DNA of 64,000 bases from an uncultured Actinomycetes bacterium. GTDB lineage: Bacteria > Actinomycetota > Thermoleophilia > Gaiellales > Gaiellaceae. The notes under the pieces are model-generated. The model made no database searches, had not been told where the DNA came from, and worked only from the letters and a program-made list of their open reading frames with translations. Positions 1-64,000 of the stretch are shown piece after piece; the first letter of the stretch is position 1; each line of letters opens with the position of its first letter. A program made the translations under genes and the position numbers. The stretch is taken from positions 7,390 to 71,389 of the forward strand of contig CAVSKK010000002.1 of assembly GCA_963728535.1 (NCBI GenBank). The letters are read 5' to 3'.

Positions 1-35
1 GTGATCGGTGAAATCCCTGTGAAGGAGGTACCGAA

Positions 36-1238
36 GTGGCAAGTCTCCAAGCTCGACATCGGCGTGGCTGTCCTCGCGGATTGTGGACGACCGCCAAGGG
101 TGCAAAGACCGGCTGTACGTGCGGGGCGAAGCTCACCTACGTCGCCCGCTACTGGGACGGCGGCAAGAATCGGCAGGCCACCCTTGGCCGCGATCTGGAA
201 GAGGCGAAGCGCGAGCTCCGCGACCTCGAAGAGAAGGTAGACCGGAAGCGCCGGGGGTTCTCCCCGTCGATCGATAGAAACATCACCTTCGCGGAGTGGG
301 CCGATCAGTGGCTCGACGGAAGCACGATCAAGGAAAACACGCGGCGGTCCTACAAGCCCACCATCGAGATAGCGAAGTTCGTTCTCGGTCAGCGGCTTGT
401 TCGCTCTCTCGACGTGGACGACGTGCTTGCGATCCTGGAGGCAACGAAGGCCCCGAGCGAGTCCACGAAGGCCAGACACCTTCGCGTTCTCTCGGCCTGC
501 CTGCAAGCGGCGCTCGAATCAGGGTACGCGGATCGGAACCCTGCGCGGACTCTCCCTAAGTCATTCAGGCCGAAGCGAGGCAAGGCGAAGGCGAGCTACT
601 TCACCAATGATGAACTGACGGCGCTGTGGGCAAAGATGCCAACCGAGCTACCCGCCGCGACGTACACATACCTCTGCAAGCTCGCACTCGCCACGGGAGC
701 GAGGCAAGGCGAACTTGTGGCCCTGCGTTGGGGGGACGTTCATCAACTCGATAGAGAGATCATCGTGGCCCGGTCACACACGGCTGGGCTCGGGATCGAC
801 ACCACGAAGTCAGACAAGGTGCGAACACTTGATCTGACGGACGACGCACTCAAAGTCCTAGCCGACTGGACTGCTCTCACGGGCGCCCAGGAAGATGGGG
901 CACTCGTCTTCCCGCACCCTGAGCAAGACACTCTCGGACGGACGCGTGCAGAGAAAGGCAGCTACCTCATCCCCTCCACCATCGTGCGAGTCCTAAGGGC
1001 CGGGATGGACAAGGCCGGCGTTCCGAAGATCGGAGAGCGGGGAGTCGTCCGAGACTTTCACTCCCTGCGGCACACGTTCGCCCGGATCATGCTCGAACGC
1101 GGGAAGAGCCTCCAATGGGTGCAGCGCCAGTTGGGTCATAGCTCGATCGGTCTGACAGCCGACGTGTACGGGCATTGGGCTCGTGACTCCGAGAAGCAGC
1201 AGGCCAAAGACGTACCGCTCGGAGCCTTCCCGCTGTAG
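36..1238 (+). CDS. tyrosine-type site-specific recombinase (phage/ICE integrase)
   Basis: 400-aa ORF with a GTG start 7 nt after GAAGGAGG. The C-terminal catalytic region reads HSLRHTFARIML...LGHSSIGLTADVYGH, typical of tyrosine recombinases. It ends 94 nt from the 3' end of tRNA-Arg. Confidence 0.9.
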   Translation: MASLQARHRRGCPRGLWTTAKGAKTGCTCGAKLTYVARYWDGGKNRQATLGRDLEEAKRELRDLEEKVDRKRRGFSPSIDRNITFAEWADQWLDGSTIKENTRRSYKPTIEIAKFVLGQRLVRSLDVDDVLAILEATKAPSESTKARHLRVLSACLQAALESGYADRNPARTLPKSFRPKRGKAKASYFTNDELTALWAKMPTELPAATYTYLCKLALATGARQGELVALRWGDVHQLDREIIVARSHTAGLGIDTTKSDKVRTLDLTDDALKVLADWTALTGAQEDGALVFPHPEQDTLGRTRAEKGSYLIPSTIVRVLRAGMDKAGVPKIGERGVVRDFHSLRHTFARIMLERGKSLQWVQRQLGHSSIGLTADVYGHWARDSEKQQAKDVPLGAFPL

Positions 1239-1249
1239 GTCTCACGGAT

Positions 1250-1271
1250 CTGTACGCACTCCTGTACGCAC
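1250..1271. repeat. tandem direct repeat ctgtacgcac x2 (12-bp period) between integrase stop and terminator
   Basis: ctgtacgcac at 1250-1259 and again at 1262-1271, read directly from the sequence. Confidence 0.7.
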
Positions 1272-1274
1272 AAC

Positions 1275-1315
1275 AAGAGCGGCCTCTGATCCACCCGGGG
1301 CCGCTCTTGCGTTTT
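1275..1315 (+). terminator. rho-independent terminator after integrase
   Basis: 10-bp stem aagagcggcc / ggccgctctt with a 14-nt loop, followed by gcgtttt. Confidence 0.65.
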
Positions 1316-1331
1316 GCAGGGAAAAGACCGA

Positions 1332-1403
1332 AGGCCCCGGCTGGAATTGAACCAGCGCACACGGATTCGAAGTCCGTTGCTCTATCCACTGAGCTACGGG
1401 GCC
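1332..1403 (-). tRNA. tRNA-Arg (anticodon UCG)
   Basis: The reverse complement folds as a cloverleaf: acceptor GGCCCCG/CGGGGCC, D arm GCTC-AGTGGATA-GAGC, anticodon arm ACGGA-CTTCGAA-TCCGT, T arm GCTGG-TTCAATT-CCAGC. 72 nt, no encoded CCA. Confidence 0.9.
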
Positions 1404-1429
1404 GCGACCACAAGAGTAGAGCGGAGACA

Positions 1430-1503
1430 GGTGGCGGACGGGGCTCGAACCCGCGACCACCGGGACCACAACCCGGGGCTCTACCAACTGAGCTACCGCC
1501 ACC
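1430..1503 (-). tRNA. tRNA-His (anticodon GUG)
   Basis: Reverse complement: G(-1)+GTGGCGG acceptor pairing with CCGCCAC, anticodon loop TTGTGGT, T loop TTCGAGC. The extra 5' G is the His hallmark. Confidence 0.9.
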
Positions 1504-1536
1504 GCGCAGGCTGAGAATAGCCGCTCGGCGAGGAGC

Positions 1537-1803
1537 TCAGGGTCGCACGAGGAGAATGAAGAGCAGCGGCCCGAGAGTCATTGCGGTGCAGATGAGCCAG
1601 ACCATCGTGAGCTCAGCTTGACCAGGCTCCATGCCGCGTCGCCCGGGCTTGCGCACGGGCAGTGGTCTGAATGGCGGTGCGGTGAGAAGGCTCCTCGCGA
1701 ACTGAGCGGCCTCGGGCGACGAGACCAGTACGAGCTCAGGGCTGAGAACCTCCGAGAGGCGCGCATCGGAAACCATCGTGTCTTGTGCGACGAGAACACT
1801 CAT
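1537..1803 (-). CDS. hypothetical small protein with C-terminal hydrophobic helix
   Basis: Internal ATG at 1803 of the 192-aa ORF gives MSVLVAQDTMVSDARLSEVL...MVWLICTAMTLGPLLFILLVRP. No recognisable family. Confidence 0.25.
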   Translation of the reverse strand: MSVLVAQDTMVSDARLSEVLSPELVLVSSPEAAQFARSLLTAPPFRPLPVRKPGRRGMEPGQAELTMVWLICTAMTLGPLLFILLVRP

Positions 1804-1835
1804 GAACAGTCGATTCTCCGTGGTAATGAGGCTCC

Positions 1836-1877
1836 GGGCATCCCTCGTTCGGGGGACGTCGGGGCATCCCTCGTTCG
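1836..1877. promoter_or_regulatory. 16-bp direct repeat pair gggcatccctcgttcg in a divergent intergenic region
   Basis: Exact copies at 1836-1851 and 1862-1877 (26-bp spacing), between the minus ORF start at 1803 and the plus ORF start at 1939. Confidence 0.4.
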
Positions 1878-1938
1878 AGTGATGCCTTTCTCTCCTTCGA
1901 CCATTGAGGCCAGGCGCTTTAGAGCCGAAGGAGAGGGA

Positions 1939-2142
1939 ATGGAACCTGCGGTCATCCTGCGGCCTCGCGGAAGCGAGAACGAGCGCGTGCTCGACTGGCG
2001 ATTCGACGTCCTCGAAGAAGCCGGGTTCAACCCGGTCGCAGCCCTCGCACTGGCCAACATGCAGACCATCGATCTGCACGTCGCGGTCGGGTTGCTCGCC
2101 AACGGCTGTTCGCACGACACCGCGCTGCGCATCCTCCTCTAG
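1939..2142 (+). CDS. hypothetical small protein (67 aa)
   Basis: Internal ATG preceded by ggagaggga. MEPAVILRPRGSENERVLDWRFDVLEEAGFNPVAALALANMQTIDLHVAVGLLANGCSHDTALRILL looks like a folded helical domain. No family recognised. Confidence 0.4.
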   Translation: MEPAVILRPRGSENERVLDWRFDVLEEAGFNPVAALALANMQTIDLHVAVGLLANGCSHDTALRILL

Positions 2143-2788
2143 CGCGTTCGCATCACGGGAGCGTGAGACGAGCCACCTCGGCCGAGGCGCGGCTCTTCAA
2201 AGCGCGCGACGGCTGTCTCCGGCCATAGAGGACGAAGACGTCGAGGTTCCAACCGTGCACCCGGGCGAGAAGCTCTTGATACGCGAGGCCACACGGGATG
2301 CCCTCGAAGCAGTGACGGATCGGCGCCTTGTCGAGTCTGAGCGGGAGGCGACGAACGGGATACGTCTTCCACCGCCGGCGCCCGAGCACCATTGCGGTGA
2401 TGACCACGTTGTCGCCTCGTAGCGCTCTTTGATCTCGAGACTGGAGCGACGCGCACTCTCCGGGGCGAGGGAGCTCACGTCTGAGCGTGGCCGCGACAGC
2501 AAAAGCGCCGCAAGGTGGATCTGCGGCATGCCGTACGACGTGCCATCCGGGAGCCAGAGCGAACTTCGGAATCGGCACAGCGGAGAGGATCAGGCTGGCG
2601 ACGAGTTTGAGCATTCATACGGATACGAGCCCCGACGCTCACGAGGTCCGACCGCATCCGCCGCCGCAGTCGACATGCGCGACTGCGGCACACCAACGCG
2701 CGTCCTCGAGGACGACCCGATCGAAGTCGTCATGGCCCGCGTAGCGGGCCGGACTTCGATCGGGAGCGCCGCCGCTCAGGGAAGCGAG

Positions 2789-2873
2789 TGCGGGCGAGAG
2801 GAGTTGAACCTCCACGGGCTTTCGGCCCACCGGGTCCTAAACCCGACGCGTCTACCAGTTCCGCCACGCCCGC
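2789..2873 (-). tRNA. tRNA-Leu (anticodon UAG)
   Basis: Reverse complement: acceptor GCGGGCG/CGCCCGC, D arm with GGAACTGGTAGA, anticodon loop TTTAGGA, long variable arm TGGGCCGAAAGCCCGT, T loop TTCAACT. 85 nt. Confidence 0.9.
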
Positions 2874-2912
2874 TCAGGTTCCAAGGATAGATCGGCGGGG
2901 TAGACAGTCGGT

Positions 2913-3056
2913 ATGGCAGACCAAGAGCAGCGAGCACAAGAGAGCCTCGAGAGCGACGTGACGAAGTTCGAGGAGCTGGCGGAAGAGGTAAGCGAGGAGC
3001 AGCAGGAAGCTGCCCGGCGAATCGCTGAGCCTCTCGAGCCACAGGACGAGTCCTAG
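2913..3056 (+). CDS. possible small acidic protein (47 aa), not in ORF track
   Basis: ATG...TAG ORF encoding MADQEQRAQESLESDVTKFEELAEEVSEEQQEAARRIAEPLEPQDES. Weak RBS, no family. Confidence 0.25.
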   Translation: MADQEQRAQESLESDVTKFEELAEEVSEEQQEAARRIAEPLEPQDES

Positions 3057-3115
3057 CTGGGGCTTTCGTGCGCCGACAGCCCAGCCCTGCGAGGGGCTGG
3101 CAGAATGGCCGCACT

Positions 3116-4471
3116 GTGAAGACGAAGGTCGAGGAGCTGCCCGAGAACCGCGTCCGCCTCGAGGTCGAGGTTCCGAGCGACCACCTGAAGCACGCCGTCG
3201 AGCACGCCTCCTCGGACCTGGCGGCGACCGCCAAGATCCCCGGCTTCCGGAAGGGCAAGGTCCCGCAGAAGGTGCTGGAGGCGCGCGTCGGGCGCGACCG
3301 CATCTTCACGGAGGCGGTCGAGAGCCACATCGGCGGCTGGTTCTGGAACGCAGCCGAAGACGCGAGCATCAGGCCCGTCTCCCAGCCGACGCTCGACTAC
3401 GACGTGCCGACCACCGAGGACGAGCCGTTCAGCTTCACCGCGGAGGTCGCCGTGCAGCCGTCCCCAGAAGTGGCCGACTGGAGCGGGCTCGAGGTGCCCT
3501 CGCCGGACCCCGAGGTGCCCCAGGAGCTCATCGAGGGCGAGCTGGAGGCGCTGCGCGCCTCGGTCGCAGAGCTCGTCCCCGTCGAGGGCCGCCCGTCCAA
3601 GGACGGTGACGTGCTCGTCGTCGACCTCGTCGACGAGACGGGCGAGGCGCAGCGCGACTACGTCGTCCAGCTCGGCGCCGGCCGGCTCGTCGAGGAGATC
3701 GAGCGCGGCCTGCGTGGGATGAGCGCGGACGAGACGAAGAAGCTCACCTATACCGCTCCCGATGGGAGCCAGAAGGAAGCGGAGGCGACGCTGAAGGAGA
3801 TCAAGGAGCCGGTCCTGCCGCCCCTGGACGACGAGCTTGCCCGCTCGACGAGTGAGTTCGAGACGCTCGAGGAGTTGCGCACGGAGATCGAGTCGCGCCT
3901 CCGCGAGGCGATCCAGGCCGAGCTGGAGGCGGACTTCCGTGCCGGCGCGGTCGACAAGCTCATCGAGGCGTCCAACGTGGACGTCTCCGACTCGCTCGTC
4001 GAGTCGCGCGCCGCCGAGCTGCTGAACGCGATGCTGCGCTCCCTCCAGAGCCGCGGCCTCGATGCGGAGACCTACCTCCGCGTCACGGGCCAGACGGCCG
4101 ATCAGCTGCGCGACACGCTCAGGAGCGAGGCGCGCCGTGCGATCTCCCGCGAGCTCGTGCTCGAGGTGGTCGCGGACAAGCTCGAGGTCGAAGTGACCGA
4201 CGAGGAGTTGAAAGCCCTCGTCCGCGAGCAGGCCGAGGCGACCGAGGAGGATCCCGATGCCGTCATCGAGCAGCTCTGGCAGTCCGGACGCCACGAGCGT
4301 CTGCGAACCGACTTCCGCATGAAGAAAGCCCTCGACCGAATCGTCGAAGACGTCAAGCCAATCCCCGTCGAGCTCGCCCGTGCGCGCGAGAGCATCTGGA
4401 CCCCCGAGCAGGAAAAACCCGATACCGCTGCGAAACTGTGGACCCCCGGCAGCAGCAAGGAGCCCGTATGA
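3116..4471 (+). CDS. tig: trigger factor
   Basis: [20 protein letters not shown]...[15 protein letters not shown] is the trigger-factor N-terminal signature. In-frame GTG at 3116 is preferred to the ORF-track start at 3068. The stop overlaps the clpP ATG. Confidence 0.95.
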
Positions 4472-5070
4472 GATACGACCCCCAAATGAGCCCACTCGTC
4501 CCGATGGTCGTCGAGCAGACCTCGCGTGGAGAGCGCGCGTTCGACATCTACTCGCGACTCTTGAACGAGCGGATCATCTTTCTGGGCACGCCTGTCGACG
4601 ATCAGATCGCGAATCTGATCATCGCCCAGCTCCTCCATCTCGAGTCGGAGGACCCGGACAAAGACATCTCGCTCTACATCAACTCACCCGGCGGCTCCGT
4701 GTACCACGGGCTCGCGGTCTACGACACGATGCAGTTCATCAAGCCCGACGTGCAGACGATCTGCGTCGGCATCGCGATGTCGATGGGAGCGCTCCTCCTA
4801 TCGGGCGGCGCGAAAGGAAAGCGCATGGCGCTGCCGAACGCCAAGATTCTGATCCATCAGGTCTGGGGCGGCTTCCAGGGTCAGGCGACCGATATCGAGA
4901 TCCATGCTCGCGAAACGATTGCCCTGAAGCGAAAACTGGAAGAGATCATGGGACACCACACAGGCCAGTCTCTGGACAAGGTGTCCAAGGACATGGAGCG
5001 AGATTTCTTCATGACCGCCGAGGAAGCGACGAAATACGGCATCATCGACACTGTTATCGAGCATCGCTAG
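4468..5070 (+). CDS. clpP: ATP-dependent Clp protease proteolytic subunit
   Basis: [29 protein letters not shown]...INSPGGSV...MSMGA. ATGA overlap with the tig stop. Confidence 0.97.
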
Positions 5071-5147
5071 GTCGAGGGGTATTCAGAGAGGCCATTTCGA
5101 TGTACAACGTGACAGAGGGTTCGGGCAGCTAGAGATAGAGGGAATGG

Positions 5148-6428
5148 GTGGCTAGAGCGAGCGAAGGAAACGAGCAGCTTCTCTGCAGCTTCTGCGGGAA
5201 GTCGCAGCGCCAGGTCAAGAAGCTGATTGCTGGACCGGGTGTGTACATCTGCGATGAGTGCATCGATCTCTGCAACGAGATCATCGACGAGGAGCTGACG
5301 GCACCGGCTTCACTCGATCTCGAGAACCTGCCGCGGCCGAGAGACATCTACGCCGTCCTCAACGATTACGTCGTCAGCCAGGAGGAGTCCAAGCGGACGC
5401 TCGCCGTCGCTGTCTACAACCACTACAAGCGCGTGCAGATGGGCACCGACGAAGGCGAAGTCGAGCTCCAGAAGTCGAACATCCTTCTGCTCGGCCCCAC
5501 CGGCTGCGGCAAGACGCTTCTTGCGCAGACGCTCGCGCGAATCCTGAACGTCCCGTTCGCGATCGCCGACGCGACCGCGCTGACGGAGGCGGGCTACGTC
5601 GGCGAGGACGTCGAGAACATCCTCCTCAAGCTGATCCAGGCCGCGGACTTCGACATCAAGAAGGCAGAGACGGGGATCATCTACATCGACGAAGTCGACA
5701 AGATCGCGCGCAAGGCGGACAACCCGTCGATCACGCGCGACGTGTCCGGCGAGGGCGTGCAGCAGGCGCTGCTGAAGATCCTCGAGGGAACGGTCGCCTC
5801 GGTGCCGCCACAGGGCGGGCGCAAGCACCCGCACCAGGAGTTCCTCTCGATCGACACGACAAACGTGCTTTTCATCTGCGGCGGTGCGTTCTCCGGGCTC
5901 GAGAAGATCATCGGCAAGCGGACGGGCAAGAATGCGGTCGGCTTCGGCGCCGACATCCGCTCACGGTATGACTCCGTGGCCTCGGAGCTGCTCACCGACG
6001 TCATGCCTGAGGATCTCCTCTCGTACGGCCTGATCCCGGAGTTCATCGGCCGGCTGCCGGTCGTCTCGGCTGTGCACCAGCTCCAGCGCGAGGATCTCGT
6101 GCAGATCCTGACCGAGCCGAAGAACGCGCTCGTCAAGCAGTACCAGCGCTTCTTCGCCTACGACGACATCGAGCTCGTCTTCACCGAGGACGCGCTCTGG
6201 GAGATCGCCGACAAGGCGCTCAAGCGCGAGACGGGCGCGCGCGGCCTGCGCTCGATCATCGAGCACGCGCTCCTCGACGTCATGTTCGAGCTTCCGTCGC
6301 GCACCGACGTGTCCAAGTGCGCGATCACGAAGGAGACGATCGCGAACGACGTCAAGCCGACGCTCGTCACCACCGGTGGCGGCGAGGCAGCCGACGAGCC
6401 CGAAGAGCTCGCCGAAGAATCCGCCTGA
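5148..6428 (+). CDS. clpX: ATP-dependent Clp protease ATP-binding subunit ClpX
   Basis: N-terminal zinc finger CSFCGK...CDECI, Walker A GPTGCGKT, Walker [10 protein letters not shown]. Confidence 0.97.
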
Positions 6429-6539
6429 GCGACTTGCGCCGACTGCACGCTCGCAGCAATACTGAGCGCATAGTCGCTGCCTGAGCACATCCGTCGGACG
6501 CCTACGGACGCTGAGCGTCCGCGGCCTTACGATGCGCCG

Positions 6540-8948
6540 ATGGAGCCGCGTTACGAGCCTCAGGGCGTCGAGGAGCGCTGGCAGCGCGCCTGGGAGGAGG
6601 AGGGCCTCTACAACGCGGAGCCGGACTCCGAGCGGGAGTCGTACGTCATCTGCATCCCTCCGCCCAACGTGACAGGCGAGTTGCACATGGGCCACGCTCT
6701 GAACGCGTCGATCCAGGACCTGCTCATTCGACTGCACCGGATGCGCGGCTTCAACACGATCTGGCAGCCCGGTTACGACCATGCCGGGATCGCGACGCAG
6801 AACGTGATCGAGCGAGAACTCGCGAAGGAAGGCCTGACGCGACACGATCTCGGCCGCGAGGCCTTCGTCGAGCGCACCTGGGCCTGGCTCGAGAAGTACG
6901 GCGGCGTGATCATGGGGCAGCTACGGAGGCTCGGCGCGTCGCTCGACTACCGGCGCGAGCGGATGACGATGGACGAGGGCTACGTGCGCGCGGTGCTGAC
7001 GTGGTTCTTGCATTTGCACGAGCGCGGATTCCTCTACCGGGCCAACCGGATCGTCAACTGGTGCCCGCGCTGCGCGAGCGCGATCTCCGATCTCGAGGTG
7101 AACCACGAGGAGACCGACGACACGCTGTACACGATCCGCTATCCCCTGGCGGACGACTCTGGGCACATCAGGATTGCGACCGTGCGTCCGCCGACGATGC
7201 TCGCGGATGTCGCTGTCGCCGTGCACCCGGACGACGATCGATACCGCGACCTGGTCGGCAAGGAGGCCGTGCTTCCAATCGTTGGCCGGACGCTGCCGAT
7301 CATCGCCGACGAGCGCGTCGACCCCGAGTTCGGCACGGGCGCGGTGAAGATCACCCCCGGTCACGACCCGATGGACTGGGAGATCGGCCGTGACCACGAG
7401 TTGCCCGAACTGATGGTGATCGGCCTCGACGCGCGCATGAACGACGAGGCCGGGGAGTTCGCCGGGCTGACTCAGGAGGAGGCGAACGAGCGCATCGTCG
7501 CGCGCTTGGAGAGCGAGGCACTGCTCGAGTCGAAGGAGCCCTACCGGCACGCGGTCGCGACCTGCGACCGCTGCGGATCGCGAATCGAGCCGCTCGTCTC
7601 GCTCCAGTGGTGGTGCGACATGAGCGAGCTGGCGAAGCCGGCGATCGACGTCGTCGGCGACGGCAGTGTCCGCTTCTTCCCCGAGCGCTACAAGAAGATC
7701 TATCTCGACTGGATGGAGGCGATTCGCCCCTGGTGCATCTCGCGCCAGCTCTGGTGGGGCCACCAGATTCCGGCGTGGTATTGCCCGGATGGGCACGTAA
7801 CCGTGGCCGAGACGACTCCCGACGCCTGCGCCGAGTGCGGCTCGGCCGACCTTACGCAGGACGAGGACGTGCTCGACACGTGGTTCTCCTCGGCGCTCTG
7901 GCCCTTCGCGACGCTCGGCTGGCCCGACGACACACCCGAACTGCGCGCCTGGTATCCGAACGATGTCAGCTCGACCGACCGCGGGATCATCTTCCTCTGG
8001 GAGGCGCGGATGCTCATGGCCGGCCTGGAGTTGATGGGCGAGCTCCCGTTCCCCGACGTGAACATCCACTCGACGATCAACGCGCCGGACGGGAGGCGCA
8101 TGTCGAAGAGCCTCGGCACGGGCATCGATCCACTCGAGACCGTGAACGAGCATGGCGCCGACGCGACTCGCTACGGGCTCCTGAAGATGTCGTCTACGCA
8201 GGACGTGCGCTTCTCCGTCGGGCCGATCGCCGAAGGCCGCAGCCTTGCGAACAAGCTCTGGAACGTGGCTCGGCTGATCCTCGCCAACGCGGGTGAGACG
8301 ACTCCCGACGCAAGACCGCGTGACGTCGAGGAGCGTTGGATCCTCGCGCGCATCGACGCGACCCGAGCCGAGCTCGAGCACGATGTCGCGCAGTACGACT
8401 TCGCGCATGCGGTCGGGCGTCTCTACCGCTTGACGTTCGACGACTTCTGCGACTGGTACGCAGAGGCGATCAAGCCCCGGCTCTACGGCGCCGACGAGGA
8501 CGCGCGGGCGACTGCGCTCGCCGCGCTCGAGCGCCTGCTAAAGCTTCTCCACCCGGTGCTGCCGCATGTGACCGAGGAGATCTGGTCGAACCTGCCGGAC
8601 CGCGAGTCGCGGCTGATCGTGGCGCCCTGGCTCGAGCCCGACGACTCGTTCGCAGCCGACGAGGGGGCCCTCGACCGTGTGAAGGAAGCCGCGCCCGTCT
8701 ACGTGCGGAGCGGTGTTCGAATGGAGCTCGGCCCCGATGAGACGCGCATCTTCGAAGCCAAGCGACTACAACCGGGCACCGAAGGAGACCCACAGGCTGA
8801 AATCGACCGGCTCGAAGGGGAAGTCGCCCGCGCCGAGGGAATGCTCGCGAACGAGCGTTTCACCTCGAAGGCACCGCCCGACGTCGTCGAGGCGGAGCGC
8901 GACAAGCTCGAGCGTTACCGTCGTGAGCTCGATGCCCTCCGCAACTAG
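6540..8948 (+). CDS. valS: valine--tRNA ligase
   Basis: Class I motifs PPPNVTGELHMGHA and RMSKSLG, ValRS-type body, C-terminal coiled coil. Confidence 0.96.
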   Translation: MEPRYEPQGVEERWQRAWEEEGLYNAEPDSERESYVICIPPPNVTGELHMGHALNASIQDLLIRLHRMRGFNTIWQPGYDHAGIATQNVIERELAKEGLTRHDLGREAFVERTWAWLEKYGGVIMGQLRRLGASLDYRRERMTMDEGYVRAVLTWFLHLHERGFLYRANRIVNWCPRCASAISDLEVNHEETDDTLYTIRYPLADDSGHIRIATVRPPTMLADVAVAVHPDDDRYRDLVGKEAVLPIVGRTLPIIADERVDPEFGTGAVKITPGHDPMDWEIGRDHELPELMVIGLDARMNDEAGEFAGLTQEEANERIVARLESEALLESKEPYRHAVATCDRCGSRIEPLVSLQWWCDMSELAKPAIDVVGDGSVRFFPERYKKIYLDWMEAIRPWCISRQLWWGHQIPAWYCPDGHVTVAETTPDACAECGSADLTQDEDVLDTWFSSALWPFATLGWPDDTPELRAWYPNDVSSTDRGIIFLWEARMLMAGLELMGELPFPDVNIHSTINAPDGRRMSKSLGTGIDPLETVNEHGADATRYGLLKMSSTQDVRFSVGPIAEGRSLANKLWNVARLILANAGETTPDARPRDVEERWILARIDATRAELEHDVAQYDFAHAVGRLYRLTFDDFCDWYAEAIKPRLYGADEDARATALAALERLLKLLHPVLPHVTEEIWSNLPDRESRLIVAPWLEPDDSFAADEGALDRVKEAAPVYVRSGVRMELGPDETRIFEAKRLQPGTEGDPQAEIDRLEGEVARAEGMLANERFTSKAPPDVVEAERDKLERYRRELDALRN

Positions 8949-9981
8949 GCCGGCGAGCGCGACCGAGTGGGTCGCCTCGCTCAGCCCATGGCCGGAGGAG
9001 TTCGGCCTCGACGGCATGCGGCAGCTCTTGACGGCCCTGGGGGACCCGCAGCGTTCCTTCCCGTCGGTGCACGTGGTCGGGACGAACGGCAAGTCCACCG
9101 CGACTCGGACGATCGCCGCGCTCCTCCGTGCCGAGGGCTTGCAGGCAGGCGCCTACACCTCGCCGCACGTCTCGGGCTGGCACGAGCGGTTGGATTGTGA
9201 TCCCGAAACGTTCGATCGGGCCGTCGCGCGGATTCGCGAGCCCGCGGAGGAGCTCGGCGCGACCCAGTTCGAGGCGTTGACCGCGGCCGCGCTCGCCGAG
9301 TTCGCCGAGGCCGGCGTGGACGTGGCAGTTGTCGAGGCTGGGCTGGGCGGGCGCCTCGACGCGACGAACGTCGTCGACGCGCCGGTCGTCCTGCTGACGA
9401 ACATCGCCCTCGAGCACACGGAGGTGCTCGGCGACACGGTCGAGCAGATCGCGAAGGAGAAGCTTGCAGTTGCGCATGCGGCAAGAGTAGTTGTCATGTC
9501 GGACAACACGCATAGCGGGCTCCTCGCGCCCACCGCGCGCGTGGTGATCGGAGGCGCCAGGGAGGCCGCCGCGGCATACCTCGACCGCCCCGTCGAGCAC
9601 GAGGTCGAGGTCGTCTTGCCCGGGCGCCTCGAGCGCCGAGGCGACGAGGTCTGGGACGGCGCGCACACGCCCGAAGGTGTGGACTGGCTGCTCGCGCGCC
9701 TGCCCGCCCGCGAGTACGTCCTCTGCGTCTCGATCCTCGGCGACAAGCGGATCGACGAGCTCCTCGCAGGGCTTGCGCGCGCCGGCCGCACGCTCATTGC
9801 GACCCGCTCAACGAACTCTCGAGCTCTCCCCGCGCAGGAGCTCGCGGCCCACGCGGAAGCGCACTTCGAGCACGTCGAAGCGGTCGCCGATCCGCACGGA
9901 GCACTGGCCCGGGCGCGCGCGCTCGGCAGCCCCTTGCTCGTCACCGGCTCCCTCTATCTGCTGGCGGATCTGTACTCGTGA
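8932..9981 (+). CDS. folC: bifunctional folylpolyglutamate synthase / dihydrofolate synthase
   Basis: Mur-ligase P-loop VHVVGTNGKSTA. The in-frame ATG at 8932 overlaps the valS end. The ORF-track start at 8713 lies inside valS. Confidence 0.88.
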   Translation: MPSATRPASATEWVASLSPWPEEFGLDGMRQLLTALGDPQRSFPSVHVVGTNGKSTATRTIAALLRAEGLQAGAYTSPHVSGWHERLDCDPETFDRAVARIREPAEELGATQFEALTAAALAEFAEAGVDVAVVEAGLGGRLDATNVVDAPVVLLTNIALEHTEVLGDTVEQIAKEKLAVAHAARVVVMSDNTHSGLLAPTARVVIGGAREAAAAYLDRPVEHEVEVVLPGRLERRGDEVWDGAHTPEGVDWLLARLPAREYVLCVSILGDKRIDELLAGLARAGRTLIATRSTNSRALPAQELAAHAEAHFEHVEAVADPHGALARARALGSPLLVTGSLYLLADLYS

Positions 9982-10112
9982 GAGGAAGAAAGCGCACTGC
10001 GACGAAAGCTGGCGAACGGCTGACCGTGTTCGCGTTCGCCGCCGTCGTCGTACTGATGATCGTCGGGCTCGCCTTCGCCGTCGGCTACATAGTCGGTCAA
10101 CTTCTCCTATAA
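9978..10112 (+). CDS. possible small membrane protein (44 aa), not in ORF track
   Basis: GTG overlapping the folC stop (GTGA). VRGRKRTATKAGERLTVFAFAAVVVLMIVGLAFAVGYIVGQLLL has a basic N-terminus and one TM helix. Confidence 0.4.
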   Translation: MRGRKRTATKAGERLTVFAFAAVVVLMIVGLAFAVGYIVGQLLL

Positions 10113-10130
10113 CGGGGAAAGAAGAAAAGA

Positions 10131-10667
10131 ATGGTTCTGGCAGCAAGCGACTCAGGGTTCTTCGGGCAACTGCACGACTTCTTCGGGTCGGGCACGTGGC
10201 CGGTCGTCCGCAACCTGTCGCTTTTCCTGCTCGTCGTCTTCTGGCTCGCGGTCGGCTACTGGGTCTTCAAGGATGCGCGGCGGCGGATCGAGGACCCGTG
10301 GCTCGTCGGCGCGGCCACGATTCTCGGGCTGATCCCGCCCTTCATCGGTGCGCTCATCTACATGCTCTTTCGACCGCCCGAGTATCTCGAGGACGTGCGC
10401 GAGCGAGAGCTCGAGATCAAGGCCATGGAGGAGAGCCTGGGCCGCGGCACCCGCCATCACTGCCCCGTCTGTCGCGCGGAGATCGACGAGAACTTCCTCG
10501 TCTGCCCCGTGTGCACGACGCGCCTGCGCCAATCGTGCTCGACGTGCAAGGCGCCGCTCGAGCCTTTGTGGCAGGTCTGTCCGTACTGCGAGACGCCGAT
10601 CGCGTCGCCGGCGCCGATTCATTTCCCGCCGCTGCAATCGCCGCGGAGCGAAACCGGGTCCGAGTAG
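10131..10667 (+). CDS. membrane protein with double zinc-ribbon domain
   Basis: Two N-terminal TM helices, then CPVCRAEI...CPVCTT...CSTCKA...CPYCET. Confidence 0.8.
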   Translation: MVLAASDSGFFGQLHDFFGSGTWPVVRNLSLFLLVVFWLAVGYWVFKDARRRIEDPWLVGAATILGLIPPFIGALIYMLFRPPEYLEDVRERELEIKAMEESLGRGTRHHCPVCRAEIDENFLVCPVCTTRLRQSCSTCKAPLEPLWQVCPYCETPIASPAPIHFPPLQSPRSETGSE

Positions 10668-10679
10668 AGTCCGCCGCCG

Positions 10680-11084
10680 ATGGCGGCTGAGCGCACACTC
10701 ATCCTGATCAAGCCCGACGCGATGCGTCGCGGGCTCGCCGGTGAGATCCTGCGACGGTTCGAGCAGCGCGGCCTGGAGCTGAAGGAGGCGCGGCTCCTGG
10801 AGGTTGACGAGCAGCTCGCGGGTGAGCATTACGCCGAGCACGCCGAGAAGCCGTTCTACGGCGAACTCATCGAGTTCATCACGTCCGGGCCGACGCTGGC
10901 TCTCGTCGTCGAGGGTGAGGGTGCGATTGCGACGGTGCGCACGACAATGGGTGCGACGAACCCGGCAGACGCGGGTCCCGGGACGATCCGCGGTGATCTC
11001 GCGCTCTCGATGCCCGACAACCTCGTCCACGGCTCCGACTCGCCGGAGTCGGCCGCGCGCGAGATCGCACTCTGGTTTGACTGA
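10680..11084 (+). CDS. ndk: nucleoside-diphosphate kinase
   Basis: [11 protein letters not shown]...RGLAGEIL...NLVHGSDS (active-site His). Confidence 0.97.
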
Positions 11085-11835
11085 TTACGTCGCAAAGAAC
11101 CGCGAGGCCTGGACGAAGACGAACGCCGAGTACACGGACGGGCGCGCGCTCGAAGGCTGGCAGGAGGAGGAGATCACCTGGGGCTGTCACGGCGTGCCCG
11201 AGTCCGAGCTCGACGTCCTCGATGACGTGGCCGGCAAGGACGTCATCGAGCTCGGCTGCGGGACCGCGTACTTCGGTGCGTGGTTCGCGAAGCGTGGAGC
11301 TCGCGTCACAGGGGTTGACGTGACGCCTGCCCAGCTGGAGACCGCGCGGCGATGTAGCGAGGAACTCGGGATTCCGATGGAGCTGATCGAGGCAAACGCG
11401 GAAGAGGTGCCGCTGCCGGACGCATCCTTCGACCTCGCTTTTTCCGAGTACGGCGCCTCGATCTGGTGTGACCCTTACAAATGGATTCCGGAGGCGGCAC
11501 GGTTACTTCGTCCCGGCGGGCAGCTCGTCTTTCTCTGCAACTCGGTGCTGTCGATCGTCTGCTCGCCCGACGTGGGCAAGGTCGGAGAGAAGCTCGAGCG
11601 TCCGCAGTTCGGGATGCACCGGTTCGAATGGCCCGAGGACGACGGCGTTGACTTCCACATCCAGCACAGCGACTGGATCCGCCTCCTGCGCGCGAACGGC
11701 TTCGAGATTCTCGGGCTCTGGGAGCTACAGGCGCCGGCGGGCGCAGAGGATCACAAGTACTACGACCTCGTGGCGGCCGAGTGGGCGCGCAAGTGGCCGG
11801 CCGAGGAGATCTGGAAAGCCCGCAAGAGCGGGTGA
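11077..11835 (+). CDS. class I SAM-dependent methyltransferase
   Basis: SAM motif [13 protein letters not shown]. Candidate TTG start at 11077 overlaps the ndk stop. The upstream part of the ORF-track frame lies inside ndk. Confidence 0.8.
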
Positions 11836-12422
11836 GCGCCCCGCCGGCTCCCCCGATCGTCCTTGCCTCCGACTCGCCCCAGCGGCGAGCGATCCTCGAG
11901 CAGCTCGATCTTCCGTTCACCGTCGTCTCGCCGCGCTACGAGGAGCACGATTCTCCGGACGCCGACCCGGTTGCCCTCGTACGCGAGCACGCGCAGGGGA
12001 AGGCTCGCTCGGTGGGGTTGCACGACGAGCGTCCGGTGCTCGGGGTCGACACGGCGGTCGTCGTCGACGGTCGGTCCCTCGGCAAGCCCGGCAACGCGAC
12101 CGAGGCCGAGGCGATGCTCGAGCGGCTGTCGGGCCGGACGCACGAGGTCGTATCAGGGCTCTGCCTGGTGACGCCGGGCTGGGAAGAGCTCCACCACGAG
12201 GTGACGGCGGTCACGTTCCGCGCGCTGACCGCCCGTGACCTCGCTCATTACGTGGGGAGCGGCGAGTGGGAGGGCCGTGCCGGCGGCTACGCCATCCAGG
12301 GCCTGGGCGCGAGCCTCGTCGAACGGATCGAAGGCGACTACCTAAACGTCGTCGGCCTGCCAGCAGCTCTCCTGATCCGCCTCCTGGTCCAACACTTCCC
12401 AGGAACGTACGGCCTCGGCTAA
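11832..12422 (+). CDS. maf: Maf-like nucleoside triphosphate pyrophosphatase
   Basis: IVLASDSPQRRAILEQLDLPF...LGVDTAVVVDG...GAYAIQG-type motifs. GTGA overlap with the preceding stop. Confidence 0.9.
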   Translation: MSAPPAPPIVLASDSPQRRAILEQLDLPFTVVSPRYEEHDSPDADPVALVREHAQGKARSVGLHDERPVLGVDTAVVVDGRSLGKPGNATEAEAMLERLSGRTHEVVSGLCLVTPGWEELHHEVTAVTFRALTARDLAHYVGSGEWEGRAGGYAIQGLGASLVERIEGDYLNVVGLPAALLIRLLVQHFPGTYGLG

Positions 12423-12429
12423 TCCAGCC

Positions 12430-13031
12430 ATGTCCGGTGTCAGACGCCGGACCGGTCCCGATCCGACGACTCAGCGCTCATAGATGAAGTCCCATGAACC
12501 GCGGAACGTGCTCCACGGCCACTGCGCTGGGTGCTCACAGAGTCCAGCCCGAACGGGATTTAGAGCGATGTATCTCAACGACTCCGAAAAGTGCTCTTCT
12601 GACTCGATCAACCGCGAGTCGAACCGCTGCTGGAAGAGATGCCCGACGAGCAAATGGCGCTCGTTGAAGTAGGCGGCGTAACCACTCTTCAGCCGCTGCA
12701 TGCCGGATGAGAGGTTTGTTTCAGGAGTCTCGACAAGCAGGTGAAAGTGGTTGGTCATGAGGCAGTAGGCGTGCAGGCGCCATCCCCATCGCCGGAAGAC
12801 ATGGGAGCGGAACATGAGGAACCACCGGCGATCGTCGTCGTCGTGAAAGATCGCCTGACGGCGGTTTCCTCGCGAGGTGACGTGGTAGATACCGCCGGCA
12901 TGTTGGATACGGGGAGGTCTGGGCATTAGCGCCAGGCTACGACGTGCTCAGGTCCGCCATGTGCTCGCGAGGTGTTCCTTGACGATTCCGGCTCAATCAC
13001 GGGACATGTCCGGCGTCTGACACCGGACATG
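12430..13031. mobile_element. RAYT unit: IS200-like Y1 transposase flanked by inverted REP-like hairpins
   Basis: The left hairpin gtccggtgtcagacgccggac (within 12430-12453) and the right hairpin catgtccggcgtctgacaccggacatg (within 13003-13031) have reverse-complementary cores. Each is itself an imperfect palindrome. Confidence 0.8.
12471..12926 (-). CDS. REP-associated tyrosine transposase (IS200/IS605 TnpA-like, HUH Y1)
   Basis: IYHVTSRGN..., HUH motif NHFHLLV, catalytic-Tyr region LRYIALNPVRAGL. 151 aa. Confidence 0.85.
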   Translation of the reverse strand: MPRPPRIQHAGGIYHVTSRGNRRQAIFHDDDDRRWFLMFRSHVFRRWGWRLHAYCLMTNHFHLLVETPETNLSSGMQRLKSGYAAYFNERHLLVGHLFQQRFDSRLIESEEHFSESLRYIALNPVRAGLCEHPAQWPWSTFRGSWDFIYER

Positions 13032-13092
13032 GGTGTTCGGGACACGGGTTTCGGGGTTTTCCACAGAATCACTAGACTCGGGGCCGGAGAGC

Positions 13093-14148
13093 ATGGGTCT
13101 CATGGGTTACTTCAACGGCTTCGGCGGTCGCGACATGGCGGTGGACTTGGGCACCGCGAACACGCTCGTCTACGTGCGTGGGCGCGGGATCGTCCTCTCG
13201 GAGCCGTCGGTCGTCGCGATCGACGAGCGCTCGGGCGAAGTCCACGCCGTCGGCGTCGAGGCCAAGCGCATGATCGGCCGCACCCCCGGCACCATCTCCG
13301 CGATCCGCCCGCTGAAGGATGGCGTCATCGCCGATTTCGACGTCACCGAGCAGATGCTCCGCCACTTCATCCAGAAGGTGCACCACCACCGCTTTGCGTA
13401 CCCGCGCGTCGTCGTCTGCGTCCCGTCAGGCGTCACCGGCGTCGAGAAGCGCGCCGTCGAAGAGGCAACGCGCTCGGCCGGTGCGCGAGAGGCTTACCTG
13501 ATCGAGGAGCCGATGGCCGCCGCGATCGGCGCCGGGCTCCCCGTCTCAGAACCGACCGGCAACATGATCGTCGACGTCGGCGGCGGCACGACCGAGGTCG
13601 CCGTCATCTCGCTCGGCGGGATCGTCGTCTCACAGTCCCTCCGTGTCGGCGGCGACGAGATGGACGAGGCGATCATCAGCCACATCAAGAAGGAGTACAA
13701 GCTCCTGATCGGCCAGCAGACGGCCGAGGAGGTCAAGCTCGAGATCGGCTCCGCGTTCCCGCTCCGCGAGGAGCTGCAGGCTGAGGTTCGAGGCCGAGAC
13801 ATGCTCACGGGCCTCCCGAAGACGATCATCCTGAGCTCGGAGGAGGTCCGGCAAGCCCTCGAGGAGCCCGTCGGCCAGATTCTGGACGCGATCCGCTCGA
13901 CCCTCGACAAGACCCCGCCCGAGCTCGCGGCGGACATCATGGACCGGGGGATCGTCCTCGCCGGCGGCGGTGCCCTGCTCTCGGGGCTCGACGAGCGCCT
14001 CCGCCACGAGACGCAGATGCCGGCACAGCTCGCCGAATCGCCGCTGACCTGCGTCGCGGTCGGCTCCGGCCGCAGTCTCGAAGTGCTCGAGGTCATGCAG
14101 AAGGCTGCGAAGTCGAGGTCGAAGAGCAGGAACGGCAGCAGGCGCTAG
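13093..14148 (+). CDS. mreB: rod shape-determining protein MreB
   Basis: [17 protein letters not shown]...[11 protein letters not shown]...[11 protein letters not shown] actin-fold motifs. ATG at 13093 follows ggagag. Confidence 0.97.
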
Positions 14149-14182
14149 GCCCGCTCCGGCCTGTTCGCTAACCTCAAAGCCC

Positions 14183-15133
14183 GTGCCTAGAAATCGCAGC
14201 GCGCGGGTGGCGGCGCTGGGCTCTCCGGTTCGGCGCGCAGTCGCCCCCAGGTATTCCTCGAAGACGACCGGCCCCCTGAAACGGCGGCTCGTCGTCGGGC
14301 TGCTCGTCCTCGCCTCGCTGGCGATGATCACCGTCTACTTCCGAGAGTCCCCGAACGGCGGCCTCCACGGCTTCCAGAGCGCCGGCGCGAGCGTGCTGCG
14401 CCCCTTCGAGATCGCTGCCGACCGTATCGCGAGCCCGTTCGAGGACGCCTACCACTGGACGGCTGACTTGTTTCACGCGCGCGCGGAGAACGAGGAGCTG
14501 CACAAGGAACTGAGCACCTTGCGCCAGCAGGCGATCCAGAATGCGAGCGCCGCCGACGAACTGGAGAGGCTCCGCGCCATCCTCAAGTACAAGCGCGGGC
14601 CCAACTACCCAGAGGACTTCCCGAACTCCGTTACGGCGAGCGTCATCTCGAATCCGGCCAGCCAGTTCGACCAGACCGTGGTCATCGCCGCGGGCCGCAC
14701 CAGCGGCATCCGGGTCTACGACGCTGTGGTCACCGATCGCGGCCTCGTCGGCCAGGTGACGAAGGTGACCCGCGACCAGGCCAAGGTCACCCTCCTCACC
14801 GACAAGGAGAGCGCGGTCACCGCGAAGGACCGCACGTCGGGCGCGATCGGCATCGTCCGCCACAGCCAGGGCTCGGAAGACGTCCTCTTCCTGGACCGCG
14901 TCGCGAAGAGCAACCAGGTCAAGGAGGGCGACCTCGTCATGACCGCCGGCCTCCAACAGGGGAAGCTCCCGTCGTTCTATCCCAAGGGGATTCCGATCGG
15001 CGTCGTCACGAAGGTCGGCCAGACCGACATCGACCCGTTCCAGGACGTCCAGGTGATGCCGCTCGTCGACTTCAGCTCGGTCGAGGCCGTGGTCGTCCTG
15101 ATCAGCGACAAGCCGCGGCCGAAAATGCCATGA
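14183..15133 (+). CDS. mreC: rod shape-determining protein MreC
   Basis: N-terminal TM helix, coiled coil (ENEELHKELSTLRQQ), C-terminal beta domains (GLVGQVTKV...GIPIGVV). Position between mreB and mreD. Confidence 0.88.
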   Translation: MPRNRSARVAALGSPVRRAVAPRYSSKTTGPLKRRLVVGLLVLASLAMITVYFRESPNGGLHGFQSAGASVLRPFEIAADRIASPFEDAYHWTADLFHARAENEELHKELSTLRQQAIQNASAADELERLRAILKYKRGPNYPEDFPNSVTASVISNPASQFDQTVVIAAGRTSGIRVYDAVVTDRGLVGQVTKVTRDQAKVTLLTDKESAVTAKDRTSGAIGIVRHSQGSEDVLFLDRVAKSNQVKEGDLVMTAGLQQGKLPSFYPKGIPIGVVTKVGQTDIDPFQDVQVMPLVDFSSVEAVVVLISDKPRPKMP

Positions 15134-15645
15134 CCCTCGCCGTCGCGAAATCGACGGTGCTCTTCTTCTTCGCCGTCATCGTGCAGGTGACGATCGTCTC
15201 CTCGATCGGGATCCTCGGCGGCTCGCCCGACCTCGTCCTCGTCCTCCTCGTCGCCGTGGCACTCTCGAACGGCTCGATCTTCGGTGCGTTCTCCGGCTTC
15301 TGGGCCGGGCTCGTCCTCGACGTCGCGCAGATCGGCACGCTCGGCTTCACTTCTCTCCTGCTCACGCTCGCCGGCTTCTGGATCGGCCGCTACGGCGAGA
15401 CGACCGGACGCGACCGCGCGCACGCGCCGCTCCTCTCCGTGGCGGTCGTCACCGTCCTCTACGCCGTCGGCTCGCTGATCCTCCACTACCTGCTCCGCGA
15501 GCCGGCCTCCGCGGACGTAGCGCTCGTCCACGTGCTCCCCGGCACCGTCCTCCTGAATCTCCTGCTCGCCTTCCCAGTCTTTGCGCTCGTCCGGCGTCTC
15601 TTCCACCCGCCGGCCCCGCGCCCGGAGGTCGAGTTCGTTGGCTAG
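15130..15645 (+). CDS. mreD: rod shape-determining protein MreD
   Basis: ATGA-coupled to mreC. Polytopic 171-aa membrane protein in the canonical position. Confidence 0.75.
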   Translation: MTLAVAKSTVLFFFAVIVQVTIVSSIGILGGSPDLVLVLLVAVALSNGSIFGAFSGFWAGLVLDVAQIGTLGFTSLLLTLAGFWIGRYGETTGRDRAHAPLLSVAVVTVLYAVGSLILHYLLREPASADVALVHVLPGTVLLNLLLAFPVFALVRRLFHPPAPRPEVEFVG

Positions 15646-17626
15646 CCGCGCAGGCTCGTACCGGCCCGGGCGCTTCCTGCCGCCGGACCCGCGCGTCGAA
15701 GCTCCGTACCGCCTCACGCCGCAGACCGTCTTCCGGATCGGAATTCTCGGCTTCCTCGTCCTCGCGGCGTTCGGCGTCCTCTTCTTCCGGCTCTGGGCCC
15801 TTCAGGTCCTCTCCGGGAACCAGTTCCTCCAGGCGGCCGAGAACAACCAGCTCCGCCTCCTCCGCCAGGAGGCGCCGCGTGGGCCGATCAAGGACCGGTA
15901 CGGCCGAATCCTCGTCGACAACAGGGGCGGGACGGCGATCAAGATCTGGCCGGCCAATCTGCCGCGGAAGGGGCAGTACGCGGAGGTGCGGCGCCTCACG
16001 CAGATCCTCAACGTGCCTACGGCTGAGGTCACGAGGGAAATCGAGAAGCACCGCGACGACCCGGTGACCCCGGTGACCGTGAAGCAGTTTGCGAGCGAGG
16101 ACGAGGTCTTCTACCTCCTCGAGCACCAGACGGAGTTTCCGGGCATCCAGATCGCGAACACGTACGTGCGGCAGTACCCCCGCGGCGATCTCGCCGCTCA
16201 GCTCCTGGGCTACGTCGGCGAGATCAACGATGACCAGCTGAAGCAGCTCCGCGGCTACTCCCTCGGCGACAAGATCGGACAAGGCGGCATCGAGTCGTCC
16301 TTCGACAAGGAGCTACGCGGACAGGCCGGCCTCAATCAGCTGCGCGTCGACTCGCTCGGCCGGCGCACGAGTCCCGTCGAGGTCAAGGAGAACCCGAACC
16401 CCGGCTATGCGGTCCGGCTGACGCTCGACGCCAAGCTCCAGCGGGCCTCGCAGCAGGCCGTCATCGACGGCATCAACCGGGCGCAGGCGAACAAGCAGTG
16501 GTACGCAAAGGCCGGCGCGATCGTCGCCCTCGACCCGCGTGATGGAGCGATCCGCTCGCTCGCCTCCTACCCGAGCTACGACCCGAACGTCTTCACGACC
16601 CGCAAGAAGGAAAAGCTCGCGCCGCTCCTCGAATCCGGCCCCGCCGAGGAGGCGGACTTCCCTGCGTTGAACCGCGCGATCTCGGGCGTCTACCCGCCAG
16701 GCTCGACGTTCAAGCCGGTCACCGCGCTCGCCGCCATGCAGGAGCACATCCTCTCGCCCTACAACGCGCTCGAGTGCACAGGCAGCCTCGTCATCGACGG
16801 GCACACCTTCAACAACTGGGACCCGAACGCGAACCAGGCGATGACGTTGCCGACGGCGATCGCGCAGTCCTGCGACACCTACTTCTACCAGGTGGGCAAG
16901 CTGTTCTACGACCTGCCTGAGGACCGGGGACAGCCGCTCCAGCGCTGGGCGAAGACCTTCGGCTTCGGTGAGCCGACGGGCCTCGACGTCGGGCCGGAGG
17001 AGGCCGGGCTCGTTCCGACGATCAAGTGGCGTCAGGACACGTATACGAAGAAGACGGATCCCTGCTGCTGGGAGATCGACCGGCTCTGGAAGTCGGGGGA
17101 CTCGGTCCAGCTTGCGATCGGCCAGAAGGACCTCCAGGTGACGCCGCTGCAGATGGCGCGCTTCTACGCGCTCGTGGCGAACCGCGGCAAGCTCGTGACG
17201 CCGCACGTCGTCGCCGCCATCGAACAGCCCGGCCGCAACGGCCCCGGCGCTCAGCCGATCGTCCGCCGCGCCTTCCACCCGCCGGCAAAGGAACTGAACC
17301 TCGACCAGACCGCGCTCCAAGTCGTGCGCGACGGCCTCTTCGACGCGACGCACTCGCCGCTCGGTACCTCGTCCTCCGTCTTCGGCCAGTACCCGATCGG
17401 GATCGCCGGGAAGACGGGCACGGCCGAGAAGGTCGTCGACGGCGTGCTGACCGACACCTCCTGGTGGTGCGGCTACGGCCCCGTCGAGGCCCCGACGCTC
17501 GTCGTCTGCGCGGTGATCGAGAACGGCGGCTTCGGCGGCGAGGCGGCCGCACCCTCGGCTCTCCAGGTCTTCGAGTCCTACTTCGACAAGCAGGCGACGG
17601 TCGTCGCCCCGGCGAGCACCGACTGA
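15638..17626 (+). CDS. mrdA: penicillin-binding protein 2 (elongasome transpeptidase)
   Basis: TM anchor, then the transpeptidase motifs STFK, a SxN-type region and KTGTA. TTG at 15638 overlaps the mreD end. Confidence 0.9.
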   Translation: MASRAGSYRPGRFLPPDPRVEAPYRLTPQTVFRIGILGFLVLAAFGVLFFRLWALQVLSGNQFLQAAENNQLRLLRQEAPRGPIKDRYGRILVDNRGGTAIKIWPANLPRKGQYAEVRRLTQILNVPTAEVTREIEKHRDDPVTPVTVKQFASEDEVFYLLEHQTEFPGIQIANTYVRQYPRGDLAAQLLGYVGEINDDQLKQLRGYSLGDKIGQGGIESSFDKELRGQAGLNQLRVDSLGRRTSPVEVKENPNPGYAVRLTLDAKLQRASQQAVIDGINRAQANKQWYAKAGAIVALDPRDGAIRSLASYPSYDPNVFTTRKKEKLAPLLESGPAEEADFPALNRAISGVYPPGSTFKPVTALAAMQEHILSPYNALECTGSLVIDGHTFNNWDPNANQAMTLPTAIAQSCDTYFYQVGKLFYDLPEDRGQPLQRWAKTFGFGEPTGLDVGPEEAGLVPTIKWRQDTYTKKTDPCCWEIDRLWKSGDSVQLAIGQKDLQVTPLQMARFYALVANRGKLVTPHVVAAIEQPGRNGPGAQPIVRRAFHPPAKELNLDQTALQVVRDGLFDATHSPLGTSSSVFGQYPIGIAGKTGTAEKVVDGVLTDTSWWCGYGPVEAPTLVVCAVIENGGFGGEAAAPSALQVFESYFDKQATVVAPASTD

Positions 17627-18792
17627 TGGTCGACTACGCAGCCGGCCCACGAGTCTCCACCCGGCCCCGGGCTCGCACGCGCGACGCCTCGTTCCTGCGC
17701 AATCTCGACTGGGTGCTGCTGCTCGCGGTCGCGGCGCTCGTCGCCTACGGACTCTGGGCGATCGACGGGATCACACGCGGAGACGACCCGGCCGACCCGA
17801 ACTACTACGTACTGCGTCAGGCGCTGTACGCGGCGGTTGGGGTCGTCGGGATGGCCGCGATGACACTCCTCGGGCCCGGCTTCTGGCGGCGCAATTCGAT
17901 GACGTTGTACGTCGTCATGATCGCGCTGCTCGTGATCGCCCCGGTCTTCGGCGCCGAGGTCCGGAACACGCGGCGCTGGATCGACCTCGGCCCGTTCCGC
18001 TTCCAGCCCTCGGAGTTCGGGAAGCTCATGCTCGTCCTCTTCCTGGCCGCGTTCCTCGCCGAGCGCGGGAACCGGATCGCCGAGCGACGGACGACGGTGA
18101 CCGCCATCGGGCTCGCGGTTCTGCCGATCCTGCTCGTCTTTCTCCAGCCGGACTTCGGGACGGCGATCGTCTACGCCGCGGTGCTCGGCGCGGTGCTCTT
18201 CGTCGCCGGAACGAGCTGGGGGCACATGGCCGCGATCCTCGGCGGAGCGGCGATTGTCGCCGCGTTCGTCTTATGGATCGGGCCTTCGATCGGAACCGAC
18301 ATCCTCAAGCCGTACCAGCGCGCCCGAATCACGGGCTTCACCAACCCGTCGCAGGATCCGTCCGGCGCGACCTACAACGTGACAGCGTCGATCACGGCGG
18401 TCGGCGCCGGCGGGCCGACCGGGCGCGGCGTCGAGGGCGCGACGCAGACGAATTACAACTACCTGCCCGAGCACGCGACCGACTTCGCATTCGCCTCGCT
18501 CTCCGAGCAGCGCGGCTTCGTCGGCGCGACGATCCTGCTCCTGCTCTACCTGCTCGTGATCTGGCGGGCGCTCAAAGTGATCACGCTCGCGCGGGACGCG
18601 TTCTCGGCGATCGCAGCCGGCGGCATCGCGTTCATGCTCCTGATCCAGATCTTCATCAACGTCGGGATGACGATCGGCATGGCCCCGATCACCGGGATCC
18701 CGTTGCCGTTCGTGAGCGTGGGCGGCTCGTCGATGATCGCGAACCTGCTCGCAATTGGCGTCTTGCAGTCGATCTGCGTGCGGCGGCGCTAG
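17626..18792 (+). CDS. rodA: SEDS-family peptidoglycan glycosyltransferase RodA
   Basis: ATG at 17626 overlaps the mrdA TGA. Polytopic FtsW/RodA/SpoVE-type sequence (QPSEFGKL...TDFAFA...PLPFVSVGGSS). The first 200 aa of the ORF-track call lie inside mrdA. Confidence 0.92.
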   Translation: MVDYAAGPRVSTRPRARTRDASFLRNLDWVLLLAVAALVAYGLWAIDGITRGDDPADPNYYVLRQALYAAVGVVGMAAMTLLGPGFWRRNSMTLYVVMIALLVIAPVFGAEVRNTRRWIDLGPFRFQPSEFGKLMLVLFLAAFLAERGNRIAERRTTVTAIGLAVLPILLVFLQPDFGTAIVYAAVLGAVLFVAGTSWGHMAAILGGAAIVAAFVLWIGPSIGTDILKPYQRARITGFTNPSQDPSGATYNVTASITAVGAGGPTGRGVEGATQTNYNYLPEHATDFAFASLSEQRGFVGATILLLLYLLVIWRALKVITLARDAFSAIAAGGIAFMLLIQIFINVGMTIGMAPITGIPLPFVSVGGSSMIANLLAIGVLQSICVRRR

Positions 18793-18795
18793 GCG

Positions 18796-19143
18796 CTACA
18801 TCCCCTTGGCGAGTCCGACGACGTGCCCTTCCGGGTCGGCGAAGAGCGCGATCGTCACCTCCGGCAGCTCGGTCACCGGCAGGATCGTCTTGCCGCCGAG
18901 CTGCTCGGCCTTGTCGAGCAGCGCCTGCGGGTCGTCGGCGTCGACGTAGAACGTCACATGACCCGCGCCCTCCGGCGCCTGCCCGATGCCGCCCCCGATA
19001 CCGCCGTCCTCGCCCTTGACCATCGCGTACGGCATCTCTCCGGGAATCTTCTCCGTCTGCCAGCCGAAGAGGTCGCCGTAGAACTGCTGAAGCTTGTCGA
19101 GGTTCTGTCCCGAGACCTCGAAGTGGATGACTGGATGTGCCAT
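18796..19143 (-). CDS. VOC (glyoxalase/bleomycin-resistance) family protein
   Basis: MAHPVIHFEVSGQNLDKLQQFYGDLFGW...LFADPEGHVVGL. Internal ATG at 19143 chosen. Confidence 0.85.
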   Translation of the reverse strand: MAHPVIHFEVSGQNLDKLQQFYGDLFGWQTEKIPGEMPYAMVKGEDGGIGGGIGQAPEGAGHVTFYVDADDPQALLDKAEQLGGKTILPVTELPEVTIALFADPEGHVVGLAKGM

Positions 19144-19157
19144 GTCGTTCTCCCTTC

Positions 19158-19640
19158 CTACGTGGTTGTTTCCATGTCTTGTGTGAGCCACGGGTCCTCG
19201 CCCGGATCGCCGCCGGCGGCGACGATCTCGAGACGCGGGAGGTAGTGGTCCCAACCGTGTGCGTGCGACTCGGTCTCCTTGGAGCCCGGCAGGTCGCGGT
19301 GGACGAAGTGCAGCCGCGTCCCGTCGCCTTCGGGAGTCAGCTCGACCTCGATCGTCGACGATCCCGGCGGCACGGCGCTCTGCTCGCCGCCGCTTGCCTC
19401 CCAGCCCCAGGTGAACACGAGGCGGTGGGGCGGGTCGAGCTCGACGTACTCACCGCGCACGGTGTGCCCCGGGATGACCTCGCACTCGTAGACGCCGCCC
19501 GCCTTCGGATCGAGGGTGGCGTTCATGCCCTTCCACCGTGTGAGCTTGTCCGGATCGACGAAGAACTCCCACACGGTCTCCGGGCTGGCGTCGATCGAGA
19601 GCGTGCGCTCCACGAAGGTGGTCTCAGTGGTCGCGTCCAT
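19158..19640 (-). CDS. SRPBCC (AHSA1/START-like) domain protein
   Basis: FVERTLSIDASPETVWEFFVDPDKLTRW...LVFTWGWE pattern. Commonly paired with ArsR regulators. Confidence 0.85.
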   Translation of the reverse strand: MDATTETTFVERTLSIDASPETVWEFFVDPDKLTRWKGMNATLDPKAGGVYECEVIPGHTVRGEYVELDPPHRLVFTWGWEASGGEQSAVPPGSSTIEVELTPEGDGTRLHFVHRDLPGSKETESHAHGWDHYLPRLEIVAAGGDPGEDPWLTQDMETTT

Positions 19641-19944
19641 CTTTCTTCCGTTCCTCCTTTTCCGCTTCGCGTTTGAGTGTCGCGAGGCGCGGGTCCCAGA
19701 AATGCTCGAAGAACTCCTTGAGCTCCGCGAGCCCTTCGGGACGCACGCTGTACAGGCGTCGCGTGCCGTTTCGTCGCTCGCTCACGAGCCCCGCCTCCTT
19801 GAGGACGTTCAGGTGCTGGGAGACCGCCGGGCGCGTGACGTCGAAATGCGACGCGATCTCGCCCGCGCTGAGCTCGCCTGCCCCGACAAGGGTGAGAATC
19901 TGCCGTCGTCGCGGCGCAGCGATTGCCTTCAGTGCAGCCTCCAT
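19624..19944 (-). CDS. ArsR/SmtB-family transcriptional regulator
   Basis: wHTH: ALKAIAAPRRRQILTLV...ELSAGEIASHFDVTRPAVSQHLNVLKEAGLV. Confidence 0.92.
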   Translation of the reverse strand: MEAALKAIAAPRRRQILTLVGAGELSAGEIASHFDVTRPAVSQHLNVLKEAGLVSERRNGTRRLYSVRPEGLAELKEFFEHFWDPRLATLKREAEKEERKKDGRDH

Positions 19945-19951
19945 GGCGATT

Positions 19952-19987
19952 ATGTAAGCAGATCCTTACGAAAGAAGCAACTTACAT
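19952..19987. promoter_or_regulatory. AT-rich inverted repeat upstream of arsR (candidate operator)
   Basis: ATGTAAG cagatCCTTACgaaagaagcaa CTTACAT. The outer 7-bp arms are perfect reverse complements, and there is an inner GTAAG/CTTAC pair. It starts 8 nt upstream of the arsR start codon. Confidence 0.5.
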
Positions 19988-20048
19988 TTGCTGAGACGCC
20001 TCGTTATGCGGTGTCCGTCGTCCGGTCCGGGACCTAGCATCGTCACGC

Positions 20049-20273
20049 ATGAGCGAGGAAATGGATTCCCTGGCGCCGCCGACGAGACGAGAAGCGGACG
20101 AGCTGCTGCTGATCGAGGAGGCCGACGCCTGGTTCGAGTACCTCGCCGCGACGAGGGGTCAGTCAGCAGTGCGTTACCAGGAAGTCGAACCGTGGGCTTT
20201 CGCCAGGCTCAGCCAGCGGCTGCGGGCGATCCGGACGAAGCGCCAGAAGCTGAGGCCTGCGCGGGCCGCCTAG
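20049..20273 (+). CDS. hypothetical protein (74 aa)
   Basis: Clean ATG ORF divergent from arsR. Helical-looking sequence, no family recognised. Confidence 0.45.
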   Translation: MSEEMDSLAPPTRREADELLLIEEADAWFEYLAATRGQSAVRYQEVEPWAFARLSQRLRAIRTKRQKLRPARAA

Positions 20274-20288
20274 GCCCACGAACGTAGT

Positions 20289-20327
20289 GAGGCCCGCCTC
20301 GCCGGACACCGGCGCGAGACGGGCCTC
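20289..20327. terminator. GC-rich hairpin between convergent genes (candidate bidirectional terminator)
   Basis: gaggcccg...cgggcctc outer stem with an inner tcgccgg/ccggcga stem. No U-tract, which is common in high-GC actinobacteria. Confidence 0.45.
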
Positions 20328-20347
20328 TAGGAGCCGCAGAGCTGGGC

Positions 20348-20896
20348 CTAAGCGCTAGGCGCCTTGGCAAGCTGGGAGACGCACTTGCCGAAAGCGTTGC
20401 GGTCGTTCGCGTTCTTGCCGTACTTGGCGCGGAACTCGGGCACGCCCTCGCTGCGTTCCGCCTTGCACGTCGCGGCCGCGTTCAGCGTGTTCTGCTGGGC
20501 CTCGGCCGTGGCCTCATTCACCTTGGAAGAAACGCACTTGGCGAACGCGTTTCGGTGCCGCGGGCCGGTCCCGTAGAACTCGTCGAAGCTCTTGCCTTCG
20601 TGAGCCGCGGCGAAGTTCGGATCGGCCTGCTCGGCAGTGCACGCCGCGCGAGCGGCGAGCCTCGCCTGATGCGCCGCGCGAGTCCACTGCGAAACGCAGC
20701 GACCCATCGCGTTCTTGCGGTTGCTCTGCACCGTGCCATAGGTCGTCCGGAACAGGTCCAGACCCATCGACGCTCGGAGCGCCTTACAGGCGCGGGCGCC
20801 GTTTTCGCGGTCCTGGCCCGTCGGCGCGGCGGCGAACGAAGCGGCCGGGACGACGAGGACGGCGAGGGCTGCGGCAATCAGGATTCTTGACTTCAT
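20348..20896 (-). CDS. secreted protein with three tandem two-cysteine repeats
   Basis: AAGGAGG RBS and signal peptide MKSRILIAAALAVLVVPAASFA. Three copies of A-x-C-[KT]-A...F...YG...N-A-[FM]-[GA]-[KR]-C-V-S. Confidence 0.8.
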   Translation of the reverse strand: MKSRILIAAALAVLVVPAASFAAAPTGQDRENGARACKALRASMGLDLFRTTYGTVQSNRKNAMGRCVSQWTRAAHQARLAARAACTAEQADPNFAAAHEGKSFDEFYGTGPRHRNAFAKCVSSKVNEATAEAQQNTLNAAATCKAERSEGVPEFRAKYGKNANDRNAFGKCVSQLAKAPSA

Positions 20897-21023
20897 TTGT
20901 GTGAGCCTCCTTGGTGGGTCTTCTCACTAGAGCCCCGAGGATGTAAGAAATTCCGTCTGCGTCTGTAAGGATTCTGAAAATCACTCGTTTGGTTTTCAGG
21001 GTTGAAAAGCAGATAATCGCGGG

Positions 21024-21437
21024 GTGATCCGCACGTTTGCAGCGCTGGCCGGCACTGCAGCCGCGGTGGCCGGGCTCGACCTCGCACAGAAGGCGTTTTC
21101 GATCTCGGAGCGGGACGGCGCCGTGCTCGTGCACAGTCGCCCATCGCTCTACGTTGCCGGACTTGCGACAGCAGCGCTCGTCTGGGCCGTCGCGCTCGCG
21201 CGCGCGCGGTCGGCCTCGATTGCCGTTGCCGGTGGCATCGTGCTGGGCGGAGCGCTCGGGAACCTCGCCTCGATCGCGCTCTGGCCATCGCTCGCGGGCG
21301 TGCCCGATCCTCTTGTCGCCGGCGGAGTCGCGTTCAACGTCGCGGACGTCGCCGTCGCGGTCGGCTTCGTCTTGCTGCTCCCGGCGACGGCCCTCTTCGC
21401 CCTGAAGAACCGGGAGCGCCTCTTCGACCCGGTTTAG
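21024..21437 (+). CDS. signal peptidase II-like membrane protein (short)
   Basis: 137 aa with 4 hydrophobic segments. Motifs GGALGNL and FNVADV resemble LspA, but it is shorter than the usual LspA. Confidence 0.55.
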   Translation: MIRTFAALAGTAAAVAGLDLAQKAFSISERDGAVLVHSRPSLYVAGLATAALVWAVALARARSASIAVAGGIVLGGALGNLASIALWPSLAGVPDPLVAGGVAFNVADVAVAVGFVLLLPATALFALKNRERLFDPV

Positions 21438-21814
21438 CGGCGAAGGCTTCCACGGTGCGGCGCCGCAGAAGCCCTCAAGCCGCCGACAGAGCCTCGCGGA
21501 GAACCGACTCCTCCGCTAGACACGGATGGGTCAGTCCGAATTGTTTTACAAGTGAGGTTGTCCGCGCGGCGAAGACCAGATCCGGCGGCGATCCTCCCCC
21601 GAACGAATCGCTGCCTTGTGATCTGGTCTTCCTCGCTATGCGCCGAGATGGGTCGGCGCACCGGCGAGCCCGCCGTCCGGAGAAGACGGTGCCGTGTGGG
21701 CAAAGCGGCCCGGCCCTGCCGCAAAGGGCCGGCTCCGCTTGGCTCGGAGGCCTCAACGAGCACGACGACAGAATCGCAGCGAGCGTGACGCTTCGCCTGA
21801 CGCATTCGGGTCAA

Positions 21815-22294
21815 ATGTCAGACAGACTCCGCTCGATGAACGAGCAGGAGCTTGCGGCTTCCGCCAAGGCGATCATCGACTCGAATCGCTACATGGCGAT
21901 CGGAACCGCCGACGAGAGCGGGCAGCCGTGGGTCACGCCCGTCTGGTTCGCGCACGAGGGCTACCGGGAGTTCGTGTGGGTCTCGAAGCCGGGCGCACAG
22001 CACTCGCGCAACATCGCGGCGCGCCCGCAGGTGGCGATCGTGATCTTCGACTCGCAGGTTGCGCCGGGCTCGGCGCAGGCCGTGTACATGACGGCGCTCG
22101 CCGAGGAGGTCGCCGCCGACGAGCTCGAGCGGAGCCTCGGCATCTTCTCGCGTGAGTCCGAGGCGCAAGGGCTGAGCGTCTGGACGCGGGACACCGTGGT
22201 CTCGCCCGCCCGCCATCGTCTCTATCGCGCGACGGCGAGCGAGCATTTCGTCCTGTCGCCGCAGGACGAGCGGCTGGCGGTGACTCTTGACTAG
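21815..22294 (+). CDS. pyridoxamine 5'-phosphate oxidase-family (FMN-binding split barrel) protein
   Basis: Internal ATG at 21815. NRYMAIGTADESGQPWVTPVWF...VWVSKPGAQHSRNIAARPQVAIVIF pattern. Confidence 0.8.
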   Translation: MSDRLRSMNEQELAASAKAIIDSNRYMAIGTADESGQPWVTPVWFAHEGYREFVWVSKPGAQHSRNIAARPQVAIVIFDSQVAPGSAQAVYMTALAEEVAADELERSLGIFSRESEAQGLSVWTRDTVVSPARHRLYRATASEHFVLSPQDERLAVTLD

Positions 22295-22368
22295 GGGCTT
22301 AACCGGAACGGCGGGTGCTGCGACGGACGCCTTCGCGTTGCAAGCCGCGAACGGCTCTTCGGGCCTGT

Positions 22369-22915
22369 CTAGGAGCATCTCCTCAGTGTTAGCCAAGCCA
22401 GCGCCGCAACCACTCCGTGTGGTCCTCGGGTGCTGGCGACGAGAGCATCGTTTCGGTTGTAGACGTTCCACCGCCCGGCAGATGTCAGGCGAGTGGAACC
22501 CAAGCGCGTTGAGGGGTCGCCGTCGTTGAGTTTCCAAATGGTCCAGTGCGACCGAGACATGAGCTTCGCGGACCCCCATCTGTACTTCGCATTTTCGCAG
22601 CCCGAGGTAAACCTCCGAATGTCGTCCATCCGGATCCAGGGAAAGATGTAGGGCCCCCAGGAGGGTGCCCAGGAGCCCGAACCAACCGGTTTCACATATC
22701 CCACTCGCCGGCCGTGGACAACGATGAACGTCTTGGCTTTCGCGCTCGGTGAAGGCCGGCTGGGCGCTTGCGAGCGGTTCAACCATCAGTGCTCGGACAC
22801 GTGCGGCGGCAGATCCCGCTCCTGCCGTCGCCTGCGAAGCGGCAACGAGAGTCAAGACCAGCGCGACGAATGGCAGGCTTGCCGACGCGCAGTTGAGTCG
22901 TCGAACCTTGCTCAT
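22369..22915 (-). pseudogene. secreted Trp-rich protein gene, apparently frameshifted
   Basis: GAGGAGG RBS plus signal peptide MSKVRRLNCASASLPFVALVLTLVAASQATA in one frame (from 22915). The only protein-like continuation (KTFIVVHGRRVGYVKP...WIRMDDIRRFTSGCENAKYRWGS...) is in the +1 frame (22782-22369). A TGA in that frame at 22788-22786 places the junction near 22740-22786. Confidence 0.6.
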
Positions 22916-23056
22916 GCTTCCTCCTCTTGTTTGACCGGCTGTGGTCGCTCAGACATCGGCTGAGCATGCGCCGCGCTTCTCACACAGCGCTCACGTCCGG
23001 CTCACAAGGGTCGTCCTCGCCTGAGCGTGCGCTTCAGTTCCACGCTCTGCGAGCTA

Positions 23057-23689
23057 CTAGGGGTTCAACTGGAACGGCGGGTACTCGTCCGTCACGAGCA
23101 CGAACGCGTAGGCGACGACGCGGTTCTCCCAGCGCAGCACACCCTCGACGAACTCGAACGCCCCGCGCGGAAAGCGGCCCGTGAAGAGGATCGCGAACCA
23201 GGCGTAGATCCCCACGAAGATCGCAGCGATCCACAGGAAGATGAGCACGATGTAGTGCGGAATCGCCAGGAACCACTTGACGAGCGGAAGCCAGCGATTC
23301 AGGTCGCGCGCAGCGTCGGGGTAGGCAAAGTCGAGCGTGACGCCCTGGTGCTCGTCGGTGGACGGGTAGCGATCGTCCATCAGGGAGAGGTAGACGGCGA
23401 TCCTGTTCGAGAACCTCATCAGCTCGAGGTTCCAGTCGAACCACCAGCGCGGGTACTTCTGGCGGAAGACGACCATCAGGAGCGTCGGCAGGAAGAGAAG
23501 CCCGCCCGCGCCGACCGCGAACGCCCAGGTCTGGAACCCAGCGCTACCCGACATCGCCGCGGCGACGATCAGGATCGGAATGGCCCAGAAGATCCTGAGC
23601 CCCGTCGTCAGCCGGTTGAGGTCACGATCCGGGTATTCGACCGAGAACTCGACTGGATAAGGCTGGTTGATCTGGTTGCTTGGCTCCAT
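23057..23689 (-). CDS. DUF4389-family membrane protein
   Basis: PVEFSVEYPDRDLNRLTTGLRIFWAIPILIV...FAILFTGRFPRGAFEF...YAFVLVTDEYPPF. Characteristic DUF4389 layout. Confidence 0.85.
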   Translation of the reverse strand: MEPSNQINQPYPVEFSVEYPDRDLNRLTTGLRIFWAIPILIVAAAMSGSAGFQTWAFAVGAGGLLFLPTLLMVVFRQKYPRWWFDWNLELMRFSNRIAVYLSLMDDRYPSTDEHQGVTLDFAYPDAARDLNRWLPLVKWFLAIPHYIVLIFLWIAAIFVGIYAWFAILFTGRFPRGAFEFVEGVLRWENRVVAYAFVLVTDEYPPFQLNP

Positions 23690-23847
23690 GGTTCCGACCT
23701 CCTCGTTCGCGTGAGTGCCGATCCTGTCACCAAAGCGCCCAACTCCGCTCTGCTCCTCTTCACCGTCAGCAGAGCAGCGTGCCCCTCTCAGCGAGGGTAG
23801 GCGCGGCTAAGCAAGTGATGCCTGGAGTGAGCGCTCAACCAGCCGCC

Positions 23848-25320
23848 TCACCAGTCGACCGACCACTGGTGGTCGAAGTTCGGCCCGCTGCGGAAGTACC
23901 ACATGCCTGTACTGATGCGGCGAAGCCCGATGTCGTCGACACCGTCGCCGTTGAAGTCTCCGGCGACCGGCTGGAGATCGGTGCCAGAGCCGCTCGTCCA
24001 GGAGTCGCTCCACTGGAAGTCGAAGTTCGGCCCGCTGCGGAAGTACCACATGCCTGTACTGATGCGGCGAAGCCCGATGTCGTCGACACCGTCGCCGTTG
24101 AAGTCGCCGGCGACCGGCTGGAGATCGGTGCCAGAGCCGCTCGTCCAGGAGTCGCTCCACTGGAAGTCGAAGTTCGGCCCGCTGCGGAAGTACCACATGC
24201 CTGTACTGATGCGGCGAAGCCCGGTGTCGTCGACACCATCGCCGTTGAAGTCGCCGGCGATCGGCTGGAGATCGGTGCCAGAGCCGCTCGTCCAGGAGTC
24301 GCTCCACTGGAAGTCGAAGTTCGGCCCGCTGCGGAAGTACCACATGCCTGTACTGATGCGGCGAAGCCCGGTGTCGTCGACACCATCGGCGTTGAAGTCG
24401 CCGGCGATCGGCTGGAGATCGGTGCCAGAGCCGCTCGTCCAGGAGTCGCTCCACTGGAAGTCGAAGTTCGGCCCGCTGCGGAAGTACCACATGCCTGTAC
24501 TGATGCGGCGAAGCCCGATGTCGTCGACGCGGTCACCGTTGAAGTCGCCGACAACCGGCTCTAAACCGGGTCCGCTGCCAGGAGGCGGGGGCGGTGGGGG
24601 TGGGGGCGGTGGGGGCGGAGGCGGTGGCGGCGGAGGCGGGGGTCCTCCCGCACAGCGCTGTCGCAGTCGTCGGTTCGACGATCCCAGTTTTCCGATGGGA
24701 GACCGCGCAGAAACCCGAGTGCCGGCGAGGCCCTTACTGATCCAGCACGAGTGCCTCGTCGAGCTCGCATTCTTGAGTTCGATGTGCGTATGCCGGGCGG
24801 TGTAACAACCATCGTCGGCGATCCGCTCCGCGGTAATCCTCCCAAGAACCGTGCCATTCCTAAAAGGACCAGTCGTCTTGAGGCGATCGAGGTGCGCGTA
24901 GCTCATCCAGCCCATATACGTGCGACCTGCGTAGACATGGAGCGCGATTCCATGCCCGCCGCGATTTGCGCCGCACGAATCCCACGTGTTGCGGAGTCGG
25001 AAAGTGAGCCGCCCCCGGGAGCTAGCGGCAAAAAGTCTGACGGGCGTGCCTGCCGGCGCGTACAGATCGGTAGCCCAGTCGCCCCCAAATGTGTGATGGA
25101 CAGAAGGGTGGCTTGAGGTTCTGTCGTTGTACGGGGGGCGGACGATGATGTTGTAGCCCCACCGGCCCGAAAAGGGCATTCCGACCGTCACGACCGGCGA
25201 TGCCGTCACGCCCCGGTCGCGGGCCTCGCGTGCCGCTCCCGTTCCTGCGCCGATGGTTGCGACCACTGCTACTCCCGCCGCAAGCACACCGAACAGAAGC
25301 CTGCGTTGTCGGAAGTTCAT
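23848..25320 (-). CDS. secreted M23-like metallopeptidase - polyproline linker - FG-GAP/VCBS-like repeat protein
   Basis: Signal peptide. M23-like HxxxD...HxH (HHTFGGDWATD ... ARHTHIE). 21 consecutive Pro codons. Then about 4.7 copies of a 49-aa unit containing GDFNGDGVDD. Confidence 0.85.
   Translation of the reverse strand: MNFRQRRLLFGVLAAGVAVVATIGAGTGAAREARDRGVTASPVVTVGMPFSGRWGYNIIVRPPYNDRTSSHPSVHHTFGGDWATDLYAPAGTPVRLFAASSRGRLTFRLRNTWDSCGANRGGHGIALHVYAGRTYMGWMSYAHLDRLKTTGPFRNGTVLGRITAERIADDGCYTARHTHIELKNASSTRHSCWISKGLAGTRVSARSPIGKLGSSNRRLRQRCAGGPPPPPPPPPPPPPPPPPPPPPGSGPGLEPVVGDFNGDRVDDIGLRRISTGMWYFRSGPNFDFQWSDSWTSGSGTDLQPIAGDFNADGVDDTGLRRISTGMWYFRSGPNFDFQWSDSWTSGSGTDLQPIAGDFNGDGVDDTGLRRISTGMWYFRSGPNFDFQWSDSWTSGSGTDLQPVAGDFNGDGVDDIGLRRISTGMWYFRSGPNFDFQWSDSWTSGSGTDLQPVAGDFNGDGVDDIGLRRISTGMWYFRSGPNFDHQWSVDW
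23866..24562. repeat. 147-bp tandem repeat, about 4.7 near-identical copies (coding)
   Basis: The marker cccgctgcggaagtaccacatgcc recurs at 23884, 24031, 24178, 24325 and 24472, exactly 147 bp apart. Only a few substitutions per unit. Confidence 0.95.
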
Positions 25321-25495
25321 CGCGAACCATCATATGCGCGCTTACGACGCACTCAAAGAGATACTCGACAAGAGAATCGGGAGACCATAGGTGTCAGGTC
25401 TTGCAATCACACAGTGTGGCACCGCAAGACCTGACACTGCACCTTTGTGGACGCCACGCCTTCGTCGCGTTCCAAGCCGCAATAGCCTTACGGTC

Positions 25496-26563
25496 ATGGA
25501 TCTGACGAAGATCGGCTTCGAGTTGAAGAACTACCGCTGCTTCCACGAGTCGGCTCCAGCGAAATTTGAGCTGGGTCATGGATTCACCTCATTCGTAGGC
25601 ACAAACAACTCAGGCAAATCCACCCTCCTCAGGTTCTTTTACGAGTTTCGCGAGCTCTTCCAGAAACTGGGGCCAAACCAGTTGGCAGGCACCATGCAAG
25701 CGTCTCCCCTCGGTATCAGCCTCCTTGGCACTTCCGACCCGGCGGATATCTACTCAGACACAAACCCCCGAGGGCTTAGCTTCACGATGTCTGTCAGCGC
25801 GAACGAGCCCTCCCCGCTGCCCGTCCCATCGCGGATCGAGTTCAGCCTTGAGCGTGGGAGCACAAATGTGACCGCCCAGGCGTACATCGAGGAAGAGCCG
25901 ATTCGCCGCGATTTGATCGGCTTCGATGTTGAGACGCTTCAGCTCGGCGGCGTTGGACACGTAGCGAACTTCGCGCCGTACTTCGAGGCATTCAGGCTTC
26001 TCTCCCAAGCGATATACATCGGTCCCTTCAGAAACGCCATCAACGCAGGTTCGACCGAGTCGTACTACGACCTGAACGTCGGGCAGGCATTCATCAGAGC
26101 CTGGCGACTGTTCAAGACCGGCCCATCACGGGCGAACCGCCTTGCGGCGATCGAAGTCACTGAGGTGATTCGTCGGATCTTCGACTTCGACGAGCTGGAG
26201 ATCAATGCGTCTGAGGACGCCGGCACCCTGGTGATCAACATCGACAACAAGCCCTATCACCTCCAAGAGCTAGGAGCTGGAATCGCTCACTTCATCATCG
26301 TCTTGGCTTACGCCGCCACACGTAAACCATCACTAATTCTGATTGATGAACCAGAGTCGAACCTCCACCCATCGCTACAGATGGACTTCCTGACGACCCT
26401 CGGGACATTTGGAAATTACGGCGTGGCTTTCGCTAGCCATAGTCTCGGCCTGGCTCGGGCAGCGAGCGAAACCATCTACTCCGTGCGACGGGAGCGCCAA
26501 GGGATCAGCCTGCTTCAACCGTTGAGGCCACGACCAACCTGGCGGAGTTCTTGGGCTCGTTGA
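25496..26563 (+). CDS. OLD/AAA15-type ABC ATPase (AriA/OLD N-terminal-domain-like)
   Basis: Walker A GTNNSGKST, signature-like LQELGAGIAHF, Walker B LILIDEPESNLHP, H-loop ASHS. ATG at 25496. The last ~15 codons (LRPRPTWRSSWAR) look out of frame. Lower GC than the surroundings. Confidence 0.85.
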   Translation: MDLTKIGFELKNYRCFHESAPAKFELGHGFTSFVGTNNSGKSTLLRFFYEFRELFQKLGPNQLAGTMQASPLGISLLGTSDPADIYSDTNPRGLSFTMSVSANEPSPLPVPSRIEFSLERGSTNVTAQAYIEEEPIRRDLIGFDVETLQLGGVGHVANFAPYFEAFRLLSQAIYIGPFRNAINAGSTESYYDLNVGQAFIRAWRLFKTGPSRANRLAAIEVTEVIRRIFDFDELEINASEDAGTLVINIDNKPYHLQELGAGIAHFIIVLAYAATRKPSLILIDEPESNLHPSLQMDFLTTLGTFGNYGVAFASHSLGLARAASETIYSVRRERQGISLLQPLRPRPTWRSSWAR

Positions 26564-27108
26564 GCTTTGCGGACTACCAGGAACTGGGATTCAGTTTGGT
26601 CGTCTTGGTCGAGGGTCCCACCGATACGGCTGCATTACAGCGCTTTCTCCGTCTCTACGGGATTGGGCACCAGATTGTCCTTCTTCCACTAGGTGGCAGC
26701 ACGACCATCAGGGCTACGGCAGAAAGCCAGCTCGAAGAACTCAAACGGATCACGACAAACCTCCACGTCCTAATCGATAGCGAGCGAGCAACCGAAGGAG
26801 CACCACTCGACAAGCCGCGGCGAGCATTTGTAGAGGCCTGCAAGGAATTGAGGATCGATTGCCATGTCCTAGAGAGGCGAGCGCTGGAGAACTACTTCCC
26901 AGACCGCGCCGTTAACGAAGTGAAGGGGCCGAAGTACAGAGCTCTTCGACCCTTCGAGAAGCTGGCGGATGTCAAGCCAGCGTGGAGCAAGGCGGAGAAT
27001 TGGCGAATCGCCAGCGCTATGACACGGGAAGAAGTTGAAGCTGCCGCCGACCTGGGCAAATTCCTCGCGAGGTTGGAGAAACTTTGCGCGAAGGCATCTA
27101 GCCGTTAG
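26551..27108 (+). CDS. OLD-type Toprim nuclease domain protein (AriB/OLD C-terminal-domain-like)
   Basis: Toprim Glu motif VLVEGPTD, acidic motif LIDSE, distal ALENYF. TTG start overlaps the ATPase ORF by 13 nt in the -1 frame. This frame is open for at least ~30 codons upstream (VEATTNLAEFLGSL...). Confidence 0.8.
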   Translation: MGSLSFADYQELGFSLVVLVEGPTDTAALQRFLRLYGIGHQIVLLPLGGSTTIRATAESQLEELKRITTNLHVLIDSERATEGAPLDKPRRAFVEACKELRIDCHVLERRALENYFPDRAVNEVKGPKYRALRPFEKLADVKPAWSKAENWRIASAMTREEVEAAADLGKFLARLEKLCAKASSR

Positions 27109-27321
27109 TTCCCAAAGGCCAACTACCGAACGCTGCCGAGGTATCTCCGGAATCAACTGCTTAATGCTCGGCGACGAGCGGCCGATAGCCCTCAGGAGCA
27201 GCAACCACACCTGCTGCTACCGTAGGACCCGAAGTTTTTATGAGTTTTTCCACTTACCCACGCTGCGCGCGCACCGCCCTTCGGGTGTCGTCTGCGCGCG
27301 CGCCACAGAAGGAGTTTTCGT
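27109..27321 (+). promoter_or_regulatory. structured 5' leader of rne (candidate)
   Basis: Hairpins agcagca/tgctgct and gcgcgcgca/tgcgcgcgc, then GAAGGAG 8 nt before the TTG start. Confidence 0.3.
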
Positions 27322-29955
27322 TTGCTGAAGCTGTTTCGACGCAAGCTACGCCCGGAGAGGGCCGCCAGTGAGACTGCCCCTCCAGCGCCACCACCAGCAG
27401 TAACCCGGCCGCCCGCTGAGGCGGGCGCACAAGGCACTCGACCACGACGAAGACGCGGATCCCGCGGCGGTCGCAACCGGCGTAAGCCTGCCGGCTCGGC
27501 CACCGCCACCGAGACCGCGACCAAGACCGAAGAGCCCAAGACCGCCGAGAAGAAGCCCGAGCGCAAGCCTCCCCAGAAGCGCCAGCGCTCCCAGCAGCAG
27601 TCCCGCCGCCGAGTCCCGGCCCGCCGCCCGCCGCTGCCGAAGGCGAAGCGTGAGCTACTCGTCTCCGTAGACGTCGGCGAACAACGTGTCGCCGTCATCG
27701 AGGACGGCCGGCCCGCCGAGGTCTACCTCGAGCGCCCGGAACGCCGCTCGATCGCGGGCAACATCTACAAGGGCACCGTCGACAACGTCCTCCCCGGCAT
27801 GGAGGCCGCGTTCGTCGAGATCGGCCTCGAGAAGAACGGCTTCCTCTACGTCGACGAGATCGTCGGCCCCGAGCTCGAAGGCAAGAGACACGGCCGAAAG
27901 ATCCAGGACCTGATCAAGCGCGGCCAGACGATCCTCGTCCAGTCCGTCAAGGACCCGATGAAGTCGAAGGGCGCGCGGCTCACCACGGAGATTTCTCTCC
28001 CCGGCCGCTTCGTCGTCTTCGTCCCGCACGGCGAGGGCCTCGGCGTCTCGCGCCGGCTCGACGACGCCGAGCGCGACCGCCTGCGCGACATCGTCAAGGC
28101 GATCGCACCCAAGAAGGGCGGCGTCATCGTCCGCACCGCAGCCGAAGGCGCTTCAGACGAGGACGTCGAGCGCGACCTCGTCTTCCTCCAGCGCCTCTGG
28201 AAGTCGATCGAGGCCAACGCCGAGAAGGCGAAGGCGCCCGCGCTCGTCTACCAGGAGGCCGAGCTGCCGCTTCGCGTCACGCGCGACCTCTTCACCGGCG
28301 ACTTCGAGAAAGCCGTCATCGACGACGAGCGCACGCACAAGCGCATCGTCGGCTACCTGAAGAAGACCTCGCCCCACATGGTCGACCGCGTCATCCGCTA
28401 CCGCGAGAAGACGCCGCTCTTCGAGCAGACCGGCGTCGAGGACGCGATCCAGTCGACGCTCTCGCGCCGGGTCGACCTGCCCTCCGGCGGCTACCTCGTC
28501 TTCGACTACGCCGAAGCGTTCACCGTCATCGACGTCAACACCGGCCGTTTCGTCGGATCGCGCTCGAAGAGCTCGACCGGGCGGCTCGAGGACACGATCA
28601 CGGCGAACAACCTGGAGGCCGTCAAGGAGGTCGTCCACCAGCTCCGGCTGCGCGACATCGGGGGGATCATCGTCATCGACTTCATTGACATGGGGAGCCC
28701 GAAGAACCGGGCAACCGTCGAGGAGGCGCTGAAGAACGAGCTCGAGCGAGACAGGACGAAGACATACGTCGTCGAGATCTCGCCGCTCGGCCTCGTCGAG
28801 ATGACGCGCCAGAACGTGACCGAGGGCCCACGCGAGATCCTCACGCAGAAGTGCCCGACCTGCGCGGGAGACGGAATCGTCCTCTCGACGCACTCCGCCG
28901 CGATCGACGCCGAGCGGCGCCTGCGGGCGCTCGCTGCGGGCTCGAAGCGCGGGTTGGAGGCCTACCGCGTCGAGATGGAGGCAAACGTCGCCTCGCACGT
29001 CATCGGCCCGGGCGCCCTGCGTCTGGCCGAGATCGAGCGGCTCTCGAAGCGCAGGTTCTTCATCGAGGGCAAGGCCGGCGTCGCGCTCGACCACTTCAAG
29101 GTCGGCGCCGAGGGCAAGCTCGTCGACCTCGCGCCGAAGGCTCCCGTCGAAGAGGGCGCGGAGATCCGGATCGAGCTCGTCGAAATCGGCCGTCACGACG
29201 TGAACGCGGGCATCGGCAAAGTCGACGGCCTGTCTGTCTCCGTCGCCGACGCGTCGAAGCTCGTCGGCAAGAAGGTGAAGGCCCGCGTCGAGCGCGTGCT
29301 GGACGGGGTCGCATACGCGACGCTCGTCCAGGCCGCGACGGCCAAGGTCGCGGTTCCGATCACCGCCGAGTCCGAGGCCGAGAAGCCGACGCGTGCCGTA
29401 CGCAAGAAGACGACGGATCCGAAGATCGAGGTTCCAAAAATCGAGGCTCCGGAGAAGGAGCAGGAGCCCGCCGCCGAGGCTGCTGAAGAGACTGTGGAAG
29501 CCGTCGCCGAGGAGGAGTCGCCCGCCGACGAGCCCGCTGCCGAGGCGAAGCCCGATGCCGAGGCGACTCCCGATGGCGCAGCCCCGCCGAAGAAGCGAAC
29601 CAGGCGCGGCTCACGCGGAGGCCGCAACCGGCGCAAGAAGCCGGCGGCAGCGGTCGCAGCCGAGAACGGCGAGCCGCCCGCAGACCAGGTGCCGAAGCCC
29701 GAGCCCCAGTCCCAGCCGCGACCCCAGCGGCAGCGTCAGCCCAAGCCGAAGGCCGACGGCGCATCGACCGCCACGATCCACGTCCCGTCTGCCGATCTGG
29801 GCACCGACGGCGACAACACGTCTGCTGCGGAGGGCGAGCAGCCAACCCCGAAGAAGCGAACGCGCCGCGGCAGCCGAGGCGGCCGAAACCGCCGCAAGAA
29901 GCCGGCAGGCGCCGGGACAGCGCCGGAAGCGAAGTCCGAGCCCTCCAGCGGCTGA
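27322..29955 (+). CDS. rne: ribonuclease E/G
   Basis: S1 domain (IYKGTVDNVLPGMEAAFVEIG), catalytic core (VIDVNTG, IGGIIVIDFIDM), Zn-link CPTCAGDG. Arg-rich disordered N- and C-terminal arms. Confidence 0.95.
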   Translation: MLKLFRRKLRPERAASETAPPAPPPAVTRPPAEAGAQGTRPRRRRGSRGGRNRRKPAGSATATETATKTEEPKTAEKKPERKPPQKRQRSQQQSRRRVPARRPPLPKAKRELLVSVDVGEQRVAVIEDGRPAEVYLERPERRSIAGNIYKGTVDNVLPGMEAAFVEIGLEKNGFLYVDEIVGPELEGKRHGRKIQDLIKRGQTILVQSVKDPMKSKGARLTTEISLPGRFVVFVPHGEGLGVSRRLDDAERDRLRDIVKAIAPKKGGVIVRTAAEGASDEDVERDLVFLQRLWKSIEANAEKAKAPALVYQEAELPLRVTRDLFTGDFEKAVIDDERTHKRIVGYLKKTSPHMVDRVIRYREKTPLFEQTGVEDAIQSTLSRRVDLPSGGYLVFDYAEAFTVIDVNTGRFVGSRSKSSTGRLEDTITANNLEAVKEVVHQLRLRDIGGIIVIDFIDMGSPKNRATVEEALKNELERDRTKTYVVEISPLGLVEMTRQNVTEGPREILTQKCPTCAGDGIVLSTHSAAIDAERRLRALAAGSKRGLEAYRVEMEANVASHVIGPGALRLAEIERLSKRRFFIEGKAGVALDHFKVGAEGKLVDLAPKAPVEEGAEIRIELVEIGRHDVNAGIGKVDGLSVSVADASKLVGKKVKARVERVLDGVAYATLVQAATAKVAVPITAESEAEKPTRAVRKKTTDPKIEVPKIEAPEKEQEPAAEAAEETVEAVAEEESPADEPAAEAKPDAEATPDGAAPPKKRTRRGSRGGRNRRKKPAAAVAAENGEPPADQVPKPEPQSQPRPQRQRQPKPKADGASTATIHVPSADLGTDGDNTSAAEGEQPTPKKRTRRGSRGGRNRRKKPAGAGTAPEAKSEPSSG

Positions 29956-30028
29956 GCTAGATCCTCTTCGGTTCGAATGGGACGCGTGGCGCCCCGAGGA
30001 CGCGAAGCGTCTGCTCGCCGGGATCGAC

Positions 30029-30559
30029 GTGCCTTGGTACGTCGCCGCCGGCTGGGCCATCGACCTCTACCTGGGCGGAGAGCACCGGGAGCACGAGGAT
30101 CTCGAGCTCGCGGTCCCGAACAGCCGCTTCGACGAGGTCGCCGAGGCTCTCGACGGGTTCGAGATCTACGTCATCACGGGGCCCGGTCGAGCCGCGCCGC
30201 TCGCTGAGGCCCGCGACCAGCTCGAGGAAACCCATCAGACCTGGGTTCTAGACCCGACCAAGGACCTCTGGCGGCTCGACGTCTTCCGCGAGCCCTCCGA
30301 CGGCGACACGTGGATCTGCCGCCGCGACGAGAGCATCAGGCTCTCCTACGACCACGTGATCGAGTGGACGGAAGACGGTATTCCGTACGGCCGGCCGGAG
30401 ATCGTCCTGCTCTTCAAGGCGAAGCACTCCCACCGGGAGCGCGACCAGCGCGACTTCGAGGCGGTCGTCCCGCGGCTCGAGCCGGAGCGCCGGCGCTGGC
30501 TCGCAGAGGCGCTCGAGCTCGTCCACCCGGGCCACCCGTGGCTCGCGGAGCTGGGCTAG
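30029..30559 (+). CDS. ANT(2'')-like nucleotidyltransferase-family protein
   Basis: WYVAAGWAIDLYLGGEHREHEDLELAV resembles the WIGGGWAIDxxLG...HDDIDL motif of aminoglycoside 2''-nucleotidyltransferase-family proteins. Start uncertain: there is no ATG/GTG/TTG between the rne stop and GTG 30029. Confidence 0.7.
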   Translation: MPWYVAAGWAIDLYLGGEHREHEDLELAVPNSRFDEVAEALDGFEIYVITGPGRAAPLAEARDQLEETHQTWVLDPTKDLWRLDVFREPSDGDTWICRRDESIRLSYDHVIEWTEDGIPYGRPEIVLLFKAKHSHRERDQRDFEAVVPRLEPERRRWLAEALELVHPGHPWLAELG

Positions 30560-30568
30560 CCTCGATAC

Positions 30569-31024
30569 GTGTCTCCGATCGACAACCAGGGCCGAATACG
30601 CACGCAGGCGCTCGCGCTGATCCGCCGGGGCGACAGGATCCTCGTCGAACGCTGCTACGACCGAGTGAAGGACGAGTGGTTCTGCCGACTGCTCGGCGGG
30701 ACGGTCGAGTTCCGCGAGCTGGCTGCGGAAACCGTGCGCCGCGAGCTACTCGAAGAACTGGGAGCCGAAGCCGACGTCGGCCCGCTCGTGGCGACGATCG
30801 AGAACATCTTCACCTTCGAAGGCGCGCCCGGACACGAGATCTGCCTCGTCTACGACACGAGCCTCCGGGACGAGCGGCTCTACGAGCTCGACGAGTGGGA
30901 GGCCGAGGAGATGACACCCGACGGCCCGATGACGCACGACGTCGCGTGGATGCCGCTCGATTCGTTCCGCAGCGAGGACGAGACCCTCTATCCCGAGGAT
31001 CTGCTCGGGATACTCAGCGTCTAG
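30569..31024 (+). CDS. NUDIX hydrolase
   Basis: Nudix box GGTVEFRELAAETVRRELLEELG. Confidence 0.9.
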   Translation: MSPIDNQGRIRTQALALIRRGDRILVERCYDRVKDEWFCRLLGGTVEFRELAAETVRRELLEELGAEADVGPLVATIENIFTFEGAPGHEICLVYDTSLRDERLYELDEWEAEEMTPDGPMTHDVAWMPLDSFRSEDETLYPEDLLGILSV

Positions 31025-31623
31025 GCAGCCCAGGAGAACGGCGCAGAATGGCCGTTCTTGCCGTTGTTGTCGAACTCCATGCCGAACGCCTGGATCTTCG
31101 AGCGCGTCGCCTTCGCGACCGTCAGCGTCGAGTTCGACGGATGGACGATCCCGGTCAAGCGCGATGGCTCGGAAGAGCCGTCCGGAACGATGTCCTCGAT
31201 CTCGATATCGATCCCGTCGCCTGCCTTCAGACGGTGTTTGAAGCCGTCGTCCTCGTACTCGATTGGCATGTGCTCGAGGCCGAGCATCTCGGTGATCAGG
31301 GGCGCCAGCATCGCCATCGGGCCGCCCTTTTCGCCGCCGAAGACCGCTCCGAGGGCCTGGGTTTGCTCCTGGGACGCACCGTCATCCATCACCAGGCCGA
31401 CCCGCCAGTTGCCGTCGGTCATCCGCTTGGGCGTGTCCGCCAGGACCGCGACCGTCCGTCCGGAGACGTCTACTCCTTCGATATCCCCGCTGTCGACGTG
31501 GTAGACGAGTACGACGGTGCATCGGTCGTAGTCCGCCGGAAGCGTGAGGCTGCTCGCGCTGCACGGGCACACGACGTCGCAATTGCAGTTCTCAAAGTAG
31601 GTCCCCTCCAGCTTCCAAGACAT
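31021..31623 (-). CDS. DUF1326-family protein
   Basis: MSWKLEGTYFENCNCDVVCPC Cys-rich N-terminus, typical of DUF1326. Confidence 0.85.
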   Translation of the reverse strand: MSWKLEGTYFENCNCDVVCPCSASSLTLPADYDRCTVVLVYHVDSGDIEGVDVSGRTVAVLADTPKRMTDGNWRVGLVMDDGASQEQTQALGAVFGGEKGGPMAMLAPLITEMLGLEHMPIEYEDDGFKHRLKAGDGIDIEIEDIVPDGSSEPSRLTGIVHPSNSTLTVAKATRSKIQAFGMEFDNNGKNGHSAPFSWAA

Positions 31624-31626
31624 GGG

Positions 31627-32475
31627 CTACCTCCGCTTCGAATCGACCGATCGATCTTCCTCCCGTAGGACCCCCTGGTCAAGCGCGAAGTAGATCGCTG
31701 CGGCGGCGAGAATCGTCACGCCCCAGGCCCAGTTCACGCCGGGGCGGAGCATGTCCGGGACCGTCCACGAGGCCCAGCCGCGCTCGACGATCTGCTCGTT
31801 CCAGCCGTCGTTCGCCATGTTCCCGACGCCGTAGGGGATCATCACCGAGAGGTAGACGGCGAGCGCGGTGCGCAGCCGCGTCGGAGTCATCCGCGGGAGC
31901 TCCCGTGACAGGAGGAGCGCCGTCAGGACGAGCAGGAGCCCCTGGAGGCCATGGTGCTCGCCGAGATGGACGGCAGCATGCCCCTCGAAGACCTGCTTCG
32001 AGCGGAAGATCGATGCCAGCCCCGGCACGTCGCCGATGTAGAGCCCGACCTCGGCGAAGATCCACGGCAGCGCGAGGACCGCAAGCACCGTCGCAACAGC
32101 GATTCGCACGCGGTCGCCGTCTGCGCTCCCCGATCCCCCGATCCCGCCCGCGCGTACGGCGAAGAGGGTCATTGCGAGCACGATCGCGACGCCGAGGGCG
32201 GGGAGGACGTTGATCCACTGCGCGTCGAGATCGTTCTCGTCGACGACTCCCGGTACGAGGATCACGAGGCACAGCCCGAGCGGCAGAAGCGAAGGCCAGC
32301 GCGTGCCGAGCCGGTCGGTCACGAGCGCGAGCACTGCGATCGCCATCAGCGCAACCGGGAAGTTCAGGAAAACGAGCACGCGGCCCGCTCCGCCGGCGAG
32401 TCCGCCGTGGGTGACGTTGTAGAGCCCCGCCGGGGCCACGAGCGAGTACGTCAGGAGCACGGAGAGCCCAACCAC
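31627..32475 (-). CDS. polytopic membrane protein (possibly the DUF2182-type partner of DUF1326)
   Basis: Multiple TM helices and a His-rich loop EGHAAVHLGEHHG. Lies immediately upstream of the DUF1326 gene on the same strand. Start uncertain (GTG 32475 or TTG 32577). The rest of the ORF-track call is antisense to rplU. Confidence 0.6.
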   Translation of the reverse strand: MVGLSVLLTYSLVAPAGLYNVTHGGLAGGAGRVLVFLNFPVALMAIAVLALVTDRLGTRWPSLLPLGLCLVILVPGVVDENDLDAQWINVLPALGVAIVLAMTLFAVRAGGIGGSGSADGDRVRIAVATVLAVLALPWIFAEVGLYIGDVPGLASIFRSKQVFEGHAAVHLGEHHGLQGLLLVLTALLLSRELPRMTPTRLRTALAVYLSVMIPYGVGNMANDGWNEQIVERGWASWTVPDMLRPGVNWAWGVTILAAAAIYFALDQGVLREEDRSVDSKRR

Positions 32476-32577
32476 CGCGACAAGGCTCCAGACGACGAGA
32501 GCTTCGGCGAGCCCCGGGCCGCGCGAACCTTGGCTAAACTGACTCTCTCGCGGGCTCGAGCCCGCGTTTCCACGCAA

Positions 32578-32994
32578 ATGGCCGATTACGCGATCATCGC
32601 ACTGGGTGGCAAGCAATACCGCGTCCGCGAGGGCGAGAAGCTGCTCGTGGACCGGGTCAAGACCGACGAGGGCAAGACGTTCCATCCGGACCTCCTCTTC
32701 GTCGGCGGCGACGGCAAGGCCGAGTTCAAGCCCAAGACGCAGGTGACCGCGAAGGTCGTCGGTCACGTCCTCGGCGAGAAGATCCGGATCGGCAAGTACA
32801 AGGCGAAGAAGGGTTACCGGCGACACACCGGCTACCGCAGCAAGCTGACGCAGATCGAGATCACGTCGATCGGTGCGAAGGCCGCGGCCGCGAAGCCCAA
32901 GAGCGAGGCGGCCGAGAAGAAGCCTGCCGCCGAGAAGAAGCCGGCCGCAGCGAAGAAGCCGGCAGCGTCCACGACGAAGAAGGCAGAGAGCTAA
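32578..32994 (+). CDS. rplU: 50S ribosomal protein L21 with Lys/Ala-rich C-terminal extension
   Basis: [27 protein letters not shown]..., then a tail [39 protein letters not shown]. Confidence 0.95.
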
Positions 32995-33248
32995 TGGCAC
33001 ACAAAAAAGGTCTTGGTTCCTCCAGGAACGGTCGCGACTCGCAGGCCAAGCGCCTCGGCGTGAAGATCTACGACGGCCAGACGGTGATCGCGGGCATGAT
33101 CCTTGTCCGCCAGCGCGGCACGAAGTTCCGGCCGGGCAACGGCGCGGGCATCGGCCGCGACCACACGATTTTCGCCAAGCGCGACGGCAAGGTCGCGTTC
33201 GAGACGAGCGGCGAGCGCCGCGTCGTCGCCGTCACCGACTCGGAGTAG
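32994..33248 (+). CDS. rpmA: 50S ribosomal protein L27
   Basis: [24 protein letters not shown]... TAATG overlap with rplU. Confidence 0.97.
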
Positions 33249-33253
33249 GACCC

Positions 33254-34441
33254 GTGTTCCACGATCGCGCGCGCATCCGGGTGAAAGCCGGGCGCGGCGG
33301 CGACGGCGCGATGAGCTTCCGGCGCGAGAAGCACGTCCCCAAGGGCGGGCCCGACGGCGGTGACGGCGGGCCGGGTGGAGACGTCGTCGTTGTCGCCGAC
33401 CCGGATCTCCGCGACCTGTCGGCGCTGCAGCGGCGCAAGTGGATCGAGGCCAAGCGCGGCCAGTCCGGCGGGGGCTCGGGGAAGCACGGCGCTTCGGGCG
33501 AGAGCGTCGAGCTGCGCGTGCCCGCCGGGACGCAGATCTACGAGGACGACAAGCTCGTCGCCGACCTCGCGAGCCCGGGCGCGCGCGTGGTCCTCGGGCG
33601 CGGCGGGGCCGGGGGGAGAGGGAACCGCCGCTTTGCGACCCCGACGCGGCAGACGCCCCGCTTCGCCGAGGTCGGCTTGCCCGGCGAAGAGGCCCAGCTC
33701 GAGCTGCGGCTGAAACTCATGGCCGACGCGGCGCTCGTCGGGCTCCCAAATGCGGGGAAGTCGTCACTCCTGACGCGGATCTCGAACGCGCGGCCCAAGG
33801 TCGCCGAATACCCGTTCACGACGCTCGCGCCGATTCTCGGCACGGTCGACGCGCCAGACGGGCGGCAGCTGACCGTCGCGGACGTTCCCGGGCTGATCGA
33901 GGGCGCGAGCGAGGGCGTCGGCCTCGGCCACGAGTTCCTCGCGCACCTGGAGCGCGCCCGTCTACTCGTGCACGTGATCGACTCCGCGGACGGCGAGCCC
34001 GCCGAGCGCTGGGCTGCGATCGACCGCGAGCTGACCGCCTACGGGGCCGGCCTCGACGAGCTCCCGCAGGTCGTGGTCCTGAACAAGACCGATCTGCTTC
34101 CCGAGCCGCCCAGGCTCGACGTCGAGGACGAGCGGATCATCGCGGTCTCTCTCGTCTCGTGCGCGACCGGCGCGGGTATCGAGGAGTTCCGCCGGGGTCT
34201 CTTCCAGCACGTGCCGGAGCCCGAGGCGCTTCCCGAGGCGAGCCCCGAAGGGCTGGCCGACTTCCTCGTCTATCGGCCCGAGCCGCGCGGCCGGCGCTTC
34301 CGGATCTTCCGCACCGACACGGGCTTCCGCGTCATGGGCCGCCCGCCCGGCGACGCGGAGCTGGCGGAGGCCCTGAAGGCTGCCGGGGCGAAGACGGGCG
34401 ACGAGGTCGCGATCGGCGACGAGGTGAGCGAGCTCGCGTGA
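33254..34441 (+). CDS. obg: GTPase Obg/CgtA
   Basis: VFHDRARIRVKAGRGGDGAMSFRREK glycine-rich Obg fold. G1 GLPNAGKSS, G3 DVPGLIEGA, G4 NKTD. Confidence 0.96.
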   Translation: MFHDRARIRVKAGRGGDGAMSFRREKHVPKGGPDGGDGGPGGDVVVVADPDLRDLSALQRRKWIEAKRGQSGGGSGKHGASGESVELRVPAGTQIYEDDKLVADLASPGARVVLGRGGAGGRGNRRFATPTRQTPRFAEVGLPGEEAQLELRLKLMADAALVGLPNAGKSSLLTRISNARPKVAEYPFTTLAPILGTVDAPDGRQLTVADVPGLIEGASEGVGLGHEFLAHLERARLLVHVIDSADGEPAERWAAIDRELTAYGAGLDELPQVVVLNKTDLLPEPPRLDVEDERIIAVSLVSCATGAGIEEFRRGLFQHVPEPEALPEASPEGLADFLVYRPEPRGRRFRIFRTDTGFRVMGRPPGDAELAEALKAAGAKTGDEVAIGDEVSELA

Positions 34442-34971
34442 CCGGGATTCTGGGCGGCACCTTCGACCCGCCCCACATCGGGCACGTCGCGCTTGCGAAG
34501 GCGGCGCTCGAGCAGCTGCCGATCGACGAGCTGGCCGTCCTCGTCATCGAGCATCCCGGCCACCGCGGCGTGGTTGCGGATCCGCAGACGCGTCTTCGGC
34601 TGGCTCAGGCGGCATTCCCCGGGATGAGCGTCCGGCTCGATCCGAACGCGTTCACGGTTGACGCCGTGCGGGCCGGAGGGTTCGGCGAGGACGCGCTCTT
34701 CATCGTCGGCGCTGACCAGGCCGCCGGGTTCGGCACCTGGCGGGAGCCCGAGGAGGTCCTGAAGTGGGTCAAGCTCGCCGTCGGCACGCGCGCCGGCTAT
34801 CCGCTGCCGGACCTCTCGCGCTTCGCCGACCGAGTCGTTGTCTTCGAGCTCGCCTCGCCCGACGTCTCGTCGAGCGAGATCCGCAAGCGGATCGCGGCCG
34901 GCGAGCCGATCGACGATCTCGTCCCGCCGGCCGTCGCGCGATTGATCGAAGAGCTAGGTCTGTACCGTTAG
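34438..34971 (+). CDS. nadD: nicotinate-nucleotide adenylyltransferase
   Basis: GILGGTFDPPHIGH motif. GTGA overlap with the obg stop. Confidence 0.92.
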   Translation: MTGILGGTFDPPHIGHVALAKAALEQLPIDELAVLVIEHPGHRGVVADPQTRLRLAQAAFPGMSVRLDPNAFTVDAVRAGGFGEDALFIVGADQAAGFGTWREPEEVLKWVKLAVGTRAGYPLPDLSRFADRVVVFELASPDVSSSEIRKRIAAGEPIDDLVPPAVARLIEELGLYR

Positions 34972-35879
34972 CGCCGCTTGCGGACCTGGGTCACCCAGTA
35001 CTCGTCCGGGGGCGGCGGCGGCCCGAACCTGGCGTTGACCGCATACAGACGGTTGCCGAAGTCGTCGACCGTCGTCGGCCCGGCGAAGTCGTCAGAGGTG
35101 ATCGTCCGCCGGACGGTCCCGGACCGGAGGTCGGATCGCAACCTGATCACGACGATCCCGTCGCCCGGGCTGCGCACCACGGCATAGAGCGTCCGCCCGT
35201 CGAGCAGGAGCCCGTCGCCGGTCACGGTTGCGCCGTCGAGATCGATCTCGCGGGCCACACCGCGCCGGTTGACCTTGAACAGCTGGCCGGTGTTGGACTG
35301 GACGATGATCAGCCTCTTGCCGTTCGGCGTCGCGTCGATGCCGTTTACGTTGAATCCGGCCTGGTAAACGATGTCGCCGGTCAGCGGCACCTCCTGCGGT
35401 GTCCCGATCTGGCCGTTGTGGCCAATCGGCACCTTGTAGAGGAACTGGCGCATCGAGTCGGTGAACCACGCCGCCCGCTTCGTCACCACGACGTCGTTCA
35501 CGAACGTCGCCGACTCGTCGGTGAAGTTGAACTGCGCGATGTCGGCGCCGGTGCTCGCGTTGTAGACATAGCCGTCACCGGTCGGTCCCCCGGCGACCCA
35601 GAGCCGGTTGCGGTGGCTGACCTCGATGCCGATCGCCCGTCGTCCGCGGTTGGGGACGAGCTCCGCGCCCTGTCCGGTGCGCAGATCGCCGCGATAGACA
35701 CGGCCGGTTGGGATCGAGCCGACGTAGAAGTTCGTGCCTCTCCCGATCGCGATCCCTTCCGGCTGCCAGCCGTTCGGGAGATCGATGTGATCGGGGAAGC
35801 CTCTTGAGCTCGTGGCGGCGAGCGGGAGAGCAAGGGCGAGACCCGCAAGCGCCACGAGCAAGTGAGTGCGTTTCATCAC
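34968..35879 (-). CDS. secreted beta-propeller protein (SMP-30/gluconolactonase/LRE-like)
   Basis: Signal peptide MMKRTHLLVALAGLALALPLAA. Repeated blade-like segments (PEGIAIG..., NGIDATPNGKRLIIV...). Its stop overlaps the nadD stop on the opposite strand. Confidence 0.7.
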   Translation of the reverse strand: MMKRTHLLVALAGLALALPLAATSSRGFPDHIDLPNGWQPEGIAIGRGTNFYVGSIPTGRVYRGDLRTGQGAELVPNRGRRAIGIEVSHRNRLWVAGGPTGDGYVYNASTGADIAQFNFTDESATFVNDVVVTKRAAWFTDSMRQFLYKVPIGHNGQIGTPQEVPLTGDIVYQAGFNVNGIDATPNGKRLIIVQSNTGQLFKVNRRGVAREIDLDGATVTGDGLLLDGRTLYAVVRSPGDGIVVIRLRSDLRSGTVRRTITSDDFAGPTTVDDFGNRLYAVNARFGPPPPPDEYWVTQVRKRR

Positions 35880-35962
35880 GAGCTCCTTTCTTGGAGTCCT
35901 TCTTGGCCTACCCCGGTTTACGGAAAACGAACGCCTCCGGTTCGCACGGCCTCTCCAGATCG

Positions 35963-36337
35963 TTAGTCGAGGTCGAGCGCGATGCGAAGGGCGGTGTGCA
36001 GGCGAAGCAACGCTTCAGGGTCGAGCTCGCCGCGGTGGGTGCTCAGCGCGCTTTTCGGGATCGTGAACAGGTTGTCGCAGTTCACGACGCATTCTCGCGC
36101 GAGACCGTGCTCTCGCCCGAGCGGAACCTCAGTGGGAAGATCGCGGATCGTGCCTGTCACCCCCGCGACCGTAATGTTCGCGAGGAACGGAATCGCCCGG
36201 TCGCGCGTGACGACAACAGCGGGCCGTCGTCCGCCTGGCAGCTCGACGTCGTAGATCGCGCCGCGGTTCAGAGTGGCTTGCCGCCCTCGGTCCGGTCGAA
36301 CTGCTCCAAACCGGCTAAGCCAACCTCGCCGATCCAT
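35963..36337 (-). CDS. MazF/PemK-family type II toxin
   Basis: RGAIYDVELPGGRRPAVVVTRD...NITVAGVTG...VVNCDNLFTIPKS follows the MazF/PemK pattern. Start uncertain; it may lie near the antitoxin stop. Confidence 0.8.
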   Translation of the reverse strand: MDRRGWLSRFGAVRPDRGRQATLNRGAIYDVELPGGRRPAVVVTRDRAIPFLANITVAGVTGTIRDLPTEVPLGREHGLARECVVNCDNLFTIPKSALSTHRGELDPEALLRLHTALRIALDLD

Positions 36338-36528
36338 TCCTCCTGCGGATGCTCGGCATAGCCTCTGCGGTAAGCCGCATCGATCGCGAGTTCACGCTCG
36401 TCGTGAAGGAGGCGCGCTAGGCCGGCCCGAAGCGCTTCGCTCCTGTTTGCGAAGCGGCCTTCCTCGATCAACTCGTCCAAGACGGCCAGGTCCGATTCTG
36501 TCATACGCACTGGTACTTGCGTCGTCAT
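36268..36528 (-). CDS. ribbon-helix-helix (CopG-like) antitoxin
   Basis: VPVRMTESDLAVLDELIEEGRFANRSEALRAGLARLL is an RHH motif. Lies immediately upstream of the MazF-like gene and overlaps it. Confidence 0.8.
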   Translation of the reverse strand: MTTQVPVRMTESDLAVLDELIEEGRFANRSEALRAGLARLLHDERELAIDAAYRRGYAEHPQEEWIGEVGLAGLEQFDRTEGGKPL

Positions 36529-36561
36529 ACAGTGAGTATACCACTCATCGATCGAAGGGTT

Positions 36562-36918
36562 TCAGCTCGCGGTTGCGTGCTCGATCGACGGCACGTCGTC
36601 CCAGAGCTCCTCGAGCCCGTAGTGCTTGCGGGTCTCGGGCGTGAAGACGTGGAGGACGACGTCGAGGTAGTCGGCGACGATCCAGTCGCCTTCGCGCTCG
36701 CCCTCGACCGCATGCGGGAGCAAGGGCTCCTCGTCCTGCTTGAGGACGTACCGCACCTCGTCGACGATCGACTTCGTCTGCCGGGTGTTTCCGCCCGAGC
36801 AGATGACGAAGAAGTCGGTGTACGCGCACACCGGCCGCATGTCGAGGATCACGATCTCCTGCGCCAGCTTCGAATCGGCGAGGCCGGCGATCCGGCGTGC
36901 TTGTTCCAGTGAGTTCAG
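36562..36918 (-). CDS. rsfS: ribosome silencing factor RsfS (iojap-like)
   Basis: ILDMRPVCAYTDFFVICSGGNTRQTKSI...GDWIVADYLDVVLHVF. The conserved N-terminal helix (LNSLEQARRIAGLADSKLAQEIV) is in frame upstream of the ORF-track GTG at 36852, but is reachable only from a CTG at 36918. Confidence 0.85.
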   Translation of the reverse strand: MNSLEQARRIAGLADSKLAQEIVILDMRPVCAYTDFFVICSGGNTRQTKSIVDEVRYVLKQDEEPLLPHAVEGEREGDWIVADYLDVVLHVFTPETRKHYGLEELWDDVPSIEHATAS

Positions 36919-37018
36919 AGGCTTGTGTGACCTTTCTGTGACACCCGGATTGTAACCCGAGGCGCGGGTGTGTCACAACGGCCACGGCCCAGCCGATGGG
37001 ATCGGTACGTTGTCTGGT

Positions 37019-37486
37019 ATGACAACGGATCAGAAAGGCGCCATCGCGGAGCTCGCGATTCAGCTATCCGCCACGAAGGCTGGGATCGACGTGTACAGGC
37101 CAGTCGCGGAAGGCGGACGCTACGACCTGATTTTCGATCTGGGGGAGAGGCTTTCGCGCGTCCAGTGCAAGTGGGCGAGTCGCTACGACGAGGTGATCAT
37201 TGTTCGCTGCTATTCGGCGCGACGGACGCGCGATGGACTTCGACGTCGGCTGTACACCGCAGACCAGGTCGATGCGTTCGCTGCGTACTGCGCTGAGCTC
37301 GACCGATGCTTCTGGCTCCCTTACGACAGGTTCCCCAATCAGAGCCAGGTTTTCCTCCGTCTAGCCGAGTCGCGGAACAATCAACGGCGGAAGATCAACT
37401 GGGCTGACGACTTCGACTTCGCGGCTACAATTGGCCGGCAAGGGGCCGTAGCTCAGTTGGAAGAGCGACGCGCTGGCAGCGCGTAG
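37019..37486 (+). CDS. PD-(D/E)XK-type endonuclease-like protein (group I intron endonuclease-like family)
   Basis: TDQKGAIAELAIQLSATKAGIDVYRPVAEGGRYDLIFDLGERLSRVQCKW matches the D...(E/Q)xK layout. The last 15 codons are encoded by the 5' part of tRNA-Ala. Confidence 0.65.
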   Translation: MTTDQKGAIAELAIQLSATKAGIDVYRPVAEGGRYDLIFDLGERLSRVQCKWASRYDEVIIVRCYSARRTRDGLRRRLYTADQVDAFAAYCAELDRCFWLPYDRFPNQSQVFLRLAESRNNQRRKINWADDFDFAATIGRQGAVAQLEERRAGSA

Positions 37487-37514
37487 GGCAGGGGTTCGAG
37501 TCCCCTCGGCTCCA
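37442..37514 (+). tRNA. tRNA-Ala (anticodon GGC)
   Basis: Acceptor GGGGCCG/CGGCTCC with the G3:U70 alanine identity pair. Anticodon loop CTGGCAG, T loop TTCGAGT. 73 nt. Confidence 0.9.
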
Positions 37515-37527
37515 TCTCTGAAGCCGC

Positions 37528-38496
37528 TCACACGGTGATGACGATTTTCCCCCGGGCGTGCCCTTCACCGAGATAGCTGAGCGCCTCAGCCGCTTTGCTC
37601 AGCGGGTACGCCCGGTCGATCACCGACCGCACCTTCCCGGCCTCGATCAGCTCCTTCATGACAACGAGGTCAGCCGTGTTGATCTTCGCGACGAAGAACT
37701 TCACCGTCTGGCTCCGGCCGCGTGACTTCAACATCGTTCCGCCGAGGTGGGGGAGAGGCCCGAGCCCGCGATAGGTCATCGGCCCACCAACCAGAACGAC
37801 GGTCGCCTCGGGAGTCAAGACCCGTCGGAACGCAAGGAACGAGCGGCTTCCCGCGATGTCGAGCATCAGGTCGTGACGCTCCTCGAGCTTCGTGAAGTCC
37901 TCCTGCGTGTAGTCGACGACGCGGTCTGCGCCGAGCGCTCGGGCTTGCTCCACGTTCCTCGTGCTGCAGACGGCGGTCACGTCCGCGCCGAACGCCTTTG
38001 CGATCTGCACCGCGTAGGTGCCGACGCCTCCGGACGCGCCGTTGATCAGAACCTTCTGCCCGGGCTGGACCCCGCCCTTGTCGCGCAGCGCCTGGAGCGC
38101 GGTGAGCCCCGCCACCGGAACGGCTGCCGCTTCCTCGAACGAGACGTTGGCCGGCTTGGGCGCAAGCTTCTCCTCGGACGCGCATGCGTATTCGGCCCAG
38201 GCGCCGGCTCCGGTGCCGAACACCTCGTCGCCCGGTTGAAACGACTTGACGTCCTTGCCGACGGCTTCGACCAGCCCAGCCAGGTCGCCCCCCACGTTCG
38301 TGTTGTTGGGGACCCGCAGCCCTGCCCCCATTCGTGCGAAGTAGGGCCCTGTCACGCCGTACCACTCGACGGGATTGACCGAAGCCGCCTGAACCCGGAC
38401 GAGCACGTGGTCGTCTTCCAGGGTCGGCTTCTCGACGTCCCGGAGCTCGAGCGCGTCCGGTGGCCGGCCGTAGCGCACGTGAGCGATTGCTTTCAT
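37528..38496 (-). CDS. NAD(P)H quinone oxidoreductase / zinc-type alcohol dehydrogenase-like (MDR family)
   Basis: MDR fold with the Rossmann motif LINGASGGVGTYAVQIAK. Confidence 0.9.
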   Translation of the reverse strand: MKAIAHVRYGRPPDALELRDVEKPTLEDDHVLVRVQAASVNPVEWYGVTGPYFARMGAGLRVPNNTNVGGDLAGLVEAVGKDVKSFQPGDEVFGTGAGAWAEYACASEEKLAPKPANVSFEEAAAVPVAGLTALQALRDKGGVQPGQKVLINGASGGVGTYAVQIAKAFGADVTAVCSTRNVEQARALGADRVVDYTQEDFTKLEERHDLMLDIAGSRSFLAFRRVLTPEATVVLVGGPMTYRGLGPLPHLGGTMLKSRGRSQTVKFFVAKINTADLVVMKELIEAGKVRSVIDRAYPLSKAAEALSYLGEGHARGKIVITV

Positions 38497-38534
38497 CTGT
38501 GAGTGACCTCCGGCTTCGAGTGGCGTTGAATACC

Positions 38535-38578
38535 TACGGTGTAAGCATACGGTGTAAGGCTATAACGTACAATGTAAG
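38535..38578. promoter_or_regulatory. three direct repeats tac(gg/aa)tgtaag in the divergent oxidoreductase/tetR promoter region
   Basis: tacggtgtaag at 38535-38545 and 38548-38558 (exact copies), and tacaatgtaag at 38568-38578. Confidence 0.5.
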
Positions 38579-38598
38579 TTGTCAACGCGTGAACGCTG

Positions 38599-39264
38599 AT
38601 GCCTAGAGAAACCGCGACCACCGAGCCCCGGCTCCCGTTGAGCCGAGAGCGCGTCCTGGGCGCGGCGATCGCCCTGGCCGACGAGGGTGGGATCGAAGCG
38701 CTCAGCATGCGTAAGCTCGCCAGGGAGCTCGGGGTGGAGGCGATGTCGCTCTACAACCACGTCGCCAACAAGGACGAGATCATCGACGGCATCATCGACC
38801 TCGTCGCGAGCGAGGCCGACCTGCCCGCCGACGCTCCCGACTGGAAGACCGCAGTCCGTCAGAGCGCGATCTCGACTCGCGACGCCTTCTTGCGCCACCC
38901 GTGGGCCAGTGGCCTCTGGATGTCGCGCCACGGCGGTCCAGCGCGGCTGCGACGTGGAGACTGGATGCTGAGAACGCTTCGGGAAGCGGGCCTCTCGAAG
39001 GACCTCACGTATCACGCGTACCACATCGTGGAGAGCCACATCCTCGGCTTCACGGCCCAACAGTTGAGCTTCCCCTCCAGAAACGAGGAGGAGTTCGCGG
39101 GCATGGCGGAGTCGTTCCTTCAACAGCTCCCCGCCGACGAGTACCCCGATTTCGTCGAGCACGTCAGGCAGCATCTGGAGCCAAGCCACGGCGAAGAGGG
39201 CGGTTTCGAGTTCGGCCTCGATCTCATCCTCGACGGACTCGAGAGGCTCCGGGACAAGGTCTAG
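38599..39264 (+). CDS. TetR-family transcriptional regulator
   Basis: HTH region LSRERVLGAAIALADEGGIEALSMRKLARELGVEAMSLYNHV. Confidence 0.92.
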   Translation: MPRETATTEPRLPLSRERVLGAAIALADEGGIEALSMRKLARELGVEAMSLYNHVANKDEIIDGIIDLVASEADLPADAPDWKTAVRQSAISTRDAFLRHPWASGLWMSRHGGPARLRRGDWMLRTLREAGLSKDLTYHAYHIVESHILGFTAQQLSFPSRNEEEFAGMAESFLQQLPADEYPDFVEHVRQHLEPSHGEEGGFEFGLDLILDGLERLRDKV

Positions 39265-39279
39265 AGTCGTCGGCTGTCG

Positions 39280-40503
39280 GTGCGGCTCTTCTCTGATCTC
39301 CGCAACGGCCCGCTGGGCCAGCGCGAGTTCCGGTTCCTCTGGCTGGGCCGTACGTCGTCGTTCATTGGCAGCGCGTTCGCAACCGTCGCGCTCGCGTTCG
39401 CCGTCCTGGAGCTCACCGGCTCGAAGGCGGACTTAGGCTTCGTCCTGGCCGCGCGGGCGGTGCCGCAGGTGATCTTCCTGCTGGTCGGCGGAATCTGGGC
39501 CGACCGGCTGCCACGGCACCTCGTGATGGTCACGTCGAACGTGATCAGCGGCACCAGCCAGGGCTTGATCGCGTTGCTCCTGCTCCTGGGCCATGCGCAG
39601 ATCTGGCAGCTGATGGTCCTCGCAGCGGTCAACGGCATGAGCTCGGCGTTCTTCTTCCCCGCCTCCTCCGGCATCATTCCCCAGACCGTCCCGAGGCCGA
39701 TGCTTCAGAGCGCGAACGCGATCCTTCGCCTCGGCCAGAACAGCAGCTGGATCGTCGGCGCCGCGCTCGGCGGGCTCGTCGTGGCCGCGACGAGCCCAGG
39801 TATCGGGATCGCCGTCGATGCGGGCACGTTCTTCCTCGGGGCGTTCTTCACGTCCCGCATCCGGCTTCCGAGCGAGCTGCGCATGGAGACGTCGAACTTC
39901 TTCGCCGAGCTGGCCGAAGGCTGGCGGGAGTTCAGCTCGCGCACGTGGCTGTGGGTGATCGTTCTCCAGTTCGGCTTCGTGAACGCGATCGAGCAGGGCA
40001 CCGAAGGAGTTCTCGGCCCGGCGATCGCGAAGGATCATTTCGGCGGCGCGGCCGGTTGGGGGTTCATCCTGACCGCCCAATCCCTCGGGCTCTTCGCCGG
40101 TGGGCTCATCCTGCTTCGATTCCGCCCGCGGCGGCTCTTGCTCACGGGCACGCTGGGCTTCCTGCTCACGATCCCGTTTCTGCTGGCCCTGGCCGGGCCG
40201 CTTCCGCTCCCGGCCGTCATCGCCCTGGCCGCGATGGCCGGGCTTGGGATCGAGATCTTCGGGATCATGTGGGACACCACGATGCAACAGGAGATCCCGC
40301 AGGAGAAGCTCTCGCGGGTCTACTCCTATGACGCGCTCGGCTCGTTCGTCCTTATCCCCTTCGGGTACGCCGTAGCCGGGCCGGTCTCGGAGGCAGTCGG
40401 GACGAGAGCGACGATCCTCGGCGCAGCGGCGATCAGTCTGACGGCAACGCTCCTCGTCCTGCTCGTCCGCGAGGTGCGGACGATCGAGCGCAAGGCTTCG
40501 TAG
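39280..40503 (+). CDS. MFS transporter
   Basis: 12-TM-type profile. FRFLWLGRTSSFIGSAF N-terminus and GGIWADRLPRH (MFS loop 2-3 motif). Lies downstream of tetR. Confidence 0.9.
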   Translation: MRLFSDLRNGPLGQREFRFLWLGRTSSFIGSAFATVALAFAVLELTGSKADLGFVLAARAVPQVIFLLVGGIWADRLPRHLVMVTSNVISGTSQGLIALLLLLGHAQIWQLMVLAAVNGMSSAFFFPASSGIIPQTVPRPMLQSANAILRLGQNSSWIVGAALGGLVVAATSPGIGIAVDAGTFFLGAFFTSRIRLPSELRMETSNFFAELAEGWREFSSRTWLWVIVLQFGFVNAIEQGTEGVLGPAIAKDHFGGAAGWGFILTAQSLGLFAGGLILLRFRPRRLLLTGTLGFLLTIPFLLALAGPLPLPAVIALAAMAGLGIEIFGIMWDTTMQQEIPQEKLSRVYSYDALGSFVLIPFGYAVAGPVSEAVGTRATILGAAAISLTATLLVLLVREVRTIERKAS

Positions 40504-40511
40504 GCTCCTCG

Positions 40512-40793
40512 TCAGCGGTAGCTGAGAACAACGGCAGCCACGAGGAGCGCGAGACCAGCCGCCCGAACGAGTGTCCCGGATCTCGAGCTCGGAGCAGGCT
40601 CGACCTCTTCGGCGAGGCCCCGCCGCTGGATCTCGAGGACCAGGAGCTCGTCGTCGAGCTGCTCGGCGATCCGCGCAAGGATCGTGAGCTCCTCCGGACT
40701 GGTCGTGGCCACTGCGTTCCAGGCGAAGACGCGCGCCTCGTCGCGCTCCTCCCGGGCGAGTGCCTGTTCGGCCTTGCGGAGATTCCAGTTCAC
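40512..40793 (-). CDS. hypothetical tail-anchored membrane protein
   Basis: 93 aa, GTG start, helical N-terminal region and a C-terminal TM segment GLALLVAAVVLSY. Confidence 0.45.
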   Translation of the reverse strand: MNWNLRKAEQALAREERDEARVFAWNAVATTSPEELTILARIAEQLDDELLVLEIQRRGLAEEVEPAPSSRSGTLVRAAGLALLVAAVVLSYR

Positions 40794-40825
40794 GGACCGC
40801 CTATCGGCGGCGGGGCGTGGACTCG

Positions 40826-41599
40826 CTAGCCCTCGGTCGTGAGGTCTTCGAGCAGACGCTCGAGCTCGGCCGGCTGGTCCCGGTGCGCCTCCCAGCGCCG
40901 GAAGAGCTCCGCCGCCCCGCGTCCCATGCCGTCCGGAAGCCCGAGCGAGGCAGCGGTGTCCGCGACCTCCTCCATCTCCGGCGCCCAGCGCCAGGCTTTC
41001 CCCGAACCGCGGATGATTCCCCTGCTCTCGACACCTTCGCCCGCGAGCGCGTCCTCGACGTTGTATGCGCGTGCGATTGCGTATGCCTGCGCGGCAAGCG
41101 CGACGCCCATCTTGTTCCAGCCGCCGAAGGCCATCTTCAGAGCCGAGGCCGCGCCGATTCCTCCCTCGAGCGTGATCGCGGCGACGTCCCCTTCCGGAAA
41201 GAGCGCGGCCACCTCGGCCACGTCAGCCGCGTCGCCTGAGAGATAGAGGTTGACACCCGTGCGGGAGATGACCGAGCCGTCGACGCAGCGGAGGAAGCTC
41301 GCGATCCGCGTGACTCGCGCGGGCGTGATCGCATTGGCCTCGACGTAGATCCCTTCGAATCCCTCCGCCGCGACTTCGCCTGCGGTCTCCTCGGCGATCG
41401 CTGGCGGGCAGACGCTGATCACGATCTCGCTCGCTGCCACGAGCTCGCGCACCGTGCCGACGTCGCGGAGCTCCGCGCTCTCGGCGCGCTCCGCCGTGGC
41501 GTCGCTGCGGCCCTCGCTCGCCCACAGCACCTCGCCGTGCACCGCGGCGCCGACGAGGGCGCCCATCTCGCCTGGAAAGAGAAGTCCAACCTGGCTCAC
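40826..41599 (-). CDS. NAD(P)-binding oxidoreductase (6-phosphogluconate dehydrogenase-like N-terminal domain / DUF1932-like)
   Basis: N-terminal GLLFPGEMGALVG dinucleotide-binding motif. 257 aa. Confidence 0.7.
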   Translation of the reverse strand: MSQVGLLFPGEMGALVGAAVHGEVLWASEGRSDATAERAESAELRDVGTVRELVAASEIVISVCPPAIAEETAGEVAAEGFEGIYVEANAITPARVTRIASFLRCVDGSVISRTGVNLYLSGDAADVAEVAALFPEGDVAAITLEGGIGAASALKMAFGGWNKMGVALAAQAYAIARAYNVEDALAGEGVESRGIIRGSGKAWRWAPEMEEVADTAASLGLPDGMGRGAAELFRRWEAHRDQPAELERLLEDLTTEG

Positions 41600-41697
41600 A
41601 AGCTGATCTTCCCACTGAAGCCCCTCACGCGAGGGATAGGCAGACGAGCCTCCCTGACGATGGTCTAGGCGAGTCGGCGGCCCGGCTCACTCCGCAC

Positions 41698-44583
41698 ATG
41701 GCTGCCAACCGCAAAAACCTCCGTCTCTTCCTTGCCGCGCTGGCCGCAGCTTCGTTCGCCGTCGCCGCGCCCGCTGCCCACGGCGCTCTGACGTCCCCGG
41801 TTCTGCTCGGCCCCGCCGCGGGTGTCTCGGTTCAGACCCTCCCGGCGTTCTCCTGGAGCCCCGTTCCCGGCGCCGAGAGCTACGAGTTCCAGGTCGCAGC
41901 CGATCAGGGCTTCAACTCCCCAGTCCTCGGCCGTGGCGAAGGAAGCTTCGCGACGCGCAACACCCGCGCGACGCTGAAGAAGACGCTTCCGAACGGCAGA
42001 TACTGGTGGCGAGTCCGGGCGACGAACAAGGACGGTGCCGCGTCGCCGTGGGCGGGCCCGCGCTCGCTCGTCAAGTCGTGGCGGTTGGTGCCGGCAACGC
42101 AGGCGCCCGTCTCAGGCTTTCCGTTCACCTTCCCGGTCAATCCGATCTCCGTTGGCTGGACGCCGGTCCCTTATGCCGCCAGCTACATGTTCTCGCTCGC
42201 GAGCGACCCCGCCCTCGCGAACATCGTCCAGAACAGCGGACAGCCGGTTGAGACCTGGGGGACGAACTACGTGCCGAGCTTCACGCTGCTGCCGTCGGGG
42301 ACGTACTACTGGAACGTCGTCCCGGTCGACTCGGAGGGCAACCTCGGCGCAGCGTCGCCGGTCTCGTCCTTCAGCTACTCGTGGCCGTCGGTGACGTCGC
42401 CGGCCGTGACAGATCTGGTCGCCGCGACCGAGTTCTTCGACCCGCAGTTCTCGTGGACAGCCGTCCAGGGCGCGACGAAGTACGAGGTCGAGGTCAACTC
42501 GTCGAGCGACTTCGCTCCCGGCTCGAAGGTCTGTTGCACTCAGCTCACGACCTCCACGTCGCTTGCTCCAACCGTCGTGTTCCGCGACAACACGTACTAC
42601 TGGCGCGTCCGCGCGGTCGACGCGGCGGGTAACGCCGGTGTCTGGAACCTTGGGTCGAACTTCGTCAAGACGTTCGACAAGGTGCCGCCGGTGACTCCCA
42701 CGAGCATCAAGAACCTCCGGATGCGCGACAACCTCGCCGACCCGGGCACCGACCTCGACCTCGTCACCCCGGGCCATCAGACCAACGTCCCGGCCCTCAG
42801 GTGGGACACTGTCCCCGGGGCCTCGAGCTACACCGTCGACGTCGGTCCATTCGACGGGACTAGCTGCAACTACGGCGGGAACACGGCCTGGCGCGTGACG
42901 ACCTCTGTTCCCTCTTGGACCCCGCTCGGCTCGGGCTGGAACGGCGTACAGCCATACCCCGTGGCTGGGATGCAGGTCTCCACTGACTCCACCGTCCTCC
43001 TGCTCAATCAGCAGTACTGCGCTCGTGTGCGGGCCAGGGGGGAGCGCGACGCGGCGCTCCAGGAGGTCTATGGCGATTTCACGACACTCAACTCCGGCGG
43101 AAGCGGATTTGCCTTCCAATGGACCGGATATCCCGCCGGCGGCGCCTGCAGTCCGTCTTGCAACGTCGGCTACCCGGGCTTGGACGACTACGTCCTGCCT
43201 GCCCGCGGAGCGCTCACTCGACTTACGCCGCTCATCACCTGGAAGCCGCTGTCTGGGCGCCAGAGCTACTTCGTGCTCGTCTCGAAGGACGCAAACTTCA
43301 GCAACGTCGTCGATTACGGCTTCACGCAGGTCCCAGCCTATTCGCCGCGCAACATCAGCAAGGCCACGACGTACTCCGACGAGACGACGCTCTTCTATTG
43401 GGCGGTCCTTCCGGCCACCAACTTCAACGGCAGTAGCGCCGCAAGCGATCCGCTCGCGGCAGCCGCGTCGAACTTCCAGAAGCAGTCGATCCCGCCTGCG
43501 GCGATCTCGCCGGCGAATGGCGCGCTGCTCACGGTCCAGCCTGTCTTCCGCTGGACACAGGCCGAGGGTGCGCGCCGCTACCGCTTCCAGGTTGCGCAGG
43601 AACCGACGTTCGCGGCCCCGCTCGAGGACGTTACGACCGCAGCGACCTCGTACACCCCCTTCACGACCCATCCTGCCGATACGACCCTCTACTGGCGTGT
43701 CCGTGCGGACGACGAGAACCTAATCGGGCTCAACTGGTCGCCGGTACGCACATTCCAGCGCCGGCTGCCGACGCCGACGCCGTCTGCCGGTAACCAGACG
43801 AGTGGCGACTTCACGCCCTCCTGGAAATGGTCGAACGTGACGGGCGCATCCGGCTACACGTTCGCGATGGACGGGCCGGACGGCGAGCACCAGGAGTGGG
43901 CCAACATGCGGACGCCCGCCACCGCATTCGTCTACCTCTTCGGCCCGGGGATCTGGCGCTGGCGAGTCCGCGCCGAGTTCCCGAAGACCTCCGGCTTCGT
44001 CACAGGCCCCTGGTCGTCTTATGTGCCCTTCACGCGCACGCTCGGTGAGCCGAGCGGGGCGACGACGAGCGTCTCCGGCAATCACGTGCTCCTCTCCTGG
44101 AACTGGAAGCTCGGAGCCGATGACTTCGACGTCCAGATCTCACAGCGGCCCGACTTCGCGACGACGATCGAGGACGTGACCACGGACAACACGAGCTACG
44201 CGCCGCTGCTCCAACACTTCTACTACGTCAACGGCGGCTCGTTCTACTGGCGCGTGGCCGCTCGCGACAAGAACTTCAACGTCGGCGACTGGTCGCAGCC
44301 GCAGCGGATCAACATCTCTCAGCGACTCCGCGTGGCCGTCAGTAGGACCCCTCCTCGCCGCCGTTGGAGTCGCGTCCTCGTCACCGTTTCGGACCCAATG
44401 GGGAAGGCAGTTACGCGCGCCTCCGTGCGAGTCACCGGGGCCGGGATGCGGCCGAAGTCGGGTCGCACGAATGGGCGCGGCAAGGTCACCCTCCGTGTCC
44501 GCCCCAAGAAGCGCGGAAAGCTTCTGTTCCGCGCGACGAAGCAGGGATTTGCTGCGGGCTCCCTGTCGATGCGCATCCGGTAG
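41698..44583 (+). CDS. large secreted protein with ~9 FN3/Ig-like modules
   Basis: Signal peptide, then recurring modules W-x-[PAT]-V-x-G-A-x-x-Y-x-[FV]-x-[VL]... Y[WY]W[RN]V[RV]A (for example FSWSPVPGAESYEFQVAAD ... RYWWRVRATN). Basic C-terminal beta-sandwich-like tail. Confidence 0.85.
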   Translation: MAANRKNLRLFLAALAAASFAVAAPAAHGALTSPVLLGPAAGVSVQTLPAFSWSPVPGAESYEFQVAADQGFNSPVLGRGEGSFATRNTRATLKKTLPNGRYWWRVRATNKDGAASPWAGPRSLVKSWRLVPATQAPVSGFPFTFPVNPISVGWTPVPYAASYMFSLASDPALANIVQNSGQPVETWGTNYVPSFTLLPSGTYYWNVVPVDSEGNLGAASPVSSFSYSWPSVTSPAVTDLVAATEFFDPQFSWTAVQGATKYEVEVNSSSDFAPGSKVCCTQLTTSTSLAPTVVFRDNTYYWRVRAVDAAGNAGVWNLGSNFVKTFDKVPPVTPTSIKNLRMRDNLADPGTDLDLVTPGHQTNVPALRWDTVPGASSYTVDVGPFDGTSCNYGGNTAWRVTTSVPSWTPLGSGWNGVQPYPVAGMQVSTDSTVLLLNQQYCARVRARGERDAALQEVYGDFTTLNSGGSGFAFQWTGYPAGGACSPSCNVGYPGLDDYVLPARGALTRLTPLITWKPLSGRQSYFVLVSKDANFSNVVDYGFTQVPAYSPRNISKATTYSDETTLFYWAVLPATNFNGSSAASDPLAAAASNFQKQSIPPAAISPANGALLTVQPVFRWTQAEGARRYRFQVAQEPTFAAPLEDVTTAATSYTPFTTHPADTTLYWRVRADDENLIGLNWSPVRTFQRRLPTPTPSAGNQTSGDFTPSWKWSNVTGASGYTFAMDGPDGEHQEWANMRTPATAFVYLFGPGIWRWRVRAEFPKTSGFVTGPWSSYVPFTRTLGEPSGATTSVSGNHVLLSWNWKLGADDFDVQISQRPDFATTIEDVTTDNTSYAPLLQHFYYVNGGSFYWRVAARDKNFNVGDWSQPQRINISQRLRVAVSRTPPRRRWSRVLVTVSDPMGKAVTRASVRVTGAGMRPKSGRTNGRGKVTLRVRPKKRGKLLFRATKQGFAAGSLSMRIR

Positions 44584-44599
44584 AGCCTAAGATCAGGGC

Positions 44600-45517
44600 G
44601 TGGATGCGCCCGTGAAGGTTGCCTGCGTGCAGGCCGAGCCGGTCATTTTCGACCGCGAGGCGACGGTCGACAAGCTCGTCGCACTGACCGCTGAGGCGGC
44701 CGGTCAAGGAGCCTCGCTCCTCGTCTTCCCGGAGGCCTTCATCCCCGTGTATCCCTCGTCGACGTGGGCGAAGGCGTTCGCGGGCTGGGGCGACGACCGG
44801 GCAAAGGACACGTTCGCTCGACTCGCCGTGGAAGCGGTCGCCGTGCCGGGCGAAGCGGAAAGGCGCATCGGCGAAGCCGCGCAGGAGCACGGCGTTTGGA
44901 TCGTGACGGGCGTGACCGAGACCGACCCGGAGCGTCCCGGGACGCTCTACAACACGCTCCTGTACCACGGGCCTGACGGCGCCCTCGCGCTGCGCCACCG
45001 CAAGCTCGTGCCGACGAACCACGAGCGGCTGATCTGGGGCCCGGGCGACGGCGGCGGCCTGCGCGCGCTCCCGACGGAGCTCGGCCGCATCGGCGGGCTC
45101 ATCTGCTGGGAGAACTACATGCCGCTCGCCCGCTTTGCGCTGTACGAGTCCGGGATCGAGATCTACATCGCCTCGACGGCCGACGACTCACAGGCCTGGC
45201 AGTCGACGCTCATCCATATCGCCCGTGAGTCGCGCGCATTCGTCGTCGCGCCCTCGCACTTCCAGCGCGTCTCGTCCTATCCGGACGACTTTCCGCTGCG
45301 CGACGAGCTCGAGGGGCTCGACGTCATCGGCCGCGGGGGAAGCGCGATCCTCGCTCCGGACGGCTCCTACCTCGCCGGCCCGCTCTACGACGAGGAGGGC
45401 GTGCTCTACGCCGAGCTCGACCCGGCCGTGCTGCTGGCCGAGCGGCAGCGGTTCGACCCGGCCGGGCATTACCACCGGCCGGACGTGCTGCGGCTGAAGG
45501 TCAAAAGCCCCGGCTAG
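44600..45517 (+). CDS. nitrilase-family carbon-nitrogen hydrolase
   Basis: Catalytic E-K-C context FPEAF ... HRKLVPT ... LICWENYMP. The start could be GTG 44600 or GTG 44612. Confidence 0.92.
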   Translation: MDAPVKVACVQAEPVIFDREATVDKLVALTAEAAGQGASLLVFPEAFIPVYPSSTWAKAFAGWGDDRAKDTFARLAVEAVAVPGEAERRIGEAAQEHGVWIVTGVTETDPERPGTLYNTLLYHGPDGALALRHRKLVPTNHERLIWGPGDGGGLRALPTELGRIGGLICWENYMPLARFALYESGIEIYIASTADDSQAWQSTLIHIARESRAFVVAPSHFQRVSSYPDDFPLRDELEGLDVIGRGGSAILAPDGSYLAGPLYDEEGVLYAELDPAVLLAERQRFDPAGHYHRPDVLRLKVKSPG

Positions 45518-45597
45518 CGCAGTTTCGACACGGACGCGTCACAGACGCGTGACTCTCTGCTCGCTATGTTGCCCAAGTAGACAACAAGGAGGCAGGG

Positions 45598-46944
45598 ATG
45601 AAGAAGACATGGCGATGGCCTCTTGCAGGCTTCGTCCTGGGGGGCCTGGTGGGGGCGACGTTCCTCACCGTGAACGTGGTGGGGGCGAGCAGCCCCGAGC
45701 CCGAAGGCGTCACGATCAGCTCGTTCGGACAGATCCTGCACACGCCGCCTTTGCTCGCGGAGGCGGGTCAGCCGGTCGAGCTCAGCTACGACGTCGTCTG
45801 CGGCGAGACGAAGGACGAGCCCGGCGGGACGTGCTCGCCGAAGGGCTCTGTGTTCGTCCGCGCGTCCGGGGCGGGCGGCTTCGTCGAGCACCCGCTGGAG
45901 CGGGAGCCCGACGGGCTTCTGTCCGCCGAGGTCTCGGCCGGGGACGGAGGATTCGACTACTACGCCGAGCTCGACAACGGCAGCGGCGAGACTGCGACGC
46001 TGCCCGAGGCGGCCGCCGTTGCCCCGCAGCACGTTTGGCCGCTCCAGAGCTGGACGACCGTCGACCTGGGCTTGGAGCGCTTCGGAGAGACGAGATCGCC
46101 CTCATCGGTCGTTGCGGAGCTCACCTGGGGCAAGGGGAGCCAGGCGGTCGGGCTCGACAGCGGCCAGGAGCAGTCGAGGATCGGGCCGTCGGCATTCGAC
46201 GTCGCTCCAGACGGCTCAATCGTCGTGCTCGACCAGGTGAACCACCGGCTGTCGAGGTTGCGCCCAGGCGCCGGGACGACGCAGCTGCCCATCACCTTCG
46301 CCGGCGGAGAAGGCGATCTTGCCGTTGGCGGTGATGGAACGATCTACGTCCTCGACGCCGGGGCGTCTCAGCCCGTCGTCCGCTCGTTCACACCGACCGG
46401 CGATCTGATCGCGGGCACTCCGTTGGCGGAGACGATTGCGGACATGGTCCGAGTCGGGCCGGACGGCCCCCTCGTGCATGCGTACCCGTCGGAGATGTGG
46501 CTACCGACGGGCCAGGGCCGTCCACCGCTCACCGCCGAGGAGCAGCTTGCGGGTGCACAGGTTGCTCGCAGCGTCGGCGGCGGGCTGGCGGTCGTCGTCA
46601 GCGCGTCTCCGGTCGAAACGAGGTTGGCTCTCGTACGCGGAGGAGATGTGGTCCGCGCCTGGCTCCTGCGGGGCACCACGACCCTGGGCGAGGTGCAGCT
46701 GGCCGAGCCTTACGGTGACGGCCTCCTCGTCGTCGTCAGGCTCTGGGACGAGGATCATGCGCAGTTCCGCGTCGTGCGGCTCACGCCCGACGGACTGGCC
46801 GCCACGTTTTCCGTCGAGCGGGCCGAGTGGGCCGAGACCGCGTCGGTCAGCCGCTTCCGCCTGCACGACAGCACGCTCTATCAATTGCGATCCAGCTCCT
46901 CCGGGGTTGAGATCGCCACGTTCGAGATCGGAGGGGCAAGATGA
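45598..46944 (+). CDS. secreted hypothetical protein (448 aa)
   Basis: AAGGAGG RBS and N-terminal TM/signal MKKTWRWPLAGFVLGGLVGATFL. Beta-rich sequence. ATGA-coupled to the downstream NlpC/P60 gene. Confidence 0.75.
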   Translation: MKKTWRWPLAGFVLGGLVGATFLTVNVVGASSPEPEGVTISSFGQILHTPPLLAEAGQPVELSYDVVCGETKDEPGGTCSPKGSVFVRASGAGGFVEHPLEREPDGLLSAEVSAGDGGFDYYAELDNGSGETATLPEAAAVAPQHVWPLQSWTTVDLGLERFGETRSPSSVVAELTWGKGSQAVGLDSGQEQSRIGPSAFDVAPDGSIVVLDQVNHRLSRLRPGAGTTQLPITFAGGEGDLAVGGDGTIYVLDAGASQPVVRSFTPTGDLIAGTPLAETIADMVRVGPDGPLVHAYPSEMWLPTGQGRPPLTAEEQLAGAQVARSVGGGLAVVVSASPVETRLALVRGGDVVRAWLLRGTTTLGEVQLAEPYGDGLLVVVRLWDEDHAQFRVVRLTPDGLAATFSVERAEWAETASVSRFRLHDSTLYQLRSSSSGVEIATFEIGGAR

Positions 46945-47576
46945 GATTGCGACCGAAGCTCCTGACCTTCATCCCCGGGCTCGTTGCGGGGTTGACGCTT
47001 GTCCTGCTGGCCTTCGGGGCGCCGGCGTCCGCGTACCACACGAACTTCCGGGCGCGCTGCAACGACTCCTGGTCCAACATCACCCCGCTCTCGCGCATGG
47101 ACGCTCGCTACTACGCCGCGATCGTCGCATCCGAGGGCTACCAGTGGGGAGGCGGCTGCTGGAACAACAACAACGCCGACGATTCACCGGGCGATCCACC
47201 GGGCGATCCGAACACCCGCGGCGAAGGGCCCGACTGTTCCGGCTTCACGTTCAAGGCCTGGCACGAGCGCGCCGAGACCTACGATCCCTGGTTCCGCTAC
47301 CACTCGTGGCTTCAAAACGTCCACGGCCCGTACACGGCGGCCGGCTTCAAGTCCGGCGCCGGCACGGCGAACATCACGGTCCCCAAGGCGAACACGGTCT
47401 ACATGGACGCCTTCGCCTCGACGTACCACATCGGGATGATCTATTACGCCCACACGGCCCAAAACCAGGACCTGATCATCGAGGCGAAGTGCGAAGCATG
47501 CGGAACCGGCGTCTGGACCCGGACGTACCGCGGTAACCCTGACTTCAGCGGTGTCAGGAGGCTCTACTGGCTTTGA
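46941..47576 (+). CDS. secreted NlpC/P60 (C40) family peptidase-like protein
   Basis: Signal peptide. YQWGGGCW...GPDCSGFTFKAW (nucleophile Cys) and STYHIGMIYY (His) with IIEAK. Confidence 0.75.
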   Translation: MRLRPKLLTFIPGLVAGLTLVLLAFGAPASAYHTNFRARCNDSWSNITPLSRMDARYYAAIVASEGYQWGGGCWNNNNADDSPGDPPGDPNTRGEGPDCSGFTFKAWHERAETYDPWFRYHSWLQNVHGPYTAAGFKSGAGTANITVPKANTVYMDAFASTYHIGMIYYAHTAQNQDLIIEAKCEACGTGVWTRTYRGNPDFSGVRRLYWL

Positions 47577-47612
47577 GGACGGAGCGAGGCGACTCGCTTT
47601 ACACTTCACTGG

Positions 47613-47861
47613 ATGGTCGAGCTTCTGTTCATGATGCTCATCCTGAAGCTGCCAATCCTCTACTTGGCCGGAGTCTGCTATTGGGCGATCAAGGCGGAGC
47701 CCGAGCCCAGGCCGCTCGAGGGCGCCCGGGTGAGGGCTCCCCTCGTTCCCGGCCCGAGCACACCTCCCCGGCGCCGGGCGCCCCGCCCCGGCTCGCACGG
47801 CCGGCCGGTCCGCCGCGAGGCGCGCAGGACTCGGCTCGCCGGCGCGAGGCCCGCGCGATGA
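47613..47861 (+). CDS. small membrane protein with Pro/Arg-rich tail
   Basis: MVELLFMMLILKLPILYLAGVCYWAI TM helix. The stop overlaps the next ATG. Confidence 0.45.
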   Translation: MVELLFMMLILKLPILYLAGVCYWAIKAEPEPRPLEGARVRAPLVPGPSTPPRRRAPRPGSHGRPVRREARRTRLAGARPAR

Positions 47862-48127
47862 GCACCACTCCCCTCGAGCACGAGCGCGGGCGCCCGGCCG
47901 AGATCGCGGCCGGCTACCTCGCGGCGATTTCGCTGACGGCGAGCGCGATCGCGCTGGTCTACCGGCCGGTCAGGCTCGCACCCTTCGCGATCCTCGTCGC
48001 CCTGGTCGCCGCCGCCCTCGCCAGCGACCGCAATTCGAAGCTCGCCGGGGCAGCCGTCGCAGCCGGAACCCTGGCGTGGCTCGTTGGCATGGCCATAGCT
48101 GTGCTTTTGAGTCGCCCCATCTACTGA
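47858..48127 (+). CDS. small two-to-three-TM membrane protein
   Basis: ATGA-coupled. AAGYLAAISLTASAIALVY...FAILVALVAAALA...LAWLVGMAIAVLL. Confidence 0.5.
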   Translation: MSTTPLEHERGRPAEIAAGYLAAISLTASAIALVYRPVRLAPFAILVALVAAALASDRNSKLAGAAVAAGTLAWLVGMAIAVLLSRPIY

Positions 48128-48168
48128 GCGCCCTCCTCGGAGGGGCTACTAGTGCTAGAACGAATCTG

Positions 48169-51060
48169 ATGAGTGTGCGCGACGTAGACGGTCTCAACGT
48201 TGGTTACGCCCAGGGCCTGCTAGAGCAGTACCTCGAGAACCCCGAGGCGGTGCCCGAAGAGTGGCGCGCGCTTTTCGAGAGCGGCGACGCCGGGCTGGCC
48301 GAGTCGCTGCCCGGCCTCGCCCGACTGTTGGCGACCCTGCGCGAGGGGAACGGCGCCCCAGCATCCGTGGAGCCTCCACCCGTCGCCGAGGTTCCGGAGC
48401 CGGCTCCGCCGGAGGCGCCTGTTGCCGAAACCGCGCCCGCAGCCGAACCGGCCCCGCCGATCGCGGACGAGACGCTCCTCGGCGCCGTTGCTGCTGCGAC
48501 CGCCCTCATCAAGGCCTACCGGACGCATGGGCATCTGGCCGCACGGCTCGACCCCCTCGGGTCCGAGCCCGTCGGCGACCCTGCCCTCGAGCCGGAGTGG
48601 CTCGTCCCCAAGCTGACACCCGAGCTCCAAGCGCAGATTCCGGCCGACGTGCTCCGCGTCTGGATCGAGGGCGAGACCCTCGCGGACGTCCTGCCCAGGC
48701 TGAAGGAAACCTACTGCGGGACGATCGCCTATGAGATCGAGCACATCTCCGACCACCAGGAGCGCGTCTGGCTCCGGCAGGCGATCGAGACTGGCCGTTA
48801 CCGGGAGCCACTCTCGACGGAAGAGCGACAGCGGCTGCTCGAGCAGCTGACCAAGGTCGAGGTCTTCGAGCACTACCTGCTGCGCGCGTTCCTCGGACAG
48901 AAGCAGTTCTCGATCGAGGGCCTCGACGTCCTCGTGCCGATGCTCGACGAGGCCGTCGAGCTTGCGGCGGAGGCGGGCGCACACGAGATCGTCATCGGCA
49001 TGGCGCACCGAGGCCGCTTGAACGTCCTCGCCCACATCATCGACCGTCCGTACGAGGAGATCCTGCGTGAGTTCGAGGGCGAGCGGACGATCGAGGCCGT
49101 CGCCGCAACGGCGGAGGGGGCAAGCGGCGACGTCAAGTACCACCTCGGGGCAGTCGGGCGGCGTGGCACCCACGCCGGGCAAGCCACGGTCATGCTCGCG
49201 GCCAACCCCAGCCATCTGGAGGCGGTCGATCCGGTCGTCGAAGGCATCACGAGAGCGGAGCAGACCGACCGCTCCTCGCGCGACGGCGAACACGACCCGT
49301 CGGTGGCGCAGCCCATCCTCATCCACGGCGACGCCTCGTTCCCGGGACAGGGCGTCGTCGCCGAGACCCTGAACCTCCAGCGCCTGATCGGCTATACGAC
49401 GGGCGGAACCCTGCACGTGATCGCGAACAACCAGGTCGGGTTCACCACCGACCCCGCCGACGGGCGCTCGACGCGGTATTCGAGCGACCTCGCGAAGGGC
49501 TTCGACAACCCGATCATCCACGTCAACGCCGACGATCCCGAAGCGGCGATCTCGGCGATCCGTCTCGCGAATGCTTTCCGGCAGCGCTTCGGAAGCGATG
49601 TCGTCGTCGACCTCGTGGGCTACCGGCGACACGGTCACAACGAGGGTGACGAGCCGGCGTTCACCCAGCCGCTGCTCGCCGAGCAGATCGCCGGCCAGCC
49701 GAGCGTGCGCACGCTCTACGCGCAGCAGCTCGCCGAGTCGGGCGAGGTCTCGGCCGAGGACGCCGAGCGGCTGGTTGAAGAGATGCAGGGTCGGATGCGA
49801 GCCGCGCACGAGACTCTCAAGACCTCCCTCTCGTCGCCCCCGCAGGCTGGGCACGGGGAGAGCACGCCGGTCTCCGCCGAGGCAACCGTCGAGACTGGGG
49901 TGCCGGCCGAGCGGCTTCGCGAGCTCTCCGCAGAGCTCGTCCATGTCCCCGACGGCTTCACCGTCAATCCGAAGCTCGTGCGGATGCTGGAGCGACGAAC
50001 CGAGGCGCTCGACACCGGCGCCATCGACTGGGGCCACGCCGAGTCGCTCGCGTTCGCGAGCCTGCTCGCCGAGGGCATCCCGATTCGACTCACCGGCCAG
50101 GACACCGAGCGGGGAACGTTCTCTCATCGCCACCTCGTCCTCCACGACGCACACACCGGCGCCCAGCACGCTCCGATCAAGCATCTGTCAGGGGCGGCCG
50201 CATCGTTCGAGGCGTACAACTCGCCGCTCTCGGAATACGCCGCGCTCGGCTTCGAGTACGGCTACTCGGTGACTGCCCCCGAGGCCCTCGTCCTGTGGGA
50301 GGGGCAATTCGGCGACTTCGTGAACGGCGCGCAGATCGTCGTCGACCAGTTCCTCGTCTCGGGGCTCGCCAAGTGGCGTCAGACGTCCCGGTTGACGCTA
50401 CTGCTTCCGCACGGGTACGAGGGCAACGGGCCCGAGCACTCGAGCGCCAGGCTCGAGCGCTTTCTCCAGCTGGCCGCACAGGAGAACATCCGAATCGTCA
50501 ACGCGACCACATCGGCGCAGTTCTTCCACCTGTTGCGCCGGCAGGCGCTCGATCCAAACGCTCGGCCGCTCGTCGTGATGACGCCGAAGGGCCTGCTGCG
50601 GCTCAAGGCAGCCGCGTCGACCCTCGCCGAGCTCGCGGATGGCCGCTTCGAACCGGTCCTCGACGACCCGAACGCAGACCGCGATCAGGTGACGAGGCTC
50701 GTTCTGGCGACCGGCAAGCTCTACTACGACATCGTCGGCCACGAGCTTCGGGCGCAGGCGCCGTCGGTCGCGGTCGCTCGCATCGAGCAGCTCTACCCGT
50801 TCCCGACCAAGGAGGCTGCAAGCCTCGTCGCCTCCTACCCGAGGCTCGCCGAAGTCGTCTGGGCGCAGGAGGAGCCGCAGAACATGGGCGCCTGGCGCGC
50901 GATCCGGCATCGGCTCGAGGAAGCCGTTGCCGGCCGGCCGCTGGGCTATGTGGGACGACGGTGGCGAGCGAGCCCGAGCGAGGGCTATCCGACCTCGCAC
51001 GCGCGCGTCCAGGACCAGATCGTGCGCGACGTCCTACAGCCCGCGCAGGCCCCGTCCTAA
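48169..51060 (+). CDS. sucA: 2-oxoglutarate dehydrogenase E1 component
   Basis: MSVRDVDGLNVGYAQGLLEQYL, Ala/Pro linker, AYRTHGHLAARLDPL, MAHRGRLNVL, ThDP region GDASFPGQGVV. ATG at 48169. Confidence 0.95.
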   Translation: MSVRDVDGLNVGYAQGLLEQYLENPEAVPEEWRALFESGDAGLAESLPGLARLLATLREGNGAPASVEPPPVAEVPEPAPPEAPVAETAPAAEPAPPIADETLLGAVAAATALIKAYRTHGHLAARLDPLGSEPVGDPALEPEWLVPKLTPELQAQIPADVLRVWIEGETLADVLPRLKETYCGTIAYEIEHISDHQERVWLRQAIETGRYREPLSTEERQRLLEQLTKVEVFEHYLLRAFLGQKQFSIEGLDVLVPMLDEAVELAAEAGAHEIVIGMAHRGRLNVLAHIIDRPYEEILREFEGERTIEAVAATAEGASGDVKYHLGAVGRRGTHAGQATVMLAANPSHLEAVDPVVEGITRAEQTDRSSRDGEHDPSVAQPILIHGDASFPGQGVVAETLNLQRLIGYTTGGTLHVIANNQVGFTTDPADGRSTRYSSDLAKGFDNPIIHVNADDPEAAISAIRLANAFRQRFGSDVVVDLVGYRRHGHNEGDEPAFTQPLLAEQIAGQPSVRTLYAQQLAESGEVSAEDAERLVEEMQGRMRAAHETLKTSLSSPPQAGHGESTPVSAEATVETGVPAERLRELSAELVHVPDGFTVNPKLVRMLERRTEALDTGAIDWGHAESLAFASLLAEGIPIRLTGQDTERGTFSHRHLVLHDAHTGAQHAPIKHLSGAAASFEAYNSPLSEYAALGFEYGYSVTAPEALVLWEGQFGDFVNGAQIVVDQFLVSGLAKWRQTSRLTLLLPHGYEGNGPEHSSARLERFLQLAAQENIRIVNATTSAQFFHLLRRQALDPNARPLVVMTPKGLLRLKAAASTLAELADGRFEPVLDDPNADRDQVTRLVLATGKLYYDIVGHELRAQAPSVAVARIEQLYPFPTKEAASLVASYPRLAEVVWAQEEPQNMGAWRAIRHRLEEAVAGRPLGYVGRRWRASPSEGYPTSHARVQDQIVRDVLQPAQAPS

Positions 51061-51260
51061 GGGCGGCGGCGGCGGCGCTGCCGCTCGACGGCGGCCTTGG
51101 CGAGCCTGGGGCCATGCTTTCGCGCCTGCGCGATGATCTGCCTGCGCTGCTGCTTGGGGATGCGGCGCCAGATGTCGAAAGCCGTCAGGGCGAGCCCGAC
51201 AGGCCCCATTTTGCGTGTCACCAATCGGCTGAGGCGCGGCACGGCCCGCATCCTAGCCAC
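51057..51260 (-). CDS. small basic hypothetical protein (67 aa)
   Basis: Clean ORF convergent with sucA, overlapping its stop. One hydrophobic segment and an Arg-rich C-terminus. Confidence 0.35.
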   Translation of the reverse strand: MARMRAVPRLSRLVTRKMGPVGLALTAFDIWRRIPKQQRRQIIAQARKHGPRLAKAAVERQRRRRRP

Positions 51261-51272
51261 GTTCTGGACGTC

Positions 51273-51920
51273 CTACTTGTCCTTCGGCCTGGCTCTCTTC
51301 TCGTCGGCCCGATCATCTTTGCTGCGCTCGTCCTTCGGCTCAGCGTCTTTCCGCCGGTCCGACTTTTCCGTCTTCGTCTTCTTTGGCTTCTTCGCCTCTC
51401 GAGGCGGCGGGCTCGTCTTCGGGCGCTCCTCGCCCTTCGCCTTCTTCGGCTTCTTCGTCTTTTCGGCGTGCGGGACGGGCTTCCAGGCCATCTGCTTCTT
51501 CGTCCTCTCGTGCTTCTTCGTCTTCTCGGGCTCGGCCGAGCTCACGCTGACGGAGAGCGACTCATCGGTGACTGGGCCGGGCTGGGACGGTCGCACGCGG
51601 TGTTCATGAGGCTTCGGCGAAGGCCGAACTCGCGCGATCGACGACGGGCGGGCGACCGGCGGAGGGACAACCGCGGGTTCAGTCGGGAGGGCCGGTGCAA
51701 CCGGGCGAGCCGGGTGCACGCGCGCGCGAGGAATCGGAGCCGCTTCGACGACCACGGGCGAGGGTGCACGCGGGATGGCGACCTGCACCATCGCGGGCTG
51801 TTTGGCGATCACGAACTTGCCCGGTAGGGCGAGCGAGGCCACCACGGCCGCCCCGAGCGCGAATCCAACGACGAGTTGTACAAAGGTCGGCCTCACGTCT
51901 CTCCCTCTTTCCGCCGACAA
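51273..51920 (-). CDS. membrane-anchored Pro-rich / Lys-rich protein
   Basis: TM helix FVQLVVGFALGAAVVASLAL, Pro/Ala/Val-rich spacer, highly charged KTKK/KPKK C-terminal tail. Confidence 0.55.
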   Translation of the reverse strand: MSAERGRDVRPTFVQLVVGFALGAAVVASLALPGKFVIAKQPAMVQVAIPRAPSPVVVEAAPIPRARVHPARPVAPALPTEPAVVPPPVARPSSIARVRPSPKPHEHRVRPSQPGPVTDESLSVSVSSAEPEKTKKHERTKKQMAWKPVPHAEKTKKPKKAKGEERPKTSPPPREAKKPKKTKTEKSDRRKDAEPKDERSKDDRADEKRARPKDK

Positions 51921-51970
51921 TGTTCGTATGACGTATCGGCATTACGGCGCGTCACTTTAAGGGGGCGCGA

Positions 51971-53761
51971 GTGGGAAGTTTCAAGGTCAGGCTTGCTGTC
52001 TACTTCGCGCTGGTCGCGGTGCTCCCATTTGCGGCCGCTTTCCAGGGTTTTCAGTCGCTTTCCAGGAAGAGCGAGACACGCCGGGTCGACGCCGTGCTCC
52101 AGTCAGGCCTGCGCTCGGCCATCGTCGCCTATCAGGACGACCTCGCCGGCACGCAGGACTCCGCCACCAGGTTTGCGAACAAGCGGGACCTTCAGCGAGC
52201 CTTGCTGACGAACGACCGCAGAGCGCTCGCGCGGATCGTCAGAGCTGCGCCGGACTTTCGCGTCGATGCGGGGCGACTGACGGTCGGCCGGACACCCACG
52301 CCTGCCGTGACGCGCGTTGTGTCCGTGCGCGGGCCTGACGGCCGCCTCGCCGACGTGATTGCAGCCTTGCCGCTCGACGCAAAGCTTGCCCGCAGCCTCG
52401 AGCGTCGCGCCGGGATCGAGCCCGGCCAGCGACTCGTCTTCGTCGAACAAGGGCGCGTCGTCACCGGCTCCGGTCTCCCCGGCGCAAAGCTCCTGCTTCA
52501 AGCCGGCCAGACTGAACCGGTCGATCTCGGCGGCACTGATTACCGAGCCATCCAGTCCGGACCACTGAGCATGCCTGAGGGGACCAGGATTCTGCTCCTG
52601 ACGCCGCAGAGTGCGATCGATCGCGCCACGGCGTCCACCGAGCGGCGGCTGATGCTGACCATGCTGATCACGCTCGTCCTGCTGATGCTGATCGCGTACT
52701 TCGAGGGGCGATCGATCGTGAGCAGGCTCAGCAGCTTCGCCGCGGCTGCGAACGACATCGCGCGCGGCCGGCTCGACCGCCGAGTGAAGATCAAGGGCCG
52801 GGACGAGTTTGCCCGGCTCGGCCTGGCCTTCAACGAGATGGCCGACGAGCTCGAAGCCCGGCGGCGCGAGCTCGACGAGGAGCGCCGTCGCCTCCGTGAC
52901 GCCACGATGCGCTTCGGCGAGGCGCTCTCGGCCACCCACGACCCGGCCGAGCTGCTCCGAGTGTTCGTCGAAACCGCTGTCGAGTCGACGGGCGCCAGTG
53001 GAGGCGTGTTCGTCGACGAGCAGGGCGAAATCGTGCGAATTGGCGATCCCGACGCCGGCGCAAAGGAGCTCGCGTTGCCCGTGACAGCAGGAGAGGAGAC
53101 CTTCGGGACGCTCGTCCTCTCGGGCGACGACTTCACGCAGGACCAGACCGAGACGGCGAATTGGCTGGCCGGTCATGCCGCGATTGCGGTCGGGAACGCC
53201 CGCTTGCACCGAGCCGTGCAACGCCAGGCGCTCGTGGACGGTCTCACCGGCCTCGCAAACCGCCGCCCATGCGAGGATGCGTTGAAGAGGGAAGTCGCTC
53301 GCGCAAAGCGCCTCGGCGACCCGCTGACGATCATCGTCGCCGACCTGGACGACTTCAAGGCCGTGAACGACGCGCACGGCCATCCCACCGGCGACAAGGT
53401 GCTGCGCGAGTTCGCGGAGGCGCTGAAGGCGAGCGTCCGCGAGGTCGACGTCGCGAGTCGCTGGGGCGGCGAGGAGTTCGTCGTCGTCCTGCCGGGCACT
53501 GATGAAGCCGGAGGCGCGCGAGTCGCCGAGCGCATCCGTGAGGAGTTCGCGCTGCGTGCGGCGCTGGCCCCGAGCGGCCGGCCGATCATCTCGACGGCCA
53601 GCTTCGGGGTCGCCGGTTTTGCCGGACGAGGCGGCACGAGTGAGCTCCTGGCAGCCGCCGACGCCGCTCTCTACAGGGCAAAACGGGCAGGCAAAGACCG
53701 GGTTGCCACTGGAAAAGGCCCGGACGAGCCCGACGTGCAGGCCGCTCGGTTGGGCGCCTGA
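51971..53761 (+). CDS. diguanylate cyclase (periplasmic sensor - HAMP - GAF - GGDEF)
   Basis: Two TM helices, HAMP (RLSSFAAAANDIARGRLDRRVKIKGRDEFARLGLAFNEMADEL), GAF-like region, active site RWGGEEF. Confidence 0.92.
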   Translation: MGSFKVRLAVYFALVAVLPFAAAFQGFQSLSRKSETRRVDAVLQSGLRSAIVAYQDDLAGTQDSATRFANKRDLQRALLTNDRRALARIVRAAPDFRVDAGRLTVGRTPTPAVTRVVSVRGPDGRLADVIAALPLDAKLARSLERRAGIEPGQRLVFVEQGRVVTGSGLPGAKLLLQAGQTEPVDLGGTDYRAIQSGPLSMPEGTRILLLTPQSAIDRATASTERRLMLTMLITLVLLMLIAYFEGRSIVSRLSSFAAAANDIARGRLDRRVKIKGRDEFARLGLAFNEMADELEARRRELDEERRRLRDATMRFGEALSATHDPAELLRVFVETAVESTGASGGVFVDEQGEIVRIGDPDAGAKELALPVTAGEETFGTLVLSGDDFTQDQTETANWLAGHAAIAVGNARLHRAVQRQALVDGLTGLANRRPCEDALKREVARAKRLGDPLTIIVADLDDFKAVNDAHGHPTGDKVLREFAEALKASVREVDVASRWGGEEFVVVLPGTDEAGGARVAERIREEFALRAALAPSGRPIISTASFGVAGFAGRGGTSELLAAADAALYRAKRAGKDRVATGKGPDEPDVQAARLGA

Positions 53762-53823
53762 GCGGCGCTAGGTTACAATCCGCGACCACCTGCAAACGCG
53801 ACCGACCGACCTGGGAGGCCCGA

Positions 53824-54117
53824 ATGCCGGTAGAGACGCCTTCCGTCTTTGCCAACGTCATACAGGAGCACCTCGAGCTCAAGCGCCGTAACTCGGAGCT
53901 CGAGTCGGACATGCCCCTGCAGAAGTACGAGACCGAGGATCCGTTCGAGAATCACCCGCTCTTCAAGACCGAAGAGCAGGCGCGGACCGAGGAGACGATG
54001 GACGGCGAAGAGTCCATCCCGGCCGAGCAGCTGGCAACCCTCGCTCCGCAGCCCGAGCAGCCCCAGGAAGAGGACACGCTCTGGGGCCGTTCGCGGGACT
54101 TCGACTGGGGCGACTAG
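53824..54117 (+). CDS. small acidic hypothetical protein (97 aa)
   Basis: GGGAGG RBS and a TACAAT-like box upstream. Glu/Asp-rich sequence ending WGRSRDFDWGD. Confidence 0.55.
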   Translation: MPVETPSVFANVIQEHLELKRRNSELESDMPLQKYETEDPFENHPLFKTEEQARTEETMDGEESIPAEQLATLAPQPEQPQEEDTLWGRSRDFDWGD

Positions 54118-54491
54118 CCGGTCTGCGCCACGGGCGCGGGACTCGCGAAAAGTGCTGCGCACTTTCCGCGCGTAGCGGCACGCCTCAGCAAGGAACGACG
54201 CAGCGGCGGCCTCGCCCATGCCACGATCGACGGCGTTGCGGCGGCTCATAGCGGCGCGCAGTTAGGCGGGCTAAATCGGCTCACTTCTGAGACGTGCCCG
54301 TGCGACTTTGGCGGGTACGCTCAGCCCGGGTGGCGGGTGGAAATCTCTTCCCCACCCGGGTGGGGAGCTTCGGCCGTCGCAGGGGCGGCCGTTTCCTCGC
54401 CAATGCCCTCCTGGCCCGCTCGGTCACCGGTTTTCGAGTGGCCGTTTCGGGTAGGTCGAATCGAAACCTGCCAGCGAGTCAGAGGAGCCGC

Positions 54492-54935
54492 ATGTTGCGA
54501 TTTTTCAGATACGTGGGCCTTGGGGCCCTGATTGCCTACTTCTTCGACCCCGACAATGGGCATCGCCGCCGCGCACTCGCGCGTGACCGGATCCCGGCGC
54601 TTCTTCGGGGCAGCTCCGAGCAAACCCGGCGTGCCGTCAAGTCCGAGGTGAAGGCGACGACGAAGAAATTGGCGCACCGCAAGGAAGCCGAGAAGCCCCA
54701 GCCCGACGACGTGACGCTTGCCCGCAAGGTCGAGACCGAGATCTTCCGCGACGCCGACGTCCCGAAGGGGCAGATCAACGTCAACGCGGAGAACGGCAAG
54801 GTCGTCCTGCGGGGCGAGGTCGAGCAGCCGTCGATGATCAAGGATCTCGAAGAGCGGACCCGGAAGGTCCAAGGCGTTCGCGAGGTCGAGAACCTGCTCC
54901 ACACCCCAGGCGACGCCGCGCCGGTGGCTAACTAG
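54492..54935 (+). CDS. BON domain-containing protein
   Basis: Internal ATG at 54492 after GAGGAG. TM helix, then a BON-like segment DDVTLARKVETEIFRDADVPKGQINVNAENGKVVLRGEV. Confidence 0.75.
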   Translation: MLRFFRYVGLGALIAYFFDPDNGHRRRALARDRIPALLRGSSEQTRRAVKSEVKATTKKLAHRKEAEKPQPDDVTLARKVETEIFRDADVPKGQINVNAENGKVVLRGEVEQPSMIKDLEERTRKVQGVREVENLLHTPGDAAPVAN

Positions 54936-55384
54936 GTCCGCGCGCGACGGAAAAGCGGGAGCGCGTACCAGAACCACGCGAAGAAGGCCGCGGTCGCGGC
55001 CGCGGCGAGTGCTGCGCTCGTCGCGTCGAAGAGCAGGTCGGTGACGACGAAGACCGTGCCCGCAATCGCGATCGCCAGGAGCACCGTGCCGGCGATCGCA
55101 AGCCGGTTGGAGACCACGAGTAGGTGCTCCTTGTCCGCCTGGCGCCAGTTCAGCCGGTGATAGGCGGACGGTGCGATCAGGAGCGCCGTCGCGGCCGCAG
55201 CGCACATGAACGTCAGGAAGTAGACGTCGCGCTGCAGCTCGCTCGTCTGGCTGAACCGCTGGGTGAACGGAACACCGAGGAGGAACGCGAAGAGCACCTG
55301 CACGCCCGGCAGCACGACGCGGAGCTCGTTCAGGAGCTCGATCAACTCCCGGTCGAGCTGCTCGTCCTTGGTCTCGTCCGGCAA
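54932..55384 (-). CDS. DUF6328-family membrane protein
   Basis: DRELIELLNELRVVLPGVQVLFAFLL...SAYHRL pattern, 3-4 TM helices. Confidence 0.75.
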   Translation of the reverse strand: MPDETKDEQLDRELIELLNELRVVLPGVQVLFAFLLGVPFTQRFSQTSELQRDVYFLTFMCAAAATALLIAPSAYHRLNWRQADKEHLLVVSNRLAIAGTVLLAIAIAGTVFVVTDLLFDATSAALAAAATAAFFAWFWYALPLFRRART

Positions 55385-55394
55385 ACCGCGGAGC

Positions 55395-55754
55395 CTAGGA
55401 GGGTCGTGCGAGGCGGATCGCTTCGAGCACGTGCTCGTCGCGGCCTTCGCGAAGAGAGTCCGCGAGGCGACCCGGCCCGGCGGACATTCCCGCCCGTGCC
55501 GTCAGGACGCCGTAGAGCCGATCGTCGTCCAAGCCGCGCTCCCTTGCCTCTCGCACGAGCCTCGGGACGATCGCCAGTGGCCGCCATTCCTCGTCGAACT
55601 GCCAGAGCGGGTAGTAGTGCTCGCGCGCTCCCTCGGGGCGGTACGCGATCAACTCGCCGGCGCGGCGCATCGACTCCAGTCGCAGCGGCTCCATGCCGAG
55701 CCGGACCGCGAGCCAGGAGGCCGAAAGAGAGTCCTCTGCGACTCGGGTAGCCAA
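55395..55754 (-). CDS. hypothetical protein, possible HTH plus Xre/MbcA/ParS-like C-terminal domain
   Basis: SLSASWLAVRLGMEPLRLESMRRAGEL (HTH-like) and a C-terminal region ...GPGRLADSLREGRDEHVLEAIRLA. Start uncertain (TTG 55754 or ATG 55694). Confidence 0.45.
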   Translation of the reverse strand: MATRVAEDSLSASWLAVRLGMEPLRLESMRRAGELIAYRPEGAREHYYPLWQFDEEWRPLAIVPRLVREARERGLDDDRLYGVLTARAGMSAGPGRLADSLREGRDEHVLEAIRLARPS

Positions 55755-55776
55755 GTAAGGGAGCCTATCGCAGGGC

Positions 55777-56724
55777 CTACGGAGTCTCTCCGGCGAGGAT
55801 CGCCGCCAGCTTCGATGCGTCGATGTTGCCTCCTGAGACAACGCAAACGACCTTACCGCCACCGGCTTTGCCGGACAGGGCCGTGGCGACCGGCGTTGCC
55901 CCTGCGCCTTCGGCCACGATCCGTGCTCGCTCGGCGAGCAGGCGCACGGCCGCGGCGATCTCGTCGAGCTCTGCGACGAGCGAGCCGTCGACGAGCTCCC
56001 GGGTCAGCTCGAACATCTCGGGGAACACCTCAGGCGCGCCGATCCCGTCCACGAAGCTCGGCTCGTAGTCGACCCTCGTCAGCTCCCCGGCCGCCAGCGA
56101 GGCGGCAAGCGGGGCCGCGGTCGCCGCCTCGCACGCGTACACCTTGCAGCCGGGCACAAGCGCACGCAGCCCCGAAGCGATGCCACAGGCAAGACCGCCG
56201 CCGCCGTAGGGGATGACCACCGCGTCGGGGTTGGGCAGGTCCTCGAGGATTTCGAGTGCGATCGTCCCGTTGCCCGCCATGACCGCCGGATCGCTAAAGG
56301 CATGCACGAAAAGACCCTCGAGACCCTCGTGGGCGTGTGTCCGGAAGATCTCGAGCCAGTCGTCGAACGACACCGCGACGATCTCGGCTCCCAACCGCCG
56401 AATGGCGGCGACCTTCGTTTCCGGAGCGGTGTCCGGGATCACGACCGAGCAGCGAAGGCCGAGCCGTCGGGCCCACCAGGCGACTCCCTGCGCCATGTTG
56501 CCGGCGCTTGCAGTCCACACTCCGCCTGCGAGCTCGTCCGGGGAGGCGAGCGCCAGGGCGTTGCCCGCGCCTCGCAACTTGAAGGAGCCGATCGGCTGCA
56601 GGTTCTCGAGCTTCAGATAGAGCTCGGCAGGTGCGTCGGAGACTTCGAGCCGGACGAGCGGCGTGCGGAGGACCGCGCCCGCGATGCGCTCGCGCGCGGC
56701 CTCGATCTCGGCGAGCGGGATCAG
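55777..56724 (-). CDS. PLP-dependent threonine/serine dehydratase-family enzyme
   Basis: PLP-lysine motif LQPIGSFKLRGAGN, glycine loop PYGGGGL. The conserved N-terminus is in frame upstream of the ORF-track start. The only start candidate there is a CTG at 56724 overlapping the upstream TGA. Confidence 0.85.
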   Translation of the reverse strand: MIPLAEIEAARERIAGAVLRTPLVRLEVSDAPAELYLKLENLQPIGSFKLRGAGNALALASPDELAGGVWTASAGNMAQGVAWWARRLGLRCSVVIPDTAPETKVAAIRRLGAEIVAVSFDDWLEIFRTHAHEGLEGLFVHAFSDPAVMAGNGTIALEILEDLPNPDAVVIPYGGGGLACGIASGLRALVPGCKVYACEAATAAPLAASLAAGELTRVDYEPSFVDGIGAPEVFPEMFELTRELVDGSLVAELDEIAAAVRLLAERARIVAEGAGATPVATALSGKAGGGKVVCVVSGGNIDASKLAAILAGETP

Positions 56725-57656
56725 AGCGCGACCTCGGTGCCCACACCGAGCTCGATCGCACGGCTGTACACGAGCCCGGCCGCGTTCGCGTCCTCGACCG
56801 CGTGCCCCATCGACTTGTAAACGGTGATCTGCTCGGGCGAGGTACGACCGTCGCGGGTCCCGGCCAGCACCTCGCCGAGCTCTGCCGCGGCTTCGGGGTC
56901 GAGACCCTGGAGCTCGTGAGCGCCGGCGGGATAGGGCTCGAAGGCGACGCGCGACTCGACCACGAGCAGTCCGGCCTCCACAGTCGATCGATCGAGCTCA
57001 GGCCCAGCGCCGGAAGCGCCGACCGAGGTGACGTGCGCGCCGTCGACCAACCATTCGCGGCGCAGCACGGGCTCGCCGGCATCGGTGCACGCGCAGACGA
57101 CGTCGGAGCCCCGCACGGCGTCCTCAAACGAGGCGCAAGCAGTGGCCCCGAGCTCTCCTGCGAGCGCCTCGGCGTGGTCGCGGGTGCGGCTTGCGATGCG
57201 GATCTCGGCAAAGTCGCGCACTCGGGTGACAGCGTCGAGGTGCGCACGACCCTGAACGCCGGCGCCGAGCACGGCGAGCACACGGGCGTCCTCCCGTGCG
57301 AGCGCGCGTGTAGCGACAGCGGACGCCGCGCCGGTGCGGATGGCTGTGATCGCCGTCCCGTCCATGAGCGCGAGTGGCGAGCCGTTCTCGTCGTCGAACA
57401 GGGCGATCAGCGCCTGATGCGTGGGCAAGCCGACGGCGTGGTTGCCCGCGAAGACGGAGACGAGCTTCGTCTCGAGCACGCCGTCGAGGTAGCCGGGCAT
57501 CGCGCCGAGCAGTCCGCGGCCCGGCACGAGCGCGGCCGTCCGCGGCGGAACCGAAGCGCGACCGGCGCTCAGCTCGACGAATGCGCCCTCGAGGGAATCG
57601 ATGAGGAGCTCCAGGTCGAGCAACCGGCGAACCTCGGCCTGTGTGAGGACGAGCAA
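56721..57656 (-). CDS. ornithine cyclodeaminase / mu-crystallin family protein
   Basis: ITAIRTGAASAVATRALA and Rossmann motif AVLGAGVQGRAHL. Confidence 0.9.
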   Translation of the reverse strand: MLVLTQAEVRRLLDLELLIDSLEGAFVELSAGRASVPPRTAALVPGRGLLGAMPGYLDGVLETKLVSVFAGNHAVGLPTHQALIALFDDENGSPLALMDGTAITAIRTGAASAVATRALAREDARVLAVLGAGVQGRAHLDAVTRVRDFAEIRIASRTRDHAEALAGELGATACASFEDAVRGSDVVCACTDAGEPVLRREWLVDGAHVTSVGASGAGPELDRSTVEAGLLVVESRVAFEPYPAGAHELQGLDPEAAAELGEVLAGTRDGRTSPEQITVYKSMGHAVEDANAAGLVYSRAIELGVGTEVAL

Positions 57657-57658
57657 GG

Positions 57659-58420
57659 CTAGCCGGGAAGCAGACCGAGGGTCTCGAGGCCGTCGATCGG
57701 CTCCTGTGCGCTACAGCTGCCGAAGCCGACGAAGAGCTCCTGTCTGACCTGGGCGATCTGCTCCGCGCCGACCGAGCGCTCCCGCCAGCTGAAGGCGTCG
57801 GCGCTCACCGTGAAGGCGGATTCATCTTCCTCGGCCAGCGCCTCCTCCTCGTCGCCGTCGAAGACGGCCGCCGCGAGCAGGTTGAGAAAGCCGTGCTCGT
57901 CGCCGGTACGAACCGGGTGATGGAGCCCGGCCGTCGCCTTGAACGGCACGCCTAGCCTGCGGCACGCGGAGACGAACCCGGCGAGATCGGGAACTCGCGG
58001 CGTGGTCGCGCCGCCGCACCGCACCTTCGCCCGGATTCCGAGCTCGCCGAGCTGGAGGATCCGGAACGACACGTCGTAGCGCAGGGGCAGCTCGCAGTAG
58101 ACCTCCGGCGCGGCGTCGATCATCACCTCGGGGTCGATCCCCGCGGCCTCGACAGCCTCGATCCGCTCGTCGGCCTCCGCGAGCCGGCCCTCGTCGAGGA
58201 CGACGGAGAGCCGGAACGGCTCGTCGCCGAGCTCCGCAAGCTTCGAGGCGGGGCAGACGAAGCGGTTGACGATCCAGCCGGTGTCGCCGTCACGGACGCG
58301 CTGGTGCTCGGCCAGCCCCTCGGCGAGTGGCAGCTGAGCGGGCGGAAAGGTCGGAGCGTGGTCGATCAGTCCAGCGAACAGCGCGCGGCGAGCGTCGGTC
58401 GTCGTGTTTGGTGGATTCAC
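57659..58420 (-). CDS. conserved hypothetical protein (253 aa), first gene of the OCD/dehydratase operon
   Basis: Clean ORF abutting the OCD gene. Segment VPFKATAGLHHPVR. No family recognised. Confidence 0.6.
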   Translation of the reverse strand: MNPPNTTTDARRALFAGLIDHAPTFPPAQLPLAEGLAEHQRVRDGDTGWIVNRFVCPASKLAELGDEPFRLSVVLDEGRLAEADERIEAVEAAGIDPEVMIDAAPEVYCELPLRYDVSFRILQLGELGIRAKVRCGGATTPRVPDLAGFVSACRRLGVPFKATAGLHHPVRTGDEHGFLNLLAAAVFDGDEEEALAEEDESAFTVSADAFSWRERSVGAEQIAQVRQELFVGFGSCSAQEPIDGLETLGLLPG

Positions 58421-58459
58421 GCCGTTGAGCGTAATTCAGAGGCATCATGCGCGGACCAC

Positions 58460-58993
58460 ATGAGAAGGCTCATCCTCCTGCCGTTGCTGCTGACACTTGC
58501 AGCCGCAGGCTGTGGCGCGAGCGACGTTCCTTCATTCGGCCCGACGACCAGCACGCCGACAACGGCCCCCCGCGAGACGCTGCCTTCAGCAGTCGCGAAG
58601 AAGAGGGACGCAATCGTCGCCGCTGCGCACGCCTTCGACTATGACCGCCTCGAGACGCTTCTCGATCGCAAGACCTTCTCGTATTCCTTTGGTGAGAGGG
58701 GCAATCCGGTGGGCTACTGGCGCCGGCTCGAGGAGGAAGGAGAGGTCCCGATCCTGGGCGACTACCTGCCGGTGATCCTCAGTGCGCCCTACGCGAAGCG
58801 CCGGGACACCTATGTCTGGCCCAGCGCGTACGGGAAACGCCCGTCCAGCTGGACCGCGGAAGACAGGCAGTGGCTCACGAATTTCTATACCGAGCAGGAG
58901 ATCCGCCAATTCGAGCGTGCCGGTGACTACCTGGGCTGGCGCGTGGGGATCCGCAGGGACGGCACGTGGCTCTTCTTTGTCTCCGGTGACTGA
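58460..58993 (+). CDS. lipoprotein, function unknown
   Basis: Internal ATG at 58460. Lipobox LLLTLAAAGC. Confidence 0.7.
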   Translation: MRRLILLPLLLTLAAAGCGASDVPSFGPTTSTPTTAPRETLPSAVAKKRDAIVAAAHAFDYDRLETLLDRKTFSYSFGERGNPVGYWRRLEEEGEVPILGDYLPVILSAPYAKRRDTYVWPSAYGKRPSSWTAEDRQWLTNFYTEQEIRQFERAGDYLGWRVGIRRDGTWLFFVSGD

Positions 58994-59139
58994 TCAAAGG
59001 CGGCGCGGCTCTCCGTAGTAACTACTCGACGCAGTTCCCCTAAAAGTGCAGGCGATAGCACGTTTCGGGCGGGTGCCTGATGCCGATGAGAGACGTGAGG
59101 CCAGATCTTCCGGCCGCCCGCGGCATAGAAGGGTCCACC

Positions 59140-59652
59140 ATGTTTCAGAAGCTTTTCCTCATCGTTGGCACCTTGGCCATCCTCGGCGCGGCGATCGTCA
59201 TGCCGGCCGGCGCTGTTACGCCGGCCAGCTTCACGCTGACCGCGGGGGCGCTTTCGATCAGCGCGCCGACAGGTAGCGTCTCGCTTGGCTCGCAGGTTGC
59301 GTCTACGAGTGCAAGCACGATCACGGGCCCCCTCGGCGTCGTCACCGTCTCGGACCAGCGCGGCGGCCCGACGACCTGGACGGCATCTGTCATCTCAACC
59401 GCGTTTACGCCACCTGCCGGCCCGGCCGACCCGGCCAGCAACGTCAGCTATGCCGCGGGCACGATCACTCAGTCAGCGACCGTGGTCGCGACGGGCACTC
59501 CCGCTTCGGATCTGACCGGGGTCACGGCGGTCGTCACCGGCACGAGCACGGGCATCAGCACTGCCAGCTGGAACCCAAGCATCTCGGTGCTCGTCCCGGC
59601 GAACTTCGCTCCCGGCGTTTACTCGGCCACGATCACGCACTCCGTCGCCTAG
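59140..59652 (+). CDS. WxL-domain-like secreted surface protein
   Basis: Signal peptide. LSISAPTGSVSLGSQ...GPLGVVTVSDQRGGPTTWTASV...VPANFAPGVYSATITHSV follows the WxL-domain layout known from Gram-positive surface clusters. Confidence 0.55.
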   Translation: MFQKLFLIVGTLAILGAAIVMPAGAVTPASFTLTAGALSISAPTGSVSLGSQVASTSASTITGPLGVVTVSDQRGGPTTWTASVISTAFTPPAGPADPASNVSYAAGTITQSATVVATGTPASDLTGVTAVVTGTSTGISTASWNPSISVLVPANFAPGVYSATITHSVA

Positions 59653-59656
59653 GCGC

Positions 59657-60671
59657 GTGGACAGACGAGTCATGCTCGGTCGCCTAATCGGCGTGTCGCT
59701 GCTCGCCGGGATCGTCTTCCCGGCCGGTGCGCTCGCCGGAGGCAGCATCGGAATCAGGCTCGTCGATCGGCTCGCCAGACTCTGGCGGCAACCCTCTGGC
59801 GCGCGTCTACGTCGTCGACCGGGTAGCACCCGGGTCGGACCATCAGCCGCCGTGTCGAGATCAGCAACAGCACGAGCTCGACCGCCACCGTCATGGTCTA
59901 TGCGGCCGCCGCCAGCCTCCGACGCGGCAGAGTTCGCCTTCGCTCCCGGCCACACTCGAAACGAGCTTTCCACGTGGACGTCGGTGAGTCGACGCCAACT
60001 GCGCGTCCCGGCGGATGGCAAGGCGATTCGAGACGATGACGATCAAGGTGCCGAAGGATGCGTCGGCCGGCGAGCGCTACGCGGTCATCTGGGCTGAGGT
60101 CTCGGCGCCATCCTCGGCCGCAGGCGGCGTCAGGCTCGTCAATCGAGTTGGCGTCCGGATGTATCTCTCGATCGGCCCCGGCGGCTCGGCTCGGTCAAAC
60201 TTCACGATCCGCTCGCTCACCGCGAAGCGCTCCGTGTCCGGGCGGCCGTTCGTCATCGCGAAAGTGCGCAACAGCGGCAGGCGTACGCTCGACATCAGCG
60301 GCACCCTGACACTCTCCAGAGGCCCAGGCGGACTTCGCGCCGGGCCGTTTCCCGTCAAGCTCCGAACCGCTCTTGCGCCGGGCACCTCCGACCAGCTGAC
60401 CGTGCAGCTCGACAGGCGTCTCCCCCGAGGGCCCTGGCGGGCCCGGATGCGGCTCAGGAGCGGACTAGTTCAGCGAGTCGCCGTCGCGACCATCACCTTC
60501 CCCCGCGTTGCGAGCGCGGCGAAACCGCCGCTATCGAGGAGTAATCCGCCGGGGTCGCATCATCTCGTTCTGGCGATCCTCGGCGTCCTGCTCTCGATCG
60601 GCGCGCTGGCGCTCCTGCGCTTCCGGCGAGCGCTGTGGGGACGCGTGCACCTAGGCGCTCGCGCCGCTTAG
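59657..60671 (+). pseudogene. DUF916/DUF3324-like cell-surface protein gene with four apparent +1 frame shifts in the N-terminal third
   Basis: A coherent sequence appears only by joining frames. These are MLGRLIGVSLLAGIVFPAGALAGGSIGIRLVD, then SPDSGGNPLARVYVVDRVAPGS, then TISRRVEISNSTSSTATVMVYAAAASL, then DAAEFAFAPGHTRNELSTWTSVSRRQLRVPADGKA, then FETMTIKVPKDASAGERYAVIWAEV... The segment from 60015 to the C-terminal TM anchor is intact. Confidence 0.6.
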
Positions 60672-60685
60672 CCTCCGCGAGTCGT

Positions 60686-61117
60686 TCAGCCCGAAGAGAT
60701 GTACTCGGTCAGGTACTGAATCTCGAAGCTCTGCTTCTTCGACTTGAACTTCACGAGATCACCGATCGAGACCATCCCCACGACCTCGCTGCCTTCGACG
60801 ACCGGGACGTGGCGAATCCGGCGGTCGGTCATGAGCGCCATGCACTCGTCGATCGTCGTCTCCGGTGTGACGACGATCAGCGGCGACGACATGATCTCCT
60901 CGACGGTGACTTCCTCGTCCGTCGGGCCTTCGTGCGCCACGCGCCGCAGGTAGTCCCGTTCGGTGACGATTCCGGCGGTTTCGCCGTCCTTCGTCACGAG
61001 CAGCGACCCGATGTTCGCCTCGATCATCTGCTTCACCGCCTCCAGCACCGAGGCCCCCGCATCGATCCGGAGCACATCGTGGCCCTTGTCTCCGAGGATC
61101 TCCGAGACCTGGTTCAT
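60686..61117 (-). CDS. CBS domain pair protein
   Basis: Two CBS motifs (GSLLVTKDGETAGIVTERD; RHVPVVEGSEVVGMVSIGD). ATG at 61117 follows GAAGGAGG. Confidence 0.9.
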   Translation of the reverse strand: MNQVSEILGDKGHDVLRIDAGASVLEAVKQMIEANIGSLLVTKDGETAGIVTERDYLRRVAHEGPTDEEVTVEEIMSSPLIVVTPETTIDECMALMTDRRIRHVPVVEGSEVVGMVSIGDLVKFKSKKQSFEIQYLTEYISSG

Positions 61118-61189
61118 GTCGCCTCCTTCGCCGATGGCGAGAGCATGGTGGGTCGTGCTGATCATTACACGACCGGCTCCTGGGCGCTG

Positions 61190-61714
61190 TTACCCGGCCG
61201 GCACGACGAGCTCGTAGGCTCGTATCGTCCGGTCGCTCCGTCTGAGCGGGACTTCGCCGAGATCTCGCAACACCACCGCGCCGAGATCCTGGTCCTCGAG
61301 CAAGCCGGCCACCGCCTGCGTGACGAAGATCTGCCCGCCCTCGGCGGCGTCGCAGAGCTCTTCGCAGCGGGCCACCACCGGGCCGTCCCAGCCAACCTCT
61401 GCCGTCCCGGAATCGAGCCCGACGCTCATCGCCAGCTCCCGTTTGTGCGGCCAGGCATGGGCGGCGACGGCGCGCTGGACGGCGACAGCCGCGAGGACTG
61501 CTTCCTTGGCGGTCGGGAAGAGCGCCATCGCCGTGTCGGAATCGAAGTCGACGTTGCGCCCACCCATGCTCTCCAGCACCTGCCGCAGGAGCCGTTGATA
61601 CTCCTCGAGGAGCGCGTCAAAGGCCTCCGGCGGCAGTTCGGCCGCGAGACGCATCATGCGCCGGCCCTCGCCCACGAAGATCGTGACGGTTCCGGTCGAC
61701 AGCTCGGTCCTCAA
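61190..61714 (-). CDS. class III nucleotidyl-cyclase-like domain protein, probably catalytically degenerate
   Basis: GTVTIFVGEGRRM replaces the usual GTVTFLFTDIEGST. The rest follows the cyclase homology domain (MSVGLDSGTAEV...CDAAEGGQIFVT). The TTG start abuts the upstream stop. Confidence 0.65.
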   Translation of the reverse strand: MRTELSTGTVTIFVGEGRRMMRLAAELPPEAFDALLEEYQRLLRQVLESMGGRNVDFDSDTAMALFPTAKEAVLAAVAVQRAVAAHAWPHKRELAMSVGLDSGTAEVGWDGPVVARCEELCDAAEGGQIFVTQAVAGLLEDQDLGAVVLRDLGEVPLRRSDRTIRAYELVVPAG

Positions 61715-63001
61715 CTACCGCCGCAGCGCGAAGGTCCGCTTCGCCGTGCTCGCGTTTCCTGCCAGGTCGACTGCCCGCGCGGAGATGGTTGCGCGAGCGC
61801 TCTTGCCCTGCGCAATCAGGCGTGCAACGCGTCTCGCCGCCGAGCGTGAGAGCGCGAGCTTTAAGACCTTCCGGCCCGGGGTGCCGAGCTTGGCGGACGC
61901 CCGGCTCAAACGTACCGGCCTAATCCGAGAACGGCAACGTGCCGATGCGCGCGCGCAAGAGTGGCCGGTGAACCTGATTGTCCCTATGACGCTGAGCGCG
62001 CAGGCCTCGTCGCAGGAGGCTTTCACGATCACGCCCTTCTGCTTGCCCACGGGCTGACGCGCGCGAGCGGCCAGCCCGATCTCCGGCGCGAATCTGTCCA
62101 GGCTGGTCGCGTAGGCGATCTTCGCCCCATCGGGCGACCAGGAGGGCTCGTAGTCTCCTCGGCGCGGGTCGCGGGACAGATTCGTCGGCGCGCTGCCGTC
62201 GGCGTTCATCACCCAGATCTCGCCGGAGCCGGTCGAGGCGACCGTGTAGGCGATCTTCGTCCCGTCCGGTGACCACTCGGGGAAGTACTCGCGGCCGCCG
62301 TGCGTCAGACGCGTTCGGCCGCTCCCGTCGGCGTTGATCACGTCGATGAAGGCAGTCGCAATCGAGCCCCCGGTCAGGGCGATCCTGGAGCCGTCGGGCG
62401 ACCAGTCCGGGTACACGTCGTACTGGGAGTCACGGGTGAGGCGGGTTTGCGCGCTGCCGTCCGCGTTCATCACGTAGATGTCGCCCTTGCTGCTGAAGGC
62501 GATCTTCGTTCCGTCGGGCGACCACGCAGGGCTGTGGTCGTCGGTCTGCGACTCCCGGGTGAGATTTGTCTGCCCGCTACCGTCCGCGTTCATCACGTAG
62601 ATCTCATAGTCGTCGTCCCGGTCGGTCTCGAACGCGATCCTCTTGCCGTCTGGCGACCAGTCCGGGAAGGCGTCATCCGCGCTCCGGTTCACCGTCAGCC
62701 GAGTGGGCGCGCTGCCGTCCGCGTTCAGCACGTAGATCTCCCAGCTTTCGTCTCGCTCGCTGGAGATTGCGATCTTCGTGCCGTCGGGCGACCAGACCGG
62801 TGCGTCGTCGCCGTCCTGGTTCTGAGTGAGCGCTGTCTTCCCGCTCCCGTCGGCGGCCATGAAGTAGATCTCGGGGGCAGAGGTGGCGAGGCCGGTGAGC
62901 GTTGCCGCGTTCGACGTCGAACCCGCGCTGAGGCCCAGGAGAGACGCGGCGACCCCCACAAGGCCGGCCGCCATTCGGATGCCACCGCCGAACCGCAACA
63001 C
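61715..63001 (-). CDS. secreted PD40/TolB-like beta-propeller repeat protein
   Basis: Signal peptide, then at least 6 repeats of P-x-WSPDG-x-[KR]IA[FY]...[ED]IYVMNADGS. Basic C-terminal beta-domain. Confidence 0.88.
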   Translation of the reverse strand: MLRFGGGIRMAAGLVGVAASLLGLSAGSTSNAATLTGLATSAPEIYFMAADGSGKTALTQNQDGDDAPVWSPDGTKIAISSERDESWEIYVLNADGSAPTRLTVNRSADDAFPDWSPDGKRIAFETDRDDDYEIYVMNADGSGQTNLTRESQTDDHSPAWSPDGTKIAFSSKGDIYVMNADGSAQTRLTRDSQYDVYPDWSPDGSRIALTGGSIATAFIDVINADGSGRTRLTHGGREYFPEWSPDGTKIAYTVASTGSGEIWVMNADGSAPTNLSRDPRRGDYEPSWSPDGAKIAYATSLDRFAPEIGLAARARQPVGKQKGVIVKASCDEACALSVIGTIRFTGHSCARASARCRSRIRPVRLSRASAKLGTPGRKVLKLALSRSAARRVARLIAQGKSARATISARAVDLAGNASTAKRTFALRR

Positions 63002-63087
63002 CGCTGCTCCCTTTCTCCTGGCCGCGTAGCAACGCTACTTCGGACGCGAACCTCCGTCAATGAATGCGTCCTCTAGGGTCATGCCCT

Positions 63088-64000
63088 ATGGCGGGCTGGA
63101 CGGAACCCCTTTGGCTCGCGGAGGCTCACGAGTGGATCGGCGAGCAACTGGCGCGTCTCGGTGCTGCTCCCGCAGGCGTGATCGATCAGCTCCACGTTCG
63201 GGCCTGGTCGACGGTCATGCGCGTGCCGACCGATCGAGGCGATCTGTACTTCAAGGCAAACACTCCTCTGCTTCAGCACGAAGCCGCGCTCGTCACGATT
63301 CTCGCCGCTCGCCGCCCCGACTGCGTGCCGCCGTTGCTGGCCGTCGACCTCGAGCGGGGGTGGATGCTCATGGCAGATGCAGGCACGCGGCTGCGCGAGT
63401 TTGTCGAGCAGGAGCGAGACCTGGGCTGCTGGCTCGAGATCCTCCCGCTTTATGCCAGCCTGCAGATCGAGCTGGCAGACCAGGCCGACGAAATGGTCGC
63501 AGCAGGCGTCCCCGATCTCCGCCTCTCGAGGCTCCCACTGCTGTACGAAGACATGCTCGAGAGCCTCGTCGAACTGCCGCTGGACGACCGCCGGCGCCTC
63601 GAAGCAAAGGTGCCTCGCGTGCGCGAGCTGTGTCAGGAGCTGGCCGGCTATGGCGTGCCGGAAACGATTCAGCACGACGATTTCCACGACGGCCAGGTCT
63701 TCGTCCGCGACGGTCGCTACCTCGTGCTTGACTGGGGAGATGCATGCGTCTCCCACCCGTTCTTCACGCTGTCCGTCACGCTGGAGGGCCAGCTGGCCTG
63801 GGGGCTCGACGACGTGGAGGGCTCGGTCGAGGTAGGGCCGTTCCGCGAGGCGTACCTGGCTCCGTTCGCTCCGATCGCCGAGAGCGCCGACCTCGAGGCC
63901 GCCTCCGAGACCGCAATGCGCCTCGGTTGGGTCTGCCGCGCCGCCAACGCGCACCTGACAGGCGCGGAAGCCGCCGATACCCACGTGCGCCTACGCATGT
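63088..64000 (+). CDS. aminoglycoside/choline-kinase-type phosphotransferase (APH family), 3'-truncated by the window edge
   Basis: Not in the ORF track because there is no stop inside the window. My translation gives ...DLYFKANTPLLQHEAALV...IQHDDFHDGQVFVRDGRYLVLDWGDACVSHPFF (Brenner HxDxxxxN-like motif and DWGD). Start is ATG 63064 or ATG 63088. Confidence 0.8.
   Translation, partial: MAGWTEPLWLAEAHEWIGEQLARLGAAPAGVIDQLHVRAWSTVMRVPTDRGDLYFKANTPLLQHEAALVTILAARRPDCVPPLLAVDLERGWMLMADAGTRLREFVEQERDLGCWLEILPLYASLQIELADQADEMVAAGVPDLRLSRLPLLYEDMLESLVELPLDDRRRLEAKVPRVRELCQELAGYGVPETIQHDDFHDGQVFVRDGRYLVLDWGDACVSHPFFTLSVTLEGQLAWGLDDVEGSVEVGPFREAYLAPFAPIAESADLEAASETAMRLGWVCRAANAHLTGAEAADTHVRLRM

What the first reader, a model, noticed from the sequence alone, without database searches (positions are those of the whole stretch)
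25496..27108. Compact OLD/PARIS-like ABC-ATPase plus Toprim nuclease, split across two frames in a low-GC islet
Seen in sequence. There is a 355-aa ATPase with Walker A GTNNSGKST, Walker B LILIDEPESNLHP and H-loop ASHS. A 185-aa ORF follows, carrying the Toprim Glu motif VLVEGPTD, LIDSE and a distal ENYF. The two ORFs overlap by 13 nt with the second in the -1 frame. The second frame stays open and protein-like for at least ~30 codons upstream (VEATTNLAEFLGSL). The first frame ends in an implausible tail (LRPRPTWRSSWAR). The locus and its flanks are visibly lower in GC than the housekeeping genes around it, and it sits between an accessory peptidase gene and rne. Established knowledge: ABC-ATPase plus OLD-type Toprim is the architecture of P2 Old, of Gabija GajA and of the two-gene PARIS system (AriA ATPase, AriB Toprim). 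All are phage-defence or exclusion modules. Inference: this is one of three things. It may be a class-1 OLD gene inactivated by a 1-nt deletion. It may be a naturally split AriA/AriB-like pair, noticeably smaller than the PARIS proteins as I remember them. Or it may use a programmed -1 shift. With no helicase, HNH or other partner adjacent, it would be a minimal stand-alone variant.
Basis: partly seen in the sequence, partly recalled or inferred. Interest (0 to 1): 0.7.

Follow-up and report, generated by a model that had tools for sequence, protein, structure and literature searches.

The report
Frameshifted stand-alone OLD-like nuclease gene
The two overlapping ORFs are the halves of one horizontally acquired ATPase-plus-Toprim nuclease gene, distantly related to the phage-exclusion protein Old of phage P2, whose reading frame is broken by a missing base; it is an ordinary disrupted or mis-assembled gene, not a new two-gene system.

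Summary
ORF1 (25496-26563, 355 aa) is an ABC-type ATPase. ORF2 (26551-27108, 185 aa) is a Toprim domain in the -1 frame. The locus has the lowest GC in the window (57.0% against 66.8%).

The split is not a design feature. An in-silico repair gives a 537-aa protein. Nearly all relatives are single proteins of about 520-550 aa. The two closest (83% and 73% identical) are exactly 537 aa. They read ...VQP-Y-EATPNLAEF... where the window has ...LQP / TT / EATTNLAEF..., so one base is missing from codon 343 (26522-26523).

There is no slippery heptamer and no significant downstream structure. The nominal TTG start of ORF2 cuts through a conserved linker motif.

The family is a divergent, uncharacterised, stand-alone OLD-family clade (class-1-like):
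- Profile against Thermus scotoductus OLD (6P74): E 2.5e-8.
- hhalign against P2 Old: probability 96.5%.
- The modelled Toprim domain's best fold matches are 6P74 and AriB, both weak.
- No DUF4435 match and no conserved neighbour genes.

The window copy keeps 120 of 124 highly conserved positions. It is therefore either a very recent pseudogene or an assembly error; reads are needed to decide. Interest is low.

The parts
25496..26521 (+). Codons 1-342 of the gene (frame 1): ABC-type ATPase domain with an insertion at about residues 52-170, up to ...RRERQGISLLQP
   Evidence: Pfam AAA_15 5.9e-16 and AAA_21 1.6e-12. 84.5% identical to residues 1-342 of P0001. The start matches P0001 (MDLTKI...).
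25598..25624 (+). Walker A / P-loop GTNNSGKST (G35-T43)
   Evidence: Read from the sequence. G35, N37, N38, G40, K41 and S42 are invariant in 49 homologues.
26333..26371 (+). Walker B and D-loop region LILIDEPESNLHP (D284, E285 and H291 invariant)
   Evidence: Aligned to the EPEMYLHP of Ts OLD 6P74 and the DEPELYLHPS of P2 Old.
26432..26443 (+). H-loop ASHS (H315; S314 where 46 of 49 homologues have T)
26522..26523 (+). Remnant 'TT' of codon 343: site of the one-base loss that moves the reading frame by -1
   Evidence: P0001, P0002, P0004, P0005 and P0006 have Tyr here (..QP-Y-EATP..), with frame 1 matching before and frame 2 matching after. The family-HMM score of the repaired protein peaks for junctions at 26515-26524. 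The repaired length of 537 equals that of P0001 and P0002.
26522..26563 (+). Out-of-frame tail of ORF1 (LRPRPTWRSSWAR, then stop)
   Evidence: Has no counterpart in any homologue.
26524..27108 (+). Codons 344-537 plus stop (frame 2): linker helices (EATTNLAEFLGSLSFADYQELGF), Toprim domain and C-terminal helices
   Evidence: 81.9% identical to P0001 344-537. AF2 model pLDDT 93.5. Best fold matches are Ts OLD 6P74 and AriB 8UX9_A.
26551..26553 (+). TTG: the nominal start of ORF2, lying inside the conserved linker motif LAEF-L-GxLSF; probably not a real start
   Evidence: The motif is conserved (L349, G354, L356, S357). GGAG lies only 3 nt upstream.
26602..26625 (+). Toprim motif VLVEGPTD: E373 (invariant) and D377 (D or E in 49 of 49)
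   Evidence: Aligned to the LLVEG of Ts OLD (E377 and D381 are metal ligands, PMC7049728) and to the LLVEGKTE of P2 Old.
26776..26784 (+). D428-S429-E430 acidic motif, at the position where Toprim enzymes have DxD
   Evidence: D428 and S429 are invariant; E430 is present in 48 of 49. The assignment to metal site A is an inference from motif order, not from a superposition.
26887..26895 (+). E465-N466-Y467, an invariant distal motif (candidate second-metal ligand)
   Evidence: Invariant in 49 of 49. The role is inferred.
25250..27250 (.). Low-GC islet (0.55-0.59) holding the gene and both of its intergenic flanks

Best explanation
This is one gene, not two. It is a horizontally acquired, stand-alone gene of 537 codons. 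It encodes an N-terminal ABC-type ATPase fused to a C-terminal Toprim nuclease domain. It belongs to a large, uncharacterised clade that is distantly but significantly related to OLD-family nucleases (P2 Old, Thermus scotoductus OLD).

In this genome one base has been lost from codon 343 (window 26522-26523). Translation therefore leaves the ATPase after ...LLQP, runs through 13 junk codons and stops. The Toprim half lies in the -1 frame without a credible start.

By analogy with characterised OLD proteins, intact relatives presumably work as follows (inferred, not shown). Nucleotide-dependent dimerisation of the ATPase heads controls a metal-dependent Toprim nuclease, which cuts DNA or tRNA during phage infection.

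The copy in this window is most likely a very recent pseudogene. At most it makes an ATPase-only product. The sequence shows that the frame is broken, and homology shows that the ancestral state is fused. That the deletion exists in the organism rather than only in the assembly is inferred.
For: Fused ancestral state:
- The repaired protein finds 1518 relatives. Of the best 120, 119 are single proteins of about 509-614 aa covering 93-100% of it. P0001 (83% identical) and P0002 (73%) are both exactly 537 aa. The only 355-aa hit is the window's own ORF1.
- 38 of 42 complete loci in species-representative genomes carry one ORF of 497-708 aa.
- A search with the Toprim half alone found 948 clusters. 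The hits are nearly all 500-580 aa with the match at the C-terminus. The short hits span a continuous range of 171-500 aa, as fragments would.

Position of the break:
- Homologues read QP-Y-EATP where the window has QP / TT / EATT.
- The HMM score of repaired proteins is highest for junctions at 26515-26524.

OLD relationship:
- Family profile against 6P74: E 2.5e-8, running from the signature, Walker B and H-loop region into the Toprim LLVEG.
- hhalign against P2 Old: probability 96.5%, E 7e-10, 296 columns.
- PADLOC Old model: 2.3e-13.
- The Toprim model (pLDDT 93.5) has 6P74 and AriB as its top two fold matches.
- The full model (pLDDT 89.4) matches Rad50, SMC, PtuA, GajA and Eco8 ATPases.

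Stand-alone and foreign:
- No flanking protein cluster recurs in more than 3 of 39 loci.
- The family is scattered over more than 12 phyla plus archaea.
- The gene is 57.0% GC against 66.8% for the window, the lowest in the window.

A real mutation is plausible:
- Other homologues are independently broken: a frameshift in L039, an IS3-like insertion in L031 and an internal stop in L035.
- The site is not a long homopolymer.
- The window carries uninterrupted ORFs of 1109, 1055, 904 and 825 codons, so the assembly is not riddled with indels.
Against: Nothing else in the gene is degraded. It keeps 120 of 124 columns that are at least 90% conserved, and the four differences are conservative. The C-terminal half is no more diverged than the N-terminal half: 81.9% against 84.5% to P0001, where the P0001-to-P0002 baseline is 75.1% against 75.7%. 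That pattern fits a sequencing or assembly error as well as a very recent mutation.

No reads, and no DNA of the closest relatives, could be obtained.

The Toprim assignment rests on sub-threshold Pfam scores (19.9 against 23.2 bits; only 13 of 49 members reach E<0.01) and on weak Foldseek E-values (0.03-0.04).

The defence function has not been tested for any member of this clade.
Confidence: 0.6

Rival explanations
1. The missing base is a sequencing or assembly error. In the organism the gene is intact and encodes a normal 537-aa stand-alone OLD-like ATPase-Toprim protein.
For: All catalytic and conserved motifs are intact (120 of 124 conserved columns). There is no excess divergence downstream of the shift. 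There is no second lesion. The source looks like a draft or metagenome-type contig: 98 kb, with unnamed proteins. If the lost base was a T of a TTT (Phe) codon, it would be a short homopolymer contraction.
Against: The site holds only a 2-nt run. The five closest homologues have Tyr, not Phe, at this codon. Long ORFs elsewhere in the window are uninterrupted. Homologues in other genomes are also found disrupted by unrelated lesions.
Confidence: 0.3
2. The split is functional. The ATPase (355 aa) and the Toprim protein (185 aa, from TTG 26551) are made separately and act together, as AriA and AriB do in PARIS. This would be a recent gene fission.
For: Two-gene ATPase plus Toprim systems exist: PARIS, and the PADLOC candidates PDC-M55A/B and mad3/mad4, whose models give weak hits here. 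GGAG lies upstream of the TTG. An E. coli class 1 OLD (YbjD) is reported to give phenotypes that need the ATPase but not the Toprim domain (PMC13261556 abstract), so an ATPase-only product need not be inert.
Against: No relative shows this split as a conserved state. The split leaves the conserved NLAEF part of the linker motif in neither product, and ORF2 would begin inside a predicted helix. The Shine-Dalgarno spacing is only 3 nt and the start is TTG. There is no DUF4435 or AriB signature. ORF1 carries a 13-residue junk tail.
Confidence: 0.06
3. Programmed -1 ribosomal frameshifting joins the two frames into one full-length protein.
For: The second frame is in -1, and both frames are open over 26443-26563.
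Against: There is no X_XXY_YYZ heptamer and no run longer than 3 nt in the overlap. Homology places the junction at CCG-TT-GAG, which is not slippery. The downstream RNA fold is no better than shuffles (z -1.1). Relatives encode the protein in a single frame.
Confidence: 0.02

Closest known systems
Class 1 OLD-family nucleases (P2 Old; Thermus scotoductus OLD, PDB 6P74; Vibrio cholerae Vc OLD; E. coli YbjD)
   Same: [quoted passage not shown] The EPExxLHP region and the LLVEG Toprim glutamate align. Distribution is patchy.
   Different: Sequence similarity is only remote: about 25% identity over 296 columns to P2 Old. Pfam OLD-like_TOPRIM stays below its threshold. No NCBIfam or PADLOC model covers the whole protein. 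The acidic motif is D-S-E rather than DxD. The AF2 model shows the ATPase insertion as mostly beta strands. No member has been characterised. The copy in this window is frameshifted.
PARIS (AriA ATPase plus AriB DUF4435/Toprim; class 4 OLD), including its fused single-gene forms
   Same: ABC ATPase plus Toprim nuclease logic. AriB (8UX9_A) is the second-best fold match of the Toprim half. Two ORFs are present here.
   Different: There is no DUF4435 match in the window or in 49 family members. The PADLOC AriA hits are generic AAA_15/AAA_21-type partial matches and no AriB model hits. The two ORFs arise from a frameshift, and their sizes (39 and 20 kDa) are unlike the 55 and 35 kDa of AriA and AriB (PMC11464382 abstract).
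Gabija GajA (class 2 OLD)
   Same: ATPase-Toprim fusion; weak hits to the ATPase region.
   Different: There is no adjacent UvrD-like helicase (GajB) in the window or in 39 related loci. The protein is shorter than GajA.
Uncharacterised OLD clades U1-U11 described with Cran1 (PMC12796447)
   Same: That paper reports many well-supported uncharacterised OLD clades, bacterial and mixed, beyond classes 1-4. This family may be one of them.
   Different: Not tested. The paper's dataset was not compared with this family.

Membership tests
OLD-family nucleases (any class) | N-terminal ABC-type ATPase with Walker A Lys, Walker B acidic pair and H-loop | tested here: met
   AAA_15 and AAA_21 in the window's ORF1 and in 49 of 49 family members. 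K41, D284, E285 and H315 are invariant. The fold matches Rad50, SMC, GajA and Eco8 heads.
OLD-family nucleases (any class) | C-terminal Toprim domain with the conserved Glu and acidic metal ligands | tested here: inconclusive
   E373 is invariant, D/E377 is 49 of 49, D428-S-E430 and E465 are invariant. However, Pfam OLD-like_TOPRIM scores 19.9 bits against a 23.2 cut-off, and only 13 of 49 members reach E<0.01. Foldseek's top hits are 6P74 (E 0.028) and AriB (E 0.042), with probabilities 0.93-0.94.
OLD-family nucleases (any class) | Detectable homology to a bona fide OLD protein across the ATPase-Toprim junction | tested here: met
   Family profile against Ts OLD 6P74: E 2.5e-8, profile positions 259-407. 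hhalign against P2 Old: probability 96.5%, E 7e-10.
Class 1 OLD | Stand-alone gene with no conserved helicase, reverse transcriptase or other partner | tested here: met
   The window flanks are an FG-GAP repeat protein on the opposite strand and RNase E/G. No neighbour cluster recurs in more than 3 of 39 related loci.
Class 1 OLD | One polypeptide of about 500-600 aa (the cut-off used in PMC12392090) | tested here: not met
   The family meets it (about 509-570 aa). The window copy as sequenced does not: it is split into 355 and 185 aa by a 1-nt deletion. It would be 537 aa if repaired.
Class 1 OLD | Metal-dependent nuclease and ATPase activities; anti-phage or exclusion phenotype | not testable with these tools
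   Needs biochemistry and phage challenge.
PARIS (AriA/AriB) | Effector with a DUF4435-type Toprim domain (AriB) | tested here: not met
   No DUF4435 hit at E<=1 for ORF2, and none among 49 members at E<=0.01. No AriB model among the PADLOC hits.
PARIS (AriA/AriB) | ATPase and Toprim encoded as two conserved separate genes (or a recognised fused form) | tested here: not met
   The separation here is a frameshift inside a gene that is single in relatives.
Gabija (GajA/GajB) | UvrD/PcrA-like helicase gene immediately downstream | tested here: not met
   The downstream gene is RNase E/G. No helicase cluster is found in the related loci.
Programmed -1 ribosomal frameshift site | Slippery heptamer X_XXY_YYZ at the junction plus a stimulatory downstream structure, conserved in relatives | tested here: not met
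   No heptamer. Fold z = -1.1. Relatives are in a single frame.

The most novel reading that the evidence does not exclude
The family itself is an unrecognised, widespread class of single-gene OLD-like defence nuclease. It comprises at least 948 clusters at 50% identity, is found in more than 12 phyla, and is not captured by any Pfam Toprim, NCBIfam or PADLOC model at full length. Its distinctive features are a D-S-E metal motif, an invariant ENY motif and a beta-rich ATPase insertion. On this reading, the window's broken copy would be a natural snapshot of fission of a class-1-type gene into an AriA/AriB-like pair that still functions.
Probability: 0.06. Interest if true: 0.5.

Novelty: new member of a known kind. 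Interest (0 to 1): 0.2.

Why it matters
For this window it matters little. The locus is a broken or mis-assembled copy of a single accessory gene, and the apparent 'compact two-gene system' disappears once homologues are consulted.

There are two modest points of value. First, annotation: the 355-aa ATPase and the unannotated 185-aa ORF should be joined and flagged as a frameshifted OLD-like gene. Second, the parent family is large, phylogenetically scattered, stand-alone and uncharacterised, and current defence-system profile libraries do not cover it at full length. An intact member such as P0001 would therefore be a reasonable candidate when testing whether stand-alone OLD-like proteins give phage defence. 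The field lists that as an open question (PMC10568477).

Tried and rejected
- **DNA of the closest relatives.** It could not be fetched, because the sample files for P0001 and P0002 are too large. The metagenome scan returned only relatives of 53% identity or less. So no nucleotide-level alignment of the indel and no dN/dS were possible.
- **Window's own contig.** An exact look-up of the window's ORF1 found no contig on record. ORF2 as a 185-aa protein is not in the protein collection. The source organism was not identified.
- **Whole-protein Foldseek.** It was dominated by the ATPase head and said nothing about the C-terminus. The Toprim half was therefore modelled separately.
- **NCBIfam.** It gave only far-sub-threshold hits: MADS3 at 44 bits against a 420 cut-off, plus PtuA and ABC transporters. 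It gave nothing for the Toprim half.
- **Phage and plasmid collections.** There was no phage match and only plasmid matches of 22-28% identity. PHROGs gave only an unannotated OLD-like family, phrog_4747.
- **Mobile-element boundaries.** No flanking direct repeats or tRNA were found that would mark one.
- **Frame-plot gene caller.** A crude caller was too noisy to list other frameshifts. It was used only to show that very long ORFs are intact.
Full report
**Observation**

- ORF1 runs from ATG 25496 to the stop at 26563 (355 aa). The mechanical ORF list extends it to GTG 25391, but the closest homologue starts MDLTKI..., as the ATG version does.
- ORF1 holds Walker A GTNNSGKST, the LILIDEPESNLHP Walker B region and an ASHS H-loop.
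- ORF2 runs from TTG 26551 to the stop at 27108 (185 aa). It holds VLVEGPTD, IDSE and ENYF.
- The ORFs overlap by 13 nt and ORF2 is in the -1 frame.
- Frame 2 is open from 26443 and reads ...VEATTNLAEFLGSL before the TTG. Frame 1 ends LRPRPTWRSSWAR*.

The gene is 57.0% GC in a window of 66.8% (sd 2.5% for equal-length segments). That is the lowest of 624 segments. GC3 is 71% and 66% in the two halves, against 88% for the adjacent RNase E/G gene.

Pfam gives AAA_15 (5.9e-16) and AAA_21 (1.6e-12) for ORF1. For ORF2 the best hit is OLD-like_TOPRIM, but it is below the gathering score (19.9 against 23.2 bits).

Downstream is RNase E/G (27322-29955). Upstream, on the other strand, is a 490-aa protein in which Pfam sees only FG-GAP repeats. 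There is no helicase, HNH or reverse-transcriptase gene next to the locus.

**One gene or two**

I joined frame 1 (to 26521) and frame 2 (from 26521) in silico and searched the 5.8-billion-protein collection.
- 1518 proteins matched.
- 119 of the best 120 are single polypeptides of about 509-614 aa covering 93-100% of the fusion.
- The two closest, P0001 (83% identity) and P0002 (73%), are each exactly 537 aa, which is the repaired length.
- The only 355-aa hit (P0003, 100% identical) is this window's own ORF1.

In species-representative genomes, 38 of 42 complete loci carry one ORF of 497-708 aa.

Searching 1.84 billion cluster representatives with the Toprim half alone found 948 clusters (371 at E<=1e-30). 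Among the best 150, nearly all are 500-580 aa with the match at the C-terminus. The shorter ones span a continuous range of 171-500 aa, as contig-end fragments do. The fused state is therefore ancestral and general.

**Where the frame breaks**

P0001 reads ...RRERQGVSHVQP-Y-EATPNLAEFLGSLSFADYQELGF. The window reads ...RRERQGISLLQP in frame 1 (ending at 26521), then TT (26522-26523), then EATTNLAEFLGSLSFADYQELGF in frame 2 (from 26524).

Five of the six homologues inspected have Tyr at the damaged codon, and the sixth has Leu.

The family-HMM score of repaired proteins rises to a plateau of 756-757 bits for junctions at 26515-26524 and falls on either side.

The lesion is therefore the loss of one base from codon 343.

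**Programmed frameshifting is unsupported**
- No X_XXY_YYZ heptamer and no run longer than 3 nt lies in 26440-26563.
- The 106 nt from 26515 fold no better than shuffles (z -1.1).

**A functional split is also unlikely**
- The TTG lies inside the family's highly conserved linker motif (TPRLAEFLGELSFSGY; L349, G354, L356, S357). The NLAEF part would be encoded in neither product.
- The GGAG upstream of the TTG is only 3 nt away.

**What the family is**

*Sequence and profile evidence*
- A profile of 49 diverse members hits Thermus scotoductus class 1 OLD (6P74) best among all PDB sequences (E 2.5e-8). The alignment runs from the signature, Walker B and H-loop region into the Toprim LLVEG.
- hhalign against P2 Old gives probability 96.5%, E 7e-10, over 296 columns, again pairing LLVEG with LLVEGKTE.
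- PADLOC's Old model scores 2.3e-13. Its AriA hits are generic AAA_15/AAA_21-type partial matches, and no AriB model hits.
- DUF4435 is absent from ORF2 and from all 49 members. OLD-like_TOPRIM reaches E<0.01 in only 13 of 49.

*Structure models*
- The AF2 model of P0001 (pLDDT 89.4) matches Rad50, SMC, PtuA, GajA and Eco8 ATPase heads.
- The model of the window's own Toprim half (pLDDT 93.5) has Ts OLD and AriB as its two best PDB matches. The E-values are weak (0.028 and 0.042; probabilities 0.93-0.94).

*Conserved residues*
- Invariant or near-invariant residues are E373, D/E377, D428-S429-E430 and E465-N466-Y467.
- They fall in the order of the Ts OLD metal ligands E377, D381, D431/D433 and S478/E480 (PMC7049728).
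- The correspondence beyond the first two is inferred.

*Context and distribution*
- No flanking protein family recurs in more than 3 of 39 loci.
- Members occur in Cyanobacteriota, Chloroflexota, Acidobacteriota, Planctomycetota, Actinomycetota, Verrucomicrobiota, Bacillota, Nitrospirota, Pseudomonadota, candidate-phyla-radiation (CPR) lineages and Methanoperedens.

By the context-based definition (PMC10568477, PMC12392090), this is a class-1-like OLD gene: stand-alone and 500-600 aa. By sequence it is a divergent clade that no curated model covers. It may correspond to one of the uncharacterised clades reported in PMC12796447; I did not test that.

**Mechanism**

Characterised OLD proteins couple an ABC ATPase to a two-metal Toprim nuclease.
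- Ts OLD and P2 Old cut DNA in vitro, and Vc OLD nicks DNA (PMC7049728, PMC12392090).
- AriB and P2 Old are reported to cut tRNA (titles and abstracts of PMC12409363 and PMC12445682).

I infer that intact members of this family act in the same way, as ATP-controlled nucleases in phage defence. The substrate cannot be inferred from sequence.

In the window copy the ATPase would be made with a 13-residue junk tail, and the Toprim half would lack its linker and a good start. The nuclease function is most likely lost.

**Real mutation or artefact**

The copy is otherwise pristine.
- 120 of 124 columns that are at least 90% conserved are retained, and the four changes are conservative.
- The C-terminal half is no more diverged than the N-terminal half (81.9% against 84.5% to P0001; baseline 75.1% against 75.7%).

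This fits a very recent mutation or an assembly error equally well.

Slightly favouring a real mutation:
- The site is not a long homopolymer.
- The window holds unbroken ORFs of 1109, 1055, 904 and 825 codons.
- Homologues elsewhere are independently inactivated: a frameshift in L039, an IS3-like insertion in L031, an internal stop in L035 and a truncation in L047.

I put it at roughly 2:1 for a real pseudogene. Only reads can decide.

**Verdict**

The locus is a frameshifted (or mis-assembled) member of a divergent stand-alone OLD-like family. It is not a compact PARIS-like pair and not a recoding site. Novelty: new member of a known kind. Interest is low.

Noticed in passing
window 25391-25437: A strong hairpin in the low-GC intergenic region, 59 nt upstream of the gene's ATG. 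Its perfect 14-nt outer arms are GTGTCAGGTCTTGC / GCAAGACCTGACAC. The RNA fold is -32.4 kcal/mol with z -4.5. It has no T-tract and is unique in the window. It could be an operator, an insertion scar or a terminator for neither gene; its role is unexplained.
   Followed up: partly
window 23848-25320 (minus strand): A 490-aa protein with 4.7 tandem copies of a 147-nt unit at 97% identity (23863-24560), encoding FG-GAP repeats. It also has a poly-proline linker of about 22 residues (24584-24639). Repeats this similar suggest recent expansion or ongoing gene conversion.
   Followed up: partly
L031 9409-10754; L039 about 6665; L035 8789-8841; L047: Homologues of the same family in other genomes are independently disrupted. 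L031 has an IS3-like transposase pair inserted at residue 466. L039 has a +1 frameshift near residue 393. L035 has an internal stop, or possibly an alternative genetic code. L047 has only the C-terminal half. Frequent decay is typical of accessory or defence genes, but some of these could be errors in metagenome-assembled genomes (MAGs).
   Followed up: partly
P0001 residues about 86-158 (equivalent to window 25751-25969): In the AF2 model, the insertion between Walker A and the Q-loop-like YIGPFRN motif is built mostly of beta strands. Whether this replaces the dimerisation domain described for Ts OLD was not examined.
   Followed up: no
window 29978-30559: The ORF immediately after the RNase E/G gene has a weak match to aminoglycoside-2''-adenylyltransferase (PF10706, E 1e-6, N-terminal 50 residues only). 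It is probably a nucleotidyltransferase-fold protein and has normal GC.
   Followed up: no
window 13021-15133, 31909-34441, 53644-54117: Same-strand stop-to-stop coding-like segments overlap by 100-145 nt in different frames. This is probably just open frame upstream of the true starts. They were not checked for further frameshifts.
   Followed up: no
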